From IMG/VR virus record IMGVR_UViG_3300044796_000657, positions 186,001-250,000 of that record: a DNA stretch of 64,000 bases; one strand, given 5' to 3'. How positions within the stretch are numbered: position 1 is the stretch's first letter; the number at the start of each line of letters is the position of its first letter. The notes below the pieces were generated by a model that worked only from the letters and a program-made list of their open reading frames with translations, was not told where the DNA came from and did no database searches. Of this stretch, positions 1-64,000 are shown piece by piece. Both the position numbers and the translations under genes were made by a program.

Positions 1-147
1 GCGACTAAAATTAACACCGGCAAAAGATCAATTTTTCTAATCATTATTAGACATACCAAAAATTCAATTGAACAACTTAGCGATGCTCTTGATGGACTAC
101 ATCAACAACTTGAAGAAGTATCCAGCTTAATGAACCTACCGATATAA
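1..147 (+). CDS. 3' end of hypothetical protein (partial)
   Basis: Frame 1 open from base 1 to TAA at 145-147, immediately followed by a terminator. Confidence 0.5.
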   Translation, partial: ATKINTGKRSIFLIIIRHTKNSIEQLSDALDGLHQQLEEVSSLMNLPI

Positions 148-174
148 AAAAAGCCCGGCTTAGCCGGGCTTTTT
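146..174. terminator. Bidirectional intrinsic terminator
   Basis: A7-GCCCGGC-TTA-GCCGGGC-T5 between convergent genes. Confidence 0.85.
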
Positions 175-177
175 GCT

Positions 178-321
178 TTACAGTGATTGTAAACAAACAG
201 TAACCGCTGCCAAATAAGCACCGGCACCTGCTGTACAAAATGCTACACGACGACGACAATCAGGAAAAAAGATTTTCCAAATCGGTGTGTAGGTCGTATT
301 ATTAGTTCTCTTACAAATCAT
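178..321 (-). CDS. small hypothetical protein (47 aa)
   Basis: AGGAGG SD 4 nt before ATG at 321; ORF MICKRTNN...CLQSL ends just before terminator; below ORF-track cut-off. Confidence 0.4.
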   Translation of the reverse strand: MICKRTNNTTYTPIWKIFFPDCRRRVAFCTAGAGAYLAAVTVCLQSL

Positions 322-348
322 AAAACCTCCTTGATGACAAGAAGAACC

Positions 349-576
349 TTACTTCTTGTGTTCCATAGCAAGAATCTTTTCGTTTTGCAACGCAATGGTT
401 TGATTCTGCACTTGTACCAATCCATAAGTCCGTTCAAAGCCTACTTTGACACCGAATGCAGCAAGAGCAGCAAATACGCTTTGTACGCCGCCAGAATAAT
501 CGCCACTAACAAACTGATAAACGCTCAATCCAAGCAAACCAACTGCTGGAAGAACAACTTTCCAATCAATAGTCAT
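349..576 (-). CDS. small two-TM membrane protein (holin-like)
   Basis: Two hydrophobic segments, polar/charged C-terminus, 75 aa. Confidence 0.5.
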   Translation of the reverse strand: MTIDWKVVLPAVGLLGLSVYQFVSGDYSGGVQSVFAALAAFGVKVGFERTYGLVQVQNQTIALQNEKILAMEHKK

Positions 577-696
577 AAAAACCCCCCAAAAATGGACACA
601 CTATATATTAGTCTAGTTAACAAGTTCCTTTTTTACTGCTCACACCTTTGGAAATTATACAATTGTAGACTCTCTTAATATTTAAAGGAAAAAGAC

Positions 697-1467
697 ATGG
701 AATATTCGGTAACTTATAAAAAGCTTCAACCTCCCGTGGACATCATTATTCCATTCCACGGACAATATGACCTATTGGGCCAATGCGTAGAATCAATAAT
801 CAAACAAACCTTTGGTCAAATTTATAGCTTAACTCTCGTGGACGACTACTCCGACAATAAAGACTTCTTTACAGACCTTAAAGAACGAAAACTCAAAAAT
901 ACACCCATTCAATTCCTACGACACGATGAACAAAAAGGATTTGGTGCCGCACTCAAAACAGGATTTGACAACACACAAAACGCTTGGGTTTGCTTCCTGC
1001 ACGCCGACTGCAAAATCGTTCGCTCAGATTGGCTCAGCGAACTTATGATAACAATGCAAAGTACCAAAAAAGATGGCGTCAAATTAGTTTCAGCCAAATT
1101 GTCCAATGGCGGTACCGGTGCTTTTGATGCCAATGTCATAGGTAATGTGGACAATAGGCCAGATGTCATTGTTGAAAGTCCTCTTCCAATAGTCTGCACA
1201 CTTGTTAATAGAGAACTTTTCAGTCGCATTGGTGGATTCATCAAGCCGTATCCATATTTCGGATATGAAGACGAGGAATTATTTTGGCGAATGAAGATCA
1301 AAAAATTCAAACAAGCAGTGAGTGGAAAATCTTTTGTAGAACATGCAGGCGGCATTACTGCTCAACAACTCATGAAAGATCACAAAATAGCTGAGACAGT
1401 TAATCTCAATAAAGAAAAATTCAAGACGGACATTGTTAAGTTTGCCAAAGAAAACAATTATAAATGA
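697..1467 (+). CDS. GT2 family glycosyltransferase
   Basis: DIIIP, LVDDYS, GFGAAL..G, FLHAD (DxD-like), GGF, YEDEEL motifs. Confidence 0.85.
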   Translation: MEYSVTYKKLQPPVDIIIPFHGQYDLLGQCVESIIKQTFGQIYSLTLVDDYSDNKDFFTDLKERKLKNTPIQFLRHDEQKGFGAALKTGFDNTQNAWVCFLHADCKIVRSDWLSELMITMQSTKKDGVKLVSAKLSNGGTGAFDANVIGNVDNRPDVIVESPLPIVCTLVNRELFSRIGGFIKPYPYFGYEDEELFWRMKIKKFKQAVSGKSFVEHAGGITAQQLMKDHKIAETVNLNKEKFKTDIVKFAKENNYK

Positions 1468-2354
1468 AAAAAATAGGCTTCATTGTCAGTGTTTACAACA
1501 AGATTGATGACTTGGCTGCACACTTGGAAATTTTCAAGTACTGCCCATTTGATCATGAAGTCATTGTTGTGTATATGATGGACTTGCCATCGGAATATCA
1601 AAAATTAGTAGATCAATTTCATGCTGTCAGAATTGAAGGTGTTGGGCATTATATAGGGCCATTATTAAGTGCCGTAGCCGGTGTCAGAAAAGCCAACGAA
1701 CTCGGATTGGATTATGTCGTTTACCGAAATGCGGATGACTGGCTGTTTAACTACGGATGGGAAAAACAAAACTTTGATACGATGGCCAAGAAACCTTATA
1801 TTTGTGGTGGATACAACTGGATGAATGTCGGTAGCAATCAAGACGTCACCTTAAATCAAGTGTATTTTGATGTACCAAAATTCATGACCACTGCCGATGA
1901 TGCCGAGAAATACTTCTTGAGATCAAGTCGTGGTTTCTTGTGCGAATTCAAAATGGCTAGATGGGTCAGAAAAACATGTCAAGATATGAATGTGGATTTT
2001 TATCGCCTCAAAGGACGAGAACAATATCCCGGTATAGGTTGGGAAAGCAAAGATATAGTTAAAGCTTACGGACAACAGGTACCAATTGGGTTCTGGGAAA
2101 AACTTAACAAAAACAACAGATATTTCAATGAAGAATGGCAACTCATTGGATCTCACGACAATGCATCAAGATTGGAGTATTGGAAGAGGATAAGAAAGTC
2201 AGTACCATATTTCCAAGAACTTGAAAAGGAGCATCACTTCGCAAGATTCTTAGAAACAGCCAAAGTGAATGAAAAGTGGAACGTAACTGTTAAATCAGAA
2301 CCATTGGCAACAAGTGCCAAAAAACCATCTATTTTCAAACGCAAAATATTCTAA
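1464..2354 (+). CDS. putative glycosyltransferase (GT-A-like)
   Basis: IGFIVSVYN N-terminal strand, NADDW DxD-like motif; ATGA-type overlap with GT2 gene. Confidence 0.55.
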   Translation: MKKIGFIVSVYNKIDDLAAHLEIFKYCPFDHEVIVVYMMDLPSEYQKLVDQFHAVRIEGVGHYIGPLLSAVAGVRKANELGLDYVVYRNADDWLFNYGWEKQNFDTMAKKPYICGGYNWMNVGSNQDVTLNQVYFDVPKFMTTADDAEKYFLRSSRGFLCEFKMARWVRKTCQDMNVDFYRLKGREQYPGIGWESKDIVKAYGQQVPIGFWEKLNKNNRYFNEEWQLIGSHDNASRLEYWKRIRKSVPYFQELEKEHHFARFLETAKVNEKWNVTVKSEPLATSAKKPSIFKRKIF

Positions 2355-3055
2355 TGTTGCTTCCTTATAACAAAAACAAACTGTGGTTTACAATAGTTGG
2401 TACAGGACGATGTGGAACCGTGTATTTCGCTAAACTCCTGACAGCAATAGGATTGCCGTGTGGTCATGAAAGAATGTTTGGACCTGAGGGGCTAGAACAT
2501 GCTTTGAAATTTAACACAAACAATAGCGATGTATCACAACACTCTGGTCTCGTCAATAAGGGAAATTACTTTGTAGCCGAATCATCATATATGGCAGTTC
2601 CTTATTTGGAGCATAGTATTCTTAATGATACGACGGTTATTCACGCAATTAGAAACCCTATCAAAGTCATTTTATCGTTTCATAATAAATTACAATATTG
2701 GCACTCTGCACACTTGAATCGTTGGGAAACCTTCATCCAAAACTTTGTTGATGTCGGCAATGGCAGTCCATTAGATAAATGTTGTAAATATGTTGTTGAT
2801 TGGAATAAAAACATAGAGCTTTGTCAAAAAAAACGATACCTGCGAATTAAACTAGAAGATGGCACCGAACCACTTTTGAATTTTTTGAAATACAAAAAGC
2901 CAATCAATTTGCCACCAAGCAACACATTTGAAGAGTGGGAACATCGCAAGCCACCACTCGCCCAACCAGCAAATGCCGAAGATGTAATGAATAGTCGCTA
3001 TGGTAACGATGTCAAAAAACTAATGTTAGATTATGGGTACGAACATGAAGTATGA
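2354..3055 (+). CDS. sulfotransferase-family protein
   Basis: IVGTGRCGT 5'-PSB loop, HE, HAIRNP..VI.S 3'-PB motif. Confidence 0.75.
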   Translation: MLLPYNKNKLWFTIVGTGRCGTVYFAKLLTAIGLPCGHERMFGPEGLEHALKFNTNNSDVSQHSGLVNKGNYFVAESSYMAVPYLEHSILNDTTVIHAIRNPIKVILSFHNKLQYWHSAHLNRWETFIQNFVDVGNGSPLDKCCKYVVDWNKNIELCQKKRYLRIKLEDGTEPLLNFLKYKKPINLPPSNTFEEWEHRKPPLAQPANAEDVMNSRYGNDVKKLMLDYGYEHEV

Positions 3056-4121
3056 TTTTTTGATTGTTGGTTCGGGAATCTTCGGAGCGGTCTTTTCTCA
3101 GCAAGTTCGTGAAAAAGGATACACCGCTCTTATCATCGAAAAGTCTGCACACATAGCGGGAAATTGTTACACCAAGAAGGTTGAAGGCATTGACGTTCAT
3201 GTTCATGGGCCTCATATCTTCAATACTAATAGCGAAAGAATATGGGACTATGCCAACAAGTTCTCAAAATTCAAACAATATACACACAGAGTAAAAGCTA
3301 ATTACGAAGGGCATCTTTACTCCATTCCCATTAATATGATGACCCTTCATCAAATTTACGGCGTCACGACCCCCGCCGAGGGTGCCGAAGTCCTGAATAA
3401 AGTTAAAATTCCAATTAACAATCCAACCAACCTTGAAGATTGGTGTTTGTCACAGATTGGCAAAGAACTGTACGAATTACTTATTAAAGGTTATACCCAA
3501 AAACAGTGGGGTAGAAATTGTCGTGATCTACCAACAGGTATCATTCGCCGATTGCCAATCAGATTAACTTATGATGACAAGTACCATGAATCGCTTTATA
3601 CAGGTCAACCGGAAAATGGATATACAGAATGGATTCAGAATATCATTGGCGATTGTCCTGTCGAAATAGGCACAGATTTTTTTAAGTTAAATTGGGCAAA
3701 ATACGCATCTAAGTTGGTTTACAGTGGCCCCATTGACGAATTTTACGATTACCACTTTGGAAAACTCGAATATCGCACTTTGAGATTTGAAGAAAAGGTA
3801 CTCAATGGTGATTATCAAGGCATGGCTCAAATGAACTACACAAACGTCGAAGTGCCATATACTCGCATTACTGAACATAAGCATTTCAATTTTAAGAACC
3901 AACCAAAAACAGTGGTGACGTTTGAATACCCCTCTGAGTGGCAACAAGGCTCTCAGCCATATTACCCAATAGGTGATGAAAAAAACAATGCCGTCTATGC
4001 GAAATATCATTCGCTGATTGACCACAAAACCATTATAGGCGGAAGGCTTGGATCGTATCGCTATATGGATATGGATGCCGTTATAGCATCAGCGATAAAA
4101 AAATCCGAAGAATTTAGTTGA
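3045..4121 (+). CDS. glf: UDP-galactopyranose mutase
   Basis: IVGSGIFG FAD motif, GPHIFNT, YTQKQWG, YTRITEHKHF, PYYP, GRLGSYRYMDMD. Confidence 0.95.
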   Translation: MKYDFLIVGSGIFGAVFSQQVREKGYTALIIEKSAHIAGNCYTKKVEGIDVHVHGPHIFNTNSERIWDYANKFSKFKQYTHRVKANYEGHLYSIPINMMTLHQIYGVTTPAEGAEVLNKVKIPINNPTNLEDWCLSQIGKELYELLIKGYTQKQWGRNCRDLPTGIIRRLPIRLTYDDKYHESLYTGQPENGYTEWIQNIIGDCPVEIGTDFFKLNWAKYASKLVYSGPIDEFYDYHFGKLEYRTLRFEEKVLNGDYQGMAQMNYTNVEVPYTRITEHKHFNFKNQPKTVVTFEYPSEWQQGSQPYYPIGDEKNNAVYAKYHSLIDHKTIIGGRLGSYRYMDMDAVIASAIKKSEEFS

Positions 4122-4146
4122 CGTTTCCGATTTGAGGCTATATCAT
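4118..4146 (+). promoter_or_regulatory. sigma70-type promoter
   Basis: TTGACG-17 nt-TATCAT upstream of the 4219 gene. Confidence 0.6.
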
Positions 4147-4218
4147 CTACTTCGTTGGCAAGATTGCCGACTGCGACCGGTCGAGGATACCGGCGAAATT
4201 TCTTCAAGGAGAGACAGA

Positions 4219-4545
4219 ATGAAACGCTTTTTCACGTTGGCATTGGTGGCTTTCGCCGCAATCGTCGGGGCATCGGACGCCAAGGCTTTCGGCCTTCGGG
4301 GCAAGTGTAGCGGCAGCAAGTGCGGCACGACCTGTAGCAAGCCCGCAACCACCTGTAGCAGCGCCAGCGGTTGTTCCAGTGGTGTTCAAGTCGCCTCGTA
4401 CACGACCGCTTCCTACACAACTTCCGCCCCGACCGCCATGCCCACGGCAAGCACGACCAACCTGCAGCCCAACACCGTGTACATCACGGACGCCAACGGC
4501 AAGCTCATGATCGCCCCGGCGAACATGCAAAAAACCACCAAGTAA
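4219..4545 (+). CDS. secreted Cys/Ser/Thr-rich small protein
   Basis: AAGGAG SD, Sec signal peptide ending A-K-A, Cys-rich low-complexity region, GC-rich codon usage. Confidence 0.75.
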   Translation: MKRFFTLALVAFAAIVGASDAKAFGLRGKCSGSKCGTTCSKPATTCSSASGCSSGVQVASYTTASYTTSAPTAMPTASTTNLQPNTVYITDANGKLMIAPANMQKTTK

Positions 4546-4566
4546 CCCTCGGTGGCTTCCAATGAC

Positions 4567-4593
4567 AAAACGGCCCGGAAATCCGGGCCGTTT
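4567..4593. terminator. Bidirectional terminator
   Basis: AAAA-CGGCCCGGA-AA-TCCGGGCCG-TTT between convergent genes. Confidence 0.8.
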
Positions 4594-4597
4594 CTAT

Positions 4598-7570
4598 TTA
4601 ATGAGTAACAGAAACACGGAACTTCAAAATCTCTTGTCCACACTTCAATCGCACATGATGATCGCCAACCTTGGTAGCCTTGAACCGGAAAGAGTCAAAA
4701 TCCGTTTGTGAGGAACCAAAGAAGTCTACCCCGGTATCAAACTCCCCTATCGTCCAACGACTTATCAATCGTGTATCATCACCGGCGTACCTTATCTTCG
4801 GCCTAACTCTTGCTTGGAATTCACACCCCAATTTAACATCCACTACGCTATCGTTGTCAACATCAAAGCATTTATTGTTCATTTTGATGGGAATAAGCGT
4901 AGCCGTTTCCACAGCAGGCAACTTCACGTAAATGTACAGACGACGACGAACCCGATGGGTGTTGTCCTCCATCCCATTATCGCTAGGCACATGGATCTTA
5001 TTATAGGTTTCGTACAATAAGGTGGCTACTTGAATAGCCGGTGATGCCGTCACCTGTGATATTTGCTTCAGGGTTTCGGTCAAATCGCCATTAAAAGTTG
5101 CTGCCAACGGCTTGAAGAACATACAACCTTTAAGGTGTGTCGGTTGATCTTTAACAAACCACGGCCTCATACGATCAAGACACGGTGAATCCTTCAGCTT
5201 CCGCCACAACTCCAAAGGTATAGAGTTTTCTACCAATCTCAACGACCAGTCATTAGGCCAATTCTTGTCAACGGGTGGCCCCTTAATGTAGAGTGTTGAA
5301 GTTTCATCAAGAACTATACACTCTTCATGCTTCCAAGTAGGAAGGAATTCATACTTACTACCCGCCGCTTCATGCCGTACGATGGAAGAAACCAATCTCT
5401 GCGGTGAGATAGGTTGATAAATCGGCTCTACGGTTTCACCCTTCTTGACATGCAACATGATGACTTTGGTGCCACCGCTACATGTGATTTGTATAGCGCC
5501 AGCCGGATATGTTCCCGGTTCATCTGGCAACTCACCCATCTTAATCTTGAAACGAGCTTCTTGACGATATTTAACTGTTGACAATTGCCAAATCTTATTA
5601 ACGTCCAAGATCGGCTTGATTTCACCAACCTGCAAGGGCGTAATAGTCCATAATTCCCCGGCAACTTTCTCTTTAACAGCGCCTTCAAAGGCATCAGCCG
5701 GTTCCGACAAGCGGATAATAACATTTTGCTCAGGCAAGATAGTCACATCTTGCATGTGAATTGGATTGTACAAAATTACGTCTTCACTACTCGCCACTGT
5801 CGTAGTCATCGGGGTGGAAGGGGATGAAGTTCCCGAAGCTTTTGTATGGAATAATGGGCGGGTAACACTCGTTGTTGCAGACTTTTTTTTAGACATATCA
5901 ATGCCATAGTAGTCGTGATCATAGTTGTAAATGCTCACCGCTTTATGCAACTTAACTTCCGACAACTTCTTTGTAAAAGCGTGGCCTTCCAATGTCGCCA
6001 AAGGAATTTCTTCGATGACGACCTTGGACTTTTTGGGCATACTGTAATAACCGATGCCTTGCTTCCAATGATTGCCGCCATGCGAAGACGAAGCAGTAGT
6101 CGCACCAGAATAAACCGAATAGGTGGACGTAGAGGAGGTAGAGGTTGAAATTGGCTTCAAGTACTCTACTTCTTTTGTGAACCAAAAGGCAATACGTCTT
6201 TGACTCTGCTCTAAATTCTTTTTAGGTGGATACGTAAGACGATACGAACCAATCGCCCTTTGAGCAGCATCCAAACTTAAGTTTGCAGTGATGCTGAACC
6301 TTTGGAAGAGGTGACCGTGCTTGGTAATCGGTGTGAGAGTACCGACATTAAGATATTTATCTTGAATGTGTCCGGCATCATAAACGATTTCCCAACGAGC
6401 ATCTTCCGGCTCATCGGGCCAATAGACATGGGGAACCGCTATCTCAAAAGTGTGATTGTTGAGACCGTTGTGAAAATCAATGCTTTCATGTAAAGCAGGG
6501 TTCGTCATCGAACTCTTAGCATTATCTTTAAAGCGTTCCAATGCTTTGTTGCGCAACGCCACCGGATCAGACAATTCCATTACCGGCTCCTCAATGATGT
6601 TGTCACGCTTGCCATGAAGTGACAGCATAACAATCATCGGGCGAGTAATCAACTGGTTACCACGCCGACCCGTAAATATCATACGTGAAATGGCATAAGT
6701 GCCACTCTTGATACCTTGCGCAGTTCTTTGACTTGCCTTAGAAAATGAAAACCAAAAATGATGCTCACGAACCGGAGTCGGCTTCGGGCGAATTTCGGCC
6801 CTTATTTCTTCGGATAGGTTGAAGTTAAGTGGCGGATTATGACGACGCAAAATTGTTTGCCCGCCAATAACACCACCATCACTTTGATCCTTATCAATCC
6901 AATAGTGTCCCGCTTGAACAAGGAAGACACCTTTCCCGTCAATCTCATGATCTTCCATGACCACGCTCCACTGATCGGGCGATTCAGTTACGCCTTCAGG
7001 AGCAGGTTCCCAATCTTCACAAAACACAACTTCCAATGTGCGGTGAGGCTCAATTTTGATAACATTGGTATTGGGGTTGATGACAGTTAATACGTCTGGC
7101 CGGGCTGTGCTTCTGCCCGGTGGCGTAGTATACAACATGACCGCTCCACCCGACAACGAGCAGATGGCTTTTTGAGGATGTTCATTCCCTTTTAATTCGT
7201 AATGGATTTCACCCAAACATATTTCTGAAACACTAATCCATGATTCAATATCATAGATTTGGGCAAATTCATAAACTTCTTGATTTTTCTTATTAAAAGA
7301 TTTCCCAATTAGTGTTAAGTATGGCGAAGTGGTGGTGAAATCCCAATACGCACCTTCGCTAACATTGCTGGCACTTCTGGGGTTATCCAGAACAATGCGC
7401 AATCCTTGGCGTGGAAAAAGACGTACAGTATGCGCAACCCCCGGATTCACGACCCGTTGAGGATTCGCCGTCTTCTTCTTGGCGGATTTCTTTTTCCGAA
7501 TTTTCATTGGCATCGCTGTCGCCGTTAAGAGTGCGAGGTTAAATAGAAATTCAAAAGTTTTGTCTGTCAT
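4598..7570 (-). CDS. large multi-domain protein with repeated Ig/chagasin-like beta-sandwich units
   Basis: Recurring hhNP..x..h.h.P...h.h.h units; C-terminal VDVKLG.EF...W...FRFKATKVG..HVRL pattern; ATGA overlap fixes start at 7570. Confidence 0.6.
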   Translation of the reverse strand: MTDKTFEFLFNLALLTATAMPMKIRKKKSAKKKTANPQRVVNPGVAHTVRLFPRQGLRIVLDNPRSASNVSEGAYWDFTTTSPYLTLIGKSFNKKNQEVYEFAQIYDIESWISVSEICLGEIHYELKGNEHPQKAICSLSGGAVMLYTTPPGRSTARPDVLTVINPNTNVIKIEPHRTLEVVFCEDWEPAPEGVTESPDQWSVVMEDHEIDGKGVFLVQAGHYWIDKDQSDGGVIGGQTILRRHNPPLNFNLSEEIRAEIRPKPTPVREHHFWFSFSKASQRTAQGIKSGTYAISRMIFTGRRGNQLITRPMIVMLSLHGKRDNIIEEPVMELSDPVALRNKALERFKDNAKSSMTNPALHESIDFHNGLNNHTFEIAVPHVYWPDEPEDARWEIVYDAGHIQDKYLNVGTLTPITKHGHLFQRFSITANLSLDAAQRAIGSYRLTYPPKKNLEQSQRRIAFWFTKEVEYLKPISTSTSSTSTYSVYSGATTASSSHGGNHWKQGIGYYSMPKKSKVVIEEIPLATLEGHAFTKKLSEVKLHKAVSIYNYDHDYYGIDMSKKKSATTSVTRPLFHTKASGTSSPSTPMTTTVASSEDVILYNPIHMQDVTILPEQNVIIRLSEPADAFEGAVKEKVAGELWTITPLQVGEIKPILDVNKIWQLSTVKYRQEARFKIKMGELPDEPGTYPAGAIQITCSGGTKVIMLHVKKGETVEPIYQPISPQRLVSSIVRHEAAGSKYEFLPTWKHEECIVLDETSTLYIKGPPVDKNWPNDWSLRLVENSIPLELWRKLKDSPCLDRMRPWFVKDQPTHLKGCMFFKPLAATFNGDLTETLKQISQVTASPAIQVATLLYETYNKIHVPSDNGMEDNTHRVRRRLYIYVKLPAVETATLIPIKMNNKCFDVDNDSVVDVKLGCEFQARVRPKIRYAGDDTRLISRWTIGEFDTGVDFFGSSQTDFDSFRFKATKVGDHHVRLKCGQEILKFRVSVTH

Positions 7571-8700
7571 GACAAAACCCAAGAACTATCCCCTTTTGTC
7601 AGATAAAAGAAGGGACGACGTTTATCAATCTCAAATCTTCTTTCAAAGTATTCATTTGTTTGATTTGTGTGTACGAGACGAGCCGATAGGTTGTCCGTTA
7701 TCACAATCGGGTGGTACTGATTTTTAGAAAGACGAATGACAAAACCGTCAATGCTCGATGAACAAATCATCGTGTCGCCAACCGGATTCATCAAAATCGG
7801 TCGTCTCGGATCTTTTTCCACCATCGGAATCGTTACGATTTGCTCTGTCGTCTTTTTCTTAGACTTCGTTTTGATGATAATATCTTCAGCCGCTACAGGT
7901 GGCTTTGAGCAATTCAAAAGATGGCAAGATTTCCCAAAATCTGCTCTCTTGTCTTGAATAAGTTTAACACAAGTGTTGTGTACCGGCGGTTTGATAATGA
8001 CTTCCGTACGATCAGTTTCCGTCACTAAGCAGAGCTGCTGCTTGGCAAGCATCGGAATGAAAGTATGTTTGAGCGTAGGCTTAACCGTCAATAATGGCGG
8101 TGATGGCCAATGCAAAGGATGTGTTGGGTGATGAATACAAACAGTAATCAAATCACCCTGTTTGTACATGCTGCCTTTGTGCTTGATAGTCTTAGGCAGA
8201 CAATAAAACTGGATGTAGCACGCAATAGGTTTGGCCGATGGCGATAACTGAATCCGGTGACAAGAGGTAATACGTTGGAATTTTTTGCCGCTAGGATGTC
8301 TTTCGGTTTTAATTAATTCGCAAGTGGCAATTTCTTGACTTGCGAACGGCAACCAAACTTCGTCAGCAATTGGCTCTTGCCCATTGATGAGTACTTGCGA
8401 CTCCATAATGAGGTTAAAGCAATTTGGTTCAAAGTAAAGGGATTCATCAGGGGTGGTATAGAAAACGTTCGGCCAACTCTCAAACTTGTCTTCTGTACGG
8501 ACGACTCTCTTGAGCGGCGAAACTCGTACGTTGGCCATTAGATCGCAATCCATTTCATGGATTTCAACCTTAGATCGAGATGCCTTTTTAAGTGCCTCAT
8601 CGCCTACGACAACGCTACTGTAGCCATTGTGGTGATGATGAGCCATACCGTAGAATGGTGCACTTGCTCGTGCCACTGCCGTTATCATAAGACACTCCAT
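7567..8700 (-). CDS. hypothetical protein, partly similar to downstream large protein
   Basis: TAATG overlap at 8700; shares SKV.I.E and ILMNP-type segments with 4598-7570. Confidence 0.6.
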   Translation of the reverse strand: MECLMITAVARASAPFYGMAHHHHNGYSSVVVGDEALKKASRSKVEIHEMDCDLMANVRVSPLKRVVRTEDKFESWPNVFYTTPDESLYFEPNCFNLIMESQVLINGQEPIADEVWLPFASQEIATCELIKTERHPSGKKFQRITSCHRIQLSPSAKPIACYIQFYCLPKTIKHKGSMYKQGDLITVCIHHPTHPLHWPSPPLLTVKPTLKHTFIPMLAKQQLCLVTETDRTEVIIKPPVHNTCVKLIQDKRADFGKSCHLLNCSKPPVAAEDIIIKTKSKKKTTEQIVTIPMVEKDPRRPILMNPVGDTMICSSSIDGFVIRLSKNQYHPIVITDNLSARLVHTNQTNEYFERRFEIDKRRPFFYLTKGDSSWVLS

Positions 8701-9320
8701 TAATTTGCGACTTCGACTGCCATATCGTTGACGATCTTGGCCAGCCAATCAGCATAATTCTTTTGTTCGATAGCGCCTTTGATATTTTTCCAATAAACGA
8801 ACACTCGTTCGTATTTTTCCCGCAAGTAGTCTTCTACGTCTTTGATCGCAGCAAGCTTGTCAGTTAATGGCGTTTCATCGGAAACCGCCCGATAAACCGT
8901 ATCTTGCATGCGAAACGGCATAAAATGAGCAATCCACGAATCATAGTTGGTAATAAAAATTTCCCAAGCTACCAATATCGCATCTTGACTCGTAACTGCA
9001 TGGTAAAGACCTGCGTGCTTCTTAGACCATTCAATCAAGCCGGGTTCGTACCCTTCCCACTCCCACGTATACTCCTGAATCATCTTACTCTGCTGAGAGA
9101 AATGATTCATATCCGAAGTAGCGTAAAGTGAGGGATTGGCACTAACCACAAAATTGTATTTGGTTGGATGTTGCCCATCTACAATGGAAGCAACGTTAAC
9201 GTGCAGCCAACCCCATTCCGACTTGCCCTTTGCACGCAAAATCAAATTGGCTCTGTCTACGTATTGAACGAGAGGTGCCTTAACCTTTTTCCGCTTCCAA
9301 TATTCTTCGTGTAAGTTCAT
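8700..9320 (-). CDS. hypothetical protein
   Basis: 206-aa ORF translationally coupled on both sides. Confidence 0.65.
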   Translation of the reverse strand: MNLHEEYWKRKKVKAPLVQYVDRANLILRAKGKSEWGWLHVNVASIVDGQHPTKYNFVVSANPSLYATSDMNHFSQQSKMIQEYTWEWEGYEPGLIEWSKKHAGLYHAVTSQDAILVAWEIFITNYDSWIAHFMPFRMQDTVYRAVSDETPLTDKLAAIKDVEDYLREKYERVFVYWKNIKGAIEQKNYADWLAKIVNDMAVEVAN

Positions 9321-9541
9321 GCGTCACCTTTTCTCTGGCAAGTTTTCCATCGGCGAGCAGAATAATCCCACTCAACCGGATAAGCCTTTGGGAACGTATC
9401 CAAAATATCAAACAAATCGCCCGGCGTTCTTGCTTTTTCCATAGATCGCAGAAACATCACCGAATGAATGCTTGGATATTTTTCCTTTAACTTTTGTATC
9501 ACACGTGCTTCCATAATATCGTGTGCCGATTCACTAATCAA
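9317..9541 (-). CDS. hypothetical protein
   Basis: Coupled ORF in minus-strand operon. Confidence 0.55.
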   Translation of the reverse strand: MISESAHDIMEARVIQKLKEKYPSIHSVMFLRSMEKARTPGDLFDILDTFPKAYPVEWDYSARRWKTCQRKGDA

Positions 9542-9548
9542 TGTTACC

Positions 9549-9773
9549 TCAATTCCTAGATGGATTGGTGTACGTCATGAGCATTGGCTCTACCTTGACT
9601 ACCTTGTTCTGTTGAGCAGTCCAGAGAGCAAAATCTCCATACATCAGGCCATCGTAATAACCGTTCTTTAGAAAATTATCAAAAAGGCTATTCTTTTTCT
9701 TTTTGGGATAAGTCAATTCAATGACTTCAGCCTCACAGCAAGGCGAAGAGTTCATGGGATTCATATGACTCAC
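9549..9773 (-). CDS. hypothetical protein
   Basis: Fills gap in operon; start uncertain. Confidence 0.45.
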   Translation of the reverse strand: MSHMNPMNSSPCCEAEVIELTYPKKKKNSLFDNFLKNGYYDGLMYGDFALWTAQQNKVVKVEPMLMTYTNPSRN

Positions 9774-10254
9774 GAATAAGGGTTTCTGATTTAGTTAAAA
9801 TTTGACTGAGGCGACTTTTGCCCCACTTACCGGCTTGTAAGATTTCCGATATTTCATCTAAAGTGTACCCATCACGATAATACAGTACGAAAACCTTGCG
9901 AGCGAAATCGTCTAATGGACTCGTAATGGTATCATAAAACACTTCGCAATTACGAGAAGTGATTGCTTTGTCATGATTTTCATTAAGCTCTACGACGGTC
10001 AAACGACTGTGGATTTTTCCCCATCGTAAGTCCCTGTCTAGGTCTGCCATTTCGCCGACGATACATCGTGATGCGTACGTCTCAAAAGATTTGCCTTGAT
10101 CTTGATATCGATTAGCCGCTTGGACTAAACCCAAGTTACCTGCGGCCTTCAATTCATCACGATCCATATTGTTGAATGGGGGTCTCCGAATATTCGCATG
10201 AAGAACAGTGGAGACTAAATTTAAATGCTTGAGTACTAATTCGTTTGGTTGCAT
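9733..10254 (-). CDS. sigma70-family RNA polymerase sigma factor (regions 2+4, FliA/SigF-like)
   Basis: DELKAAGNLGLVQAANRY...SFETYA..CI.G region 2; VFVLYY.DGYTLDEIS...SRLSQI region 4 HTH. Confidence 0.85.
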   Translation of the reverse strand: MQPNELVLKHLNLVSTVLHANIRRPPFNNMDRDELKAAGNLGLVQAANRYQDQGKSFETYASRCIVGEMADLDRDLRWGKIHSRLTVVELNENHDKAITSRNCEVFYDTITSPLDDFARKVFVLYYRDGYTLDEISEILQAGKWGKSRLSQILTKSETLIRESYESHELFALL

Positions 10255-10308
10255 ATTGACACAGTTAAAAGTTAATGGAAGTAATTGTAGTTATATAGCA
10301 ACTACCCA

Positions 10309-11385
10309 TTAGTAATCGTTATCTTCGTACGCTGACCAATAATCACTCTTAACTGGCGTAGTTCGCTTTTTGAGTGATCGCTTCTTTTTCAGCGACTCTT
10401 TGAGCTTCTCTACGTCTTCTTTGAGCTTGGACTTCGTTTCTTCCACCCTGTCTTCGGGGCAAGGCGGGATAAGAAACGAAAGCATCTTTTCCGTTTCAGT
10501 TCTCAATACCTTGTTCGTACCATACTTAATGATACGCTCTAGGAACCAAGTTTTGGTTTCGTAAAGACCTTTACTGAGTATGAAGAACGGTTCTTCATTA
10601 TGAAGTCCTAAGCCAGTTAACATCTCTTTGAGATTTTGGTAAGGAGTTATGTTGCCGGGGAAAGGCATGGTGCGACAAGTATTCGCAAAGTGAATAAACA
10701 TGCGTGCCCAATTCTTAATTTCCTTGGAATCCAAAGTGCCTTCTGGCAATCGCAATTCAACCGTTTTCTTAGAGGCACCACTGTGTACATAGTTGCCCAT
10801 GTTCAGTGATACCCGACGTTCGCTGTTTTCAAGCGATAGCGGTCTGACTTTACTCCAGAATGTATCAACGTTTTTTGCCTGCACAGCCGATACAGGCTTG
10901 AGATCATTCAACAGGCGACAGTAAACGTTATTACGGCGACCCTTGGGCAAAATCTCAATCAGCAGCCTCTCCATCTTCATCCAGTTGGCCATCAAAGTTG
11001 CGGCCTGCGAAGTATTGAAGTCGGCGATTTCAACGTGGATGTGATAGCCACAGTTATCATTAACTTGTGCGCCATTCTTTTTGAGAGTATCGCCCATGTT
11101 AGCCAACTTAATCAAATCGGCGGCACCGGACGCTTTATAGGAAGCGACTTCCCAACCGCCTTCTTGTGGCTTCGTACCACAACTGCGGTCAAACTTTACG
11201 TGCCAATAATCATTGCCAGAATCTTGCTGGTAATGATTCGTACCCATGACATGATGCTTGGAGTCCGTCAATCGGACGACCTGTACAAGTTCGTCAAGGG
11301 TTTTGCTTTTGATCACCTCAAGCTCAATACCAAAGCATCGCTTCGTGTTGAACTTGACATACTGGACAGGAAGCATTTCAGGCAT
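10309..11385 (-). CDS. amidoligase family protein (COOH-NH2 ligase type 2)
   Basis: FGIELE, W..K.D.S, WEVAS, CGYHIHV, TVELR motifs. Confidence 0.85.
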   Translation of the reverse strand: MPEMLPVQYVKFNTKRCFGIELEVIKSKTLDELVQVVRLTDSKHHVMGTNHYQQDSGNDYWHVKFDRSCGTKPQEGGWEVASYKASGAADLIKLANMGDTLKKNGAQVNDNCGYHIHVEIADFNTSQAATLMANWMKMERLLIEILPKGRRNNVYCRLLNDLKPVSAVQAKNVDTFWSKVRPLSLENSERRVSLNMGNYVHSGASKKTVELRLPEGTLDSKEIKNWARMFIHFANTCRTMPFPGNITPYQNLKEMLTGLGLHNEEPFFILSKGLYETKTWFLERIIKYGTNKVLRTETEKMLSFLIPPCPEDRVEETKSKLKEDVEKLKESLKKKRSLKKRTTPVKSDYWSAYEDNDY

Positions 11386-11399
11386 ATCGCACCATTAGG

Positions 11400-11669
11400 T
11401 TAACCGTTACTCCACCAAGATTTATCAGTTCCTCCACCCTTAGTACCTCTCGCAAAATTGACGAAATATTGCATCAACTTGCGTATGTCATTTTGGGCTT
11501 CGGCTGATTTCTCCTCTAGGTCGGACATTTGCTCGCTCAGCACCTGCATTGAAGCACTCAACAGAGTTTGAGCCTTCACCACCGCTGAGAATTTGACCAA
11601 AAGAGCTACTTGGACAAGTAGAATAAGCGAACCGAAACCGATTATCAATCCAACAAGCAATTCATTCAT
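11400..11669 (-). CDS. membrane-anchored coiled-coil protein
   Basis: N-terminal TM helix followed by heptad pattern. Confidence 0.55.
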   Translation of the reverse strand: MNELLVGLIIGFGSLILLVQVALLVKFSAVVKAQTLLSASMQVLSEQMSDLEEKSAEAQNDIRKLMQYFVNFARGTKGGGTDKSWWSNG

Positions 11670-11670
11670 T

Positions 11671-12804
11671 TTATGTGTCTCCCATCGTGGCAACGTAAGC
11701 CGCCGTATTATCTTCCATCAATTGCTTCAAGTTGCCGGTACTTTGCGATGTGATTACGAAAGCCAAACGTAAGTTTCTAAAAAACTTAGCCTCATCCTCA
11801 ATCGTAGTAGCAGTCGCCAAAGTTGTAGCCCCATGAGTAGAAACGAAAGTTAATTTACCAAAGCTGTCATTACGACAAACTACATCCGATGAAAAAGATG
11901 CTGACAAACGAGACATGAATCGCTGATTGGTACGCTTAACGAACACAAAAACCGAAAAATCCCAATTTGCATTATTATCGCACGCAAACTTAAAATTCAA
12001 ATCCCAACTCTCTCTACCACTTACTATAGGGGAATTCCCCGAAAGATGCAAATTACCAATCCAACCATTATCCCTATCAGAAAATGTTAATTTGACATAA
12101 TCGCCATCAGCAACGCCAATTAATGATAGTTTATTCAAATTCAGAAAGCGATTCAAGTCTGGTATGACATTAAGATTGTGCTTACATTCTAATATCAATG
12201 AAATTGGGGAACTACAACACGGCACCACCTTTCCGCCAACTAAATATGCCAATGGTGTTTGTGGCGTTATAGATGTCACCATCTCAGAGATCGTTTCACC
12301 TTCAAGATAATCATCTACTAAAACATCATCAAATACGTCGCCTTCATTATCGGACACAATCAGTGATTGCCCATCTGTTTCTATAGTACCAGAAATAGCA
12401 AAAACAAAATCGGATCTATTTTGAATGCGACCTACAAAATGTTTGCCACGATTTGGAACCGATGTATCGCCGTAAGACAACAAAATAGGATCTTGTTGAA
12501 CAGGCACTTTAACGGCAGCAATCGTTTTTGTCTTTTTAGATTTGCAGCCTTTTGGCAACTTGACTTCAATAACTGCCGATGGATCAATATTACTACCACC
12601 ACTAACAGGTTTCAGAAATTTCAAAACCTTCTTGATTGAAAAATTGTACTTCTTTGCTGTCAAGATTGAGCAAAGCTCATCAAGATCGCACGCCTGCAAA
12701 GTAACCGATACGTATCCATTATCACCGATACCTTGCACTTCATAATAATGAGGTTGGCATTCTTTGATGTCGTAACGGAACGATCTACCAGAGATAAATT
12801 TCAA
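11671..12804 (-). CDS. hypothetical protein (possibly structural)
   Basis: 377-aa beta-rich ORF, AGGAG SD before TTG. Confidence 0.6.
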   Translation of the reverse strand: MKFISGRSFRYDIKECQPHYYEVQGIGDNGYVSVTLQACDLDELCSILTAKKYNFSIKKVLKFLKPVSGGSNIDPSAVIEVKLPKGCKSKKTKTIAAVKVPVQQDPILLSYGDTSVPNRGKHFVGRIQNRSDFVFAISGTIETDGQSLIVSDNEGDVFDDVLVDDYLEGETISEMVTSITPQTPLAYLVGGKVVPCCSSPISLILECKHNLNVIPDLNRFLNLNKLSLIGVADGDYVKLTFSDRDNGWIGNLHLSGNSPIVSGRESWDLNFKFACDNNANWDFSVFVFVKRTNQRFMSRLSASFSSDVVCRNDSFGKLTFVSTHGATTLATATTIEDEAKFFRNLRLAFVITSQSTGNLKQLMEDNTAAYVATMGDT

Positions 12805-12819
12805 GTTTTACTCCTAGAC

Positions 12820-13272
12820 TCAAGAATTCCTAATGACTTTTTTGATAAAATTCGTCCATTCAGGATGACTGTGAATTACCATAGGAAACTTAATGAAATG
12901 ATTGGCATAAGCATGGCACCAAAGTTCCTCTGGCGGCTCATCTTTCTTCTTATCTTTTGTCTTACTGCAGAGAGCTTCCCACTCTTTTTGAGCTGGCTTA
13001 CCTTTAATAATAAACTCCCAAACCAAGTGCCCAATTTCATGAAATAAGGCAAATTCACGCCCATAATTCCACGGACTGCTAACCCGGATGGATTTCTTTT
13101 TTGGGTGAATGATGATTTCGCCAACATGGGCGCCATCACCTTTAAGTGTGTGCGTAGGTTCGAGATTTAACTCAAATCCATGAGCTAGTTTTTGGTGTGC
13201 AAGCGGCAGCTTTTCAAGTGCCTGTTCGACATCTTTTTTTTCGTTCTCGATGAATTGTTTGAATCGTTCCAC
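12820..13272 (-). CDS. zinc metallopeptidase-like protein (HEIGH)
   Basis: ALFHEIGH plus downstream EELWCHAYA; N-terminal FKQFIE motif. Confidence 0.65.
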   Translation of the reverse strand: MERFKQFIENEKKDVEQALEKLPLAHQKLAHGFELNLEPTHTLKGDGAHVGEIIIHPKKKSIRVSSPWNYGREFALFHEIGHLVWEFIIKGKPAQKEWEALCSKTKDKKKDEPPEELWCHAYANHFIKFPMVIHSHPEWTNFIKKVIRNS

Positions 13273-13365
13273 TCCTTATATATTTGCGGCGATTATTTTC
13301 ACCGCATTCAATTCTACATACTTTTGCTTCTTTCGCCTTTTACACACACGTTAAGGGGACCACCC

Positions 13366-14034
13366 ATGCCACGAAAATTCGATAAAGCTGGCAAGACCGT
13401 CAATTCCAATAAACCTAAACTCTTACAATTGGATTTACCCGATGAACAAAAAAGAGCACTTGAGCTCTATCAGGAAAATGACATCATTTTCCTCGTCGGA
13501 CCGGCCGGTACTGGTAAAACATTCTTGTCAATGGCTTTTGCCGTTCAAGACATTCTTTCACAAGTACGTGAAAAAATCATCATTAGTCGTCCAGTCGTAG
13601 AGGCCGGTGAAAACTTGGGTTTCTTGCCCGGCGACTTGGATGAAAAAATTTACCCTTACATGCTTCCGCTCTATGACTGTTTAGAGAAATTGTGCGGCAA
13701 AGATACCCCTAACCGGAGATTTGTTGAAGATCGTTATGAATTAGCACCGCTCGCCTTCATGCGAGGTCGTACGTTTGATGAATCTATCTGTATTCTTGAC
13801 GAAGCACAAAACTGCTCCAAATCTCAATTGAAATTATTTTTGACTCGTTTGGGCAAATTCAGCAAAATGATTGTCACTGGTGACCCTACACAAAATGACC
13901 TTGGCTATGGCAAGTCTGGGCTTCAGGAAGTCCTAGATAAACTCGAAGGCGTTCCCGGTATTGGTATTCACTACTTTACCGAAGAGGCCATTGTCAGACA
14001 CCCATTGGTTGCACAAATCGTGAAGCGCATTTGA
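13366..14034 (+). CDS. phoH: PhoH family ATPase
   Basis: GPAGTGKT, SRPVVEAGENLGFLPGD, AFMRGRTF, LDEAQN, VTGD..Q.D, VRHPLV. Confidence 0.97.
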   Translation: MPRKFDKAGKTVNSNKPKLLQLDLPDEQKRALELYQENDIIFLVGPAGTGKTFLSMAFAVQDILSQVREKIIISRPVVEAGENLGFLPGDLDEKIYPYMLPLYDCLEKLCGKDTPNRRFVEDRYELAPLAFMRGRTFDESICILDEAQNCSKSQLKLFLTRLGKFSKMIVTGDPTQNDLGYGKSGLQEVLDKLEGVPGIGIHYFTEEAIVRHPLVAQIVKRI

Positions 14035-14102
14035 CAAACCTAATCCGAAAAACAAATCCCGGTATGAATATCTATACCGGGATAGTTAACGGAGGAAATC
14101 AA

Positions 14103-14447
14103 ATGCCCAAGAATGCCAAGTGTCATCATGGACAACACCATGAAAAATGTTCATCGAACGTCAAATGCTTAATCCAAGTTTTGGAAGCATTAGTTGGCGA
14201 TAGCGATTGCCAATCCAACCATCACGAAGTTGAAGGTTGTATTACCTTAAATCAAGGTCATCACGAAATCACCGTCACAACTGACGAGTGCCCAGAACGT
14301 GTATTCTTGTCGGTTTTACCGATCAGTACACCAGTTTGTGTTGGCGACATTGATATGGTAGGCTATTCGCTCACACCAGAAGGTTTTATTTTGTATGCCG
14401 ACATTAAGTCAGCAGTGGCCGAAGTTTGCTACATCGTTCAAGGTTGA
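14103..14447 (+). CDS. hypothetical His/Cys-rich protein
   Basis: GGAGG SD before ATG 14103. Confidence 0.55.
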   Translation: MPKNAKCHHGQHHEKCSSNVKCLIQVLEALVGDSDCQSNHHEVEGCITLNQGHHEITVTTDECPERVFLSVLPISTPVCVGDIDMVGYSLTPEGFILYADIKSAVAEVCYIVQG

Positions 14448-14531
14448 ATTCAGTAAAATCATACGGTATATTGTAAATTGCTTTGGGGTCTAGGAAGAAA
14501 TTTCTTGACCCCTCGTTCATTAAGGGCAATT

Positions 14532-15197
14532 ATGAAAATACCATCTTGGGAAGAAGTTAATATTCCCCGCTTAGTAGTTAGCCAAGTTAAACAACTAAAG
14601 CCCAGCGCCATTGCCGACGCCTTGGTTCATCAACTCGTCTATCACAACACAAAGAAATTGTGTGTTTCATATCCCTGCGATAGCTGCGGACATATCCATT
14701 CCCCAACAAAGGCTACGGACGAAGTGAGTCAATGTCCGGCGTGCCAATCTAAGCGTGTACGCTGCGTCCAGTCGCTTAAGTTCACTTCGGGGACAAAACT
14801 ACCCCTTTACACCAGAAGGGGTTCTTATCTGGCAAATCTGCTCAGACAAATGACTGTGAACTTTAACCAGTATTTTTTAAATAAAGTCACCACCCCATAC
14901 GATGATTTACTTGATGACGAAGGTGATTTTGGTATTGTCAAAATGAAAACTGAAACCGAACAAGAACCTGCCGAACGCAATATGAATTGGGAATGGCACG
15001 ACGGTGAATTTGTTGTTTGGTTTGCTGGTGGTGAGGCAGCAAGCGACGAATTGCCAAGAATGGCAATTGCTAAAGCCGCTTTGCTATGCCCTTATTTGTG
15101 GGATATGAATTACGACTGGAAAGAACGCAAAAGAAGTGATAAAGTGGATGATCGCTTCATAGTGCCTTTGCTGAGTCATCTTTTGCCCCGGAATTGA
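14532..15197 (+). CDS. hypothetical Zn-ribbon protein
   Basis: CDSCG...CPACQS zinc ribbon. Confidence 0.6.
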   Translation: MKIPSWEEVNIPRLVVSQVKQLKPSAIADALVHQLVYHNTKKLCVSYPCDSCGHIHSPTKATDEVSQCPACQSKRVRCVQSLKFTSGTKLPLYTRRGSYLANLLRQMTVNFNQYFLNKVTTPYDDLLDDEGDFGIVKMKTETEQEPAERNMNWEWHDGEFVVWFAGGEAASDELPRMAIAKAALLCPYLWDMNYDWKERKRSDKVDDRFIVPLLSHLLPRN

Positions 15198-15198
15198 T

Positions 15199-15729
15199 AT
15201 GCCAAATTTGTTAGTTGAATATCTAAAAAGACATAAGTACGAATACGTTCCCTTGTGTCATAACGGCGTATGCTTTTTTGACGGCGGCTCTCCTCGTAAT
15301 CACGCCATTGCGCTTACGAGTTTGGCTTGTCGCTCATTTTCGACATGCACAGACTGTGATAGAGAAATCGCCAAATCAACTATCATCGTAGAAATGTTTA
15401 CGATGGGCTACAATGGCTCATTTGCACAAGTGTTTCACAAACACATGCCACAAAACACCGACTTGACCGCTTTAGTTAACAAATACGCTCTTTATGACGA
15501 TAAGCCACTCAAACCGATCTACGCAAAATCCCAAAAGGAATTAGAGGTTTGGCTGTGGAAGTTCCTCATAAGAGACTTAGCTTACAAACCCAAAGAAACA
15601 AAGCCAGAAATGCTAGACTTGGAACCTATAGCATGGGCGGCTTTCAAAAACCCCAAACTCTATGCCAGCTACTACATGGCATACGAAGCCTTTTTGGTTA
15701 ACCGAAAGTATCTTTTGCTTGATGCTTGA
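15199..15729 (+). CDS. hypothetical protein
   Basis: 176-aa coupled ORF. Confidence 0.55.
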   Translation: MPNLLVEYLKRHKYEYVPLCHNGVCFFDGGSPRNHAIALTSLACRSFSTCTDCDREIAKSTIIVEMFTMGYNGSFAQVFHKHMPQNTDLTALVNKYALYDDKPLKPIYAKSQKELEVWLWKFLIRDLAYKPKETKPEMLDLEPIAWAAFKNPKLYASYYMAYEAFLVNRKYLLLDA

Positions 15730-15741
15730 CTCTTATAAGAT

Positions 15742-16308
15742 ATGAGTAGCACCAAAGTAAAAGATCGCCAAGGTACACATCTTGATTTTTATGAAACCCC
15801 AAGTCGGGTCGTATACGGACTCTTAGAATACTTAAATTTGGATAACGTCACCAAAGCCCTCGAACCATCTGCTGGTCGGGGGGCTATTATTCGTGCCGTA
15901 CAAGATCACTACGCTTCATTAAGTTTTAATGCCATAGAAATTCAAGAACAATTCAAATCACATCTCGATCCAATAGCTAAAACTACAATCGGAAACTTCT
16001 TATTACAAGAACCAGAACCCTTCGATCTCATATTGGCAAATCCTCCATTTTCACAAGCCGAAGAATTCATCAAACACGCATACAAATTCTTGTCACCAAA
16101 TGGACAAATGGCATTCCTATTACGGTTGCCATTCTTGGGAAGTGTAAAACGAAGTGCCCTATTTAAACAACTAAAACCAACACAAGTGTTGGTTTTATCT
16201 CAGCGTCCAAAATTCGGCGGCACTAATATTGATAGCTGTGATTATGCTTGGTTTGTATGGAGCAACCCTTGCTCTACTGTGACGACACTTGACTGGATTC
16301 TCAAATAA
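15742..16308 (+). CDS. DNA N6-adenine methyltransferase (small phage type)
   Basis: DFYETP, LEPSAGRGAI motif I, NPPF motif IV, YAWFVW. Confidence 0.88.
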   Translation: MSSTKVKDRQGTHLDFYETPSRVVYGLLEYLNLDNVTKALEPSAGRGAIIRAVQDHYASLSFNAIEIQEQFKSHLDPIAKTTIGNFLLQEPEPFDLILANPPFSQAEEFIKHAYKFLSPNGQMAFLLRLPFLGSVKRSALFKQLKPTQVLVLSQRPKFGGTNIDSCDYAWFVWSNPCSTVTTLDWILK

Positions 16309-16618
16309 TTCTTTGAGCAGCTTTGGTTGACAATTTTCGCAACATATCCGAAGTCTCTTTTAACGCATCTAACGATTTCAAAAGATCCTTATCGGTGGCC
16401 TTCAACCTCAATAGATTATGGTGCGGGCCATCGTAATGCTGTTTGATAAACTCAAAATCTGTTTTGATTTTACTCAATTCCGCTTTGATTTGATCGGCAA
16501 TATTTCTAATATTGCTTTCGCTTTGAAGTAAGATCGTAGCGCAATATTGAAGATGCCAATTAATGATGTAATCGCCTTCTTCGGGCGTTGCTGGCAGTGG
16601 TGTGTGTGAGGAAGACAT
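16301..16618 (-). CDS. hypothetical helical protein
   Basis: 105-aa ORF preceded by TAAATA-N4. Confidence 0.55.
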   Translation of the reverse strand: MSSSHTPLPATPEEGDYIINWHLQYCATILLQSESNIRNIADQIKAELSKIKTDFEFIKQHYDGPHHNLLRLKATDKDLLKSLDALKETSDMLRKLSTKAAQRII

Positions 16619-16625
16619 ACTCTAT

Positions 16626-17429
16626 TTACCAGTTCAGGACAGTAAAATTTCTCAAATCCGTTGCCGACTCTAATGCTTCAGTACCTCGCAACATCTGAAC
16701 GAACTTATTTGGGTTTTTTGACAAATACTTATAAGCATTCTGCCCTAGCTCGTAATGACTGCCTGCTACTTTTTTCCAGTAATTTTCACTTCTGAAAAAG
16801 GGCATCCGACTTCCGCCTCCATGATGATAAAAAGTATCACCATAAATAGCACCAAGAATAGGATGGAAATTAACGAAGTTCGTACGAATCAAAGGGAAAT
16901 AAATCTTCTTACCATTATCCTCTTGAACAAAGCCTGTTCCTATATCCTTTGTCTTGCCACCACCAATCGACTTGATTTCATTTTCTTTCAACCGCTTGAA
17001 ATCCCACCATTCATTATGAATACACTCACCTTTGATGAATAAGGCACTAGGATGGGGAAACAGGTCTAAATTCTCTGTACGGATTGGAGCAGCGTATCCA
17101 TAGCCTTCTGTAATCTTATCCAAATGAGCAAGCCAACCACCCTTAACTGGAAAGCAATCGCTGTCTAACAATAAGTAGTTCTTATACTTTCTCTCACGAA
17201 ATACGTCCATTGCCCTATTGAACATTGCCGGTAAGGCTTGAAGCAAATCACCTTCGTACTCGCCTAAAACTTCAATTCCTGAAAAGGGTTCGGTCGTTTC
17301 TACTTCATGCAAACAAACAGCAAAGTCGTAGTTTGTCGTGAACTTATCCAGCATTTTTTGCTGAATAGAGAACCACTCAAGCGAAGCATCCTCTCCATAA
17401 GTAGATATAACTAAAAGATCACGCATCAT
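16626..17429 (-). CDS. putative glycosyltransferase (GT-A-like)
   Basis: LLLDSDCFP DxD motif, FYHHGGGS C-terminal motif. Confidence 0.65.
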   Translation of the reverse strand: MMRDLLVISTYGEDASLEWFSIQQKMLDKFTTNYDFAVCLHEVETTEPFSGIEVLGEYEGDLLQALPAMFNRAMDVFRERKYKNYLLLDSDCFPVKGGWLAHLDKITEGYGYAAPIRTENLDLFPHPSALFIKGECIHNEWWDFKRLKENEIKSIGGGKTKDIGTGFVQEDNGKKIYFPLIRTNFVNFHPILGAIYGDTFYHHGGGSRMPFFRSENYWKKVAGSHYELGQNAYKYLSKNPNKFVQMLRGTEALESATDLRNFTVLNW

Positions 17430-17959
17430 TAAAATCCTAGTTTATCTAACTCTAAACAAATTTCATCACAATCTTCTTTTCTCAAATAGTCTGCCATCGA
17501 ATATTTACTACCAATTCCATTAAGTGATGTCCCTACAAATAACCCTGCTTTGCGATTGACGATCCAAAAACGATCATGAAAAAAATTACTTTTTTTCACA
17601 AACAAAGAAGCGGTTGGACATTCCTCTTTAAATTTCTTTTCATACTGATTGAAAAGTGAATTATTGACATCACCAGTAACAAAAGTTACACTTTTTAACT
17701 TAGACCAATAAGCAGTCATTAACATCAGACTTTCAATGTAATCCGCCGCATGTCTTTCTGGAAAAATATAACGATCAATGATGGTAAGATCTTGAATATT
17801 TTCGGACTTTTTAATAAGCATTCTTCTGATAAGCGACAACGCTTCATTTGGCCTTCTTGGCAGAATACTTCGATATTCCGCTATAGATAAACATTCAGTC
17901 AACCCTTTATCCATAACCATATCATAAAAATCAATTCGTTTATTATAATCATTTTCCAT
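17429..17959 (-). CDS. PLD-superfamily-like protein
   Basis: IIDRY and FHDRFWI...G.SLNGIG motifs. Confidence 0.55.
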   Translation of the reverse strand: MENDYNKRIDFYDMVMDKGLTECLSIAEYRSILPRRPNEALSLIRRMLIKKSENIQDLTIIDRYIFPERHAADYIESLMLMTAYWSKLKSVTFVTGDVNNSLFNQYEKKFKEECPTASLFVKKSNFFHDRFWIVNRKAGLFVGTSLNGIGSKYSMADYLRKEDCDEICLELDKLGF

Positions 17960-17968
17960 CTATTTTCC

Positions 17969-18727
17969 TCACTTAACCTTTTGAATAACTCTGTTTTGTT
18001 GATCCCGAATCAAACTAGGAATAACGGCCATTGCTTTTTCGTTGAATTTTTCAAGGTCATTCAAATCCATAGCAAAAGTTTCATAATGTTTAACAAGAGT
18101 GTTCTTGATAACTTGCGGCTTATAATTTTGGTAATTCGCCGTTATTGTATACATGAATGGGCCACCGACCTGTTCGAGTTTTTCATCAAACGGGCCACAA
18201 TCCTGCCAACATTCACGGGTTGTTAACATGCACCACTCTTCAACGTACTCAACTTGTGTTTCCTTACCCTCAATATCTTCCATACCATAAGAACTCATGG
18301 ATACACCAACAAGTCCAGCATCTTCAGAATCAGATACACTAATCAGAATATCGATCCAACCCGGATTCAAAATAACAATATCGTGATGTAGGAAAATCAA
18401 ATACTTGGAAGCAGGATCAGCAGCTTTGGCACCAAGATTGACGCTTTTCGTCCACCACATTCTCGACTGATTGCGGATCACTTTACAATCTTGGGTTTCA
18501 AGATCGGAAATGAAATCCTTGGCATCTACACTTTCAGAAGCATCATCAACAACAATAATTTCATAGTTGGTATTGAGACTGACTGCCGCTATTGACTGTA
18601 AGCAAAGGTTGAGAAACGCTGGCTTATCACGATGTACGACAATAATAGAAACCTTTTCATCAGTCATATTATTGAGTTGAAACTTAAGATTGGGTTCAGG
18701 AGCTTTGTCAAAGGGTTTCTTATTCAT
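17969..18727 (-). CDS. GT2 family glycosyltransferase
   Basis: VSIIV, EIIVVDDAS, N.G, YLIFLHHD, GPFDE. Confidence 0.8.
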   Translation of the reverse strand: MNKKPFDKAPEPNLKFQLNNMTDEKVSIIVVHRDKPAFLNLCLQSIAAVSLNTNYEIIVVDDASESVDAKDFISDLETQDCKVIRNQSRMWWTKSVNLGAKAADPASKYLIFLHHDIVILNPGWIDILISVSDSEDAGLVGVSMSSYGMEDIEGKETQVEYVEEWCMLTTRECWQDCGPFDEKLEQVGGPFMYTITANYQNYKPQVIKNTLVKHYETFAMDLNDLEKFNEKAMAVIPSLIRDQQNRVIQKVK

Positions 18728-18930
18728 TATTCACCGTCCAATTCAACTTCGTGGATCGCACGTTCGCAGAAAAAGTTAACGTTATTGACCTTTTCATTCC
18801 ACACAGTAGGATGAGCCTTCATATACGCTTCGGCTTTTTCCTTAGTACTAAAAGCAGCTTCTGAGGTGGCGATACTCATCTCGCCAAGCTCATGAAGCCC
18901 TGATTTGATTACAACATAAATTTTAGCCAT
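18727..18930 (-). CDS. hypothetical protein
   Basis: KIYVV...AFSTKEKAE small phage-type protein; coupled. Confidence 0.6.
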   Translation of the reverse strand: MAKIYVVIKSGLHELGEMSIATSEAAFSTKEKAEAYMKAHPTVWNEKVNNVNFFCERAIHEVELDGE

Positions 18931-18938
18931 AAAACCTC

Positions 18939-19925
18939 TTAATCTGTACTACCAAAGCCCCCATGCCCACGATCCGAGTTGCCTAAATTTTTGCTTTCTT
19001 CAAACGGTAAATGAATAGGCGATTGTCTAGGCACCAACTGAAGACACTTCCAAGGGAAATCAGGCATAGGAGCATCTGATAGCTTCATCATAGTAGCCTG
19101 TATGCCGCCTATGTAACTTCTATCACAAATACCTACACCTTGCAGGAAGACCCAACCCTTATCAGGTAAACTTGATCTACCAGCAATATCAAAAGCCTGT
19201 CCCATTGATGGCTTAACTGCCAATTCCGTTTTGGCCTTATAAACTTCGGCACCAAATGGTGTCGTATAAAGCTTCGTCATTTCAACAACATGCAGATCGT
19301 ATCCTGAATCGGTTACCCGCACTTTATGTGGTGATACCGCTTTGGGGCTTAATTTATGATAGTAAAATTTTCTATTTCTCAATTCAGTATCATTGGATCT
19401 CTCTTCTGGTCTGTTTAACATATCCAAGAAAAATCCAATCTTATCCGAATCTTTGAATACGGTATGAGCAGCTATGTTGCCCATAACATCAAGAGCCTTA
19501 TAGCCATTCGTTATCATCTTTTCAGCATTAGGAATACCCCATTGCTCTTCAAGAACTACGCCCACATCTTTTTGTGGAACCCGTACGAAAAACTGGCTTC
19601 TATCAAAGTCGCCATATCCTTCAAAGTATCCAGCCGCAAAAATTGGTTTCATCGGCGCCGTTAATGTTGGCATGTACTTTTTGGACGCAGTTACTCCGTT
19701 AGCAATCAAAAACTCTACAATTTTTTTGTCTTCAATGATGAGTGTCAAGGCATTAGAGTTCTTTTTGACCTTATTTTGATTGTAAATGCGATAAGAAATA
19801 TCTTCCATCGCTCTTACACTGATCCACTTTTTGGTCAATATCAAACCGGGAGTATATGCCTTAAAATCAGAAAATCCAAAACCGAGAAGGTAATGGAGTT
19901 CTGTAGCTGTTAGTATTTGTCCCAT
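18939..19925 (-). CDS. dut: dUTPase with N-terminal degenerate LAGLIDADG-like domain
   Basis: SGYDL, GRSS, GICDRSYIG, Q, RGHGGFGSTD motifs; N-terminal FAAGYFEGYG. Confidence 0.85.
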   Translation of the reverse strand: MGQILTATELHYLLGFGFSDFKAYTPGLILTKKWISVRAMEDISYRIYNQNKVKKNSNALTLIIEDKKIVEFLIANGVTASKKYMPTLTAPMKPIFAAGYFEGYGDFDRSQFFVRVPQKDVGVVLEEQWGIPNAEKMITNGYKALDVMGNIAAHTVFKDSDKIGFFLDMLNRPEERSNDTELRNRKFYYHKLSPKAVSPHKVRVTDSGYDLHVVEMTKLYTTPFGAEVYKAKTELAVKPSMGQAFDIAGRSSLPDKGWVFLQGVGICDRSYIGGIQATMMKLSDAPMPDFPWKCLQLVPRQSPIHLPFEESKNLGNSDRGHGGFGSTD

Positions 19926-19926
19926 C

Positions 19927-20139
19927 TTACTTCCTTACAGATTCAATATAATGATTAACGTTTTTGATAAAATGATTGTAGGTACCGGGTGGCATCTTGC
20001 GAACCTTTTGAATGACCAAAACTTTGATAGACTCATCCAAATCAAGAGACGTTATGAATTCCAATAGTTTATCAAATGTAGGAATAATATCAAGATCAAG
20101 AGACTTGGGCCGAGAAAATATCAAAGATTGGATTGTCAT
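19927..20139 (-). CDS. hypothetical protein
   Basis: 70-aa ORF in operon. Confidence 0.5.
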   Translation of the reverse strand: MTIQSLIFSRPKSLDLDIIPTFDKLLEFITSLDLDESIKVLVIQKVRKMPPGTYNHFIKNVNHYIESVRK

Positions 20140-20164
20140 TTGGAGCTTTCATAGTAAATAACAT

Positions 20165-20587
20165 ATGAACATGAGTTTTAGAGAATTCGTTAACCCCGGT
20201 GCTTTTCAAGATACTTCAAAAGTCGGAATCGATAATCACTTTTTTGGTATTGGTAAAAGTGACCTTCCAACCCCCACACTTGACTTGCCTACCAAAACTA
20301 TAGCAAGCAAAGTTCGCCGCATTAACTATACCGAAAATCCCATTTCTATCAACTTACAAGACGGTACGACTTGGAACGTAACAAAGAAACAGTGGGATTA
20401 TCTAGTAGCCATCGGCAAGACACCCAAAGTCAACAGTAGCATCCAAATAGAAATGTATCTGGATGGTACCATCAAATCGCTAGATGTATTTGGTGGTGAT
20501 CCGGGGCGAAGTCAACCAGCACCCCTAGCCCAACAAAGCGGAAAACCCGGCGTCAAAAACGTCAATCCTAAACGTGGCCCCTTTTAA
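20165..20587 (+). CDS. hypothetical protein (candidate internal virion protein)
   Basis: TAAATA-N4-ATG; N-terminal SFREF motif. Confidence 0.6.
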
Positions 20588-21588
20588 CGTTCACAACTTT
20601 CATAAAACGTCTTCATGTTTGGCGTGAGATTTTCCTTCTCCCACTCATAAAGATCATCCACCAATTTCTTGTACGCCAATTCCACATCATCAGGATTGAC
20701 AACATCGGCTACAACTTCAATGTTCATATCGCCCGTTCTACCAGACTGCGGATTAGCAAAACCCTTACCAGCAACCTTAAGCAAAGTTCCAGATTTTGTC
20801 AGAGGAGCAATGTTAACTTCAATAGTGCCATTAAGCGTAGGAACGGCCAATTTACCGCCCTTAACTAAAACGGAATATTGAACCGGAACCTTACAGAACA
20901 AATCATCCTTATGCCGCATAAACCTTTCATGCGGATTGACACGAACACTCACAAACAAACTACCTGCCTGTTTACCGAATGTATTACCGCCTCCAATGAC
21001 CCTCATGGTCATTTGATCTTGGGTACCCTTGGGGAAATCCACTGTCATTGGACTTTCTGACCGATGGTAACCTTTGCCTGAGCATGGCTTACATTCTTTG
21101 ACTGATCGTTTTCCTGTACCCTTACAATTTGTGCAAGGCATCGTAATGGTCATGTTGCCTTGCCGTTGATTTCTTCTTCCTTGACCAGCACAAAATAAGC
21201 ACGTTTGAGACTCGGCAGAACCACTTCCCTTACAATCGCTACATTCTGTCATTTTTGGCACATTCAATGTCTTAGTGCATCCATCAGCAGCTTCCCAGAA
21301 ATCCAAAGGTGTTTCCATATGGATGTCGTATTGGGTATTCTGTCTTTGGTGTCCAAAATTGAACATTTGTGAAAAAACATCACTGAACAAGTCCTGATAA
21401 TCCCCTTGATCAGAGGGGTTAGTCAAAGATTCATAAGCATTTGTAATTTCTTTGAACTTAATTTCTGCTTCAGGATCGCCCGGATTCCTATCGGGGTGAT
21501 ACTGCATGGCGAGTTTGCGGTACGCTTTTTTGACTTCGTCTTCGGAAGCACTTGCATTAATACCTAAAATTTCATACGGATTTTTCAT
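20584..21588 (-). CDS. dnaJ: DnaJ chaperone
   Basis: J-domain HPD, four CxxCxGxG repeats, C-terminal domain. Confidence 0.95.
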
Positions 21589-21799
21589 TCAGCACCACGT
21601 AAGATGTATAGCCTTCTTGAACAGTCATTTCACCCATTGTTGGCGCAACGTTGTGTGGCCAATCTTCACCCTTTTTGCGAAACGTTAACACTAACTCGCC
21701 ATCGCTATTTTTGACGATGCCGCATTCGGTTCCTTCAACTAGCAGAACCTTAACTTTATGCCAAATATTTTCATGTAATTCAATATTTTCATTGTCCAT
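21572..21799 (-). CDS. hypothetical protein
   Basis: 75-aa coupled ORF with GGAG SD. Confidence 0.55.
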
Positions 21800-22718
21800 G
21801 ATAACTCTCCACGTGTTTAATACTCTTGGTTTCTGACTCCATCAAAATAGAATGTGTTACAATATGCTTACCATCTATTCTGACCCCACGCAACAAGCTT
21901 CCGTTAGTGATGCCTGTTGCCGCAAACATAACCCGACCTTTAGCCAAATCTTCTTTGTCATACACCTTGTCATCCACTGGCTTATAGTTCTTGTCGTCTA
22001 CCAATCTGCCGATGAACTCACCGCCCAAGCACTTCAACGCTGCGGCTGTAATGACGCCCTCTGGGGCACCACCTACGCCAATAAACAAATCAATACCGGA
22101 TTGAGGCATCGCTACAGCAATTGCGCCACTAACATCACAATCCTGAATGAAGCGTATTCGACAGCCGAGACTCCGCATTTTACCAGCCAAAGCTTCATGC
22201 CTTGGTCGATCTAACATACAAACAGTCAATTGCGCTTTGCCAGTGCGATACTTAACTTTCTCCACTAACGAGGGGTAGCTATCTTCAAAGTTGACATGTA
22301 AATCCGCTGCTGCATATTTGGATGCTGCTACAGCTATTTTTTCCATGTAAAACTCTTCGATTGGCATTAGGTTTCCCTTTTCTCCAATTGCAATCACCGA
22401 CATCGCCTCATAACCACCCTTGGCCGTCGGAGTTGTACCTTCAACTGGATCAACAGCAATTTCATAAGTGTTCATGGTTTTTTGCAGTAATTCAGCGTAT
22501 TTTCCAACTTGTTCACCCTTATACAATCCTACCGAACCATCCTTAATGCCTTCGCCTATAACAATTTCTGCCCCAAAAATAATGTTGTTGAGTCTTTTTC
22601 GCATGGCATCGGTTGCCACTTGATCAATTTTAATCTTATCGCCCGATCCCACCAGCCTCGAAGCAGCAACAGCCGCCGCTTCAGTAGCTTCAACGATTTC
22701 AAACAATAAATGCTTCAT
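21789..22718 (-). CDS. glpX: fructose-1,6-bisphosphatase class II
   Basis: TEAAA, IGEG..D, AVDPVEGT, YMEK, LDRPRH, D.DV, GGAPEGV..AAA, FAATGIT.G.LL.GV. Confidence 0.95.
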   Translation of the reverse strand: MKHLLFEIVEATEAAAVAASRLVGSGDKIKIDQVATDAMRKRLNNIIFGAEIVIGEGIKDGSVGLYKGEQVGKYAELLQKTMNTYEIAVDPVEGTTPTAKGGYEAMSVIAIGEKGNLMPIEEFYMEKIAVAASKYAAADLHVNFEDSYPSLVEKVKYRTGKAQLTVCMLDRPRHEALAGKMRSLGCRIRFIQDCDVSGAIAVAMPQSGIDLFIGVGGAPEGVITAAALKCLGGEFIGRLVDDKNYKPVDDKVYDKEDLAKGRVMFAATGITNGSLLRGVRIDGKHIVTHSILMESETKSIKHVESYHGQ

Positions 22719-23307
22719 TGATAATCTCCATGTCTTTTTTAGTCGGTCTTTCCAATAAGTCGTATTTGGTTTCTTGGCCTTTTGTCCAACTCAACCATAC
22801 CGTCCATTGAACTTCCATCGTTGGTGCACTTCCTCTGGAAGTGTCAAAGTTAGGACGCCAAGTTAACGGCAAGATATAACTCGGTGGAAACTCTCTGAAT
22901 AATGGTATGCGTGTTTTAGCGTGCCAGTATTGCGATTTAAGCAACATCGCCACAAACGACACCTCTTCATTCAAGGCTTTCCTAATGAATGCCCCACTGT
23001 GGGCGAATGGCGGATTTGTTATAATGGCATATTGATTATTGGGAAACGGCTCTGCCTTCAAGTAATCAACACCACCACGCCCGTAAACGCCTTCGGTGCG
23101 AATGTCAGTCGATTCAACCGTGTACCCTAAAGCTTCTAGAGTTTTAGCCATCATGCCATTACCGGCAGCACATTCCCAAACATTAACACCCATAGGAAGT
23201 TTCACATACTTCATAAGGGCTACAGTTACATCAGGAGGTGTTGGATAAAAATCATGGGCACGACGACTTTCATATCCCCCGCCATGCAACTGTAAATCGT
23301 TTTTCAT
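22699..23307 (-). CDS. DNA N6-adenine methyltransferase (small phage type)
   Basis: DFYPTP, WECAAGNG, IITNPPF. Confidence 0.88.
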   Translation of the reverse strand: MKNDLQLHGGGYESRRAHDFYPTPPDVTVALMKYVKLPMGVNVWECAAGNGMMAKTLEALGYTVESTDIRTEGVYGRGGVDYLKAEPFPNNQYAIITNPPFAHSGAFIRKALNEEVSFVAMLLKSQYWHAKTRIPLFREFPPSYILPLTWRPNFDTSRGSAPTMEVQWTVWLSWTKGQETKYDLLERPTKKDMEIINEAFIV

Positions 23308-23795
23308 TCGTCAATTTTATCTTCTAAAGATACTTTGAGTGATTCTCGCAAAGATGGGGAAGCAATAGTATAACATTCTTCCGCTAATACTCCACCCATA
23401 TATTTCAAATCTACGTCTTCTAAATTCAATTTTTTGGCAGTAACGAAACCTTGAACGTGATCGTAGGCACCAAAGATAATTTCTTGAATACCAGCGTTTA
23501 TAGCGGCGGCTGCACACATCGCACATGGTTCAGAAGTAACATACAACGTGCCTTCTTTCAAAGAGCGACGATGTGTCATTGCTGCTTTTCTAATGACATT
23601 AATTTCAGCATGACAAGTCGGATCTGATTCCATCAAAATACTTTGACCTTCGGCAATGACCTTGTTAGGAAACACCAAAACAGCACCACGGGCTTGCTCG
23701 CCTTGTGATTTCGCTGAATCCGCTGCTTCAATAGCCAATTTCATATGACGAAAATCGCCATTTGACTTTTTGCTCGTTACATAATCTTTAAACAT
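23304..23795 (-). CDS. TadA-like nucleoside/tRNA deaminase
   Basis: DPTCHAEINVIR, LYVTSEPCAMC, FGAYD, GGVL..EC. Confidence 0.85.
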   Translation of the reverse strand: MFKDYVTSKKSNGDFRHMKLAIEAADSAKSQGEQARGAVLVFPNKVIAEGQSILMESDPTCHAEINVIRKAAMTHRRSLKEGTLYVTSEPCAMCAAAAINAGIQEIIFGAYDHVQGFVTAKKLNLEDVDLKYMGGVLAEECYTIASPSLRESLKVSLEDKIDE

Positions 23796-23836
23796 ATACT
23801 TCCCTCTTAAAGTTAAAGTAGTAGGCTAAATACCGT

Positions 23837-24232
23837 ATGAGTGAGAAAATACACAAATGCGGTATCACCAAAGAAAAGGGATACCTTTACTTCGTAGATG
23901 GCAGCGGAAATGTTGCCAAAGTAAAAAGGGGCGAGAGCAATAAAACAATCGTTTGTAAAAACGATGGTGAGTTTTCTCGTGAAGATGGCTGGATTTATTT
24001 CGTTGACAAGCAGGGTGATGTCAGTCGTTCTAAAATGAAATCATTCAAAGAATATGCTGAATTGAAAGACGAAGCAGCTGATCAACTATTTGTTGAAAAG
24101 AATTGGATTGCGGGAGCCATTAATCCAGACCATAAAGGATTTTGTACTCCGATGTCCAAGCCAACGTGTACCCCACACCGTAAGGCGTTAGCAAAGAGAT
24201 TCAAAGGCGGCGATTTACACCACGGAGCCTAA
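23837..24232 (+). CDS. basic repeat protein fused to a second small module
   Basis: Two G(Y/W)xYFVDxxGxV repeats then MKSFKEY...WIAGAI...CTP..K.TCTP. Confidence 0.6.
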   Translation: MSEKIHKCGITKEKGYLYFVDGSGNVAKVKRGESNKTIVCKNDGEFSREDGWIYFVDKQGDVSRSKMKSFKEYAELKDEAADQLFVEKNWIAGAINPDHKGFCTPMSKPTCTPHRKALAKRFKGGDLHHGA

Positions 24233-24819
24233 TGAAATTTAAGATTTGGTTAGAGACTACTGGTTCCTCAATACGCAGAAAATTACAGACCGCAATTGCT
24301 TCCTACCTCGGTCGGTCGTTTGCGGTCAAATCATTTAAAGTCGATCCCAATCACGGTGAAAACGAATCGGGATTATTTGGGAAGTCAGATGGTATTCGCC
24401 AAGATAACGGCGACATCATTGTTAAAGATATGAAATCCGGCATTCACGAACTTTTACATCAAGCCGGATTTATGCCTATCGGAATTGGTGAATTTTTGAA
24501 TGAAGGTATAACCCAACTGGTTACTGAAGATATAGCCAAGCAGAACAAACTGCCTATATCTCATTCTTACAGAGAGAATACTGAATATGTACGAAAATAT
24601 GTGCTTCCTGCTACCGGGCTTGATCTGCCTACTTTGGCTAGGCAATATGCGAAGAGTCAAAACAAAGGTAAGTTAATTGTCGATCTGATTTGGGCAAAAA
24701 ATCAAGGCAAGTTCAATAACACGGAAGATTGGGGAACCGATCCCTATTCTTCGATGTTGAGAACGTTGCCTTTTATTATCGGACCATATAACAGCCATCT
24801 CAATTTTATCACGAGATAG
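24232..24819 (+). CDS. zinc metallopeptidase-like protein
   Basis: IHELLH and LNEGITQ (gluzincin-type); MKFKIWLE N-terminus. Confidence 0.65.
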   Translation: MKFKIWLETTGSSIRRKLQTAIASYLGRSFAVKSFKVDPNHGENESGLFGKSDGIRQDNGDIIVKDMKSGIHELLHQAGFMPIGIGEFLNEGITQLVTEDIAKQNKLPISHSYRENTEYVRKYVLPATGLDLPTLARQYAKSQNKGKLIVDLIWAKNQGKFNNTEDWGTDPYSSMLRTLPFIIGPYNSHLNFITR

Positions 24820-25294
24820 ATTTAGAAATCATCCACGGCATTTTCATGAGTCCATCTCTCGGATCACGACTCCTCAATACACCGGGATTGTCTGGACAAC
24901 TTGGATCACGTACCAATAAAGGCAAATCAAATTTTGTCCCTTTGTATCCAAACGGATTCCCAACCCTTCTTATTAACATTGATGTCTTGGTTTTGACTTT
25001 ATAGGACTCTTGAAGCTTGCTAACAATTTCTGGAATTTCCAAATTCTTCAACTTGTCAGCTTCGGCTTGCGATGAAAGACGAGTAAATCTAGGTTTTTTA
25101 GCATCGAAACGGTGAGGAATTCCGTGAGGAATTGACGCACATTCCAACCCCTTAACAAATGCTGGTAAACCTTCACTATCCCATTGGCACTCCGCTCTAC
25201 AAATAATGAGGTAATCCTCCAAAGTCGCCACTTCCCTAACACGGAAAACGGACGATCTTTGGAGTTTGAGATAAATCTCTAGAATCGTTTCCAT
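24809..25294 (-). CDS. hypothetical protein
   Basis: 161-aa ORF coupled to ARH gene. Confidence 0.5.
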   Translation of the reverse strand: METILEIYLKLQRSSVFRVREVATLEDYLIICRAECQWDSEGLPAFVKGLECASIPHGIPHRFDAKKPRFTRLSSQAEADKLKNLEIPEIVSKLQESYKVKTKTSMLIRRVGNPFGYKGTKFDLPLLVRDPSCPDNPGVLRSRDPRDGLMKMPWMISKSIS

Positions 25295-25295
25295 G

Positions 25296-26144
25296 TTATG
25301 CCCATTTTTTTGCCATTAACTTCTGATCAAGCTGGACAAGATAATCATGTCCATATTTGCCGTTTTCCAAATTTTCAACAAGGTGCGAAGGCAAATCTTT
25401 GATATAGTCATTAGCGTGCGCCGCACAACCCAAAGCGATTGTCGCCACAGTATCTACGTCGCCGCCGAAATCCACACAAACTCTTAACAGTTCGGATAAG
25501 CGATTACATTTTACGACTGCGGTAATGGCTGCTCGCACGCTCATCCAGCCTTTTGGGCCAACCTCGCCAATGTACGGAACGTTCCAATCACCCGGAACAT
25601 ACGTGGATAAAAACTCCCCAATGTGCTTTTTACTGCCGAGTTGGTGGTAGAAATAATGACTCATCAGCGCTGCTGCTTGCGCTGCCCAAATACCGTCATC
25701 TGTATCGTGAGTAATGCGTGCTTGAATAGCACAGTGGTGTACAACCTTGGAACGTTGTGGGTACATACCCAACGGAACCGCTCGCATCGCAGCACCACTC
25801 TTATCGCTCTTATTGTTACCCTTCAAACGATCAAGAAGCTCTTGACCGTTTTCAACTTCCGTTAAAAGTCCATAGAAACCACTTGCGTATCCTTCCCGTG
25901 GATCACGCTTGAAAACTGCGACAAACTTATCCGCCAAATCCAATGGCGTAAATCGGTCGTATTCCAGCATTGCTTCAGCGATTGCGATACTCATTTGAGC
26001 ATCGTCTGTATAGCAACCGGGTTTGATTTTATGCTTGGGATGCGCAGTGTACTGCTTGAGGTTATTGAATTCATCAATGTGCTTTGGCTTGACGTATTCA
26101 AATCCTGCACCATAGGCATCGCCAACACTTAATTCTACCAACAT
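25296..26144 (-). CDS. ADP-ribosylglycohydrolase
   Basis: GDAYG..FE, YTDD, GAAMR..P, TH, GGDVDT..IA. Confidence 0.92.
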   Translation of the reverse strand: MLVELSVGDAYGAGFEYVKPKHIDEFNNLKQYTAHPKHKIKPGCYTDDAQMSIAIAEAMLEYDRFTPLDLADKFVAVFKRDPREGYASGFYGLLTEVENGQELLDRLKGNNKSDKSGAAMRAVPLGMYPQRSKVVHHCAIQARITHDTDDGIWAAQAAALMSHYFYHQLGSKKHIGEFLSTYVPGDWNVPYIGEVGPKGWMSVRAAITAVVKCNRLSELLRVCVDFGGDVDTVATIALGCAAHANDYIKDLPSHLVENLENGKYGHDYLVQLDQKLMAKKWA

Positions 26145-26148
26145 GAGA

Positions 26149-26352
26149 TCATCCTCTTGAGGGTTTTTTGCCCGTATGTTTTCGTTGCTGTTGCTTCAAA
26201 CATTCAGCATGATACGCAACAGGAAATCCGTCGGTATCCAAATCAGTAGGGTGCAAAGAATACTTTTTACCCATCTTTAATTCAAAGCCGCATTTGCCGC
26301 AATTGCGATGCCGATGTTTACAGTGTTTGGTAATGACGTATTCAGGACTCAT
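26149..26352 (-). CDS. small Zn-binding protein
   Basis: CGKCG...YHAEC. Confidence 0.5.
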   Translation of the reverse strand: MSPEYVITKHCKHRHRNCGKCGFELKMGKKYSLHPTDLDTDGFPVAYHAECLKQQQRKHTGKKPSRG

Positions 26353-26354
26353 GG

Positions 26355-26597
26355 TTAATAATCCTCATCATCGTCGTCGTCGTCGTCATCGTCAAATACG
26401 TTATCATCATCGTCAAACACTTTGTCGTCGTCGTCGTCGTCTTCATCATCATCGAATTCATCATCATCATCGTCATCAAACTCATCGTCATCGTCGTCGT
26501 CATCATCAAATTCATCATCGTCGTCTTCAAATTCATCATCGTCATTCCAATCATCATCGTCTTCAAAGTCGTTGTCATTGGATTTATTAATTGGCAT
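26355..26597 (-). CDS. hyper-acidic Asp-rich protein
   Basis: AAGGAG SD; repeats of (E/V)F(E/D)DDDD; 80 aa. Confidence 0.7.
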   Translation of the reverse strand: MPINKSNDNDFEDDDDWNDDDEFEDDDDEFDDDDDDDDEFDDDDDDEFDDDEDDDDDDKVFDDDDNVFDDDDDDDDDEDY

Positions 26598-26637
26598 ATT
26601 TTTGTCTCCTTTTACCCAAGATAGTGAGGTAATTGAT

Positions 26638-26676
26638 AAAAAGAAACCCCGTTATGCTTTGGAGGCATAACGGGGT
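26638..26676 (-). terminator. Intrinsic terminator
   Basis: 12-bp stem ACCCCGTTATGC/GCATAACGGGGT followed by TTCTTTTT on minus strand. Confidence 0.85.
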
Positions 26677-26686
26677 GGTCGTCTTC

Positions 26687-26824
26687 AACGGGAGGATAAA
26701 CCTCTGCAATGATTTTTTTCATTCATCCAAGCGATCAGGCAAACACGGTTTAACCCGTGGATATTTCAACTGCCTGTATAATCGCTTATGCGGATAATTT
26801 ACTTAAAATCTGTAGCAAGCCGTT
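26687..26824 (-). ncRNA. candidate rod-shaped structured RNA (~138 nt)
   Basis: Nested helices AACGG/CCGTT, GATTTT/AAAATC, ATCC/GGAT, AAGCGAT/ATCGCTT, CAGGCA/TGCCTG, CACGG/CCGTG; intergenic, ends just before terminator. Confidence 0.5.
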
Positions 26825-26825
26825 A

Positions 26826-27080
26826 TTAGCCACGACCAAGGCGTTTGCTAATGCTGCGGATGTTGGACTCGACACGGCTACCATCAGCACCGGTAGCGAC
26901 TCTGGATTGTACATAGTTGTTCAATCGGCGGGTTGCTGCGGCCTTTTCACCGGCAGTTGAGGCATCGCAAATCGATTGTGCGATTTCGGTTGCCGTCCAG
27001 CTCTTTGGGCAAACTTTGGTGCATGCCTTTTTGCTGGTGGTTGTGGTTCTGCTGACATTCTTACTTCTACTTTTCGTCAT
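26826..27080 (-). CDS. small basic protein
   Basis: AGGAG SD; K/R/T/S-rich N-tail; 84 aa. Confidence 0.7.
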   Translation of the reverse strand: MTKSRSKNVSRTTTTSKKACTKVCPKSWTATEIAQSICDASTAGEKAAATRRLNNYVQSRVATGADGSRVESNIRSISKRLGRG

Positions 27081-27143
27081 CTGAAACTCCTGATAGCTGC
27101 TTCTAGCAGCATGATAAAAAAATAACAAACTTAAGTACTGTTT

Positions 27144-28010
27144 TCAAGGTTTTCTGTAGGCAGACACGATTTGATTGGGTCGCCACGGTTTACGAAGAAA
27201 AACACTACCTAAAACAAATGCATCCGCACCGTTTTTTTCACGAATACGAACGTCTTCAATCGTCATGATGCCCCCACCACTCATGATGGGAGCCTTGACA
27301 CCAGCGGCCTTAACTTTTTGAAGTGCTTCAATAGCAAAGTTTCGGATAGGCTCGCCGGAAACACCACCAACCAACTTAAACTTGTTCAACGGACTCTTTT
27401 TGCCGGGGAACACTAAGGGGAAAGGTACTGTGTTAATGAGTTCGAAGGCCGAAACCGTCCCGTCCAACTCTTTACATATACTAACATAATCATCCGCAAA
27501 AGACAACTTCACTATTACTGGATGTGAAGTATTTTTTTCAACGGCGGCAATAGTTTCGCAAATAAACTCCACTGCGTTAGAACGTGTGACATTCGGGCAA
27601 CTCACATTGACTTGAATGCCCTTAATGCCAACACATTTATCAAGCTGTTGAGCCATCGTTACTGCTTCTTCTACCGACTTTGGCATGATGGAAACCAGAA
27701 CGTTATATCCCTTATCCATCACCAATTTGTACTTAGCATCAATCCACCATTTAAGGCCGGGATTTGTCAAACCAATGGCATTGACCGCCCCGCCGGGAAT
27801 GAGTTGTACGCATCGCCACGGACACCACATATTCAGATTACCAACAGTTGGTTCCAATGTCAAGGTCTTTGTGATGATAGTTAATTTAGTAGGGTCAATA
27901 ATACCCAACCACCTTAACGGATGTTCCCACCACCAACCTTGTCCATCGAATGCCAAAGCACCAGATGCGCAAGCGAAATCAATCTTGTGTCCGTTTGATA
28001 ATTCAATCAT
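27144..28010 (-). CDS. pyrD: dihydroorotate dehydrogenase (family 1)
   Basis: ASG, KTLT..P..GN, NAIGLTNPG, NVSCPN, VKLS, INT, GGVSG, GGI. Confidence 0.9.
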   Translation of the reverse strand: MIELSNGHKIDFACASGALAFDGQGWWWEHPLRWLGIIDPTKLTIITKTLTLEPTVGNLNMWCPWRCVQLIPGGAVNAIGLTNPGLKWWIDAKYKLVMDKGYNVLVSIMPKSVEEAVTMAQQLDKCVGIKGIQVNVSCPNVTRSNAVEFICETIAAVEKNTSHPVIVKLSFADDYVSICKELDGTVSAFELINTVPFPLVFPGKKSPLNKFKLVGGVSGEPIRNFAIEALQKVKAAGVKAPIMSGGGIMTIEDVRIREKNGADAFVLGSVFLRKPWRPNQIVSAYRKP

Positions 28011-28657
28011 TAGTAATCCCAACTTGACGATAAGTAAGAACTCGATACACGTGAACTTGAACATTTCAAAGTGCTAAATGTGTACGATTCCCGCTTCTTG
28101 ATAATATCTTGATAGCACTTTGAGGTAAAATGCTTTTGCAAAAGATTAACAAATAAAAGCACACTTGGTTCAGTCGTTGTGCATTCAACCAATTCGGGTG
28201 CACTTTGACTTCGCTTCTTACACTCACCACGAATTACGTACATTCTTGCCTTTAAAGCCATTCTTTGATAACGAGGATCACCACCGGGGACATTGTCAAC
28301 AGCCGCATGAGCACCCTTGTATGTAGAAAAAGAAAAGCCCGGAAAGACCCATGCGTGACCTTCGCTGCTTTTGAAGACAGCGTAGCCCAAAAGCTTCTTT
28401 TTGAGATAGTTAATAGTTAACTCAAAATCTTCTTGACTATCACAATCAATCATCGGAATTGTTCGTCCGCCGATTTGACACTGAATTATCAAAAAATGGT
28501 TTTCAGGTTTTCTACCAGAAACAGTGCGATAAAAACTACGAAGAGCATCGTCGCCAACGCCTATAAGGGACAATGAGCGTCCATTTGTATATTCGTTGGC
28601 GAAACGATACTCATCGTGGAAAATCAATTCCTTGTTTTCATTTAACCAATACTTCAT
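28010..28657 (-). CDS. hypothetical protein
   Basis: 215-aa coupled ORF; IDCD and SSEGH motifs. Confidence 0.6.
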   Translation of the reverse strand: MKYWLNENKELIFHDEYRFANEYTNGRSLSLIGVGDDALRSFYRTVSGRKPENHFLIIQCQIGGRTIPMIDCDSQEDFELTINYLKKKLLGYAVFKSSEGHAWVFPGFSFSTYKGAHAAVDNVPGGDPRYQRMALKARMYVIRGECKKRSQSAPELVECTTTEPSVLLFVNLLQKHFTSKCYQDIIKKRESYTFSTLKCSSSRVSSSYLSSSWDY

Positions 28658-28663
28658 GTCGCC

Positions 28664-29347
28664 TCACTTGGCCGCTTTGCGGAGGGGGAGTTTGGATTTG
28701 GGATCGAACTTGGCTCGCAGTTGTTCGTACAACAATTTTTGCTGTGGTTCGGGCATCGGATCGAAAGTCTTCTTGAGTCGCAGGAACAAAGCTGCCTTGC
28801 GAAGAGCGACCTGTTCGGGCGACTTGTGGAAGAGATCGGGGCAAATCGCCTTGAAAAGCAACTTGCGATCTTCCCGACTGAGCATGTAGTACTTCTTGGC
28901 CGCACCGAACAAACTACCGGCTTCCAAGCCCGTACCTTTCGCCGCTTTCATGGCGACTTGTTCCGCTTTGCGATGGGCGCCTTCGTTGTCTTGTGCGATG
29001 ATGCCGAGCAAAGCGAACCGACGGCCTTCACTCTTGCTGAATACGTCGTTAACGTGGCACTTGACCGTATGCGTCAACTCGCCGGTCGGCAAGGTGATAC
29101 GGATGGTCGTACTGTGTTGTACGACTTCTTTGGCGGGCATCATAACAGGAACCATGACAGGCTTCCCATCTTTGCCCGTTTCACCGCTGGCAGTCATCAC
29201 AGGTTCGCCGGGAGCATAGGTGATTTTGTTACCGGTGCGAATTTGCTTGCCCGGCAACAGCAAGGGCTTGTCTGCGCCCAGCTTAACCTGTTTGGTTTCG
29301 TGTTTCACGCCAACAAGGGCGTCACCACCTGAAAGTTTGATCTTCAT
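28664..29347 (-). CDS. hypothetical basic protein (likely early, highly expressed)
   Basis: GC-rich codons, AAGGA SD, C...D.F.K..GR..AL motif. Confidence 0.7.
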   Translation of the reverse strand: MKIKLSGGDALVGVKHETKQVKLGADKPLLLPGKQIRTGNKITYAPGEPVMTASGETGKDGKPVMVPVMMPAKEVVQHSTTIRITLPTGELTHTVKCHVNDVFSKSEGRRFALLGIIAQDNEGAHRKAEQVAMKAAKGTGLEAGSLFGAAKKYYMLSREDRKLLFKAICPDLFHKSPEQVALRKAALFLRLKKTFDPMPEPQQKLLYEQLRAKFDPKSKLPLRKAAK

Positions 29348-29391
29348 TGCCCATTTCCTTGTGGAACGATTGAAGGTGAGTAACTCTCGAC

Positions 29392-29420
29392 AATATACCA
29401 GCTTTCACAATGAAACGCAA
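29392..29420 (-). promoter_or_regulatory. sigma70-type promoter
   Basis: TTGCGT-17 nt-TATATT upstream of 29347 gene. Confidence 0.55.
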
Positions 29421-29430
29421 TACATATTTT

Positions 29431-30150
29431 ATGCCATGCAACAAAAATCACACAAATTGTAAATTTGATTCGTACGGAATGGGCATCATGCCTGAGTGCT
29501 GTAAGAGCCACTTAATTGAAACAATATTCTACACGACTTGGCTACTCAATCTTTACGAAATTAAACATTGGGCTGATTATGGAACGCTTTTAGGTGCTGT
29601 TAGGGGTGGGGGATTTATCCCTTGGGATTCTGATGGGGATTTCGGCGTTATGGCAAGCAGCAAAAATCAAATACTGAGCTTGGAGCAAAAAATCAAACGG
29701 GATGGATTTCATTTACATGTCTCTAGCAAAAACGTTATTCAAATAGTTTATAGCAAAAACAATTGGTCATATGTTGAATTGTGGTTAAATAGATTAGACA
29801 GCGCAAGAACTTATAAGGTCAAAAAAGTCAGCAATGAAATGCCGCCCCATTATTCACCTATTGATCTATCTCCTATTCGTAATCAATCATTGATATGCAA
29901 ATCAGGCGGGCCGGGGACTCAATGGGATCATACTTCGGATTTTCCATATTGGTTCGTAGAAGAAACAGATAAAGTTAAGTTTGAAGGAAAATATCTGCCT
30001 TCGCCAAAAATGCCAGAACACTTTTTGGATATGCGGTTTGGGCACTGGCAAGACCCTGTACGAAAATCGGTAGCGTATTTCGGGGGCAATGCCCTATCCA
30101 TGAGAGAAAGCCTCAAAAAAGTCAATCAATTGAAATCAATGCGAGGATAA
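29431..30150 (+). CDS. LicD family phosphotransferase
   Basis: W.DYGTLLGAVR.GGFIPWD.D.D; FEG...P.P...FL..RFG.W..P. Confidence 0.9.
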   Translation: MPCNKNHTNCKFDSYGMGIMPECCKSHLIETIFYTTWLLNLYEIKHWADYGTLLGAVRGGGFIPWDSDGDFGVMASSKNQILSLEQKIKRDGFHLHVSSKNVIQIVYSKNNWSYVELWLNRLDSARTYKVKKVSNEMPPHYSPIDLSPIRNQSLICKSGGPGTQWDHTSDFPYWFVEETDKVKFEGKYLPSPKMPEHFLDMRFGHWQDPVRKSVAYFGGNALSMRESLKKVNQLKSMRG

Positions 30151-30800
30151 ACGTAATTGATGGCATATTCCAATTGTTCTTGATCGTCAATTTCTGTAAA
30201 AACGCCCGGAGCATTGAGAATGAAAAACTTATCACCCAAAGTTTCATAAGCATAATCATAATGCTCTTTTGGATTCTTTTTCAAAATGCAATACGACTTA
30301 ACAATAAGACGAGCAAATGTATCGGCGCTCAATTTAGAAATGCCTACAGCAATATTCTGATTAGGCGGCAATTTCTTTGACATATGAATCAAATTGCCGT
30401 CAGAATCCACTTCGGCAAATACGGCATCTTTAGGATCGCCCTTACCAAACAAAACAACATTAGGAGCAGGGCATTCAATAATAGCATCAAGCATGATCGG
30501 ATCGTAGAGAATGTCCGATTCCAGAATCAAAACATCACTCCTAATATCACCCATTTGTCTCAAAGTATGAAGACTGCCAGTTGTTTCATAAACATCATTT
30601 TGTCTGGTTTCAAATCCGAGAGCTTGATAATAACGAGCACCATATCCCGTTCCAATAATGGGACAAATCCCCCTTTTCAATAATGCTTTAATAGAATAAG
30701 AAATCAATGAATTGCCATAAAGGTTAATAAAACCTTTAGGCCGATTCAGATTCAAACGACTACCTGTTCCAGCAGCCAAAATAAGTGCATGTTTAACCAT
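30126..30800 (-). CDS. LicC/PntC-like (phosphocholine/phosphonate) cytidylyltransferase
   Basis: ILAAG.GSRL...PK, GY, N..Y.TTGS, LESDILY, EIDD. Confidence 0.85.
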   Translation of the reverse strand: MVKHALILAAGTGSRLNLNRPKGFINLYGNSLISYSIKALLKRGICPIIGTGYGARYYQALGFETRQNDVYETTGSLHTLRQMGDIRSDVLILESDILYDPIMLDAIIECPAPNVVLFGKGDPKDAVFAEVDSDGNLIHMSKKLPPNQNIAVGISKLSADTFARLIVKSYCILKKNPKEHYDYAYETLGDKFFILNAPGVFTEIDDQEQLEYAINYVYPRIDFN

Positions 30801-31698
30801 TGGCGATTTTTCTCAATATCGTATTCAATTCATGATACACATGATTACTAGAATAATTGAAACAACTGATTTGAATACAATCTTTCATGTATGTTTCATT
30901 TTGATAAACAAAGAATCCTTCATTGGCCAAAGCATCCTTAACATTCAACCTCAACGTCACCACTGGTGATATGCTTTCATTGACAATATACTTCTCTAAG
31001 CCTTTAGTTAAAGTTTCAGCATTCAATGAAACCATTGCTCTGAATTTATCTAAATCAAAAATTTTCAATGATTGCAAAAGAGAGAAAAACTGAGGCATCA
31101 AAGATGTGTGCGGTGTTTCACCTTTTTTGGCATACTCAATATACTTAGACAGATTGAGATAATCGGAGCGACAAAACAAAGCAGGAAGATCATTATAAAG
31201 CACAATGCCCATCGCAGGCAAGCCGGATAATTGTTTAGAAGAACTGACAATTAGAAAATCTGCTTGTGGAATCGGATAATACGGAAAAGCAGAAACCGCA
31301 TCAACAATTAACTTACCATCAAATTTGAAATTAGTCAAATCATTATAATAACTGTTACTTGTCTCAAACTGAACAACGAAACAAACATCACGCTTTTCCA
31401 CCTTGGCTAAATCGTCATAAATCTTAACATTCTTGCTGTAATAAGAAGCTGTAATTGCTGCTCGACGACCAAATTCGCCATTAACGACAACGGCAACCGT
31501 TGTATCTTCGGCAAGTGTTGAAGATAAGACGGTTTCTACGGCGGAAGATGCACTTCCTTGCGTAAAAATCACATTTTTATAACCCGATAAATTCAAGAGA
31601 AGCAATGCCGTTTGCTTATAAACATCACGAAATTCATCACTTCTGTGGCTGAATTCTATCGTCTCACTTGGTACCGGGCCGGGGGATAGGAGTTTCAT
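30793..31698 (-). CDS. class V PLP enzyme (2-aminoethylphosphonate transaminase-like)
   Basis: LSPGP, SHRS.EF, NGEFG.R, ETS...N, VDAVS.F, SSSK..GLP (PLP Lys). Confidence 0.8.
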   Translation of the reverse strand: MKLLSPGPVPSETIEFSHRSDEFRDVYKQTALLLLNLSGYKNVIFTQGSASSAVETVLSSTLAEDTTVAVVVNGEFGRRAAITASYYSKNVKIYDDLAKVEKRDVCFVVQFETSNSYYNDLTNFKFDGKLIVDAVSAFPYYPIPQADFLIVSSSKQLSGLPAMGIVLYNDLPALFCRSDYLNLSKYIEYAKKGETPHTSLMPQFFSLLQSLKIFDLDKFRAMVSLNAETLTKGLEKYIVNESISPVVTLRLNVKDALANEGFFVYQNETYMKDCIQISCFNYSSNHVYHELNTILRKIANG

Positions 31699-32378
31699 TT
31701 GGATAGACGTACATTGAACCTATAAGGGTAACATGGCAACGGATGAGGCATAATATCTAATCTCAACCCCGATTTCTTGGCATAATCCTCAAAAAACTCA
31801 TGACTCAAATAAAGATGATCGAGTCCTGCATACAGTACGTCATAATCCTTGCCGACATTTTCACGCCTCGTTTTTTCCGCTAATGGCTTCTTCAATTCAT
31901 CGTTAATGTCAACAATTCCAACAATCTTATTAGCTTTGGCAACCATGACATCAAGCACTTGCGTTGCGTATTCCTTACTAGGAAAATACACACAGCAACC
32001 TACTGCCAGTACAACATCATATTTGGGTTCAGTAGGAATTGCTATCGCTTCGACTGCTGAAAGGTCGTCAGACTTAATGATTTGTTTGGCGTGTTCAATC
32101 AGTGCTTCGCAATAATCGGCACCACCAACGCTCTTGGCTATATCTTGGATGTTGTACAAGAAAGAACCAGCACCACAACCAATTTCAAAAACAGACTTCG
32201 TATCGTCTATTTCATAGGTCATAATGATGGATTTGATAAAATTTAACCAAGCTGCTAAGTCGGTTTTAGCAACTTTCGATTCGTATCCGCTGGCAGTGAA
32301 TAAGGCTTGTAATAAACTAGCTGGTGGCAAAGATAGACTCTTGCCCCGCCTGTCCCATACTTCTTTCCACTTGTTCAT
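31695..32378 (-). CDS. class I SAM-dependent methyltransferase (N-MTase-like)
   Basis: VFEIGCGAG, G.D, YDVV, VYFPS.EY. Confidence 0.85.
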   Translation of the reverse strand: MNKWKEVWDRRGKSLSLPPASLLQALFTASGYESKVAKTDLAAWLNFIKSIIMTYEIDDTKSVFEIGCGAGSFLYNIQDIAKSVGGADYCEALIEHAKQIIKSDDLSAVEAIAIPTEPKYDVVLAVGCCVYFPSKEYATQVLDVMVAKANKIVGIVDINDELKKPLAEKTRRENVGKDYDVLYAGLDHLYLSHEFFEDYAKKSGLRLDIMPHPLPCYPYRFNVRLSK

Positions 32379-32733
32379 ATACTTCTTTCGCAAAGTTGTC
32401 TTGGCATTTTTTGTTATAAGCTAGAATCGTTTCAAGGGAATTTCCTAATATTTCGCCAAAATCATCTTTAGTGACTTCGACTCCTCTAATACGTGCTCTT
32501 TGTTCTTCAGCAGAACGAAAGCCACTTTCCTTTAACATATCGACAGCTTCGTCAAATATATCTTCAGGAAAAATTTCCATGCCATGTTCTTGGAATTTTT
32601 TCAAACACCTCTTAGCTGCTGGCTCCATGAAAGCCTGTAATAAGGTTTGAATAGATGTGCTGATTACTGGCCCTTCTAGTAAAACGTCCTTTTCGTCTTC
32701 CGGGCCGTAAAATGATAATCTGTATATAGACAT
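32317..32733 (-). CDS. hypothetical protein
   Basis: GGAGG SD, 138 aa. Confidence 0.6.
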   Translation of the reverse strand: MSIYRLSFYGPEDEKDVLLEGPVISTSIQTLLQAFMEPAAKRCLKKFQEHGMEIFPEDIFDEAVDMLKESGFRSAEEQRARIRGVEVTKDDFGEILGNSLETILAYNKKCQDNFAKEVYEQVERSMGQAGQESIFATS

Positions 32734-32759
32734 AAAAAACCTCCCCGTTGAAGGGAGGT
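32734..32759 (-). terminator. hairpin/terminator overlapping SD of next gene
   Basis: ACCTCCC-TTCAACG-GGGAGGT-TTTTT directly before ATG 32733. Confidence 0.5.
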
Positions 32760-32784
32760 CACCAAAGGAAAATGAATGTCAAAA

Positions 32785-33663
32785 TTAGAATAGCGATCTT
32801 TCAGCAAGAAACCCTGCCGATTGAGCATGTCCACCACCACCATGATGTAAAGCTATTTTAGAAACATCAACACCCTTTTTATTGGAACGCAATGAGTAGG
32901 AATACTTGCCATCCTCTCGCTGAAACCAAACAACACCAAAGGGTCTATTATCCGCCAACATACACCCAACATCCGAATTCATAACACTACTATTAACTGC
33001 TAAAACTCGGTAGCCATCCAATTCAACTTCTCTTGCATATCGCACCATGTCGGATGCCATCTGCTCTTGAAATCTCAAAATTGAACAACCTTCTTTTTTA
33101 ACATCACTCAACTTGCGATGAGATAATTCGTCCCAAGTTTCAAAATCAAATGGATAAGAAGAAATGACAGCGTTAACACATCTCGTATCTGCCAATTCGT
33201 GTTTGCCCAAGTCTCTATCTTGGACATATTGTACCAGCCAAGGCATTGAGCCATCAAAAGATCGGTCACTTTGACGACAATTATTGAAGTAGCACCAAGT
33301 CATCCCACTACCGCTTTTGTTCATATTGAAATAACAATATGGCAAACCGGCAAGATCGGCTTCGGCAGTGATATGGTGATCCAAAACAGTTAATGTTTTA
33401 GATTGTTCGTACATAGATTGTAAAATCTTGCGTTTGTACGAAAAGTCCAAAATGTAAGTTTCACGGCCTTTTGTATCTGGCGGTGATTCCCCAAATTGAG
33501 CAAAGATGATGTTAGCATCTGGAAAAACCTTTTGGGCTACCCATGCCGCACAAAATCCATCTGTGCATCTACCGTGTGTTATCACGGTTACATTACTAGG
33601 AGGGTCTTCGGGTTCCGTAATAATGTCTTTGGGATTAGAAATCACAACTTCTAAAACGCTCAT
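32785..33663 (-). CDS. DHH/DHHA1 phosphoesterase (phage type)
   Basis: H..C.DGF.AA, ILDFS, LDHH, D.DL, SLRS, GGGGH..AG. Confidence 0.9.
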   Translation of the reverse strand: MSVLEVVISNPKDIITEPEDPPSNVTVITHGRCTDGFCAAWVAQKVFPDANIIFAQFGESPPDTKGRETYILDFSYKRKILQSMYEQSKTLTVLDHHITAEADLAGLPYCYFNMNKSGSGMTWCYFNNCRQSDRSFDGSMPWLVQYVQDRDLGKHELADTRCVNAVISSYPFDFETWDELSHRKLSDVKKEGCSILRFQEQMASDMVRYAREVELDGYRVLAVNSSVMNSDVGCMLADNRPFGVVWFQREDGKYSYSLRSNKKGVDVSKIALHHGGGGHAQSAGFLAERSLF

Positions 33664-34325
33664 AAACCTTTAGCGAACTGGTAAACAGCCCGCCCCTTAT
33701 GACGTTTAGCATCCCACTGATTTTCCAACGTAGCATAAAAGCCCGTTTCGGTAATCGGTGAATTCCCTTCAAGCGGTAAGCCCCACTTGCGGATAGCATA
33801 AACGTTAACACTCAAGTCTTTTTTGGGAATGTATTTTGCCAAAGGTGGCACATCTTTTACAACCATCGCATTGCCAGCAATCATTGCATATTGACCAATG
33901 GTCGTAAATTGATGCGTCACAGCCGCTACACCAACGGTAGCGCCTTCCATAACTCTTGTCCAACCGGACAATATCGTACCAATTGAGAGAACAGCTTTTT
34001 GCTCTACGATACAATCGTGAGCAATATGGCATCTTCCCATAATATACACATCATCCATCACCTCTGTCAATCCCGCTGTCGGGAGGGTGATAACACTTAA
34101 TTCTCTAATAATCACACGTTCGCCAATACGTACAATTCCCGTACATTCGTTTTGTTGTTCGTATTTCTCTGTACTATGCTCTGGCGGCTGTCCTATAATG
34201 ACATGCGTACCAACAATCGTATCATCACCAATCTCGCATTGAGAAATGGTTGAATAAGCACCAATTCTCACGTTTTTACCCAAACGCACAGTTTCCCAAT
34301 CAATGATAGCAGTTGGATGTATCAC
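33660..34325 (-). CDS. LpxA-like hexapeptide-repeat acyltransferase
   Basis: IHPTAII, hexapeptide repeats, IRE, HIAHDC, HQF..IG. Confidence 0.85.
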   Translation of the reverse strand: MIHPTAIIDWETVRLGKNVRIGAYSTISQCEIGDDTIVGTHVIIGQPPEHSTEKYEQQNECTGIVRIGERVIIRELSVITLPTAGLTEVMDDVYIMGRCHIAHDCIVEQKAVLSIGTILSGWTRVMEGATVGVAAVTHQFTTIGQYAMIAGNAMVVKDVPPLAKYIPKKDLSVNVYAIRKWGLPLEGNSPITETGFYATLENQWDAKRHKGRAVYQFAKGL

Positions 34326-34900
34326 AGCTTGCCTTCTGCTAAATCTTGGTACAATTTATTAGTTTTAGCCCAAGCGGTCGCATCACGATAGTGAATATTG
34401 AAGTGCTGAATTTGAAGATCGCAATGCTGACTCTTTTTGAAGTTAACGCATTGTTCGTGAACCCGACCTGAATACCTAACGTGTTTTCTCATCAACCGGT
34501 ACTGCGAGTCCCCGTTCGGACAAGGAACCCATTCACGGGTCATCTCTAAATCAAACCAGTGAAGTCTGGACATTGTCCAAGTGTCAACGCCTTGAGCATT
34601 ACCTTGGTGACATAAATCTCGCAATCGTGCAGCGTGTGCGGGCAACATAATTTCATCTGAGTCAATGGTCAAAAGCCACTGACTTTTGACACGATCTATT
34701 AACCCATTTCTCATACTGCCGAAATCGGTAAATTTGAATGTGAATGGATTATAACCAGCTTCACGTAGCCATTTTTCGGTGCCGTCATTGGTTTTATCAT
34801 CAATACCAATGACGTAATCATCAACATGACCCTTTATGCTCGCAAGACATTTTTTGAGTGGCTCTAATTCGTTACAAGTTAAAATACAAGCTGTTAGCAT
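34322..34900 (-). CDS. GT2 glycosyltransferase
   Basis: ACILT.NE, DFG..RN, WLL.IDSDE, GRVHE. Confidence 0.85.
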   Translation of the reverse strand: MLTACILTCNELEPLKKCLASIKGHVDDYVIGIDDKTNDGTEKWLREAGYNPFTFKFTDFGSMRNGLIDRVKSQWLLTIDSDEIMLPAHAARLRDLCHQGNAQGVDTWTMSRLHWFDLEMTREWVPCPNGDSQYRLMRKHVRYSGRVHEQCVNFKKSQHCDLQIQHFNIHYRDATAWAKTNKLYQDLAEGKL

Positions 34901-34908
34901 AAAATAAC

Positions 34909-35655
34909 TTAGTTAGTTCTCCTGTCATTCATAACAAAAAGCTTCCGATCACGCAAAGCTGTCGTATAAATATTTTCATCAGGAAGTTGTTCAATATCCA
35001 TTTCACAAGTCCAAGCAAATTCTTGAAGTGCCATGAAGTTTGGAATGAAAAAAGAACCCGCACCAACATGTTTAACGTATTGTTGGCCTCTGTATACAGT
35101 AGTGTGCCGTTCTGGTCTATCGCTGGCTACTTCTAAAATAGGCTTCTCAATGTTTATTCTAGTTAAGGGTGTTTCGATGAGAATTTGGCCACCCGGTGAC
35201 AGCAATTGGGTCATCTTTCTAAAATGACCCAATACATCTTCGGCGTGATATAAAACACCAAAATACAAAATTACATCATACTTTTTATCTTCGCCAAGAT
35301 TCAAAAAGTTATCAACTACAATGTCCAATTCAACGTTCCATTCAGCATTTGCCAAAAGGAGTCTATTCGGAAAATGGCCAATACACATTTCGAGGGGATT
35401 GATTGATGTGACAGACTTTGCGCCTGCGAGCATTGAACCTATTGAGAAAAACCCATCATTAGCACCAATATCTAAAACTTTTTTGTCTTTGACATTAACG
35501 CCAACTCGCCGAAATGCTTCCCACATTTTTTGTTCACGATTACGGTCATGATTAGCCCCCATAATCCTACTACCGTCTGGTAGTGGCATATTATGGAACC
35601 ACATGCCTTTATCAACAAGTTTTCCGTCCCAAGCATAATCAAAAAATGACTTCAT
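34909..35655 (-). CDS. class I SAM methyltransferase (CmoB/DUF1698-like)
   Basis: VLDIGANDGFFS, YDVILYFGVLYH, GG..LIET. Confidence 0.85.
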   Translation of the reverse strand: MKSFFDYAWDGKLVDKGMWFHNMPLPDGSRIMGANHDRNREQKMWEAFRRVGVNVKDKKVLDIGANDGFFSIGSMLAGAKSVTSINPLEMCIGHFPNRLLLANAEWNVELDIVVDNFLNLGEDKKYDVILYFGVLYHAEDVLGHFRKMTQLLSPGGQILIETPLTRINIEKPILEVASDRPERHTTVYRGQQYVKHVGAGSFFIPNFMALQEFAWTCEMDIEQLPDENIYTTALRDRKLFVMNDRRTN

Positions 35656-35714
35656 AACATGTATATAAGGCCGCTACTAGGCTTTCTTGTACACAATGTT
35701 TGCCGTCTGATCGA

Positions 35715-36230
35715 TCACCGCCGCACAAGACCGCTATAAGTATCGTAGTACTGTGCACCTTCTGAGTACGCTATTTCTAATTCATTGATGACTTCTTGGT
35801 AATAAACGCCATCCCGATAACCACTCAGATACAAATGACGCAAAGTTGCCATGTTTGGATAGTGATTTGGGAACAAGAGATAGCGGTTATCTTTCTTGCT
35901 ATTGGCAAATCCATCCACAAAACCATCAACCCACTGAACCGTTGTTTGTAGCTCTTTGGCAATTTGATAGTTAATGTAATCTTCTATCTTTTGCCCTAAG
36001 ATGATGGTTTCAAGTGGATGACAAATCTTCTCTTTTCCTACTGGCGAATAACATCCTGCTTTAGCCTGTAGCTTCATGAACTTGCTGATGCTATAGCCGT
36101 GACTCATGGCCATATCAACACTGTGGTCAAGTTTGTCTTTGAGGACTTTTTTCATCTTTTTTTTCACAAGAATACCCTTATCGCCACATGGAAACAAAGT
36201 AACACTTACCGTCTCGCTCACCGACGACAA
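35715..36230 (-). CDS. hypothetical protein
   Basis: Open frame; true start probably downstream (~36155). Confidence 0.5.
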   Translation of the reverse strand: MSSVSETVSVTLFPCGDKGILVKKKMKKVLKDKLDHSVDMAMSHGYSISKFMKLQAKAGCYSPVGKEKICHPLETIILGQKIEDYINYQIAKELQTTVQWVDGFVDGFANSKKDNRYLLFPNHYPNMATLRHLYLSGYRDGVYYQEVINELEIAYSEGAQYYDTYSGLVRR

Positions 36231-37416
36231 TAGGGAATACGATATTGTTGTCTACCAACATCGTATCAAGGAAAGTTGAAGCGGTAACAGCGTTGTCAAA
36301 TTCGTGTACGACACCTTTAGCATCGGTAATCGTCCAATGGTCAACATCTTTATTCGGACGAATAAAGGAATTGTTGACGTTAATGCTTGGCACCAAAACC
36401 CACAGATAATCGAAGAAGGGATGACCACCAAGAGAGTCAAACTCTTCAACCTTATCGATAATCTTTTGTGTACTTGGCGGAATGCTGCCAAAAACAGGCA
36501 AAGGATACATGCGAGACTGGTAGAAGAAGTTCGATGACCCACCAATCAGCGGGGCAAACTTGGTGTTCAAAATTAAGGTCTTCTTGATCGCTTCGGCTTT
36601 CGGATCATCCGAAGCTGCCTCATCGGACTTTTTGTCTGCCCAGAATTTGAAGTTGTCAAAATACTTGGACGGTACGATGATGTTGCCAGAGTCACTCCAT
36701 CGGAACCCGTGCATACGAGCCAAGGTTACAGATGCTTCATCGGGACGAATCCGATAGAAACCACAATAAGCCGACATGGACTCTTGAAGCGACTTCATTC
36801 GCTTTCCAAAAGTACCGGCTAATTCAGCCATGCCGATGTTGGCAAATTTATTTTGCTTCTTTTCCAACTCTGCCATCTCTTCATTGCTAGATGTTGAAAA
36901 TCTGGCAAACCGATTGAAGTTAATGGGTTGTGAGAAAAAGGCATTCTCGCCCGTGGTGAAGAGGGACTTCAACCCGATGTTGTGAGGATTTTTCTTGACC
37001 GCTCGTTGATCCTTGCGTTCAACGACATTGGCCAAAAGGCGTGTACGAGGCTGTTGAATGGCCCGAAGCAAAGTCTTGCTTTCCGTCCATTTGTCTAATT
37101 CGCCTTCTCGATTAACTTTTCCATCTTCCGCAGCCTCGGCGCAGAATTTGAAAACTTCGAGTGCGCATTTCGGCAAACTTTCAACGAAAACCTCAAGATC
37201 GGGATGCTTGAGATCAACTCTGCTGGCAAACTTTTTAAGCTTGCGACCAGTGTCACCGAGACTAGCCTTAACGGTTTCGTCAGAAGTCTCGGCAATCTTG
37301 CTGAGGAATTTAACCCAACTAGGGATACTGCAAACTGCCTTTTCTTGGCAGTCGAATATCGCCTCAACCTTCGATTGGGTACTTTTAACCTGATCCAGAA
37401 GTTCGGCAGTCGCCAT
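36178..37416 (-). CDS. hypothetical protein
   Basis: 412-aa ORF with GGAG SD. Confidence 0.7.
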   Translation of the reverse strand: MATAELLDQVKSTQSKVEAIFDCQEKAVCSIPSWVKFLSKIAETSDETVKASLGDTGRKLKKFASRVDLKHPDLEVFVESLPKCALEVFKFCAEAAEDGKVNREGELDKWTESKTLLRAIQQPRTRLLANVVERKDQRAVKKNPHNIGLKSLFTTGENAFFSQPINFNRFARFSTSSNEEMAELEKKQNKFANIGMAELAGTFGKRMKSLQESMSAYCGFYRIRPDEASVTLARMHGFRWSDSGNIIVPSKYFDNFKFWADKKSDEAASDDPKAEAIKKTLILNTKFAPLIGGSSNFFYQSRMYPLPVFGSIPPSTQKIIDKVEEFDSLGGHPFFDYLWVLVPSINVNNSFIRPNKDVDHWTITDAKGVVHEFDNAVTASTFLDTMLVDNNIVFPIVVGERDGKCYFVSMWR

Positions 37417-37466
37417 GTGTATTCTCCGGGTACGAACTTACATTCTACCCATGACAATGAAAAGAA

Positions 37467-37991
37467 TCAATCTTTAGAAGTTTTAGGAACTAATCTTACG
37501 GAAAGCCTAGTACCTTCAAACTTTGGAGGTGATACGGTTGTACCAACATCTTGAATGGATGCTAAAATCTTATTCATGATAATGAAGCCACGATCTTTGT
37601 GCTGCATTTCACGACTTCTGAAAACGATGTTAACCGATACAGGATGCTTGTCATTCAAAAACTTCTTCAGTTGATTGATTTTGACTTCAACATCATTATC
37701 ACCGGAAACAGGTCGTAACCGAATTTCCTTCGGTGCGACATTCTTAGAATTGTTTTGTTGCTCTTTCTTCTTCTTCTTTTCTTCGTACTGAAATCGCTTG
37801 TAGTCCATGATTTCGCATACAGGTATGTCGCCAGCGGACACTTCCACTAGATCCATATCGTTAGACCACGCCAAGTCCCAAGCCTTGTACGTTGGCATGA
37901 TCCCTAAGTGTTCACCGTCTCGTTTTACCCGTACAGTGGGTGCGGTGATGTAGCGGTTTACCCGTGTCATCCGTTTGTTGAAAATCGTCAT
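37467..37991 (-). CDS. infC: translation initiation factor IF-3
   Basis: N..I.AP.VRV...G..LGIM, DLVEV, VC.IMDY..F.YE, KEIRLRP, FRSRE, PKFEG. Confidence 0.95.
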   Translation of the reverse strand: MTIFNKRMTRVNRYITAPTVRVKRDGEHLGIMPTYKAWDLAWSNDMDLVEVSAGDIPVCEIMDYKRFQYEEKKKKKEQQNNSKNVAPKEIRLRPVSGDNDVEVKINQLKKFLNDKHPVSVNIVFRSREMQHKDRGFIIMNKILASIQDVGTTVSPPKFEGTRLSVRLVPKTSKD

Positions 37992-38032
37992 TCTCCAATA
38001 GTACTTGTTTTAAAATGGGACAAGAAACAACC

Positions 38033-38236
38033 CTATAATCCAAAGCACTCTTCAACACTATCCGGATCGATTACATCAGGAATATAATCCTTCACAGAAA
38101 AATATTCCTTTGGATGCATTCTCTCTAAATCAGTCAAAATCTTCTTTAACTTTTTCTCGTCGGTGAAAACGACCACGACTTCATCGCTTTCGTTTTCTTG
38201 ACCGGGAGCCATCGTCACATAAATCGCTTTCATCAA
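38033..38236 (-). CDS. hypothetical protein
   Basis: small coupled ORF. Confidence 0.5.
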   Translation of the reverse strand: MMKAIYVTMAPGQENESDEVVVVFTDEKKLKKILTDLERMHPKEYFSVKDYIPDVIDPDSVEECFGL

Positions 38237-38430
38237 AAAATCTGCTTTCCAGTTAGTTTCAAAATAATTTCAGGATCGACAACTGAATTGCCGTGTTCAT
38301 CAAAAAAATGAACCCATCCATCTTCCGTGAGTCTTTCCCCACGATGATACCGCTTAATTGTATCGGCATCAATCTCGGCATTCATTTCTCTAATTGCCGT
38401 ATCTGACAACTCTTGACGTATGTCTCTCAA
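38233..38430 (-). CDS. hypothetical protein
   Basis: small coupled ORF. Confidence 0.45.
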   Translation of the reverse strand: MRDIRQELSDTAIREMNAEIDADTIKRYHRGERLTEDGWVHFFDEHGNSVVDPEIILKLTGKQIF

Positions 38431-38431
38431 A

Positions 38432-40066
38432 TCAAACCTTCTTTGCTAGTTTGCTGAACATACGGCTCAGAGCGGGCGTAAAATCCCCACGCTCTATAAC
38501 GGTGTTAATGATGAACGGCTCTTTGCATACAAGGGCTTGCGACAAAGCAGCATCCAACTCATCTTCAGTAGTTGCCTTGGCACCCTTACCACCACCGACC
38601 AACAACGGCATATTTTCAAAATTCCAATTTTGGATGTCGTTGAATGAACCCTCCAAGAGAATTCTTTCGGTGCCATATCCACCATTGTTGAGAACGATCA
38701 CAATTGGATTCATCTTACGACGAACCAAAGTGCTGAATTCCTGTCCTGTCATTTGGAAGGCACCATCACCCACCAATACAATTGGCCGCATCTTTGGATT
38801 GGCCAATTGAGCACCTAACGCAGCAGGCACAGCAAATCCCATACTGGTATAGAATGCTGACGCCAAAAACTGATTGTGGCCGTGTACAGTGACATCCAAG
38901 GCACCGAACAAGCTATCACCAACATCAGCGATAACAGTCATATCTTCGGTCAAGATAGCGTTAACTTTCTCCATCAACCGGTCGGCCTTGAGAGTAACGC
39001 CGCACTTGGCTTCCCATTTTTCGGTATACGCCGGGCCGGGCATCTTGACGCTTTCACGCCGTTGGAATTTGTGCTTACACAATCCGTCAACGAAGTCGCC
39101 AAACTGCACGTTGGCATACGTGTGGTTTCTCACCTGCATGGTTTGACTGGTTGCGTTGATCGTATTGCGACGTTTGTGACGCAGTGGCAAGAATCCGAGA
39201 TTCATATCCGTCATCATCACGCCCAACATAATCACGCAATCGCTCTTGGCGAAGAAGTCAACCACTTCTGGACGACTTGTACTTTCGCTGTACACACCCA
39301 ACGACATTGGATGCCGCTCACCAATACACGACTTGCCCAAGATGTCCGTAGCGATTGGAATGCCGGTTTGTTCGGCAAATTTCATTAACTTTTGACCCAA
39401 ACCAAATCGGGCAACTTCAACGCCTGCCCAAATCACCGGGTTTTTGGCATTGGTGATCCAGTTAATCGTATCCGACAAAATTTCCTGTAGGTTCTCTTGA
39501 TCGGAAGATATATTGGAAGGAGTGCCTACTGTGTAAGCATCGTACGTAATTGGCTTTTCAACCATATCACGGGGTAACTCGATGTATACCGGTTGCTTGT
39601 AGTGTTTGGCTGCTTCGAGAACTCTGTCGATTTCAAAAGCCGCTCGACTTGGATCACGAAGTACCGTATTGGCACAAGTGATGTTCTCAAAAATTTCATG
39701 CTGGCATTCAAAACTGCGTACCATATGGTGAAGTAAAACGTCACCATTACGCTCTTTCATACCCGGTGATCCGGAAATCACGACCACAGGACTCTTTTCG
39801 GCGAATGCACCACCAATAGCATTGATAAGGCTAAATCCACCGACGCAATATGTCACACAAACCGCTGACATACCACCATTGTTAACACGGGCATAACCAT
39901 CAGCAGCAAAGCCAGCATTAGCTTCATTGGTAGTACCAACTAACTCTATGTTGCTCTTTTCAACGTACTTATTGAAAGCCAATGAATAGTCGCCGGGAAC
40001 ATTCAGCATGTGATTGACGCCGTTACTCTTTAACCGCTCAATCAAAAATTGGGCCACGTTAGGCAT
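38432..40066 (-). CDS. ThDP-dependent alpha-keto acid decarboxylase (pyruvate/indolepyruvate decarboxylase family)
   Basis: VPGDY, NEANAGFAADGYAR, AFAE..PV, LLHH, GDGAFQMT.QE...LNNGGYG.ER. Confidence 0.93.
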   Translation of the reverse strand: MPNVAQFLIERLKSNGVNHMLNVPGDYSLAFNKYVEKSNIELVGTTNEANAGFAADGYARVNNGGMSAVCVTYCVGGFSLINAIGGAFAEKSPVVVISGSPGMKERNGDVLLHHMVRSFECQHEIFENITCANTVLRDPSRAAFEIDRVLEAAKHYKQPVYIELPRDMVEKPITYDAYTVGTPSNISSDQENLQEILSDTINWITNAKNPVIWAGVEVARFGLGQKLMKFAEQTGIPIATDILGKSCIGERHPMSLGVYSESTSRPEVVDFFAKSDCVIMLGVMMTDMNLGFLPLRHKRRNTINATSQTMQVRNHTYANVQFGDFVDGLCKHKFQRRESVKMPGPAYTEKWEAKCGVTLKADRLMEKVNAILTEDMTVIADVGDSLFGALDVTVHGHNQFLASAFYTSMGFAVPAALGAQLANPKMRPIVLVGDGAFQMTGQEFSTLVRRKMNPIVIVLNNGGYGTERILLEGSFNDIQNWNFENMPLLVGGGKGAKATTEDELDAALSQALVCKEPFIINTVIERGDFTPALSRMFSKLAKKV

Positions 40067-40102
40067 TTTGCACCATTCTCTATTGGAGCCAAAAACTTTT
40101 AT

Positions 40103-40930
40103 TTATTGAACCACTTCACTTGTGGGGCTATCTACAATTTGGATCAAAAACCCATCGGAATCCATAGGAAATCGGCGAACCCACTCTACGCCTGCACCTA
40201 TATCGCAACCACTAACAGTAGGAATAAAACTTGGAATTGCGCTCGGTGTGATTGTAATCGTACTAGGACTTCCCACACAACTTTTCAAAGGCATCACACC
40301 CCAAAACATCATACTACTTTCCGACTGCATCTTCAATAACTTAAACTCCATCCAATAACAACCCGGCAAACAAGTATCCGCTGGAAGCCAATTGTAGATC
40401 AATTGCGAGTCCATAACGACATCTTTCTGTACAGTTCCATCTAATTGAGGAATGTCTTCTAAGATGGTCGATGTTTCGGCAACCCCATTCAAAATGCGAA
40501 ACACTTTGAAGGATTGGCCTTTTTTGTAGGTACCAGCACTTGTGCCATTGTACCCACGTTGTACTTGTACTAAGTGTAGATTTTCATCAAAACCGAGAAC
40601 GAGTAATTGTTCGGGATTACGAATTCGATCTACTACAATTATATCGCCGACGTTGACTTGATAAAAGCCAACATTGTCAGCAAAACCAAAATAGGTATCT
40701 GTAGATGATACCGCTTTCTTCATTTTTCCTTTAGCCCACATGGAAACTTCGGCAATGGTATCCGTTAAGTCCAGTGGACCATTACAATCATTTACTGATA
40801 CACGGAAAGGCGGGAGGGTGTCATGCCTCTTAATTTGAAAATCAGGGCACACACCCGGAGGACACCCGAACACATCGGGGCATATTGATTGGGTGGGGCA
40901 GCATTGTCTAGTGTTTGATCCGCAACTCAT
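40103..40930 (-). CDS. BppU-like virion structural protein
   Basis: F.IKR.DT.P...DLT...Y.W...DT..PG.Y..EF...FP pattern with insertion; TAAATA-N4 upstream. Confidence 0.6.
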   Translation of the reverse strand: MSCGSNTRQCCPTQSICPDVFGCPPGVCPDFQIKRHDTLPPFRVSVNDCNGPLDLTDTIAEVSMWAKGKMKKAVSSTDTYFGFADNVGFYQVNVGDIIVVDRIRNPEQLLVLGFDENLHLVQVQRGYNGTSAGTYKKGQSFKVFRILNGVAETSTILEDIPQLDGTVQKDVVMDSQLIYNWLPADTCLPGCYWMEFKLLKMQSESSMMFWGVMPLKSCVGSPSTITITPSAIPSFIPTVSGCDIGAGVEWVRRFPMDSDGFLIQIVDSPTSEVVQ

Positions 40931-40933
40931 GCT

Positions 40934-41491
40934 TTATTTAGGTGTCCATATATCCTTTTCAAACAAACCTTTTTCTTCCATCCAATTAACTCGCTCTTTT
41001 ACCCAAAGCAAAGAACCAGTAAATTTTTCAACTACAATACCAGCTCGTTTAGCAATGTCTTCACCGTAACGAAAATGGTTTTTGTCAACCATCTTCAATG
41101 CTAATGGCCCCCAAACCACCCGCTTGATGCCCTTGTCGGCAATCTCCAACATACATCGCATACAAGGATGGCCCGTCACATACATCGTACAACCTTCTAA
41201 TCCATTGATAGAAATCGCACGTGAATGTCTGATGGCATTCTCTTCGGCATGTTTGATATAAGGATACTTGCCTAAATCATCTGGATTTTTTGGATCGGGT
41301 CTTGACCAATCAATCTCTTTGTCATTGATAGCTCTAGGAATGCCGTTCATGCCAAAGCCCAAAGGCACATTATTGGCATCAATAACAGCAGCGCCGGTTT
41401 GACTATTTGGATCTTTGGAACGACCGGAATATTGATAAAGAAGCCCGATATAGAACGAATCCCAATCGGGCACTGAACGAGGTGGTGTCAT
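40934..41491 (-). CDS. dCMP deaminase
   Basis: WD, RSKDP..Q.GA, G.NG.P, KYPY..HAE.NAI, PC..C. Confidence 0.9.
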   Translation of the reverse strand: MTPPRSVPDWDSFYIGLLYQYSGRSKDPNSQTGAAVIDANNVPLGFGMNGIPRAINDKEIDWSRPDPKNPDDLGKYPYIKHAEENAIRHSRAISINGLEGCTMYVTGHPCMRCMLEIADKGIKRVVWGPLALKMVDKNHFRYGEDIAKRAGIVVEKFTGSLLWVKERVNWMEEKGLFEKDIWTPK

Positions 41492-42438
41492 ATTGTCATC
41501 TGTAGGTAAGAAATTTCGTAAGCATCACTCGGATAATCTTGGCGAGTCTTTAACAAAAGTCCCCGCTGATCGGGCGTCAAAGACTTCTCTATCACTTTTT
41601 CAGGAATAGGGATTTGAGACGACCAATTCCCCACATGTGGCATCATAATCCTAAAGCCGAAGGGAACAGTTCCCAAGTTAATGAACGTTACGCAAGATGC
41701 GATAAATGAATCACTTGAAGCCTCTCTGGCATATCCACCATAAGCAGTACCGCCCTGACACTTGATTTTACACAAGACGTTCTTGGTATCATCCTTGCTT
41801 TTAACCACAGCGTAAATTAACGTACGTTCGGCGTCACGAACAATTTTGATACTTTCACGAATGGTCTCAAAGACTTGTTGATCAGATGCATTGCGTGCGG
41901 TATCGCTATCGATTTCCGGCAAAATTTCGCCACGCTCTTGTTCTTCAATCTTTGCCGATGGTGGGAGATAAGCACCGCCCGAATAAGCGACCTTCGGAAG
42001 AGCCTTACCTACACTATGACTCCCTTGAAAGTTATAGCTTGGGAGCGATCCTTGTGTCCGTTGGTAAGTTCCGCCCGATTGAATTTCAGCTCGTTGGTAA
42101 GTTTTGAAAGTTCCGCCCGATGTTTCAGACTCCTCTAATACTTCCTTAACTGTTTTTCCAGACTTTAACAACGGCTCAGGCGCAACACCAAGAGTTGCCG
42201 TTTTTGATTGGACTTCACCGGTTGGGTATGCCGGATCAACTTCACCATATGTCATCAAATCGTCGTAAGCACGATAAGATGCCTTTTGTGGCGGCTCTTC
42301 GCTCATGAGGTTTTCTAATTCGTCCAACTCACGATTTTTACTTTTGACGTACTCTTCATATTGCACCAACGACAAATCTTTTGCTACTTTTTCCGCTGTC
42401 AGCTTTATCGATCTAATTTTGGTTTTGGTTTTTTTCAT
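41488..42438 (-). CDS. hypothetical protein
   Basis: 316-aa ORF with short internal duplication SGGT(F/Y)..YQR. Confidence 0.6.
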   Translation of the reverse strand: MKKTKTKIRSIKLTAEKVAKDLSLVQYEEYVKSKNRELDELENLMSEEPPQKASYRAYDDLMTYGEVDPAYPTGEVQSKTATLGVAPEPLLKSGKTVKEVLEESETSGGTFKTYQRAEIQSGGTYQRTQGSLPSYNFQGSHSVGKALPKVAYSGGAYLPPSAKIEEQERGEILPEIDSDTARNASDQQVFETIRESIKIVRDAERTLIYAVVKSKDDTKNVLCKIKCQGGTAYGGYAREASSDSFIASCVTFINLGTVPFGFRIMMPHVGNWSSQIPIPEKVIEKSLTPDQRGLLLKTRQDYPSDAYEISYLQMTI

Positions 42439-42453
42439 TGTGTTCTCTAAAAA

Positions 42454-42789
42454 TTAACATTCGTCAAATTTGTACTTGCCATCTTTGATAGCAATCAAAG
42501 TGTCGACATCGTAATCATCCGTAGCTTTTTTTTCGGCTTTTGTCAAAGACTGAATTCGGTTTAGCAAATATCGCAATCTAGCATTGGAGCAGACTAGGCC
42601 GGTGTGATCTACGAATTGGTCACAATAATCACCGTTACTGAGTATACCAACCATATGACCAAATTCAAGGTAGTATTTGGCGAAACAGGCCGGAAGTTCC
42701 GTACGAAAGTAATGAGACAGATAAGATAATTCCGATGAAAATTTAGGACTCATGAAATCGCCACGAATTATTTTAGCATCATCTGTCAT
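42454..42789 (-). CDS. hypothetical protein
   Basis: ATGA-coupled to RNA ligase. Confidence 0.55.
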   Translation of the reverse strand: MTDDAKIIRGDFMSPKFSSELSYLSHYFRTELPACFAKYYLEFGHMVGILSNGDYCDQFVDHTGLVCSNARLRYLLNRIQSLTKAEKKATDDYDVDTLIAIKDGKYKFDEC

Positions 42790-43769
42790 TGGTATTCTGT
42801 TCCTTTTCTACGCTGAAGATAAGCGGGGTTAATCTTCTTGAGAATGACCCGACCTATGTAATTGTTCCATCGCTCTTGTGTAGGACGAACAACCACGCCT
42901 TCCCGCATATGATCGCCCTGAAAAGCTTGGCCTTGTGACATTGCGGCCAATAATTCTTGGTCAAACGGCCCTCTGTAAATTAGAGGTGCTGTCGGCAAAT
43001 CCATATCTTGACAAAAGGAATTAAAGACATCGTAATTCACGTAAGTGTTATTAAAAGAAATATCAAACAATCTTAATTGTATTTCAGATGATCCATACTT
43101 CAAATCCTGTACTGGGCCGAATACCTCACCGAATAAAATCCACACGCCAGACGGCAGCTTTTCTCGCATTTTCTTTTCAATATCATTCTTGATAGCCGCA
43201 CGCCAATAGATGACACTTTCACTGTACGTCTTACAGTTATGATGACTGCCTACGTAAAATTTTCCATCAATCAGAGCGGCACGCCAATTTGTACCATGAA
43301 TTTTTTCAGTCATAACAACTTCTTCGCCCGGCTCTAAAACCTTACTGTAGTTGTTAAAATTCTGAATGTTGGTGTAATGATGGAAGAGTTCTGGTTCGGA
43401 TAGATTTTGCCCCCGCAAACTCAATGGAATTGGCTGTTGATATTTAACTACGCCAAAATGCTCCGTTAAGTCCGTACCTTCTTCCCAACCACCATCATTT
43501 GGCATAATCAAGCCACATGATGTGATACCACGCAATTTAACCACCTTAACTCTTTGCTTGCTCAACATGGACGTAATGTCCCACTTGTTGCTCAAGCCCA
43601 AAGGCAAGACGCTGTCTATTGGGAAATACAAAACCGTGTCCCCGACTTTGTACTTATCCTTTTGAACTACACATGTCCAATTGTTAACTGTTGCAACCGC
43701 AAGTTTGTCAGCATTGGGATGTGGTTCAATGTTTGTTATTTTAACGACTTCGACTTTTAATGTACTCAT
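42786..43769 (-). CDS. ATP-dependent RNA ligase, DRB0094 type (N-terminal OB domain)
   Basis: IEPHPNADKL OB module, TEKIHGTN motif I, FGE, LFDI, REGVVVR, ILK.I...YL. Confidence 0.92.
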   Translation of the reverse strand: MSTLKVEVVKITNIEPHPNADKLAVATVNNWTCVVQKDKYKVGDTVLYFPIDSVLPLGLSNKWDITSMLSKQRVKVVKLRGITSCGLIMPNDGGWEEGTDLTEHFGVVKYQQPIPLSLRGQNLSEPELFHHYTNIQNFNNYSKVLEPGEEVVMTEKIHGTNWRAALIDGKFYVGSHHNCKTYSESVIYWRAAIKNDIEKKMREKLPSGVWILFGEVFGPVQDLKYGSSEIQLRLFDISFNNTYVNYDVFNSFCQDMDLPTAPLIYRGPFDQELLAAMSQGQAFQGDHMREGVVVRPTQERWNNYIGRVILKKINPAYLQRRKGTEYQ

Positions 43770-43849
43770 TACCTTCTAGGTTAAATCATCCCCCTGTCAC
43801 CTACTGCAAATACGTAACACTCCAAGGACTCTAATCCTACCTTTAATAA

Positions 43850-44185
43850 TTATCGCAAATTTGTTGTTAGATTTGGGCCAATGAGAGTTGGCGGTTCGAA
43901 TACCGTCCAACCATTACCCTTGTTGGTATAGCAAAATAAATCAATTTCAGGCGATTTGCGTATGACTGTTTTTGCATACCGAATAAAAAAGTCTTGCACA
44001 TCTTCAAAGAACATGATGTCTAAATTGCGTTTAACTGGTTGCTGGCATAGAAGAATAATTGTAGCCCACGGTGGCAACTTGATCGACAAAGATTCTAAGT
44101 GCTGGAAAACTTCTATCGGCTCTTTGTCGATGATTCCCAAAATGGAAATATCAATTTCATTTAACTTTATCCGGCTTTTACGCAT
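43850..44185 (-). CDS. hypothetical protein
   Basis: 111-aa ORF. Confidence 0.5.
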   Translation of the reverse strand: MRKSRIKLNEIDISILGIIDKEPIEVFQHLESLSIKLPPWATIILLCQQPVKRNLDIMFFEDVQDFFIRYAKTVIRKSPEIDLFCYTNKGNGWTVFEPPTLIGPNLTTNLR

Positions 44186-44568
44186 AGTGTCTTGTCTTTG
44201 AATTCGTATTGTTTATCAACGAGGTACCGCCATTCGCAGCCCTCAACCAATTCCAAATACAACAAGATCAATCCACCAATCATTTCTTGTTGTAAGTTTT
44301 TTTCCTCACACATATGAATGATTTTGGGTATCAGTCTTTCGCCCATCCTCGGACGATATTTGCTTTTTGCCAATTTATTAACACGACCCAATGCTTCATG
44401 TGCAATATCTACACTCTGAGTGAGTTTGATATTTAGTAATTTAACGTTCTCTGGATCTTTGATCGCATAGTTGGGGATAGGCCCACCACAGTAAAAATGC
44501 TCGTTTTCGAACATTCTTTCCACAGCATCCGATTCGGTAATGGCGACAGATAGTTTTTGCTCTTCCAT
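44167..44568 (-). CDS. hypothetical protein
   Basis: 133-aa ORF with SD and upstream promoter. Confidence 0.6.
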   Translation of the reverse strand: MEEQKLSVAITESDAVERMFENEHFYCGGPIPNYAIKDPENVKLLNIKLTQSVDIAHEALGRVNKLAKSKYRPRMGERLIPKIIHMCEEKNLQQEMIGGLILLYLELVEGCEWRYLVDKQYEFKDKTLCVKAG

Positions 44569-44591
44569 GACATTTCCCCTGATGAAAAAAG

Positions 44592-44620
44592 AGTATAAAC
44601 TTTCCTCTAGTCGCTTTCAA
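44592..44620 (-). promoter_or_regulatory. sigma70-type promoter
   Basis: TTGAAA-17 nt-TATACT. Confidence 0.55.
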
Positions 44621-44622
44621 TG

Positions 44623-44919
44623 TCACATATCGATTTCGCCTTCATCGATCAAAAAAGTCGGCATGTCTTTGTCGAGTTGCTCTACGACCATATAATCGTC
44701 GCTTAAACGAAGAGCTAATTTGCCGATTTTTTCCCCGTCTTCTAATATCCCTTCCAAAACATCCGTCAAATCACGATTGAGTATCGGATAACAACGCTGC
44801 AAATGGTCGAAATCACGTGAACACGCTTGAAATTTGCAAAATTTCTCCGCTAATTTTAAACGTGCTTCTGAAAACACATGACGAGGAATAACCACTCGTA
44901 CTCGTTTAGGGTGTGCCAT
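44623..44919 (-). CDS. hypothetical protein
   Basis: ATG at 44919 gives short overlap with upstream gene. Confidence 0.5.
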   Translation of the reverse strand: MAHPKRVRVVIPRHVFSEARLKLAEKFCKFQACSRDFDHLQRCYPILNRDLTDVLEGILEDGEKIGKLALRLSDDYMVVEQLDKDMPTFLIDEGEIDM

Positions 44920-45193
44920 CCAAATCATACCCCTGCATTTTGAGTTTGAGCAACCTGTACCCACCACAGTTGTTGCCCAGAGGCATACCCATACTGTATG
45001 GATCGACCCCTCTATCTTTGTGTTTCTTGATGAATTCGTCAACCTCAATATCTATTTCAGGTTTCTGTTGGCGAACCATTTTTAGACAATAAAATTTTCC
45101 GATAAGTGATTCATCTTCCGCCAAATAACGACATTGCGACGATCCACTGCCAAGCATGCAAATATCTTTGACTTGCTTCAAACTTAAAGCCAT
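44906..45193 (-). CDS. hypothetical Cys-containing protein
   Basis: C......CRYL...YC.K...G.NC.G. Confidence 0.6.
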   Translation of the reverse strand: MALSLKQVKDICMLGSGSSQCRYLAEDESLIGKFYCLKMVRQQKPEIDIEVDEFIKKHKDRGVDPYSMGMPLGNNCGGYRLLKLKMQGYDLDGTP

Positions 45194-45206
45194 GATCCAA
45201 CCTTAA

Positions 45207-45455
45207 TTATTCTGGATAAAAATGACGTAATATTCCAACCGCACGCCCGGATAGCCAATCATGCAACTTATCTTCATTGTCAGTCAAAAGTTCAACTGGA
45301 ATAAGAAGTGCTACACCTTTTACGTCGTCAAGACCTAAGCCGGTTTGGTCAACTAAAGAATTCAATACAGCCGATTTGGTTGTAGACTTTTGTTTAGCAA
45401 CTTTACCTAAAAGTTCGTCCGTTCGTTTGTTTACATATATCTGATTTTTGGGCAT
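45207..45455 (-). CDS. ribbon-helix-helix-like DNA-binding protein
   Basis: QIYV strand + ELL..VA....TKS.VL helices; AGGAGG SD. Confidence 0.5.
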   Translation of the reverse strand: MPKNQIYVNKRTDELLGKVAKQKSTTKSAVLNSLVDQTGLGLDDVKGVALLIPVELLTDNEDKLHDWLSGRAVGILRHFYPE

Positions 45456-45476
45456 CTTTCAATACCTCCTTTGTAA

Positions 45477-45764
45477 TTAATATTTGCCGAAACCCTTTTT
45501 GTCCTTCTTTTCCTTTTTCTCCTTGGCGTCTTCCTTGGCCTTCAATTCGGCTTCCATCGGCGCACGCTGCTTCGCCATTCTCTTACGACGACGAATATCA
45601 CAAGGTCGTACAAAGAATTCATGATCCCTATACGCTTGCGTTACACCAGCATCATTACAAGCCCTCTTCAAAGCTCGCAACAAACTCTGAATTGCCTTAT
45701 CACGCTCTTGCCTTCCGGCTCCCAATGGCAACCGGCGGGCTTCAACTCTAACGTTAATAGACAT
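45477..45764 (-). CDS. rpsU: ribosomal protein bS21-like
   Basis: VRV...IQSLLRALKR.C..AGV...YRDHEFFVRP...RRRKR; AGGAG SD. Confidence 0.8.
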   Translation of the reverse strand: MSINVRVEARRLPLGAGRQERDKAIQSLLRALKRACNDAGVTQAYRDHEFFVRPCDIRRRKRMAKQRAPMEAELKAKEDAKEKKEKKDKKGFGKY

Positions 45765-45774
45765 CAACAAACTC

Positions 45775-46872
45775 CTAATCGATTTTTGATAAATTGAACA
45801 ATCGGATGCCAAACTTCTTCGCTTTTCGCTCACGCACAAGACCATAAGGCGCAGGCAATGACGAAGGTAAAGTGGAAGGTAATTCGTCCCTATCAACCTT
45901 GGTTAACAAAGACTCAAGTTTAGTAATTACACCACTAATGACATTCGCATAATCGTTCCCTTCTATCATAGTTGCAAAGGAAAAAATATACGAATGCGGT
46001 AATTGATGCCCAACTAAATCATCTACTTCATAATCTTTGCAAGCGTTATATGTTTGTCTTTCAGTAACACAAACATAAGGAGCACGGGCCAATAAAGCCA
46101 ATCTACTATCCGCCGCAAACAAATCCACCAAACACCCAGAACGAATAATACTCAATTCGTCAGATGCTTTCAAGTTCGCAAAAATAGCACACCCAGTAAC
46201 GCTCGGCGATATATCATAAGTCCCTGCGTTTTGTAATATCACCGGATTATAACCCTCAGCAACCAATCTAGCTGCCAAAGCAACATACAACTGCCTGTTT
46301 ACCGTTTGTCTAATAAATCTTCCTTGTCGATTTACAATCACCGTTCGATTTGGAATAACGATAACACGATTATCACCCATTTTGGCAGCATACTCGGTTT
46401 TTACCTGTGGTATACTCGGCAAATAATTCGTAACAGATTGAAACTTCTGAAAAAACTTTGAAGTTAATCCAAAATCATAATATTCGTCCATTGATGTCAT
46501 TGTATCAGCGTATTTATTCAATTGCTTTTCCACGCAATTTGCCGCCTCACATTGACCCCACCCAATACTCTTATTGGCAATTTCATTACAAAGACTCTGA
46601 TTATTCAAACTCCAATATTCGTGCGCCAAAGGAAATAATCCGCCACGACCAGCAGGACCGGCAATAATTAAGTTAACATCACTCTTCAAATGATGATAAA
46701 GAAATACAGACAAAGCAAATTCATGCCTGCGGTCAGCAGTCAATGGCAAAATGAGAAACTTATCCGAAACCCGATCAGAATAAACCTCTCTGGTAAACCC
46801 CGTCTTGTCAGCAATACGTTCAATAAAATCTTTCACTCTTTCCCCCAATGCTTTTTGTCTACCATATCCCAA
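45775..46872 (-). CDS. GT-B fold (GT9-like) protein
   Basis: HEYW segment and LALLARAP C-terminal motif; paralogue of upstream gene. Confidence 0.55.
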   Translation of the reverse strand: MGYGRQKALGERVKDFIERIADKTGFTREVYSDRVSDKFLILPLTADRRHEFALSVFLYHHLKSDVNLIIAGPAGRGGLFPLAHEYWSLNNQSLCNEIANKSIGWGQCEAANCVEKQLNKYADTMTSMDEYYDFGLTSKFFQKFQSVTNYLPSIPQVKTEYAAKMGDNRVIVIPNRTVIVNRQGRFIRQTVNRQLYVALAARLVAEGYNPVILQNAGTYDISPSVTGCAIFANLKASDELSIIRSGCLVDLFAADSRLALLARAPYVCVTERQTYNACKDYEVDDLVGHQLPHSYIFSFATMIEGNDYANVISGVITKLESLLTKVDRDELPSTLPSSLPAPYGLVRERKAKKFGIRLFNLSKID

Positions 46873-47948
46873 TTTTCCGAATAGTTACCATTCTCTATCT
46901 CACGAACCGCTCGCCGCACAAGAGGAAATGCCGTATTGTGGTCGTTGGCAATGTCATTGAAATGGGATAAAACCAACTTCTTTTCGCCACGTGTACACAA
47001 TTCTAATCTCAATCCTTCGTGCCCCGCTCCAATAATCTGATCCGGGCTTTCAAAAATGATGAAAGGCACTCCTACCAAACCCGCCAATCGTGTTGAAGCA
47101 GTCCAAAATTGTATGGTGAATTTAAGATGCGAAACCAAACCCAGAGTACACTCCAAATCATTCGCTTCCGGCATAGAACTAAAATCTAAAATACGAGGAA
47201 ACGGGCAAGGATGAATAGATGTTTTTTCCCCTAGCCATACAGGATGATAACCCATATCCTCTAAAAGATATATCAAACGCTCATAAAACACAGGTGGTAA
47301 ATTTCTGCCGTAACAGTCACGATTGCGGGCTGTGATGCCTACCGAATTGGGTTGCAGATATTTACCCATCAACGCTTTCTTTGCATCAGAAACGTGCGGC
47401 CAAACGGCTTTTTTCTTGGCTTTTTCAATATTATCAAACAATCCCGGTGACCAATAAGTCGCATGGCAAAACCGGCAAACTTGTGCTTCTTTAATTTGCT
47501 TGATAGCTTTGCCACATGATGGACACACAGTTAACTTCGGATACACGGCAATATTGCCCATTTCACCAGCACCCAACAAATACCCAACTTCGGACATTTT
47601 CTGTTCAATCCTAGTTAAGTTTTTTGAATGATGATGAAATGCCCGACAATATTTTCGCAACCACATATGCTCTTCATTGATCTCCCAATATTCGTCCACT
47701 AAATGACGATACAGAAAATCTCTGCCCTTCCAACCAATGGCAATACTGTATTTGCCCCTTAAGTGCCGCAACAATATCGGGATACAATATACGCTTCCCA
47801 ATATCTCGGTACCGAACTCCGAAAAACAAGAAAATACGACGGTGTCTTTTTTATCCGGTCTGGTTCGGACGTTAAATTTATTAACGGTGAAATTGACCTC
47901 TTCAATCGTCTCTTCTGCCTCAGATTTAGAGGTAATAATTCTTCTCAC
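46833..47948 (-). CDS. GT-B fold (GT9-like) protein with Zn ribbon insert
   Basis: EFG.E, LYRHLVDEYW, CPSC..CRFC, RN, LAGLVGVP. Confidence 0.6.
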   Translation of the reverse strand: MRRIITSKSEAEETIEEVNFTVNKFNVRTRPDKKDTVVFSCFSEFGTEILGSVYCIPILLRHLRGKYSIAIGWKGRDFLYRHLVDEYWEINEEHMWLRKYCRAFHHHSKNLTRIEQKMSEVGYLLGAGEMGNIAVYPKLTVCPSCGKAIKQIKEAQVCRFCHATYWSPGLFDNIEKAKKKAVWPHVSDAKKALMGKYLQPNSVGITARNRDCYGRNLPPVFYERLIYLLEDMGYHPVWLGEKTSIHPCPFPRILDFSSMPEANDLECTLGLVSHLKFTIQFWTASTRLAGLVGVPFIIFESPDQIIGAGHEGLRLELCTRGEKKLVLSHFNDIANDHNTAFPLVRRAVREIENGNYSENWDMVDKKHWGKE

Positions 47949-47966
47949 AAATGCCTACCTACTGGT

Positions 47967-48212
47967 ATGAAATATATGCTTTTCTGTCAACACTGCTCTA
48001 ATAAAGTCTTTACCGATGGAAAAGACTTAGATTATCTTTACCAAGTACCTTTATCAGCAATTCCAAAAAGAGCGGATGGTAAAGATAAATCGCTTTTTGA
48101 GCAAAGAAAAAAGATCAAATGTCCTGAATGTGGCTACATTTTCACGATTGTTAAACTCAAACCAGATGAAGTAGTATCGCCCAAAGAAGAAAAAGAAATA
48201 GAAATACCTTAA
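47967..48212 (+). CDS. Zn-ribbon protein
   Basis: CQHC...KCPECG. Confidence 0.6.
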   Translation: MKYMLFCQHCSNKVFTDGKDLDYLYQVPLSAIPKRADGKDKSLFEQRKKIKCPECGYIFTIVKLKPDEVVSPKEEKEIEIP

Positions 48213-48216
48213 AAAT

Positions 48217-48996
48217 ATGGCACAAAAACGAAGACAGCGAAATGTAGTACAAAAAAATGGACTTGGATGGTTAAGAGACTTGCCGGATGCAAGAGACCAT
48301 TATTACGAACCCCCAAAAATGCTGGACATTCCCTCCAGCGTTGACCTCCGATCCAATTTCCCCAAAGTTTACGCACAGGGCAATGTAGGGTCATGTACGG
48401 CCCAAGCGTTGGCGGCTGTACTTCAATTCGATGAAGCCAAACAAAAGCAGTCGCAGGATACGGCACCATCAAGATTGTTCGTTTATTATAATGAACGTTT
48501 ACTGATGAATACAACCGAATCGGATAGCGGCGCATCAATGAGGATCGGCATCAAGAGCCTATCTGAATATGGCTATTGTCGTGAGGATATTTGGCCGTAC
48601 GATCTAAATAAATGGCGTTCCAAGCCCAATCGCACTGCTTACAGATTGGCTCTGGCACACAAAATCAAAGAGTACGCAAGAGTCGGACAGGATATTAACC
48701 AACTCAAAACAACGCTCGCTGCCGGAAATCCATTCGTTTTTGGATTTACAGCCTATCAGAGCTTTGAGTCCGATGAAGTGAAAAAGAACGGGATCTTACC
48801 AATGCCTCACAACGAAAAAGTTGTAGGTGGTCATGCCGTTGTAGCTGTCGGCTACGATGATGCCGATCAAACCTTCCTTATCAGAAATTCTTGGGGTGAA
48901 GACTGGGGCATTGAAGGATATTTCAAAATTCCATACGCCTACTTAACTGATCCCAACCTTGCTGCTGATTTTTGGATCATTTCACAGATACCTTGA
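48217..48996 (+). CDS. papain-like cysteine protease (C1A)
   Basis: SVDLR, QG.VGSCTA (Cys), GGHAV (His), RNSWG (Asn). Confidence 0.93.
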   Translation: MAQKRRQRNVVQKNGLGWLRDLPDARDHYYEPPKMLDIPSSVDLRSNFPKVYAQGNVGSCTAQALAAVLQFDEAKQKQSQDTAPSRLFVYYNERLLMNTTESDSGASMRIGIKSLSEYGYCREDIWPYDLNKWRSKPNRTAYRLALAHKIKEYARVGQDINQLKTTLAAGNPFVFGFTAYQSFESDEVKKNGILPMPHNEKVVGGHAVVAVGYDDADQTFLIRNSWGEDWGIEGYFKIPYAYLTDPNLAADFWIISQIP

Positions 48997-49046
48997 AAAT
49001 TTTCTAACTTATGTCATTATGTCACAATAACTTAACAAAGGATCAT

Positions 49047-49391
49047 ATGACCAAAACCATGATTGTCGACATTGACGGCACCCTAGTATTACAAACTGAA
49101 AATTACCTTGAACAAAAAGATCAAGTCATTGCTGGAACGTTAGAAAAGCTGAAAGAGTGGGAAAAGAAAAACTACCGGCTCATATTAATTACCGGTAGAA
49201 AAGAAGGATCTAGGCGAGTGACGATGAAGATGCTTGACGACTTGGGAATCCACTACGATCAACTGATTATGGGAGTGGGAATCGGGCCTAGAGTCTTGAT
49301 CAATGACGTTAAGCCCGAATTCCCCGATATGGTTATGGCTGAGGCGTACAATCTAAAGAGAAACGCAGGCATCACAACCATTAACACTTAA
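49047..49391 (+). CDS. HAD-family phosphatase (small, PseT/capsule type)
   Basis: VDIDGTL, ITGR, YDQLIMG, INDxKP. Confidence 0.8.
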   Translation: MTKTMIVDIDGTLVLQTENYLEQKDQVIAGTLEKLKEWEKKNYRLILITGRKEGSRRVTMKMLDDLGIHYDQLIMGVGIGPRVLINDVKPEFPDMVMAEAYNLKRNAGITTINT

Positions 49392-50197
49392 TATCCATAA
49401 ACTTCTTTTTTGGCCTGTGTCCAAAATTCAAGGTCACGACCATGTTGCCAACCCGATTGTACCCACAATTCCTTGGCTCGCTCTTTGACGGACTGCTCAT
49501 TGGGGCGATTCAAAATGTGTTCCAAAACATAATGATAATTACTCTGAGGGTTGCTTTGAGAAGTAAAAGGTGTAAACGTTAACACCCAACCTTTACGACG
49601 TACACCATTTGGTGGTGTTAGCCATGTATCGCCACCAAGAAATCTTTGAGCGGCATTCCACGTAGAAGTTGCATGAAAATACTTACACTGGTGCAGTGTT
49701 TCCCGATGCCCTCTGCCCGATTGAGTCAATGACGCTTTGAGTGCACAGGTCAAAAAGGCGTGTCTAATGGGCTGTGCTTTCCAAAACGGCCCCGGCTCAA
49801 CCTGCAAAATATTATAACCAGTACTACCCTTGGGACGATAGTTTTCCTGATAATGGAACCTAGTTTTATCTTTAACGCCAATCGTATCTTCTACCCAACC
49901 CACCATATCCATGATAGGATCAGGGTTAATGACAACAAAGTAATAACGATTTTTGGTGTCTGGTTCGTAGAATTTTTGATCATCGTCGGCGTAAGAGTGA
50001 AAAGTTTCACGACAAGCAATCCAAGTTAACGCCTTGTTTGCTTTGTCGTACTTACCAAAGTCCCCATAGTGAGGCTTGTAAAGTCCGGCAGGTTCATGAA
50101 TTTGAAAATGTGGTGCGCCCATAGGCTTACTCCTTGGCTCGATGACGCTTTCTTTTTTGCGTCTCTTTAATTTATTTAAGATCCTAAACATCATCAT
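49388..50197 (-). CDS. hypothetical protein with C-terminal DUF2934-like domain
   Basis: VKERAKELW...G..HGRDLEFW.QA..E. Confidence 0.65.
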   Translation of the reverse strand: MMMFRILNKLKRRKKESVIEPRSKPMGAPHFQIHEPAGLYKPHYGDFGKYDKANKALTWIACRETFHSYADDDQKFYEPDTKNRYYFVVINPDPIMDMVGWVEDTIGVKDKTRFHYQENYRPKGSTGYNILQVEPGPFWKAQPIRHAFLTCALKASLTQSGRGHRETLHQCKYFHATSTWNAAQRFLGGDTWLTPPNGVRRKGWVLTFTPFTSQSNPQSNYHYVLEHILNRPNEQSVKERAKELWVQSGWQHGRDLEFWTQAKKEVYGY

Positions 50198-50283
50198 TCC
50201 TTCATCCAGAAGACTGATTTAATACAGTTTAACACATTTCTTCGCCTTTACAATCCTAGAAAATACGTTATTATAAAGCTCAT

Positions 50284-52785
50284 ATGACAAGACAACAATT
50301 ATTCGATTTGTGCCTCGATGGCCTCAAACAAAGAAACATTACAACCGATGATTATAAAAATAGGTTCTCTGCCGAATGGAAAGAAATCACATCAATGGGC
50401 GAAGACAAATACTTCGCTGAGTTAATAGAAAACAAAACCAAGTTCAAGGAAAATGAAAACAACCTCATCATACCATATCTCTTGGGAATAGTTAACGATT
50501 TCGACATAGACAAACAAGCCAAATTCATCTACGGTGAATGGCCAGATATTGATATTGACTATATTGACGGTGTTCGTGAATACCTCAAAGAAGATTATGC
50601 TAAGAAAGCGTTCGGTGAACAATACGTTTGCAACATTGCCAACTACAACACGTTCGGCATGAAATCAGCCCTGAAAGACATGGCAAGATTATTCAGTCTA
50701 CCTCACGAAGAGGTTGATGCCGTAACGAAAAACATGAAGGATAAGGATGAAGACGGCAAAATATTAACGTGGGATCAAGCTGTCGAAATCTACGACGAGT
50801 TTCGTGAGTATTGCGAAAAGAATCCAGAAGTCGCCGAAGCCGCCAAACAGCTAGTCGGTCGTATTCGTGGTCAAGGCCAACACGCTTCCGGACTGGTTGT
50901 TTCCCGTGTTCCAATTCACGAACATATTCCATTGATTCGTGGTAAAGAAGGTTCGGTAGCAGCAGCTTGGCCAGAAGGACAAAGTAGCAGCGATTTGAGC
51001 ATCGTGGGTTTCATTAAGTTCGACTTCTTGGGACTAGATGGTAATCAAAAGATCGCAAGTGCTTGTAAGATGGCCTGCTTGGAAAAAGAAGAGTACGAAA
51101 AGTGGCAAGACAAAGAAAGTGATCTATACCAAACGTCTACCAAAGTTCTCAGTGCTGTACAAGGCGTGACTGTATGTGCTCTTCCCGGTGAAAATCAACC
51201 TTCGTGGTCCGACACTTCTTATCTTGAAGACAAGAAGTGCTTGGAAATGGCTAACCGTGGAGACCTAAGAATGGTATTCCAATTCGACGGTTCTGCGGGC
51301 ATTCGTAATATGGCGAAAGAGGGTGGCGTTGACAAGTTCGATGACCTTGTAGCTTATACCTCTCTATTCCGTCCCGGCCCTATGAAACTCGGTGCCCACG
51401 AACAATACATTAAACGTAAAAGAGGAACAGAGGAATGGTCAGTGCATCCGCTACTGGCAGAAGGCCCGGCCAATCTTCAATCCACGTATGGTGTACACGT
51501 ATACCAAGAGCAAATCTCACGGGTTCTCCACACGGTAGGTAAGATTCCACTCGGCGACTGTGAAACTGTACGTAAGGCTATCTCAAAGAAGAAAATTGAG
51601 AAGTTCCAAAAATACAAGGATATGTTCATTGCCAATGGACAAATCACCTTGGGGGCGACGATTGAAGAACTGGAACACTTGTGGGCACTCCTAGAGGCGT
51701 TCGCTGGTTACGGTTTCAATCAATCACACGCAGTAGGTTATTGTTACATATCTTCAAGAATGCTTTGGCTCAAATGCCATTTGCCGAAACAATTCTTTGC
51801 TTCGATGTTAACTCACACCAAAACCAGCAGTCAAAAAGACTATGACAAACTGAAAGAATACAAACGGGAATCAGAACGCAACAAGGTCAAAATAGAAAGA
51901 CTCCACCTCAACAAGTCCAAAAACGAATTCGTCGCAGATGACAAGTACGTCTATTGGGGATTCTGCAAGATCAAGGGTATTGGTGAAGATGCCGCCAAGA
52001 GAATTGAAGAACTTCAACCATTCGCTGGTATTGAAGACTTCCTTACACGATACGGTACAGATGCCAAAGTTGTTCAACCGCTCATTGCTTTGGGATGTTT
52101 CCAAGAAGCCGATCCATTAACTTTGGCAACCTTCTATGAAGCATACAAAGATTACGACAAAAAAGAAAATGACCGAAACAAACGCTTCCTGAAAAACAAG
52201 GAAAAACTTGAAGCCGAAATTACAGAAGCAACTGATGCCGACAAAATCAAACTAGAAAAGAAACTCGCAACCTGTATTGCCAACAAGTATAAAAAAGACG
52301 ACTTTGCGGAACGTCCAACATTGACCAACTTTAATCACGACTTCAAGATTAAAGCCGACTTCCTTGAAATACTCAAAGACAAAACAGGGGAAGCCGCTGA
52401 AGTTGCTTATTACGGTTTTGTTTGGCAGCACCCGATTGAAAAACTGACTAACTATCAAGGTTTGACCATTGCCCAATTCATCGAAGAAGGCGAAAAGCAC
52501 GGACAGATCGAAGTCCTGCTGAAAGAAGTCAAACAAGTACAAGGCCCGAAAGCAACATACTACAGCGTCCAATTTGAAGATTCAGCATACATGAAACGGA
52601 AGATGACGTTATGGCAAAACGACTACGAAAGGTTCAAGGATGAATTTGTGGTCGGCAACTATGTTAGATTGCATGTAGACGCCCCAAAGCCTCCATATCC
52701 AACCTACGGACTTCACCAATTCCCCGGCGGAAAATGGAAAATGCCTAAAAAAGAAAGCGATTATCGAGTCGTTAGCTTGACCTAA
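50284..52785 (+). CDS. dnaE: DNA polymerase III alpha subunit lacking PHP domain
   Basis: PDIDID, HASG, KFDFLGL, VFQF, RPGP, YQEQ, YGFN.SHA, IKGIG, C-terminal OB. Confidence 0.92.
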   Translation: MTRQQLFDLCLDGLKQRNITTDDYKNRFSAEWKEITSMGEDKYFAELIENKTKFKENENNLIIPYLLGIVNDFDIDKQAKFIYGEWPDIDIDYIDGVREYLKEDYAKKAFGEQYVCNIANYNTFGMKSALKDMARLFSLPHEEVDAVTKNMKDKDEDGKILTWDQAVEIYDEFREYCEKNPEVAEAAKQLVGRIRGQGQHASGLVVSRVPIHEHIPLIRGKEGSVAAAWPEGQSSSDLSIVGFIKFDFLGLDGNQKIASACKMACLEKEEYEKWQDKESDLYQTSTKVLSAVQGVTVCALPGENQPSWSDTSYLEDKKCLEMANRGDLRMVFQFDGSAGIRNMAKEGGVDKFDDLVAYTSLFRPGPMKLGAHEQYIKRKRGTEEWSVHPLLAEGPANLQSTYGVHVYQEQISRVLHTVGKIPLGDCETVRKAISKKKIEKFQKYKDMFIANGQITLGATIEELEHLWALLEAFAGYGFNQSHAVGYCYISSRMLWLKCHLPKQFFASMLTHTKTSSQKDYDKLKEYKRESERNKVKIERLHLNKSKNEFVADDKYVYWGFCKIKGIGEDAAKRIEELQPFAGIEDFLTRYGTDAKVVQPLIALGCFQEADPLTLATFYEAYKDYDKKENDRNKRFLKNKEKLEAEITEATDADKIKLEKKLATCIANKYKKDDFAERPTLTNFNHDFKIKADFLEILKDKTGEAAEVAYYGFVWQHPIEKLTNYQGLTIAQFIEEGEKHGQIEVLLKEVKQVQGPKATYYSVQFEDSAYMKRKMTLWQNDYERFKDEFVVGNYVRLHVDAPKPPYPTYGLHQFPGGKWKMPKKESDYRVVSLT

Positions 52786-52901
52786 CCAAATGGGTCACCT
52801 GTCATTGAGCGCAAGCACCACCAAACCATTGAGTGATGAAAAACGGTCTCTATATAATGGTGATTAGATGATTTCTAAAACAATTAAATGGAGATACTCA
52901 T

Positions 52902-53237
52902 ATGGCAACTGCCTCTTCTGTTACTGGTGTTGGTCAAGGTTCAGCCGATAAGGCGGGCCAAAAGGGTTCCGAACATCTCTACGTTGGCGTAGAAAAATTG
53001 ATCGGTGTCCGTGTCGTTGTCGCTGGTACGATTACTCTTGCTTCTACAACTGGCACTGTAACGTTCCCAACAGTTCTCAGTGGCGTAGCTGCTGACTACA
53101 TCGCAATCTGCAACGGTGCTCACTTGACTTACGGTACTTCCTTGACCACTGCTGGCTTCACGGTCAATGGTACTTCAGCTGACGTTATCAGCTACATCGT
53201 AGTTCGTGTAAACAACGCCACTGTAACCGTCAACTAA
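52902..53237 (+). CDS. small G/T/V-rich probable virion protein
   Basis: GGAG SD, TATATA upstream, own terminator, beta-rich composition. Confidence 0.6.
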   Translation: MATASSVTGVGQGSADKAGQKGSEHLYVGVEKLIGVRVVVAGTITLASTTGTVTFPTVLSGVAADYIAICNGAHLTYGTSLTTAGFTVNGTSADVISYIVVRVNNATVTVN

Positions 53238-53254
53238 GGTTGATTGAAACAACG

Positions 53255-53284
53255 AAAAAACTCGGCTTTTATGCCGGGTTTTTT
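53255..53284. terminator. Bidirectional terminator
   Basis: A6-CTCGGC-TTTTAT-GCCGGG-T6. Confidence 0.75.
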
Positions 53285-53286
53285 AT

Positions 53287-53709
53287 TTAACTAGCACTCC
53301 ATATGCCTCTACAATGTATTGTCATTCTTTTGAGTGATTTCCACAAATAATCACCTATGAATAATGGTAGCATAATCGCTATCGCTAAAGCAGATCGCCC
53401 TAAGTAGACAATCCCCCCAATTCCATCACAAATAAAGTCACAAGCCCTCTCCGTAAAAGATGGTTTGTAAACTTCGTAATGTACATCATAATTGTCATAC
53501 CAATCATAATTGACAGAACTAGCAGCTTGTTGAAAGCCCCGTGGTGTAATAAATGTGGGGGCTAATTGAAAGTTTGGCGAACGTCTAGGTAGCAATGATG
53601 CTAAATAATCATCATCATGTGAAACACCACCACGACTAATGCCATCATATTTCGGCATTCGCTTAGACCTTGGCATGACCACTTCTATCAACTCATCATC
53701 ATCATTCAT
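53287..53709 (-). CDS. hypothetical membrane protein
   Basis: C-terminal hydrophobic segment; ATGA coupling. Confidence 0.55.
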   Translation of the reverse strand: MNDDDELIEVVMPRSKRMPKYDGISRGGVSHDDDYLASLLPRRSPNFQLAPTFITPRGFQQAASSVNYDWYDNYDVHYEVYKPSFTERACDFICDGIGGIVYLGRSALAIAIMLPLFIGDYLWKSLKRMTIHCRGIWSAS

Positions 53710-54851
53710 AATAATTTCTCCACTTTATGACCCATCACCCATTCGCCTTCTTGATTCTTTTTATTCCTTGGTACCATCGGCTTGTTGGGCGTTAATTTTG
53801 TTGGTTGGCACTGTCCCTTCACCTTCATACTTTGTTCCATCCTAACTTTTCGCTTTCGCATCTTAAACGAATTGATGATACCATGTACCTCTTCGTCTGA
53901 CAACTTCATAAAATCGTCAGTCTTGCTCAATAGCTCTTCCAAGTCCCCCAATCCCGCTTCAATGACATCCTTATCTTCTTCAATGGGCGGAACATCCTTC
54001 CAAAAATCTGCTGGCAAAATTGGCTCAACGTAGTCAGCTTTGGGACGATGATCTACCACTTGAGGCTTTTTGTCCCAATGAGGCAGTTTGGTTGGATCAT
54101 CCAAATATGAATTAACAACATCCAAGCCTTCCCGCTTGGCGATATTGCTCAGTACCTTGTACTTGTTATCAAAAAACTCTTTACCATCTTCGCAATGGAA
54201 GACCCTTGTACACATCTTCTCCCACTTCTGTTCCAAATTACCTTGACGTTTTGCACGAGTGTTCTGCTCTTCTTCCGACATTTCTTTGATGTCGTATTTG
54301 ATATTCTTGGGAACGATAGTAAACGTAGCTACCGGATCGCCCTTCTTGAAAATTAACTTACATCCGGGCAATGGTGCTTTGAATACTATAAAAAACACTT
54401 CGGGCCACCAATCCATTTCCAACAAACCGGGAATTGCTATTGGTGTGCTACCATTTTTGTCGGCGTAAATTCTTGGGTGAGGCTGTACCATCAATCCATA
54501 ACCGAGCTGCGTCTTAATATCGATCATGGAAACAAAACCGAAATGCCAAGGAGCAAATGCCCCAAAAGGTTCCCAAGCATCGCCTGATCCTTTTGGCTTT
54601 TCTTTTGTAAAATCACCAAAAAAATGACACTTGCCATTTTCGTCACATGTTACTTCACAAGTAGTTTCCCAAGGATATATCAACTCTAAACCGTATGTTG
54701 TCGCATCTGAGAACGGCTTACAATGCCATGCTTGAGGCTTTTTCCAAGTATTATCACCCGCCCATCCACCAATATCCAACTTGGTACGACGAGGTGGTTG
54801 GCCGATATGCCATGTTCGATACTCTACGGGAATTACTGTTGGTTCTGTCAT
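53706..54851 (-). CDS. DUF6065-like protein
   Basis: HC.PF..A...G.EL, PG..E.DW.P, F.KGDP. Confidence 0.6.
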   Translation of the reverse strand: MTEPTVIPVEYRTWHIGQPPRRTKLDIGGWAGDNTWKKPQAWHCKPFSDATTYGLELIYPWETTCEVTCDENGKCHFFGDFTKEKPKGSGDAWEPFGAFAPWHFGFVSMIDIKTQLGYGLMVQPHPRIYADKNGSTPIAIPGLLEMDWWPEVFFIVFKAPLPGCKLIFKKGDPVATFTIVPKNIKYDIKEMSEEEQNTRAKRQGNLEQKWEKMCTRVFHCEDGKEFFDNKYKVLSNIAKREGLDVVNSYLDDPTKLPHWDKKPQVVDHRPKADYVEPILPADFWKDVPPIEEDKDVIEAGLGDLEELLSKTDDFMKLSDEEVHGIINSFKMRKRKVRMEQSMKVKGQCQPTKLTPNKPMVPRNKKNQEGEWVMGHKVEKLL

Positions 54852-54927
54852 GATAACTCGAAAAATGTTTGTAAAAATATTGCCTACATTCTAATTAATA
54901 TAGTTACGATAATAATTTCAACAGGAG

Positions 54928-55122
54928 ATGATGATGAAGGGTATTATAGTTTTTAACGTCGATGTCGGACAAGCCTCATTAGACACAATTGATAGAATTC
55001 TTAAACTTAAAAAAGAAGAATACAAAGAACTGGCCGCAAAACTAGCGGAAGAGAAATACGAAATGTTAATCATTACAAATCGTACAGGTCATAACCATAT
55101 AGACAAAATTGATTTGAATTAA
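54928..55122 (+). CDS. hypothetical protein
   Basis: AGGAG SD; followed by terminator. Confidence 0.55.
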   Translation: MMMKGIIVFNVDVGQASLDTIDRILKLKKEEYKELAAKLAEEKYEMLIITNRTGHNHIDKIDLN

Positions 55123-55127
55123 ATACC

Positions 55128-55157
55128 AAAAAAGCCAAGCAATGCTTGGCTTTTTTT
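55128..55157. terminator. Bidirectional terminator
   Basis: A6-GCCAAGC-AAT-GCTTGGC-T7. Confidence 0.85.
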
Positions 55158-55644
55158 ATTTATCGGACATCATGCCGGAACCTGCCCCGTATTCATTCAC
55201 TTTTTTTTTAGCAGTAAAATCAGCCAATTGTTTTTTCGCAAATTCTACAACATCACTAACATGATTACACGCAGCAATTGCTGTAGGGGAATTTCTTTTT
55301 TTAGCAGCTTCTTTTTGTATTTTTTGTAATTCCTGTTTAGAAGTTTCAACTTTCTTTTTAGCTTCTTCAAATTTCTTTTGCTGGAACTCTGCTTCTTTTT
55401 TCTTCATTTCGTCTGGCGTTAACTGAATTTCATTAACGACATAGAAACCTTCACGGGGATATTTGGCCGGTGAATAATAGCCATCATGCCTAATGTTTTG
55501 CAAAGAACAAACCTTAATGTTCCTGTCTTCCAATTTGGCATTCTTGCGGGCATTAATGTACCCCTGACTGTAAGCCTCTGCTTCAGCATAAAAAACAAAA
55601 GGCCCACCCAAATAAACGTATCGTAATTGCTTTGGCACGATCAT
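55156..55644 (-). CDS. hypothetical coiled-coil protein
   Basis: 162-aa ORF downstream of ncRNA cluster. Confidence 0.55.
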   Translation of the reverse strand: MIVPKQLRYVYLGGPFVFYAEAEAYSQGYINARKNAKLEDRNIKVCSLQNIRHDGYYSPAKYPREGFYVVNEIQLTPDEMKKKEAEFQQKKFEEAKKKVETSKQELQKIQKEAAKKRNSPTAIAACNHVSDVVEFAKKQLADFTAKKKVNEYGAGSGMMSDK

Positions 55645-55653
55645 TCTCTCTGG

Positions 55654-55834
55654 GTGGACATTAAAAAAAATCTCGTTTATGGTATTTCACCACGACCGGC
55701 GTTGACACTTAACTCTATCTAACCCAGACAGACTACACAGATAATAACCCATTGCTGTGAGGCCGATAGAGAAGTATCCGGTTTACTCATAGCCCACTCA
55801 TCTCTAATGATGAGCTAACGAGACCATCATCCAC
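55654..55834 (-). ncRNA. Y-RNA-like structured element C
   Basis: GTGGA/TCCAC, TCTCGTT/AACGAGA, GCTCATC/GATGAGT, CCGG/CCGG, GATACTT/AAGTGTC, CTCTATC/GATAGAG helices; ATACTTC motif; downstream of Ro60. Confidence 0.55.
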
Positions 55835-55874
55835 TATCCGTTCCGATAACCGGCAAGAGTCGTGGATGAAAATT

Positions 55875-55949
55875 TCACGAAAACGGCGAAAGGTTAATGT
55901 GAGGGTAACATTTAGCAGATGTACTCACATCGAGATCCGTAATTCGTGA
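55875..55949 (-). ncRNA. Y-RNA-like minimal hairpin B
   Basis: TCACGAA/TTCGTGA, ACGG/CCGT, ATGTGAG/CTCACAT with GTACATC motif and pyrimidine-rich 3' bulge CCTTTCG. Confidence 0.6.
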
Positions 55950-55974
55950 TTCAAAAAGGGTTCAAAGCCCTTCG

Positions 55975-56048
55975 TGACTGAATGATGGAATTGAACCATC
56001 CTATCTTGTGGGTATAAACCACTGACGCCCCCGTGGCAATTCATACCC
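55975..56048 (-). ncRNA. degenerate tRNA-like element
   Basis: T-arm GATGG-TTCAATT-CCATC (55984-56000), anticodon-like GTGG-TTTATAC-CCAC, short D-arm GCC/GGC, 5-bp acceptor TGAAT/ATTCA. Confidence 0.55.
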
Positions 56049-56053
56049 ATATA

Positions 56054-57667
56054 TTACTCTTCATCACCTTCATCTTCAATAGAAGATTTTCGCAGGTGTT
56101 TACCGTCTAAATCAATCTTCACAATCTCGCCCACAACATGGTCGGCATCCATATTGCCATCAACGAATTGCTTAACCAACTTGAAGACGTTGTCACTAAA
56201 CCCGCCAAGGTTCAGAACATCCTTCATTTCCTGTACTTGCGTAGTGGCGTACGGTGCTACGTCGATACAAACCAACTTCGCCTTCGGATTACGCTGCTTC
56301 CAACGCTTCCATTCGGCTTGGAATTGACTCTCACCCTTCAATCTCTTACCGTACCGATCCGTATTCAACGATTCACACCAAGATTGATTGTCCGATACGC
56401 AGATCAGCAAATCGCCAACCCTGTTCGCATCGTTCAACAACTTAAGTGGCGCCCAACAAGCCGTACCACCATCCGCAATCTTACCGATTGCCGACGCATT
56501 CGCCATCACAGATTGCTCCGGATCGACATTGAATGGTACAACATGCTTTTGGAAGAACATCATTTCAGCGTTCGGATTGTTTCTCTTGAAACAAGACGCA
56601 ATCAGCGCAGCCACATCCACACAACGAGTTACCGTTGAAGCCGATCCACGACCGCCCGTCACTGGGTACGTCATGGACTTGGAAACATCGGTAAAGACGT
56701 ACGCAGGAACGCTATCCTTGTAATGCGTCTCAAACGACGGAATGTTGCGAGTAGCAATCTCCATCGCCCGTTCCAAACCATCCCGCAACTCGACAGGCAC
56801 ACCAACGGTATTTTGGTACGCCGTCATAATCTGATACGGAAATACGGAAGCCTTTTTGATCGACACAGGATCAGCCAAGCGGTTTGCAAGCAATTCAACC
56901 ATCCCCGGCACGTTAAACACACCTTGTCGTTGAAGAGTTGCCAGATTACGGAGCAACCAGAACCAGCTCGCCTTTTGAGCGATTTCGGCCCATTGATCGG
57001 TGCCTAACTTTTTGGCAGTATACATACGGAAATCCGTCTTCGGCATTTCCTTAGTTTCGCCCTTCTTCCACGCTTCGTAAACCTTAACCGATTCCGGCAA
57101 CGCATCATGGTTAAATGGTCGGTCAACCATCATACCATAAAGGGCGGAACGAGTCTTATCCAATGGGCGTGGGTGAATGTTCTTCAAGATCGTCTTGAGA
57201 GAAGGCGTACCGACGCTCTGTTGCCAGATTTCCGTAGGCGTACGGCTATTCAACCAATTAACCATTAACTCTTTTGGAACGGTTCCAAAAGACTTACGAC
57301 CGGTCTTGCCAGATCGAATGATTTGGTAGAAATTGCGGAACATCGTGCCATCGTTAATGACACGTACGAAAGTCTTACGAAGCAGCTTCGTTTCCTTGCG
57401 TGCAGCTAATACAGCGCATAACAAGGCCGGAACATCCTTCATAAAGTACAATTCACGGCTGAACACGGCACACTGCGCCACGAATTCAGGCTCCACAATC
57501 ATTGCGGCATTTTGAATTTGATCTAGCTGTTTCTTGGCACTCACGTAAAGCGTGTTGCCGAGACATGAAGTCGTGCTGAGTAAAGCAAGGGTTTGCTTGG
57601 GCGTTAATTGATACGCTACACCACCAGCCTCATTGAAAGAATCCAAAGAACTAAATAACTTATTCAT
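56054..57667 (-). CDS. Ro60/TROVE domain RNA-binding protein (Rsr)
   Basis: NEAGG.AY, MKDVPALL, GRKSFG, HPRP, LRNL.T..R.GV, FPYQ...AY, vWA DVS.SM..PVTG.RGS, GGT, VSDNQSW, GGFSD.VF. Confidence 0.95.
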   Translation of the reverse strand: MNKLFSSLDSFNEAGGVAYQLTPKQTLALLSTTSCLGNTLYVSAKKQLDQIQNAAMIVEPEFVAQCAVFSRELYFMKDVPALLCAVLAARKETKLLRKTFVRVINDGTMFRNFYQIIRSGKTGRKSFGTVPKELMVNWLNSRTPTEIWQQSVGTPSLKTILKNIHPRPLDKTRSALYGMMVDRPFNHDALPESVKVYEAWKKGETKEMPKTDFRMYTAKKLGTDQWAEIAQKASWFWLLRNLATLQRQGVFNVPGMVELLANRLADPVSIKKASVFPYQIMTAYQNTVGVPVELRDGLERAMEIATRNIPSFETHYKDSVPAYVFTDVSKSMTYPVTGGRGSASTVTRCVDVAALIASCFKRNNPNAEMMFFQKHVVPFNVDPEQSVMANASAIGKIADGGTACWAPLKLLNDANRVGDLLICVSDNQSWCESLNTDRYGKRLKGESQFQAEWKRWKQRNPKAKLVCIDVAPYATTQVQEMKDVLNLGGFSDNVFKLVKQFVDGNMDADHVVGEIVKIDLDGKHLRKSSIEDEGDEE

Positions 57668-58127
57668 TTAAATTTTTCCTTATTGGTATGGTGTAGTTTC
57701 TACTATCCCAAGTTCTCTTGAGGTGACAGTTAGAACATCTAACTTCACATTTTTTGATTTCCTCACACAATTTTTCAATATTAACTTTTTTACTGTATGC
57801 CAATTCACTCAAACCGGCTTTTTTATCACCTCTCACATGATCAAACTGTAAGACTCTAGGATCTTTTTCACCACAATCAACACAAGGATGAGACTCTTTA
57901 TACTCCCAAAGAAATTGACGATTTAAGTCTCTTCTTTGTTCGGCCCACTGTTTGGAACGAATATAATAATTGCCTTGATCTTTGTTTTTCCGATAAGAGT
58001 TCCTATGGTATTCGTTGGCACATTCTTTACACGAATTCAAAAGTCCATCTTTGGAAGCCGTATTTTTTGGAAATAAATCGTATGGCTTACTTAATTTACA
58101 CCTAAAACATAATTTCATAAATGTCAA
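57660..58127 (-). CDS. HNH endonuclease
   Basis: CFRC...CKEC N-terminal Zn finger; CVDCGE.D..VL.FDH...C.V.C.NCH. Confidence 0.85.
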   Translation of the reverse strand: MTFMKLCFRCKLSKPYDLFPKNTASKDGLLNSCKECANEYHRNSYRKNKDQGNYYIRSKQWAEQRRDLNRQFLWEYKESHPCVDCGEKDPRVLQFDHVRGDKKAGLSELAYSKKVNIEKLCEEIKKCEVRCSNCHLKRTWDSRNYTIPIRKNLNE

Positions 58128-58138
58128 ACCTTATTCAA

Positions 58139-58684
58139 TCATACCTTATTACCACAAATTTTCAATCGCTCTTTATGATGAACAATTGCATCTGGTAAGG
58201 CAATTTTCTCCTGCTCAAAAACTTTACTAGCTAAAGTCTCCGGCGTATCACCCTCTTCTACCGCAACAATACGCTGTGTAATGATTGGCCCTTGATCGTA
58301 CTGATTCGTGACGTAATGAACAGTGCATCCACTAAACTTAACACCACTCTCAATCGCCGCTTTATGTACATTGATTCCAAACATCCCCTTGCCACCGAAA
58401 GCAGGTAAAAGGGACGGATGAATATTAATTACTTTTCCAGCGTAATCAGGCGGAATTTCAAGCATTTTGAGAAAGCCAGCCAAAACAATTAACTCAACTT
58501 TTTTCTCTCTTGCGAACTTAAAAAACTCTTTTGTTTCACGACAAATAACTGTTGGTATTCCAGCCTTTTCAGCAATAGCCAAACCGGGGCATTCTTTCGT
58601 AGAACCTACCCAAACAATCTTAAAATTCTTATCAATGAGATTAGCTAATGATCTACCTGTGCCGCTAATGAGTACTGCTATCAT
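58139..58684 (-). CDS. purN: phosphoribosylglycinamide formyltransferase
   Basis: IAVLISG.G, VLAGF, INIHPSLLP.FGGKG, SGCTVH.V...D.GPI; start at ATG 58684. Confidence 0.92.
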   Translation of the reverse strand: MIAVLISGTGRSLANLIDKNFKIVWVGSTKECPGLAIAEKAGIPTVICRETKEFFKFAREKKVELIVLAGFLKMLEIPPDYAGKVINIHPSLLPAFGGKGMFGINVHKAAIESGVKFSGCTVHYVTNQYDQGPIITQRIVAVEEGDTPETLASKVFEQEKIALPDAIVHHKERLKICGNKV

Positions 58685-58775
58685 AATTTTCCCATACAAA
58701 CCCGACAACGCCAACAGGGGTGACTCCACGCTATTGTTTTCTCTGCTGATCTTTTTTGTCGCCACGCCGTTTCAT

Positions 58776-58919
58776 CGGTCAAAATGTCAATAAAAGGTAT
58801 ATCATCAAGGCGTTTTTCAGCTTTGCGATACTTACAGCATTTTTTAGGATTGGTCAACTTAGAATTAACAAAGTAGATGATTTCTGCGTTACGGGTACGA
58901 AGTATCTTATCAGCATCCG
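58776..58919 (-). ncRNA. Y-RNA-like structured element A
   Basis: CGGATGC-TGATAAG-ATACTTC...ACC-TTTTATTG-ACATTTTGACCG terminal stem enclosing ~100-nt domain (ATCATC/GATGAT, CTTTG/CAAAG). Confidence 0.45.
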
Positions 58920-58922
58920 CTT

Positions 58923-59672
58923 CTACCAGTTGGATTTGCGAAGGCTCACAATCCATTGATTCAGGAATGTCTCGTCGCAAGCTTCCGGTAGTTTCCACGG
59001 CTTTAACTCCTCGATAGCAGCGACTCGTTCGTCGACCATTGCTTCGATAGCAGGGAAATCGTACTCATAACGGCGAATTGCCATTAAGAAAGCACGCTCT
59101 TCATTATCTTTCCAAATAACCGGATCACCACCTTGAGCAATCCTCGATGCATCGCCCAACAACCTAAAGATGTGATAAGCAAAGTTTTCAGAACTCTTTT
59201 TAGCCTCGTAGGATCGTCGCAAATGTGACATTTGACCGTCAGCGAATCCTAAGTAATGCTTAACAACTTGTTGCGTGAGAAATTGAGATTTGATTGAGCG
59301 AAGCTCTTCCCATTCAGATGACCACTCAGCATTCTTCTCGGTAAAAAGCATTTCAATGATGGTCGGATTGCCCTTAACTAGAAGTTTGCTGAACTTCAAA
59401 ACTTCATAAAAAGCATGATCAGGGTATTTGCCTTTATCTCGCTTTTTGTCGTCATGACAGACAGAATCCAATTCCGCCGTGTCGTAATTTAATGCCACAA
59501 CATCACGGGTAGGGACAATGTACACGCCCGCATAATCCCGGTCACTTAACAGGTGATGGGTATTGTGGCAGCGACTCCCGGCGAGTTTGCCGAAAATGAC
59601 ACGACCCGGCATAGGGCGGCTTTTCAAAAACTGCCTGTAGCCGGGTTCTTCGTCAGTGAGTAAGTTTTTCAT
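58923..59672 (-). CDS. Pol-beta-fold nucleotidyltransferase (RlaP/YcgL-like)
   Basis: GS..H.T....SD.DY.GVY, YE..KF..L..KGNP..IE.LF, YLG.A..Q, H..RL. Confidence 0.85.
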   Translation of the reverse strand: MKNLLTDEEPGYRQFLKSRPMPGRVIFGKLAGSRCHNTHHLLSDRDYAGVYIVPTRDVVALNYDTAELDSVCHDDKKRDKGKYPDHAFYEVLKFSKLLVKGNPTIIEMLFTEKNAEWSSEWEELRSIKSQFLTQQVVKHYLGFADGQMSHLRRSYEAKKSSENFAYHIFRLLGDASRIAQGGDPVIWKDNEERAFLMAIRRYEYDFPAIEAMVDERVAAIEELKPWKLPEACDETFLNQWIVSLRKSNW

Positions 59673-59673
59673 C

Positions 59674-59883
59674 TTAGCCCTGCAGTCCAATGACACGACC
59701 TTCATCGTTTCGCACGACAACCTTGCCGGGCGGATTGTGCTTGGCATCATCATCCGCTGCCTGCACGAGCGTACGACAATGAGCAAGGTTGGACAAAGCC
59801 AATGTCCGCTCTGGTGAGTTGGGGAGAGATCCAATCTCTCCCCGAAGGTTAACAAACAAAGCGGCCATTTTCGTGTTTTTCAT
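59674..59883 (-). CDS. small hypothetical protein
   Basis: 69 aa helical hairpin LPNSPERTLALSNL. Confidence 0.55.
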   Translation of the reverse strand: MKNTKMAALFVNLRGEIGSLPNSPERTLALSNLAHCRTLVQAADDDAKHNPPGKVVVRNDEGRVIGLQG

Positions 59884-59896
59884 TGGTCACCTTTGG

Positions 59897-60436
59897 TTAG
59901 AATGCGGCAACAAACTTTTCACGCTCATCACAAGTCTTGATGGCGTTCTTCAAGTCGATAAACTCTTCACACCAACAACCGTATCGTGCTACATTATCCT
60001 GATATGCCGGAATATCCAAGGGTACTTTTTTCCAACGTGGATTTCCATCGTCATCATACTTGATTTCTTCAGTAAATATAATGCGGCCCCATTTGTCCTT
60101 TGCCGGTTTACCCTCTTTCGTCATTTCAGGCACATACTCAACTTGGCAACAATTCAGAAGCAAATCAATGTACGCTTCTTTTTGAAGGGCGGTTTCCAAA
60201 ATGTCGTTGAAGGCAATATCGCACAACGTTAATTCAAAGTCATAGCTATCGGCCATCCAAATCTGGAATCCGGGGCCGAACTTGGAAACCTTACCCCAAT
60301 TGAATCTGCCTTTGTTGAATGGCTTGCCGTCGTCAAAAGCTACGGCAATGGAAGCACTGTGAAGTCTTGGGAGATGATGTTTGCTTTTAACGTCGTTAAC
60401 TAGATCAAAAATTTCTGGCGGAGCGGGTTTTTTCAT
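59897..60436 (-). CDS. phage metallopeptidase-like protein, apparently inactive
   Basis: GK..K, YDF.L.L, A.ID, D.....V.RYG pattern but HExxH replaced by LLLNC. Confidence 0.55.
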   Translation of the reverse strand: MKKPAPPEIFDLVNDVKSKHHLPRLHSASIAVAFDDGKPFNKGRFNWGKVSKFGPGFQIWMADSYDFELTLCDIAFNDILETALQKEAYIDLLLNCCQVEYVPEMTKEGKPAKDKWGRIIFTEEIKYDDDGNPRWKKVPLDIPAYQDNVARYGCWCEEFIDLKNAIKTCDEREKFVAAF

Positions 60437-61040
60437 AATTCAAACCTTCTTTATCAAGATCAACAATCCAACCTGCCACGAACTCGGTCGTCACAATACT
60501 TGGAAATGATGTAGGAGTAATAGTACCAGATGTAATATTACAACCCTTCAACTCTTTTTTCAAATGCAAAGATAGGTTATTCAAAGCACACTTACTGACA
60601 CCATAAGCAATCTGCTTATCATATTGCTTAAAAGCACTAGTACTACTGACATTCAAAACTTGTCGATGCTTAATAAGGTTCTTTTCAGGTCTTCGTTTCC
60701 AAAACTTCAAATACAATTCTCTGGTCAACGCATAAGGCCCAACCACATTAACATTGAGAACTTCCAACATTTCTTCCGGCGTCAATTCCTCAATACTCTT
60801 AAGAGCATAAGTGGCTGCGTTGTTAATTAAATAATCTACCTTGCCGTGAACATCCAAAGCTTCTTCGATAATGTCTTCATAATCTCTAGCTACATCACCA
60901 TGAATGATTATATCACATCCGGCTGGTTTAGGGCCAGAACGTGCCACACCAATAATCGCATAATCCTTATGATGATTTTGACAAAAGCTCTTGCCTAAAG
61001 TTCCCGTCACGCCAGTAATCAGTGCCACTCTCTTAGCCAT
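60405..61040 (-). CDS. short-chain dehydrogenase/reductase
   Basis: ITGVTGTLG, LINNAA, NVSS, YGVSK. Confidence 0.9.
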   Translation of the reverse strand: MAKRVALITGVTGTLGKSFCQNHHKDYAIIGVARSGPKPAGCDIIIHGDVARDYEDIIEEALDVHGKVDYLINNAATYALKSIEELTPEEMLEVLNVNVVGPYALTRELYLKFWKRRPEKNLIKHRQVLNVSSTSAFKQYDKQIAYGVSKCALNNLSLHLKKELKGCNITSGTITPTSFPSIVTTEFVAGWIVDLDKEGLNYEKTRSARNF

Positions 61041-61779
61041 TTTTTGGTTCCTGCCCATATTTTTTAGTTGCCCATTTTTCAGGTGAATGGAACCACATAA
61101 CGAGACTGTTACGCTGCATCATACGATTGTTAATAAAACTGTGATATGAAATCGGACTGACTTCAAATGCTACCAGCCGGTTTGATACAGGCGGAATTCG
61201 CTTAACTGGTTCCGTACCTTCTTTGTGATCTGGATAAAAAGCCGTTTCACCACCAAAATCGTCATACCACTTCTGGTTCTGGAAGTAGTACAATACGGCA
61301 ATGCTTCTCACACAATGAACGGCACCTTTGGTTCGTCCACGGTAATTGATTTGCTGTCTATGTGCATTAGTACCATTATCCAACGGTTCTTTGGCAAAAC
61401 TGGCTATGTCGTAATCATTATGAATATACCCGCTCTCACTGTCTGTTCTATGATGGTGAAGCTCGGCAAGAACGTTTTTAGTTAAGTTGTGCTGGAAAAA
61501 CCCATTGATAAACTTTCGCCAATCAGGACTATAGACAATATCACCGTACACTGAATCTGCCTCTGGACAGATGTTGTAGCAATATGCGTCATAATGATCA
61601 AATTTCCAGAATTTACCCGACTGTGACTTCTGTACAAGACTACGTTCTAGGCGTTCATCCAAACCTTTACACATACTCCGATAAACGTCACGTTTAAAGA
61701 CATTATCGATGATGATATGACGAAAAGGTTTTTTGCGGATACGAATACTAATGTCTTCGCTGAGTTGATCTAATAGCAT
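61033..61779 (-). CDS. 2OG-Fe(II) oxygenase
   Basis: PF.H...D, IHND (HxD), GGET, P..NRLVAFE....YH......R. Confidence 0.85.
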   Translation of the reverse strand: MLLDQLSEDISIRIRKKPFRHIIIDNVFKRDVYRSMCKGLDERLERSLVQKSQSGKFWKFDHYDAYCYNICPEADSVYGDIVYSPDWRKFINGFFQHNLTKNVLAELHHHRTDSESGYIHNDYDIASFAKEPLDNGTNAHRQQINYRGRTKGAVHCVRSIAVLYYFQNQKWYDDFGGETAFYPDHKEGTEPVKRIPPVSNRLVAFEVSPISYHSFINNRMMQRNSLVMWFHSPEKWATKKYGQEPKNG

Positions 61780-61782
61780 GAA

Positions 61783-62862
61783 TTAGGATAGCAACTTTGA
61801 AATCATTTTGTAGACAACATCAAAACTGATTCGCTTTCTACTGTATTCTTTAGTTGAATTTCGGAATGCGGTCAAAAAAATGGAATTATACTGTTCCCGG
61901 TACCACTCTAATTTTGTGTTAAATTTTTCTATAATCTCTAATTGTTGTTCAATAGTAGGTGGATTATCAAATTTAATTTGAGCATAATTCCTAGAAGTGG
62001 ATTTGCCAGCCAAACACGATATGCCATGTTCACGAATATTCATCAATTTGATTCGCCCGCTTTGAGTACCAGTATCTATTGCCCTAAGAAGTATGATATT
62101 CTTTTCAACATCAGGAGAACAATTCATTGTTACCTCTGAATCCAAGGCACCAACATATGCTTTCATAGGTTTATCGCCCACACAGTTTTCCAACGTGTAA
62201 CGACCAATGCCCTTCGGATGATCAATATTAACAAATTCATGAAACGCTTCGCCGAATATCCAACTGTAATTTGCCGATATTTGAAACGAGAAAACCCTAC
62301 CCGATGGCATAAATGTCACTGATACGGTTCTTGTGGGTGTGTATTCAGCTTTTTTGAATGAAAACGCACATACCGTATAATCAGTATCATCAAATACTCG
62401 CTCTTCAAATACCTTACAATCCAAAATGTCGTATTGTTCAAAAAAGATGCTTCTAATTTCGGCGGATGTTTCTGCTGAAAGAAAGTTAACGGGAACGATC
62501 AAAATGCCACCTTCACAACCCATCATGGATCTGATGGAACACTTGTAAAGATCGTCCAAATCATATTTGTCGTATATTGTTTTATCGGGATTTTTATTGC
62601 GTGCCAAATATGGTGGATTGGTTATTATCCACTTCCCTTGATAATCAATGGGATTTAATAAAGAGTCATTTGTTATCCAAGGAAGAGTCGGATCAACATC
62701 ATAACCGGTAACTGTTTGTGCGTTCCATGCCCAAGGCAAAAGATCGCCAGCACCAGCAAAAGGATCGACAACATCCTTCCCCATTAGAAAGTCTTCAAAT
62801 CCCTTCAAAATGTAGTCTTTACGAGTTGTATTAAATTGACCGAGCTGTTTTTTAATTTCCAT
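61783..62862 (-). CDS. DNA amino-methyltransferase with C-terminal extension
   Basis: LGQF.T, VDPFAGAGDL, IITNPPY, DLY, IVP.NF, F..T. Confidence 0.8.
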   Translation of the reverse strand: MEIKKQLGQFNTTRKDYILKGFEDFLMGKDVVDPFAGAGDLLPWAWNAQTVTGYDVDPTLPWITNDSLLNPIDYQGKWIITNPPYLARNKNPDKTIYDKYDLDDLYKCSIRSMMGCEGGILIVPVNFLSAETSAEIRSIFFEQYDILDCKVFEERVFDDTDYTVCAFSFKKAEYTPTRTVSVTFMPSGRVFSFQISANYSWIFGEAFHEFVNIDHPKGIGRYTLENCVGDKPMKAYVGALDSEVTMNCSPDVEKNIILLRAIDTGTQSGRIKLMNIREHGISCLAGKSTSRNYAQIKFDNPPTIEQQLEIIEKFNTKLEWYREQYNSIFLTAFRNSTKEYSRKRISFDVVYKMISKLLS

Positions 62863-62875
62863 ACCATTAAAAAGT

Positions 62876-62901
62876 AACAGGATCGCAAAAGCGATCCTGT
62901 T
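62876..62901 (-). terminator. hairpin terminator
   Basis: AACAGGATCGC-AAAA-GCGATCCTGTT perfect inverted repeat. Confidence 0.65.
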
Positions 62902-62929
62902 CGTGATTATTAATTATTTTATCCTGTCT

Positions 62930-64000
62930 TTATCCACCACCACTAGAAACATTCACCACTCCACCATTATTCCAGAGTTGACCGGGATTCACAGGATCAG
63001 AAGTTGGCAAGCCTGAAAACATAACAATGCCGGATGTTGCTGCCACAGAAGCCGCAACCAAATTACCACTGTTATCAACAGTTAGATTAGACATACCAAC
63101 AATAAATGTTGATACCGCAACCTGTGCCCCACTATTTAGACTGCCATCAGTACCAATATTAAGGGCGCCGGATGCAAAACTTGCACTGCCATCGGCGCCT
63201 ATCGTAGCTGCGCCACCACCTACACCCAAACTTCCAGTTGTCGTAATTCCCCAAGTGTCCGTAATACCGGTTGTGTTGATATTGGTGTTAACGTTAATTG
63301 AATAAGGATTTATTGCACCGCTGCTATCAATCGTACAACTTCCATTAGCAAATGAAGCTGTACCGTCTACATTAAGTTGAATATTACCACTACCGATACT
63401 CGTGCCCGCACCGGGAGCAATAGTAAAGGAACCCTCGTCTAACCAAACACTCCCATCACTGTTCAATTGGTGGTAGCCGGATGCAAAACTAGCACTACCA
63501 TCAGCGACTATCGTAGCGGCGCCAGAGCCAAATGAGGCCGAACCATCGGACCCTTGTAGGTGGATATTAAGGTCACCCGATGCATCAAATAGTTGTATAT
63601 CACCATCTTGAGTATAATCAGATCCACCTGATTTTAAGATCGGAGTATAAATAGAAGCAGCGAAATTAATGTCCCCAGATGCACTAATAGATAGTCCACC
63701 ATTAGCAAAACTAGCGGAACCGTCCGGCACCAGCACTACACCATCATCACCAACATTGATGTTCCCAGAGAACGTATTGTCAACATTCTTCAATGGTACG
63801 TTGGCTGATAAAACGCCATCGGGCAAACCGTGACTGCCTGTTAATTGGGCTGCTGGAACACTTGTAAGTCCCGATGCTGCTCCTTGGAATGTTCCAGCTT
63901 GTACAATACCTGTTACGTTCAAAGCTCCCGTTAATGCATTACTTGAAGCATTCTTCAGCGGAACATTTGAACTCAACCTAGCATCAGCTACTGTACCACT
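62930..64000 (-). CDS. tail-fibre-like repeat protein (5' truncated)
   Basis: Frame open to window end; LSxNVPLKN and DGSASFxxG repeats; C-terminal LPTSDP..GQLWN.GG. Confidence 0.7.
   Translation of the reverse strand, partial: SGTVADARLSSNVPLKNASSNALTGALNVTGIVQAGTFQGAASGLTSVPAAQLTGSHGLPDGVLSANVPLKNVDNTFSGNINVGDDGVVLVPDGSASFANGGLSISASGDINFAASIYTPILKSGGSDYTQDGDIQLFDASGDLNIHLQGSDGSASFGSGAATIVADGSASFASGYHQLNSDGSVWLDEGSFTIAPGAGTSIGSGNIQLNVDGTASFANGSCTIDSSGAINPYSINVNTNINTTGITDTWGITTTGSLGVGGGAATIGADGSASFASGALNIGTDGSLNSGAQVAVSTFIVGMSNLTVDNSGNLVAASVAATSGIVMFSGLPTSDPVNPGQLWNNGGVVNVSSGGG

Follow-up and report, generated by a model that had tools for sequence, protein, structure and literature searches.

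The closest described counterparts of the locus considered here are the bacterial and phage Y RNAs, in which mimicry of tRNA is a published theme (Chen et al., 2014, PMC4201824). In YrlA, a T arm is followed by an acceptor hairpin of 7-8 bp and then by a D arm, and this whole domain lies inside the Ro-binding stem; the RNA is cut by RNase P, and the published Y RNA motif reads GNCGAAN0-1G (PMC4201824). The YrlB RNA of M. smegmatis also has a T arm (Chen et al., 2014, PMC4201824).

We have analyzed a 64,000-nucleotide stretch of viral DNA (the window), which corresponds to bases 186001-250000 of a 430,229-base IMG/VR record; positions are window coordinates unless marked as genome coordinates. 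The record is flagged as a provirus, is 97% complete and has a G+C content of 43%. ARAGORN makes 37 tRNA calls in it, one of them with an aberrant four-base anticodon, together with a tmRNA, and the majority of the tRNAs lie at genome 383-428 kb. A preliminary description of the window had drawn attention to a 74-nt segment (56048-55975) directly after the stop codon of a Ro60 gene and had presented it as a degenerate tRNA mimic with a UAU anticodon loop. We consider below how this segment compares with true tRNAs, with YrlA and with the RNAs found at other phage Ro60 loci.

Results

The Ro60 operon and its spacer

Ro60, the 74-nt element and a neighboring Y RNA are all carried on the minus strand, and the letters that had been described are all present on that strand, beginning 5 nt past the Ro60 stop (Table 1). 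The Ro60 protein is 41.6% identical to the TROVE protein of Myxococcus phage Mx1 and has 2521 homologues at E<=1e-20. The gene order RlaP - formyltransferase - Ro60 - RNA spacer is conserved and is also found on the contigs of relatives; clade-wide, the order runs RlaP, a stand-alone formyltransferase N-domain protein, a small ORF, Ro60, the RNA spacer and a DUF6065-like protein. RlaP has been described as an RNA-ligase-associated family with the predicted role of restoring nucleotides lost at cleaved RNA ends, ahead of RNA ligase action, and the CCA-adding enzyme belongs to a separate family (PMC7824862).

Table 1. Features of the Ro60 locus, in window coordinates, ordered as they would be transcribed.
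Feature	Position	Strand	Basis or remarks
RlaP-family nucleotidyltransferase	58923-59855	-	Pfam RlaP 1.5e-15; upstream of Ro60
Formyltransferase-like gene	58139-58765	-	Pfam Formyl_trans_N 3.2e-32; upstream of Ro60
Ro60 (TROVE + vWA)	56054-57667	-	Pfam vWA_Ro60 1.4e-14, TROVE 7.3e-7
Ro60 stop codon	56056-56054	-	ORF list
H1 stem-loop	56009-56049	-	14 contiguous and 3 apical pairs; begins 5 nt past the Ro60 stop
'Anticodon arm'	56008-56022	-	4-bp stem 56022-56019/56011-56008, 7-nt loop UUUAUAC; ARAGORN drawing at the 80% threshold
T-arm hairpin	55984-56000	-	5-bp stem 56000-55996/55988-55984, loop UUCAAUU 55995-55989, G-C closing pair
AUUCA, proposed 3' acceptor strand	55979-55983	-	Two possible partners
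H3 hairpin	55951-55977	-	Loop CUUUGAA; fold of the 412-nt spacer
Canonical short Y RNA (YrlB-like), predicted	55872-55952	-	R1 covariance model, 65-67 bits, E about 1e-12 to 4e-15
Three more predicted hairpins	55681-55866	-	Spacer fold; kind not assigned
Run of 8 U	55663-55670	-	18 nt ahead of the start codon of the next ORF; no stem directly before

The Ro60 stop codon is separated from the next ORF (55156-55644) by 409 gene-free bases. No promoter-like site was found on the minus strand in the interval between Ro60 and the RNAs, and the first clear terminator in a terminator scan, a bidirectional one at 55128-55156, lies past the next ORF; the scan did not call the run of eight U. Because there is no such promoter before the RNAs and the terminator comes only after the next ORF, the spacer RNAs are probably cut out of the operon transcript. 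In Salmonella, the RNAs of the rsr-yrlBA-rtcBA operon are cut out of their operon transcript. One peat metatranscriptome contains 85% of the sampled words and has contigs that cover the spacer, one of them corresponding to 55277-56030, with the next of the pieces listed beginning at 56176; these contigs are silent on RNA ends, strand and level, and may reflect DNA carry-over. No variant positions were seen within the element in either run.

The Y RNA of the spacer was recognized with a covariance model, R1, which we built from an RNA of about 80 nt that recurs in the spacers of the nearest Ro60 homologues (ten copies, the one in the window included). Compensatory changes are found at 16 of the 17 pairs in the family alignment, and R1 has many matches in 26 more distant IMG/VR Ro60 loci. 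The conserved letters of the family (CGAAUGC ... GGGACUACAU ... CUUGUCG) correspond to the published Y RNA motif, and on this sequence evidence the neighbor of the element is thus identified as a canonical short Y RNA. Its basal stem leads through an internal loop, where the CGAA motif has the variant form CGGAU, to an inner stem and a loop that starts with UACAU, and its R1 score makes it a clear member of the YrlB-like short Y RNAs. The CGGAU, where the family consensus is CGAAU, recurs in the copy at 4676-4755 of locus L003, and the window RNA is without the C of the conserved GACUACAU. The match is the only one that R1 finds in the window, so that of the several neighboring Y-like RNAs spoken of earlier, one was recovered. 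At the gathering thresholds of Rfam 15, searches of 20 Ro60 loci returned only tRNAs and tmRNAs, and a search of the window was empty; with R1, Y RNAs are found in the window and in the majority of these 20 loci, at scores of up to 83 bits. The three additional hairpins between the Y RNA and the U run match neither Rfam, R1 nor the second model, R2, described below.

Folding of the 74-nt element

The long hairpin that had been mentioned as an alternative to the cloverleaf is real and corresponds to H1. Together with the T-arm hairpin, it forms the minimum-energy fold of the 78 nt considered (-25.5 kcal/mol, z = -3.1), and its pairs have ensemble probabilities of 0.69-1.0. H1 has a G-rich apical loop and encloses the 5' acceptor strand (56043-56039), the 'D arm' and the UAU triplet (56016-56014); it is mutually exclusive with the 'anticodon arm'. 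We considered H1 as a mini or second Y RNA and rejected it, with a score of 7.5 bits (E 0.36) against R1. Stable hairpins also directly follow the Ro60 stop in L003 and in L004 (4613-4639).

The T arm was claimed to have a perfect 5-bp stem, and it does. Its pairing probability is about 0.48, with a slipped 7-bp register in competition. The 5-bp acceptor pairing of UGAAU (56043-56039) with AUUCA (55983-55979) also exists as letters, and the 3' flank, GUCA, encodes no CCA, both as described. The same AUUCA can form six pairs with UUGAAU at 55954-55949, across a 21-nt insert, and the five-pair upstream alternative has a probability of 0 in the ensemble.

Downstream of the T arm lies H3, which, when read as its reverse complement on the plus strand, also fits the strict T-arm motif (genome +241956). 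Over 7 nt, the H3 loop and the T-loop are exact complements, the segments concerned being 55997-55991 in the T arm and 55965-55959 in H3. Given this complementarity, the two hairpins could kiss or refold into a single merged helix. There is, in addition, a direct repeat, GUGGU-N3-AUACC, at 56022-56011 and 55693-55681, so that the H1 3' strand has a second copy near the distal end of the spacer, which can take its place in pairing; L058 has a comparable repeat, one copy at the beginning of its RNA region and the other in a terminator hairpin.

We next compare these structures with the cloverleaf. With default settings, ARAGORN reports no genes in the window. The relaxed search that had been proposed as a check does draw a tRNA-Ile(tat) at 56046-55974, at the 80% threshold, and this is chance level: with this setting, the real genome yields 293 calls and shuffled genomes yield 187-210. 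A plus-strand tRNA-like call at 55904-55980, obtained only at the relaxed threshold, was discarded as noise. The Rfam tRNA model (RF00005) scores 14.1 bits, where the gathering cut-off is 29, and E is 1.5 when 121 nt are searched; the T arm contributes most to this score. Rfam searches of the window, of 2.5 kb and of the 121 nt, at gathering thresholds and at E<=10, gave no Y RNA, tmRNA or tRNA above threshold.

Taken arm by arm, the T arm (56000-55984) has what a tRNA requires, namely a 5-bp stem, a UUCRANN loop and a G-C closing pair. The acceptor has five pairs, two mismatches and one further pair, the D arm has two pairs, and the anticodon stem of the ARAGORN drawing has four. Two cloverleaves were evaluated at -10.3 and -10.7 kcal/mol and the best fold with the acceptor forced at -16.6, versus -25.5 for H1 and the T hairpin, in a model that does not include tertiary contacts and modifications; any fold in which the acceptor stem is retained is thus worse than H1 by about 9 kcal/mol. 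The idea of a mimic or decoy that presents UAU is not supported by these comparisons, since its cloverleaf is at chance level and the better fold buries both the UAU and the 5' acceptor strand. The suggestion had been framed by the avoidance of UAU anticodons in bacteria, which does not hold here: a normal tRNA-Ile(UAU) gene lies at genome 424450-424526, and the phage therefore does not avoid UAU. On these comparisons the 74-nt element is not a tRNA, and it very probably neither decodes nor displays an anticodon.

Only the T arm, among the parts of the element, exceeds chance. We defined a strict T-arm motif as a 5-bp stem with a G53-C61 closing pair and a UUCRANN loop. Shuffled genomes contain 1.2 such motifs on average (both strands, 20 shuffles), and about 6e-4 would be expected on the sense strand of this 409-nt spacer. 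The real genome contains 49, of which 33 lie in called tRNAs or the tmRNA; the window element is one of the 16 elsewhere. Nine more of the motifs outside ARAGORN tRNA calls may belong to unusual tRNAs or tRNA-like RNAs that ARAGORN missed. Two of these nine, at genome 143599(-) and 167331(-), are isolated and intergenic, and seven lie on the plus strand in the tRNA-array region (383463, 387726, 390938, 397201, 401428, 423586 and 424731), three of them also within short stop-free frames. The motif at genome 387726 has the T-loop UUCAAUU, identical to that of the window element.

Comparison with other Ro60 phages

T arms that do not belong to tRNAs are characteristic of the Ro60 loci of phages. 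Outside called tRNAs, the 34 phage loci examined contain 47 strict T arms on the Ro60 strand versus one on the antisense strand. About 15 of these directly precede a perfect, closed 7-bp hairpin, and their folds have the YrlA layout of Ro-binding stem, T arm, acceptor-like hairpin and D arm. At L026 618-761, a cloverleaf in the normal tRNA order is found within the loop of a Y RNA. The expectation of a tRNA-style part beside Ro60 and a Y RNA was right in kind and matches the published tRNA mimicry of Y RNAs (PMC4201824).

From 14 phage examples we built R2, a model of the domain formed by T arm, acceptor hairpin and D arm, in whose alignment 93.5% of cells are paired and whose observed covariation is matched by 0 of 500 shuffles. 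In the window, R2 sees a bare T arm only (5.9 bits), and the element is therefore not a YrlA-type domain. R2 finds no such domain anywhere in the phage, its other hits being tRNA-tRNA junctions. A YrlA-like arrangement in which the downstream UGAAU closes the acceptor stem was also considered and dropped; it has six pairs across the 21-nt insert, and R2 gives it no support.

The comparison with YrlA (PMC4201824; Wang et al., 2018, bioRxiv 10.1101/312249) can nevertheless be drawn in some detail. Like YrlA, the element is encoded beside Ro60, on the same strand and together with a Y RNA, and it has a canonical T arm followed by a hairpin where YrlA has its closed 'acceptor' stem. Unlike in YrlA, the T arm is placed 5' of the Y RNA and not within it, there is no D arm after it, and the hairpin that comes next is interrupted. 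The T arm is not enclosed by a Ro-binding stem with the GNCGAAN0-1G motif; the Y RNA lies downstream, at a distance of 31 nt. The T arm also lies outside the Y RNA as R1 delimits it, in which the arrangement differs from M. smegmatis YrlB.

We compared nine sub-clade members for which DNA is available and whose Ro60 proteins are 50-65% identical, leaving out the two nearest in Ro60, P0002 (69%) and P0006 (55%), and also P0010. In the closest relative with DNA, L002 (Ro60 65%), a true tRNA-Thr(UGU) with its own consensus promoter directly follows the Ro60 stop. The window element occupies the same site and shares with this tRNA a T arm and a short acceptor-like pairing. Unlike the tRNAs of L002, L026 and L027, it fails ARAGORN and the Rfam threshold and has no usable D arm, and, unlike in true tRNAs, its anticodon stem is excluded by a far more stable hairpin. 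L003 (Ro60 60%) has a stand-alone cloverleaf between two Y RNAs, at 4767-4851, which neither ARAGORN nor Rfam calls. Its acceptor stem is 8 bp long and its T arm is bulged; at the position of the anticodon loop, a 7-bp arm carries a loop of 4 nt. As in the window, the tRNA-like part is separate from the Ro-binding stem, in the same sub-clade; the L003 structure differs from the element in its 8-bp acceptor and in being a minimum-energy fold, and the two have no sequence in common.

The preliminary description had named a lack of T-arm conservation among relatives as an outcome that would refute it, and this is largely what was observed: in seven of the nine, a T-arm hairpin is absent from the vicinity of Ro60, also when the rule is relaxed. 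When the 412-nt spacer was compared with all loci and with the phage's own genome by blastn-short, no sequence common to the element and its relatives was found; the sole match was the Y RNA loop, shared with L008, and a 9-nt match with L003 was dropped as chance-level. Neither megablast against phages nor a single-protein IMG/VR scan found a close DNA relative, and a 16-nt pattern from the Y RNA loop had 21 chance matches in IMG/VR, none with a Y RNA. The theme recurs among relatives, but the element itself does not. Highly structured RNA without an R1 match also follows Ro60 at L058:4142-4452 (z = -6.9), L002:4625-4745 and L059:4103-4262, and these regions may be divergent Ro60 partners.

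Where the Ro60 gene of a phage is itself part of a tRNA array, the Y RNAs are joined to tRNAs with gaps of 0-4 nt. At L020 (5998-6134), a tRNA ends at 6072 and the Y RNA begins at 6073. At L026 (1254-1476), the Y RNA occupies 1329-1396, between tRNAs that end at 1328 and begin at 1401, and at L026 (4123-4406) it occupies 4197-4329, between tRNAs that end at 4196 and begin at 4333; in L027 (252-498 and 654-824), the Y RNAs are likewise flush with tRNAs. The phage studied here has a second, divergent Y RNA at genome 387418-387498 (+) (locus L062 1499-1579; R1 31-35 bits), which lies in the tRNA array, 145 kb from Ro60, and is butt-joined to a tRNA-Pro (387344-387418). This arrangement suggests that phage Y RNAs are released by the nucleases that process tRNA ends, that is, RNase P and the tRNA 3' nucleases.

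Discussion

The element is a variant of the known association of Ro60, Y RNA and tRNA-like parts, and it is a member of neither the tRNA nor the YrlA family. The explanation that we favor, tentatively and at somewhat less than an even chance, is that it is a tRNA-derived structured leader of the Y RNA cluster, composed of H1 and an orphan T arm and acting in cis in processing or stability. Such a leader would be co-transcribed with Ro60, ahead of H3 and the single canonical Y RNA. H1 would form right past the stop codon, locking away the 5' acceptor strand and the UAU triplet. The operon transcript would be cleaved somewhere between Ro60 and the Y RNA, and H1 would provide a barrier against 3' exonucleases for the Ro60 message; the hairpins directly after the Ro60 stop in L003 and L004 fit an end-protecting role of this kind. 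The T-arm hairpin would represent a minimal tRNA-like handle, possibly a vestige of an earlier tRNA gene or of a domain of the YrlA type. TruB and TrmA recognize isolated T arms, and the handle could be a site for either of them or for tRNA end-processing nucleases, and might assist in freeing the 5' side of the Y RNA or in shielding it. That a perfect T arm is found amid an otherwise unrecognizable would-be tRNA fits selection on the T arm alone.

One function proposed in the preliminary description, a processing signal that releases the RNA cluster, would fit the butt-joined Y RNAs and tRNAs of other Ro60 phages and of this phage's own tRNA array. If tRNA end-processing nucleases do release Y RNAs, the presence of a tRNA-derived element at the head of the cluster becomes understandable. 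The leader explanation is weakened by the finding that no relative has the element, and hence that there is no covariation for H1, the T arm or H3. It is also weakened by the position of the T arm, which is not flush with the Y RNA, and by the divided register of its stem. Moreover, the T arm could be the last recognizable piece of a dead tRNA gene.

This last point leads to the strongest rival, in which the element is an inert remnant: a tRNA gene after Ro60 has decayed, the T arm is what is left of it, and H1 is an ordinary intercistronic hairpin. We consider this unlikely, though it has to be taken seriously. The intact tRNA-Thr of L002, with its own promoter, stands at the same position, and many phage Ro60 genes lie within tRNA arrays, with 30 tRNAs in L026, 11 in L027 and five in L030. 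The order and spacing of the arms still yield 14 bits with the tRNA model, and the lack of conservation within the sub-clade also speaks for a relic. The decay would, however, have to have been uneven, with a perfect stem and T-loop left beside totally degenerate D and anticodon arms, and the element has no similarity to the L002 tRNA or to any tRNA of the phage itself.

It is improbable that the resemblance arose by chance, from ordinary hairpins in a structured spacer of which one happens to fit the T-arm consensus. Such an origin would agree with the background level of the relaxed tRNA call and with the absence of conservation. For 64 kb and both strands, the expectation is about 0.18 strict T-arm motifs, and five of the motifs in this genome, inside stop-free frames (>=80 codons) far from the tRNA array, look fortuitous. 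The expectation for this particular spacer and strand is nevertheless the far smaller value given above, the site is exactly where tRNA-like parts are known (PMC4201824, and the 34 phage loci compared here), and a second T-arm-type hairpin lies 45 nt away.

A further model, which we regard as distinctly improbable, is that of a 'split YrlA', in which, within this phage sub-clade, the tRNA-like effector part and the Ro-binding Y RNA have become separate. A compact, differently wired module with the shape of a tRNA would then be formed by H1, the T arm and H3, the last with its loop complementary to the T-loop. Once excised from the transcript of Ro60, this module would act together with the short Y RNA, either in trans or as its 5' extension; the apical loop of H1 could serve as a stand-in for the D-loop.

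Still more doubtful is a single Y-like RNA of about 385 nt, a greatly expanded YrlA in which the 5' strand of H1 pairs with 55700-55681 and encloses the T arm, H3, the Y RNA and the three hairpins. This closing stem is present in the minimum-energy fold of the 412-nt spacer (-129.7 kcal/mol, versus -125.8 with H1 forced), but a gap of 4 kcal/mol is within the error of the method, and the closing duplex, at -26.1, is matched by 14.6% of shuffles and is not significant. The distal strand repeats the 3' strand of H1, H1 has, in its 5' strand, a GAAU-GCC stretch reminiscent of the Y RNA motif, and L058 has a large structured RNA past Ro60. Against this, co-transcriptional folding favors the local H1, and the canonical Ro-binding motif is missing from the closing stem.

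Finally, a functional degenerate tRNA or decoy with a UAU anticodon, which might be charged after receiving a CCA tail from the neighboring nucleotidyltransferase, is barely credible: M. smegmatis YrlA does receive CCA (PMC4201824), the T arm is perfect and ARAGORN draws the tRNA at its 80% threshold, but that call is at chance level, the Rfam score is about half the cut-off, the D arm, acceptor and anticodon stems are deficient, the cloverleaf is far less stable than H1 with an acceptor pairing probability of 0 in the ensemble, a normal tRNA-Ile(UAU) is already present in the phage, and RlaP is a predicted RNA-ligase partner, the CCA-adding enzyme being of another family (PMC7824862).

The purpose of the tRNA-like parts of Y RNAs is debated, and protection from nucleases and recruitment of partners have been put forward. 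If the element is a decayed tRNA only, the finding is an ordinary one. A lone T arm that lies outside the Ro-binding stem would, if it is functional, show which piece of the mimic is needed. The butt-joined Y RNAs and tRNAs of these phages, for their part, suggest a simple and testable rule, namely that phage Y RNAs are freed by the nucleases that process tRNA ends.
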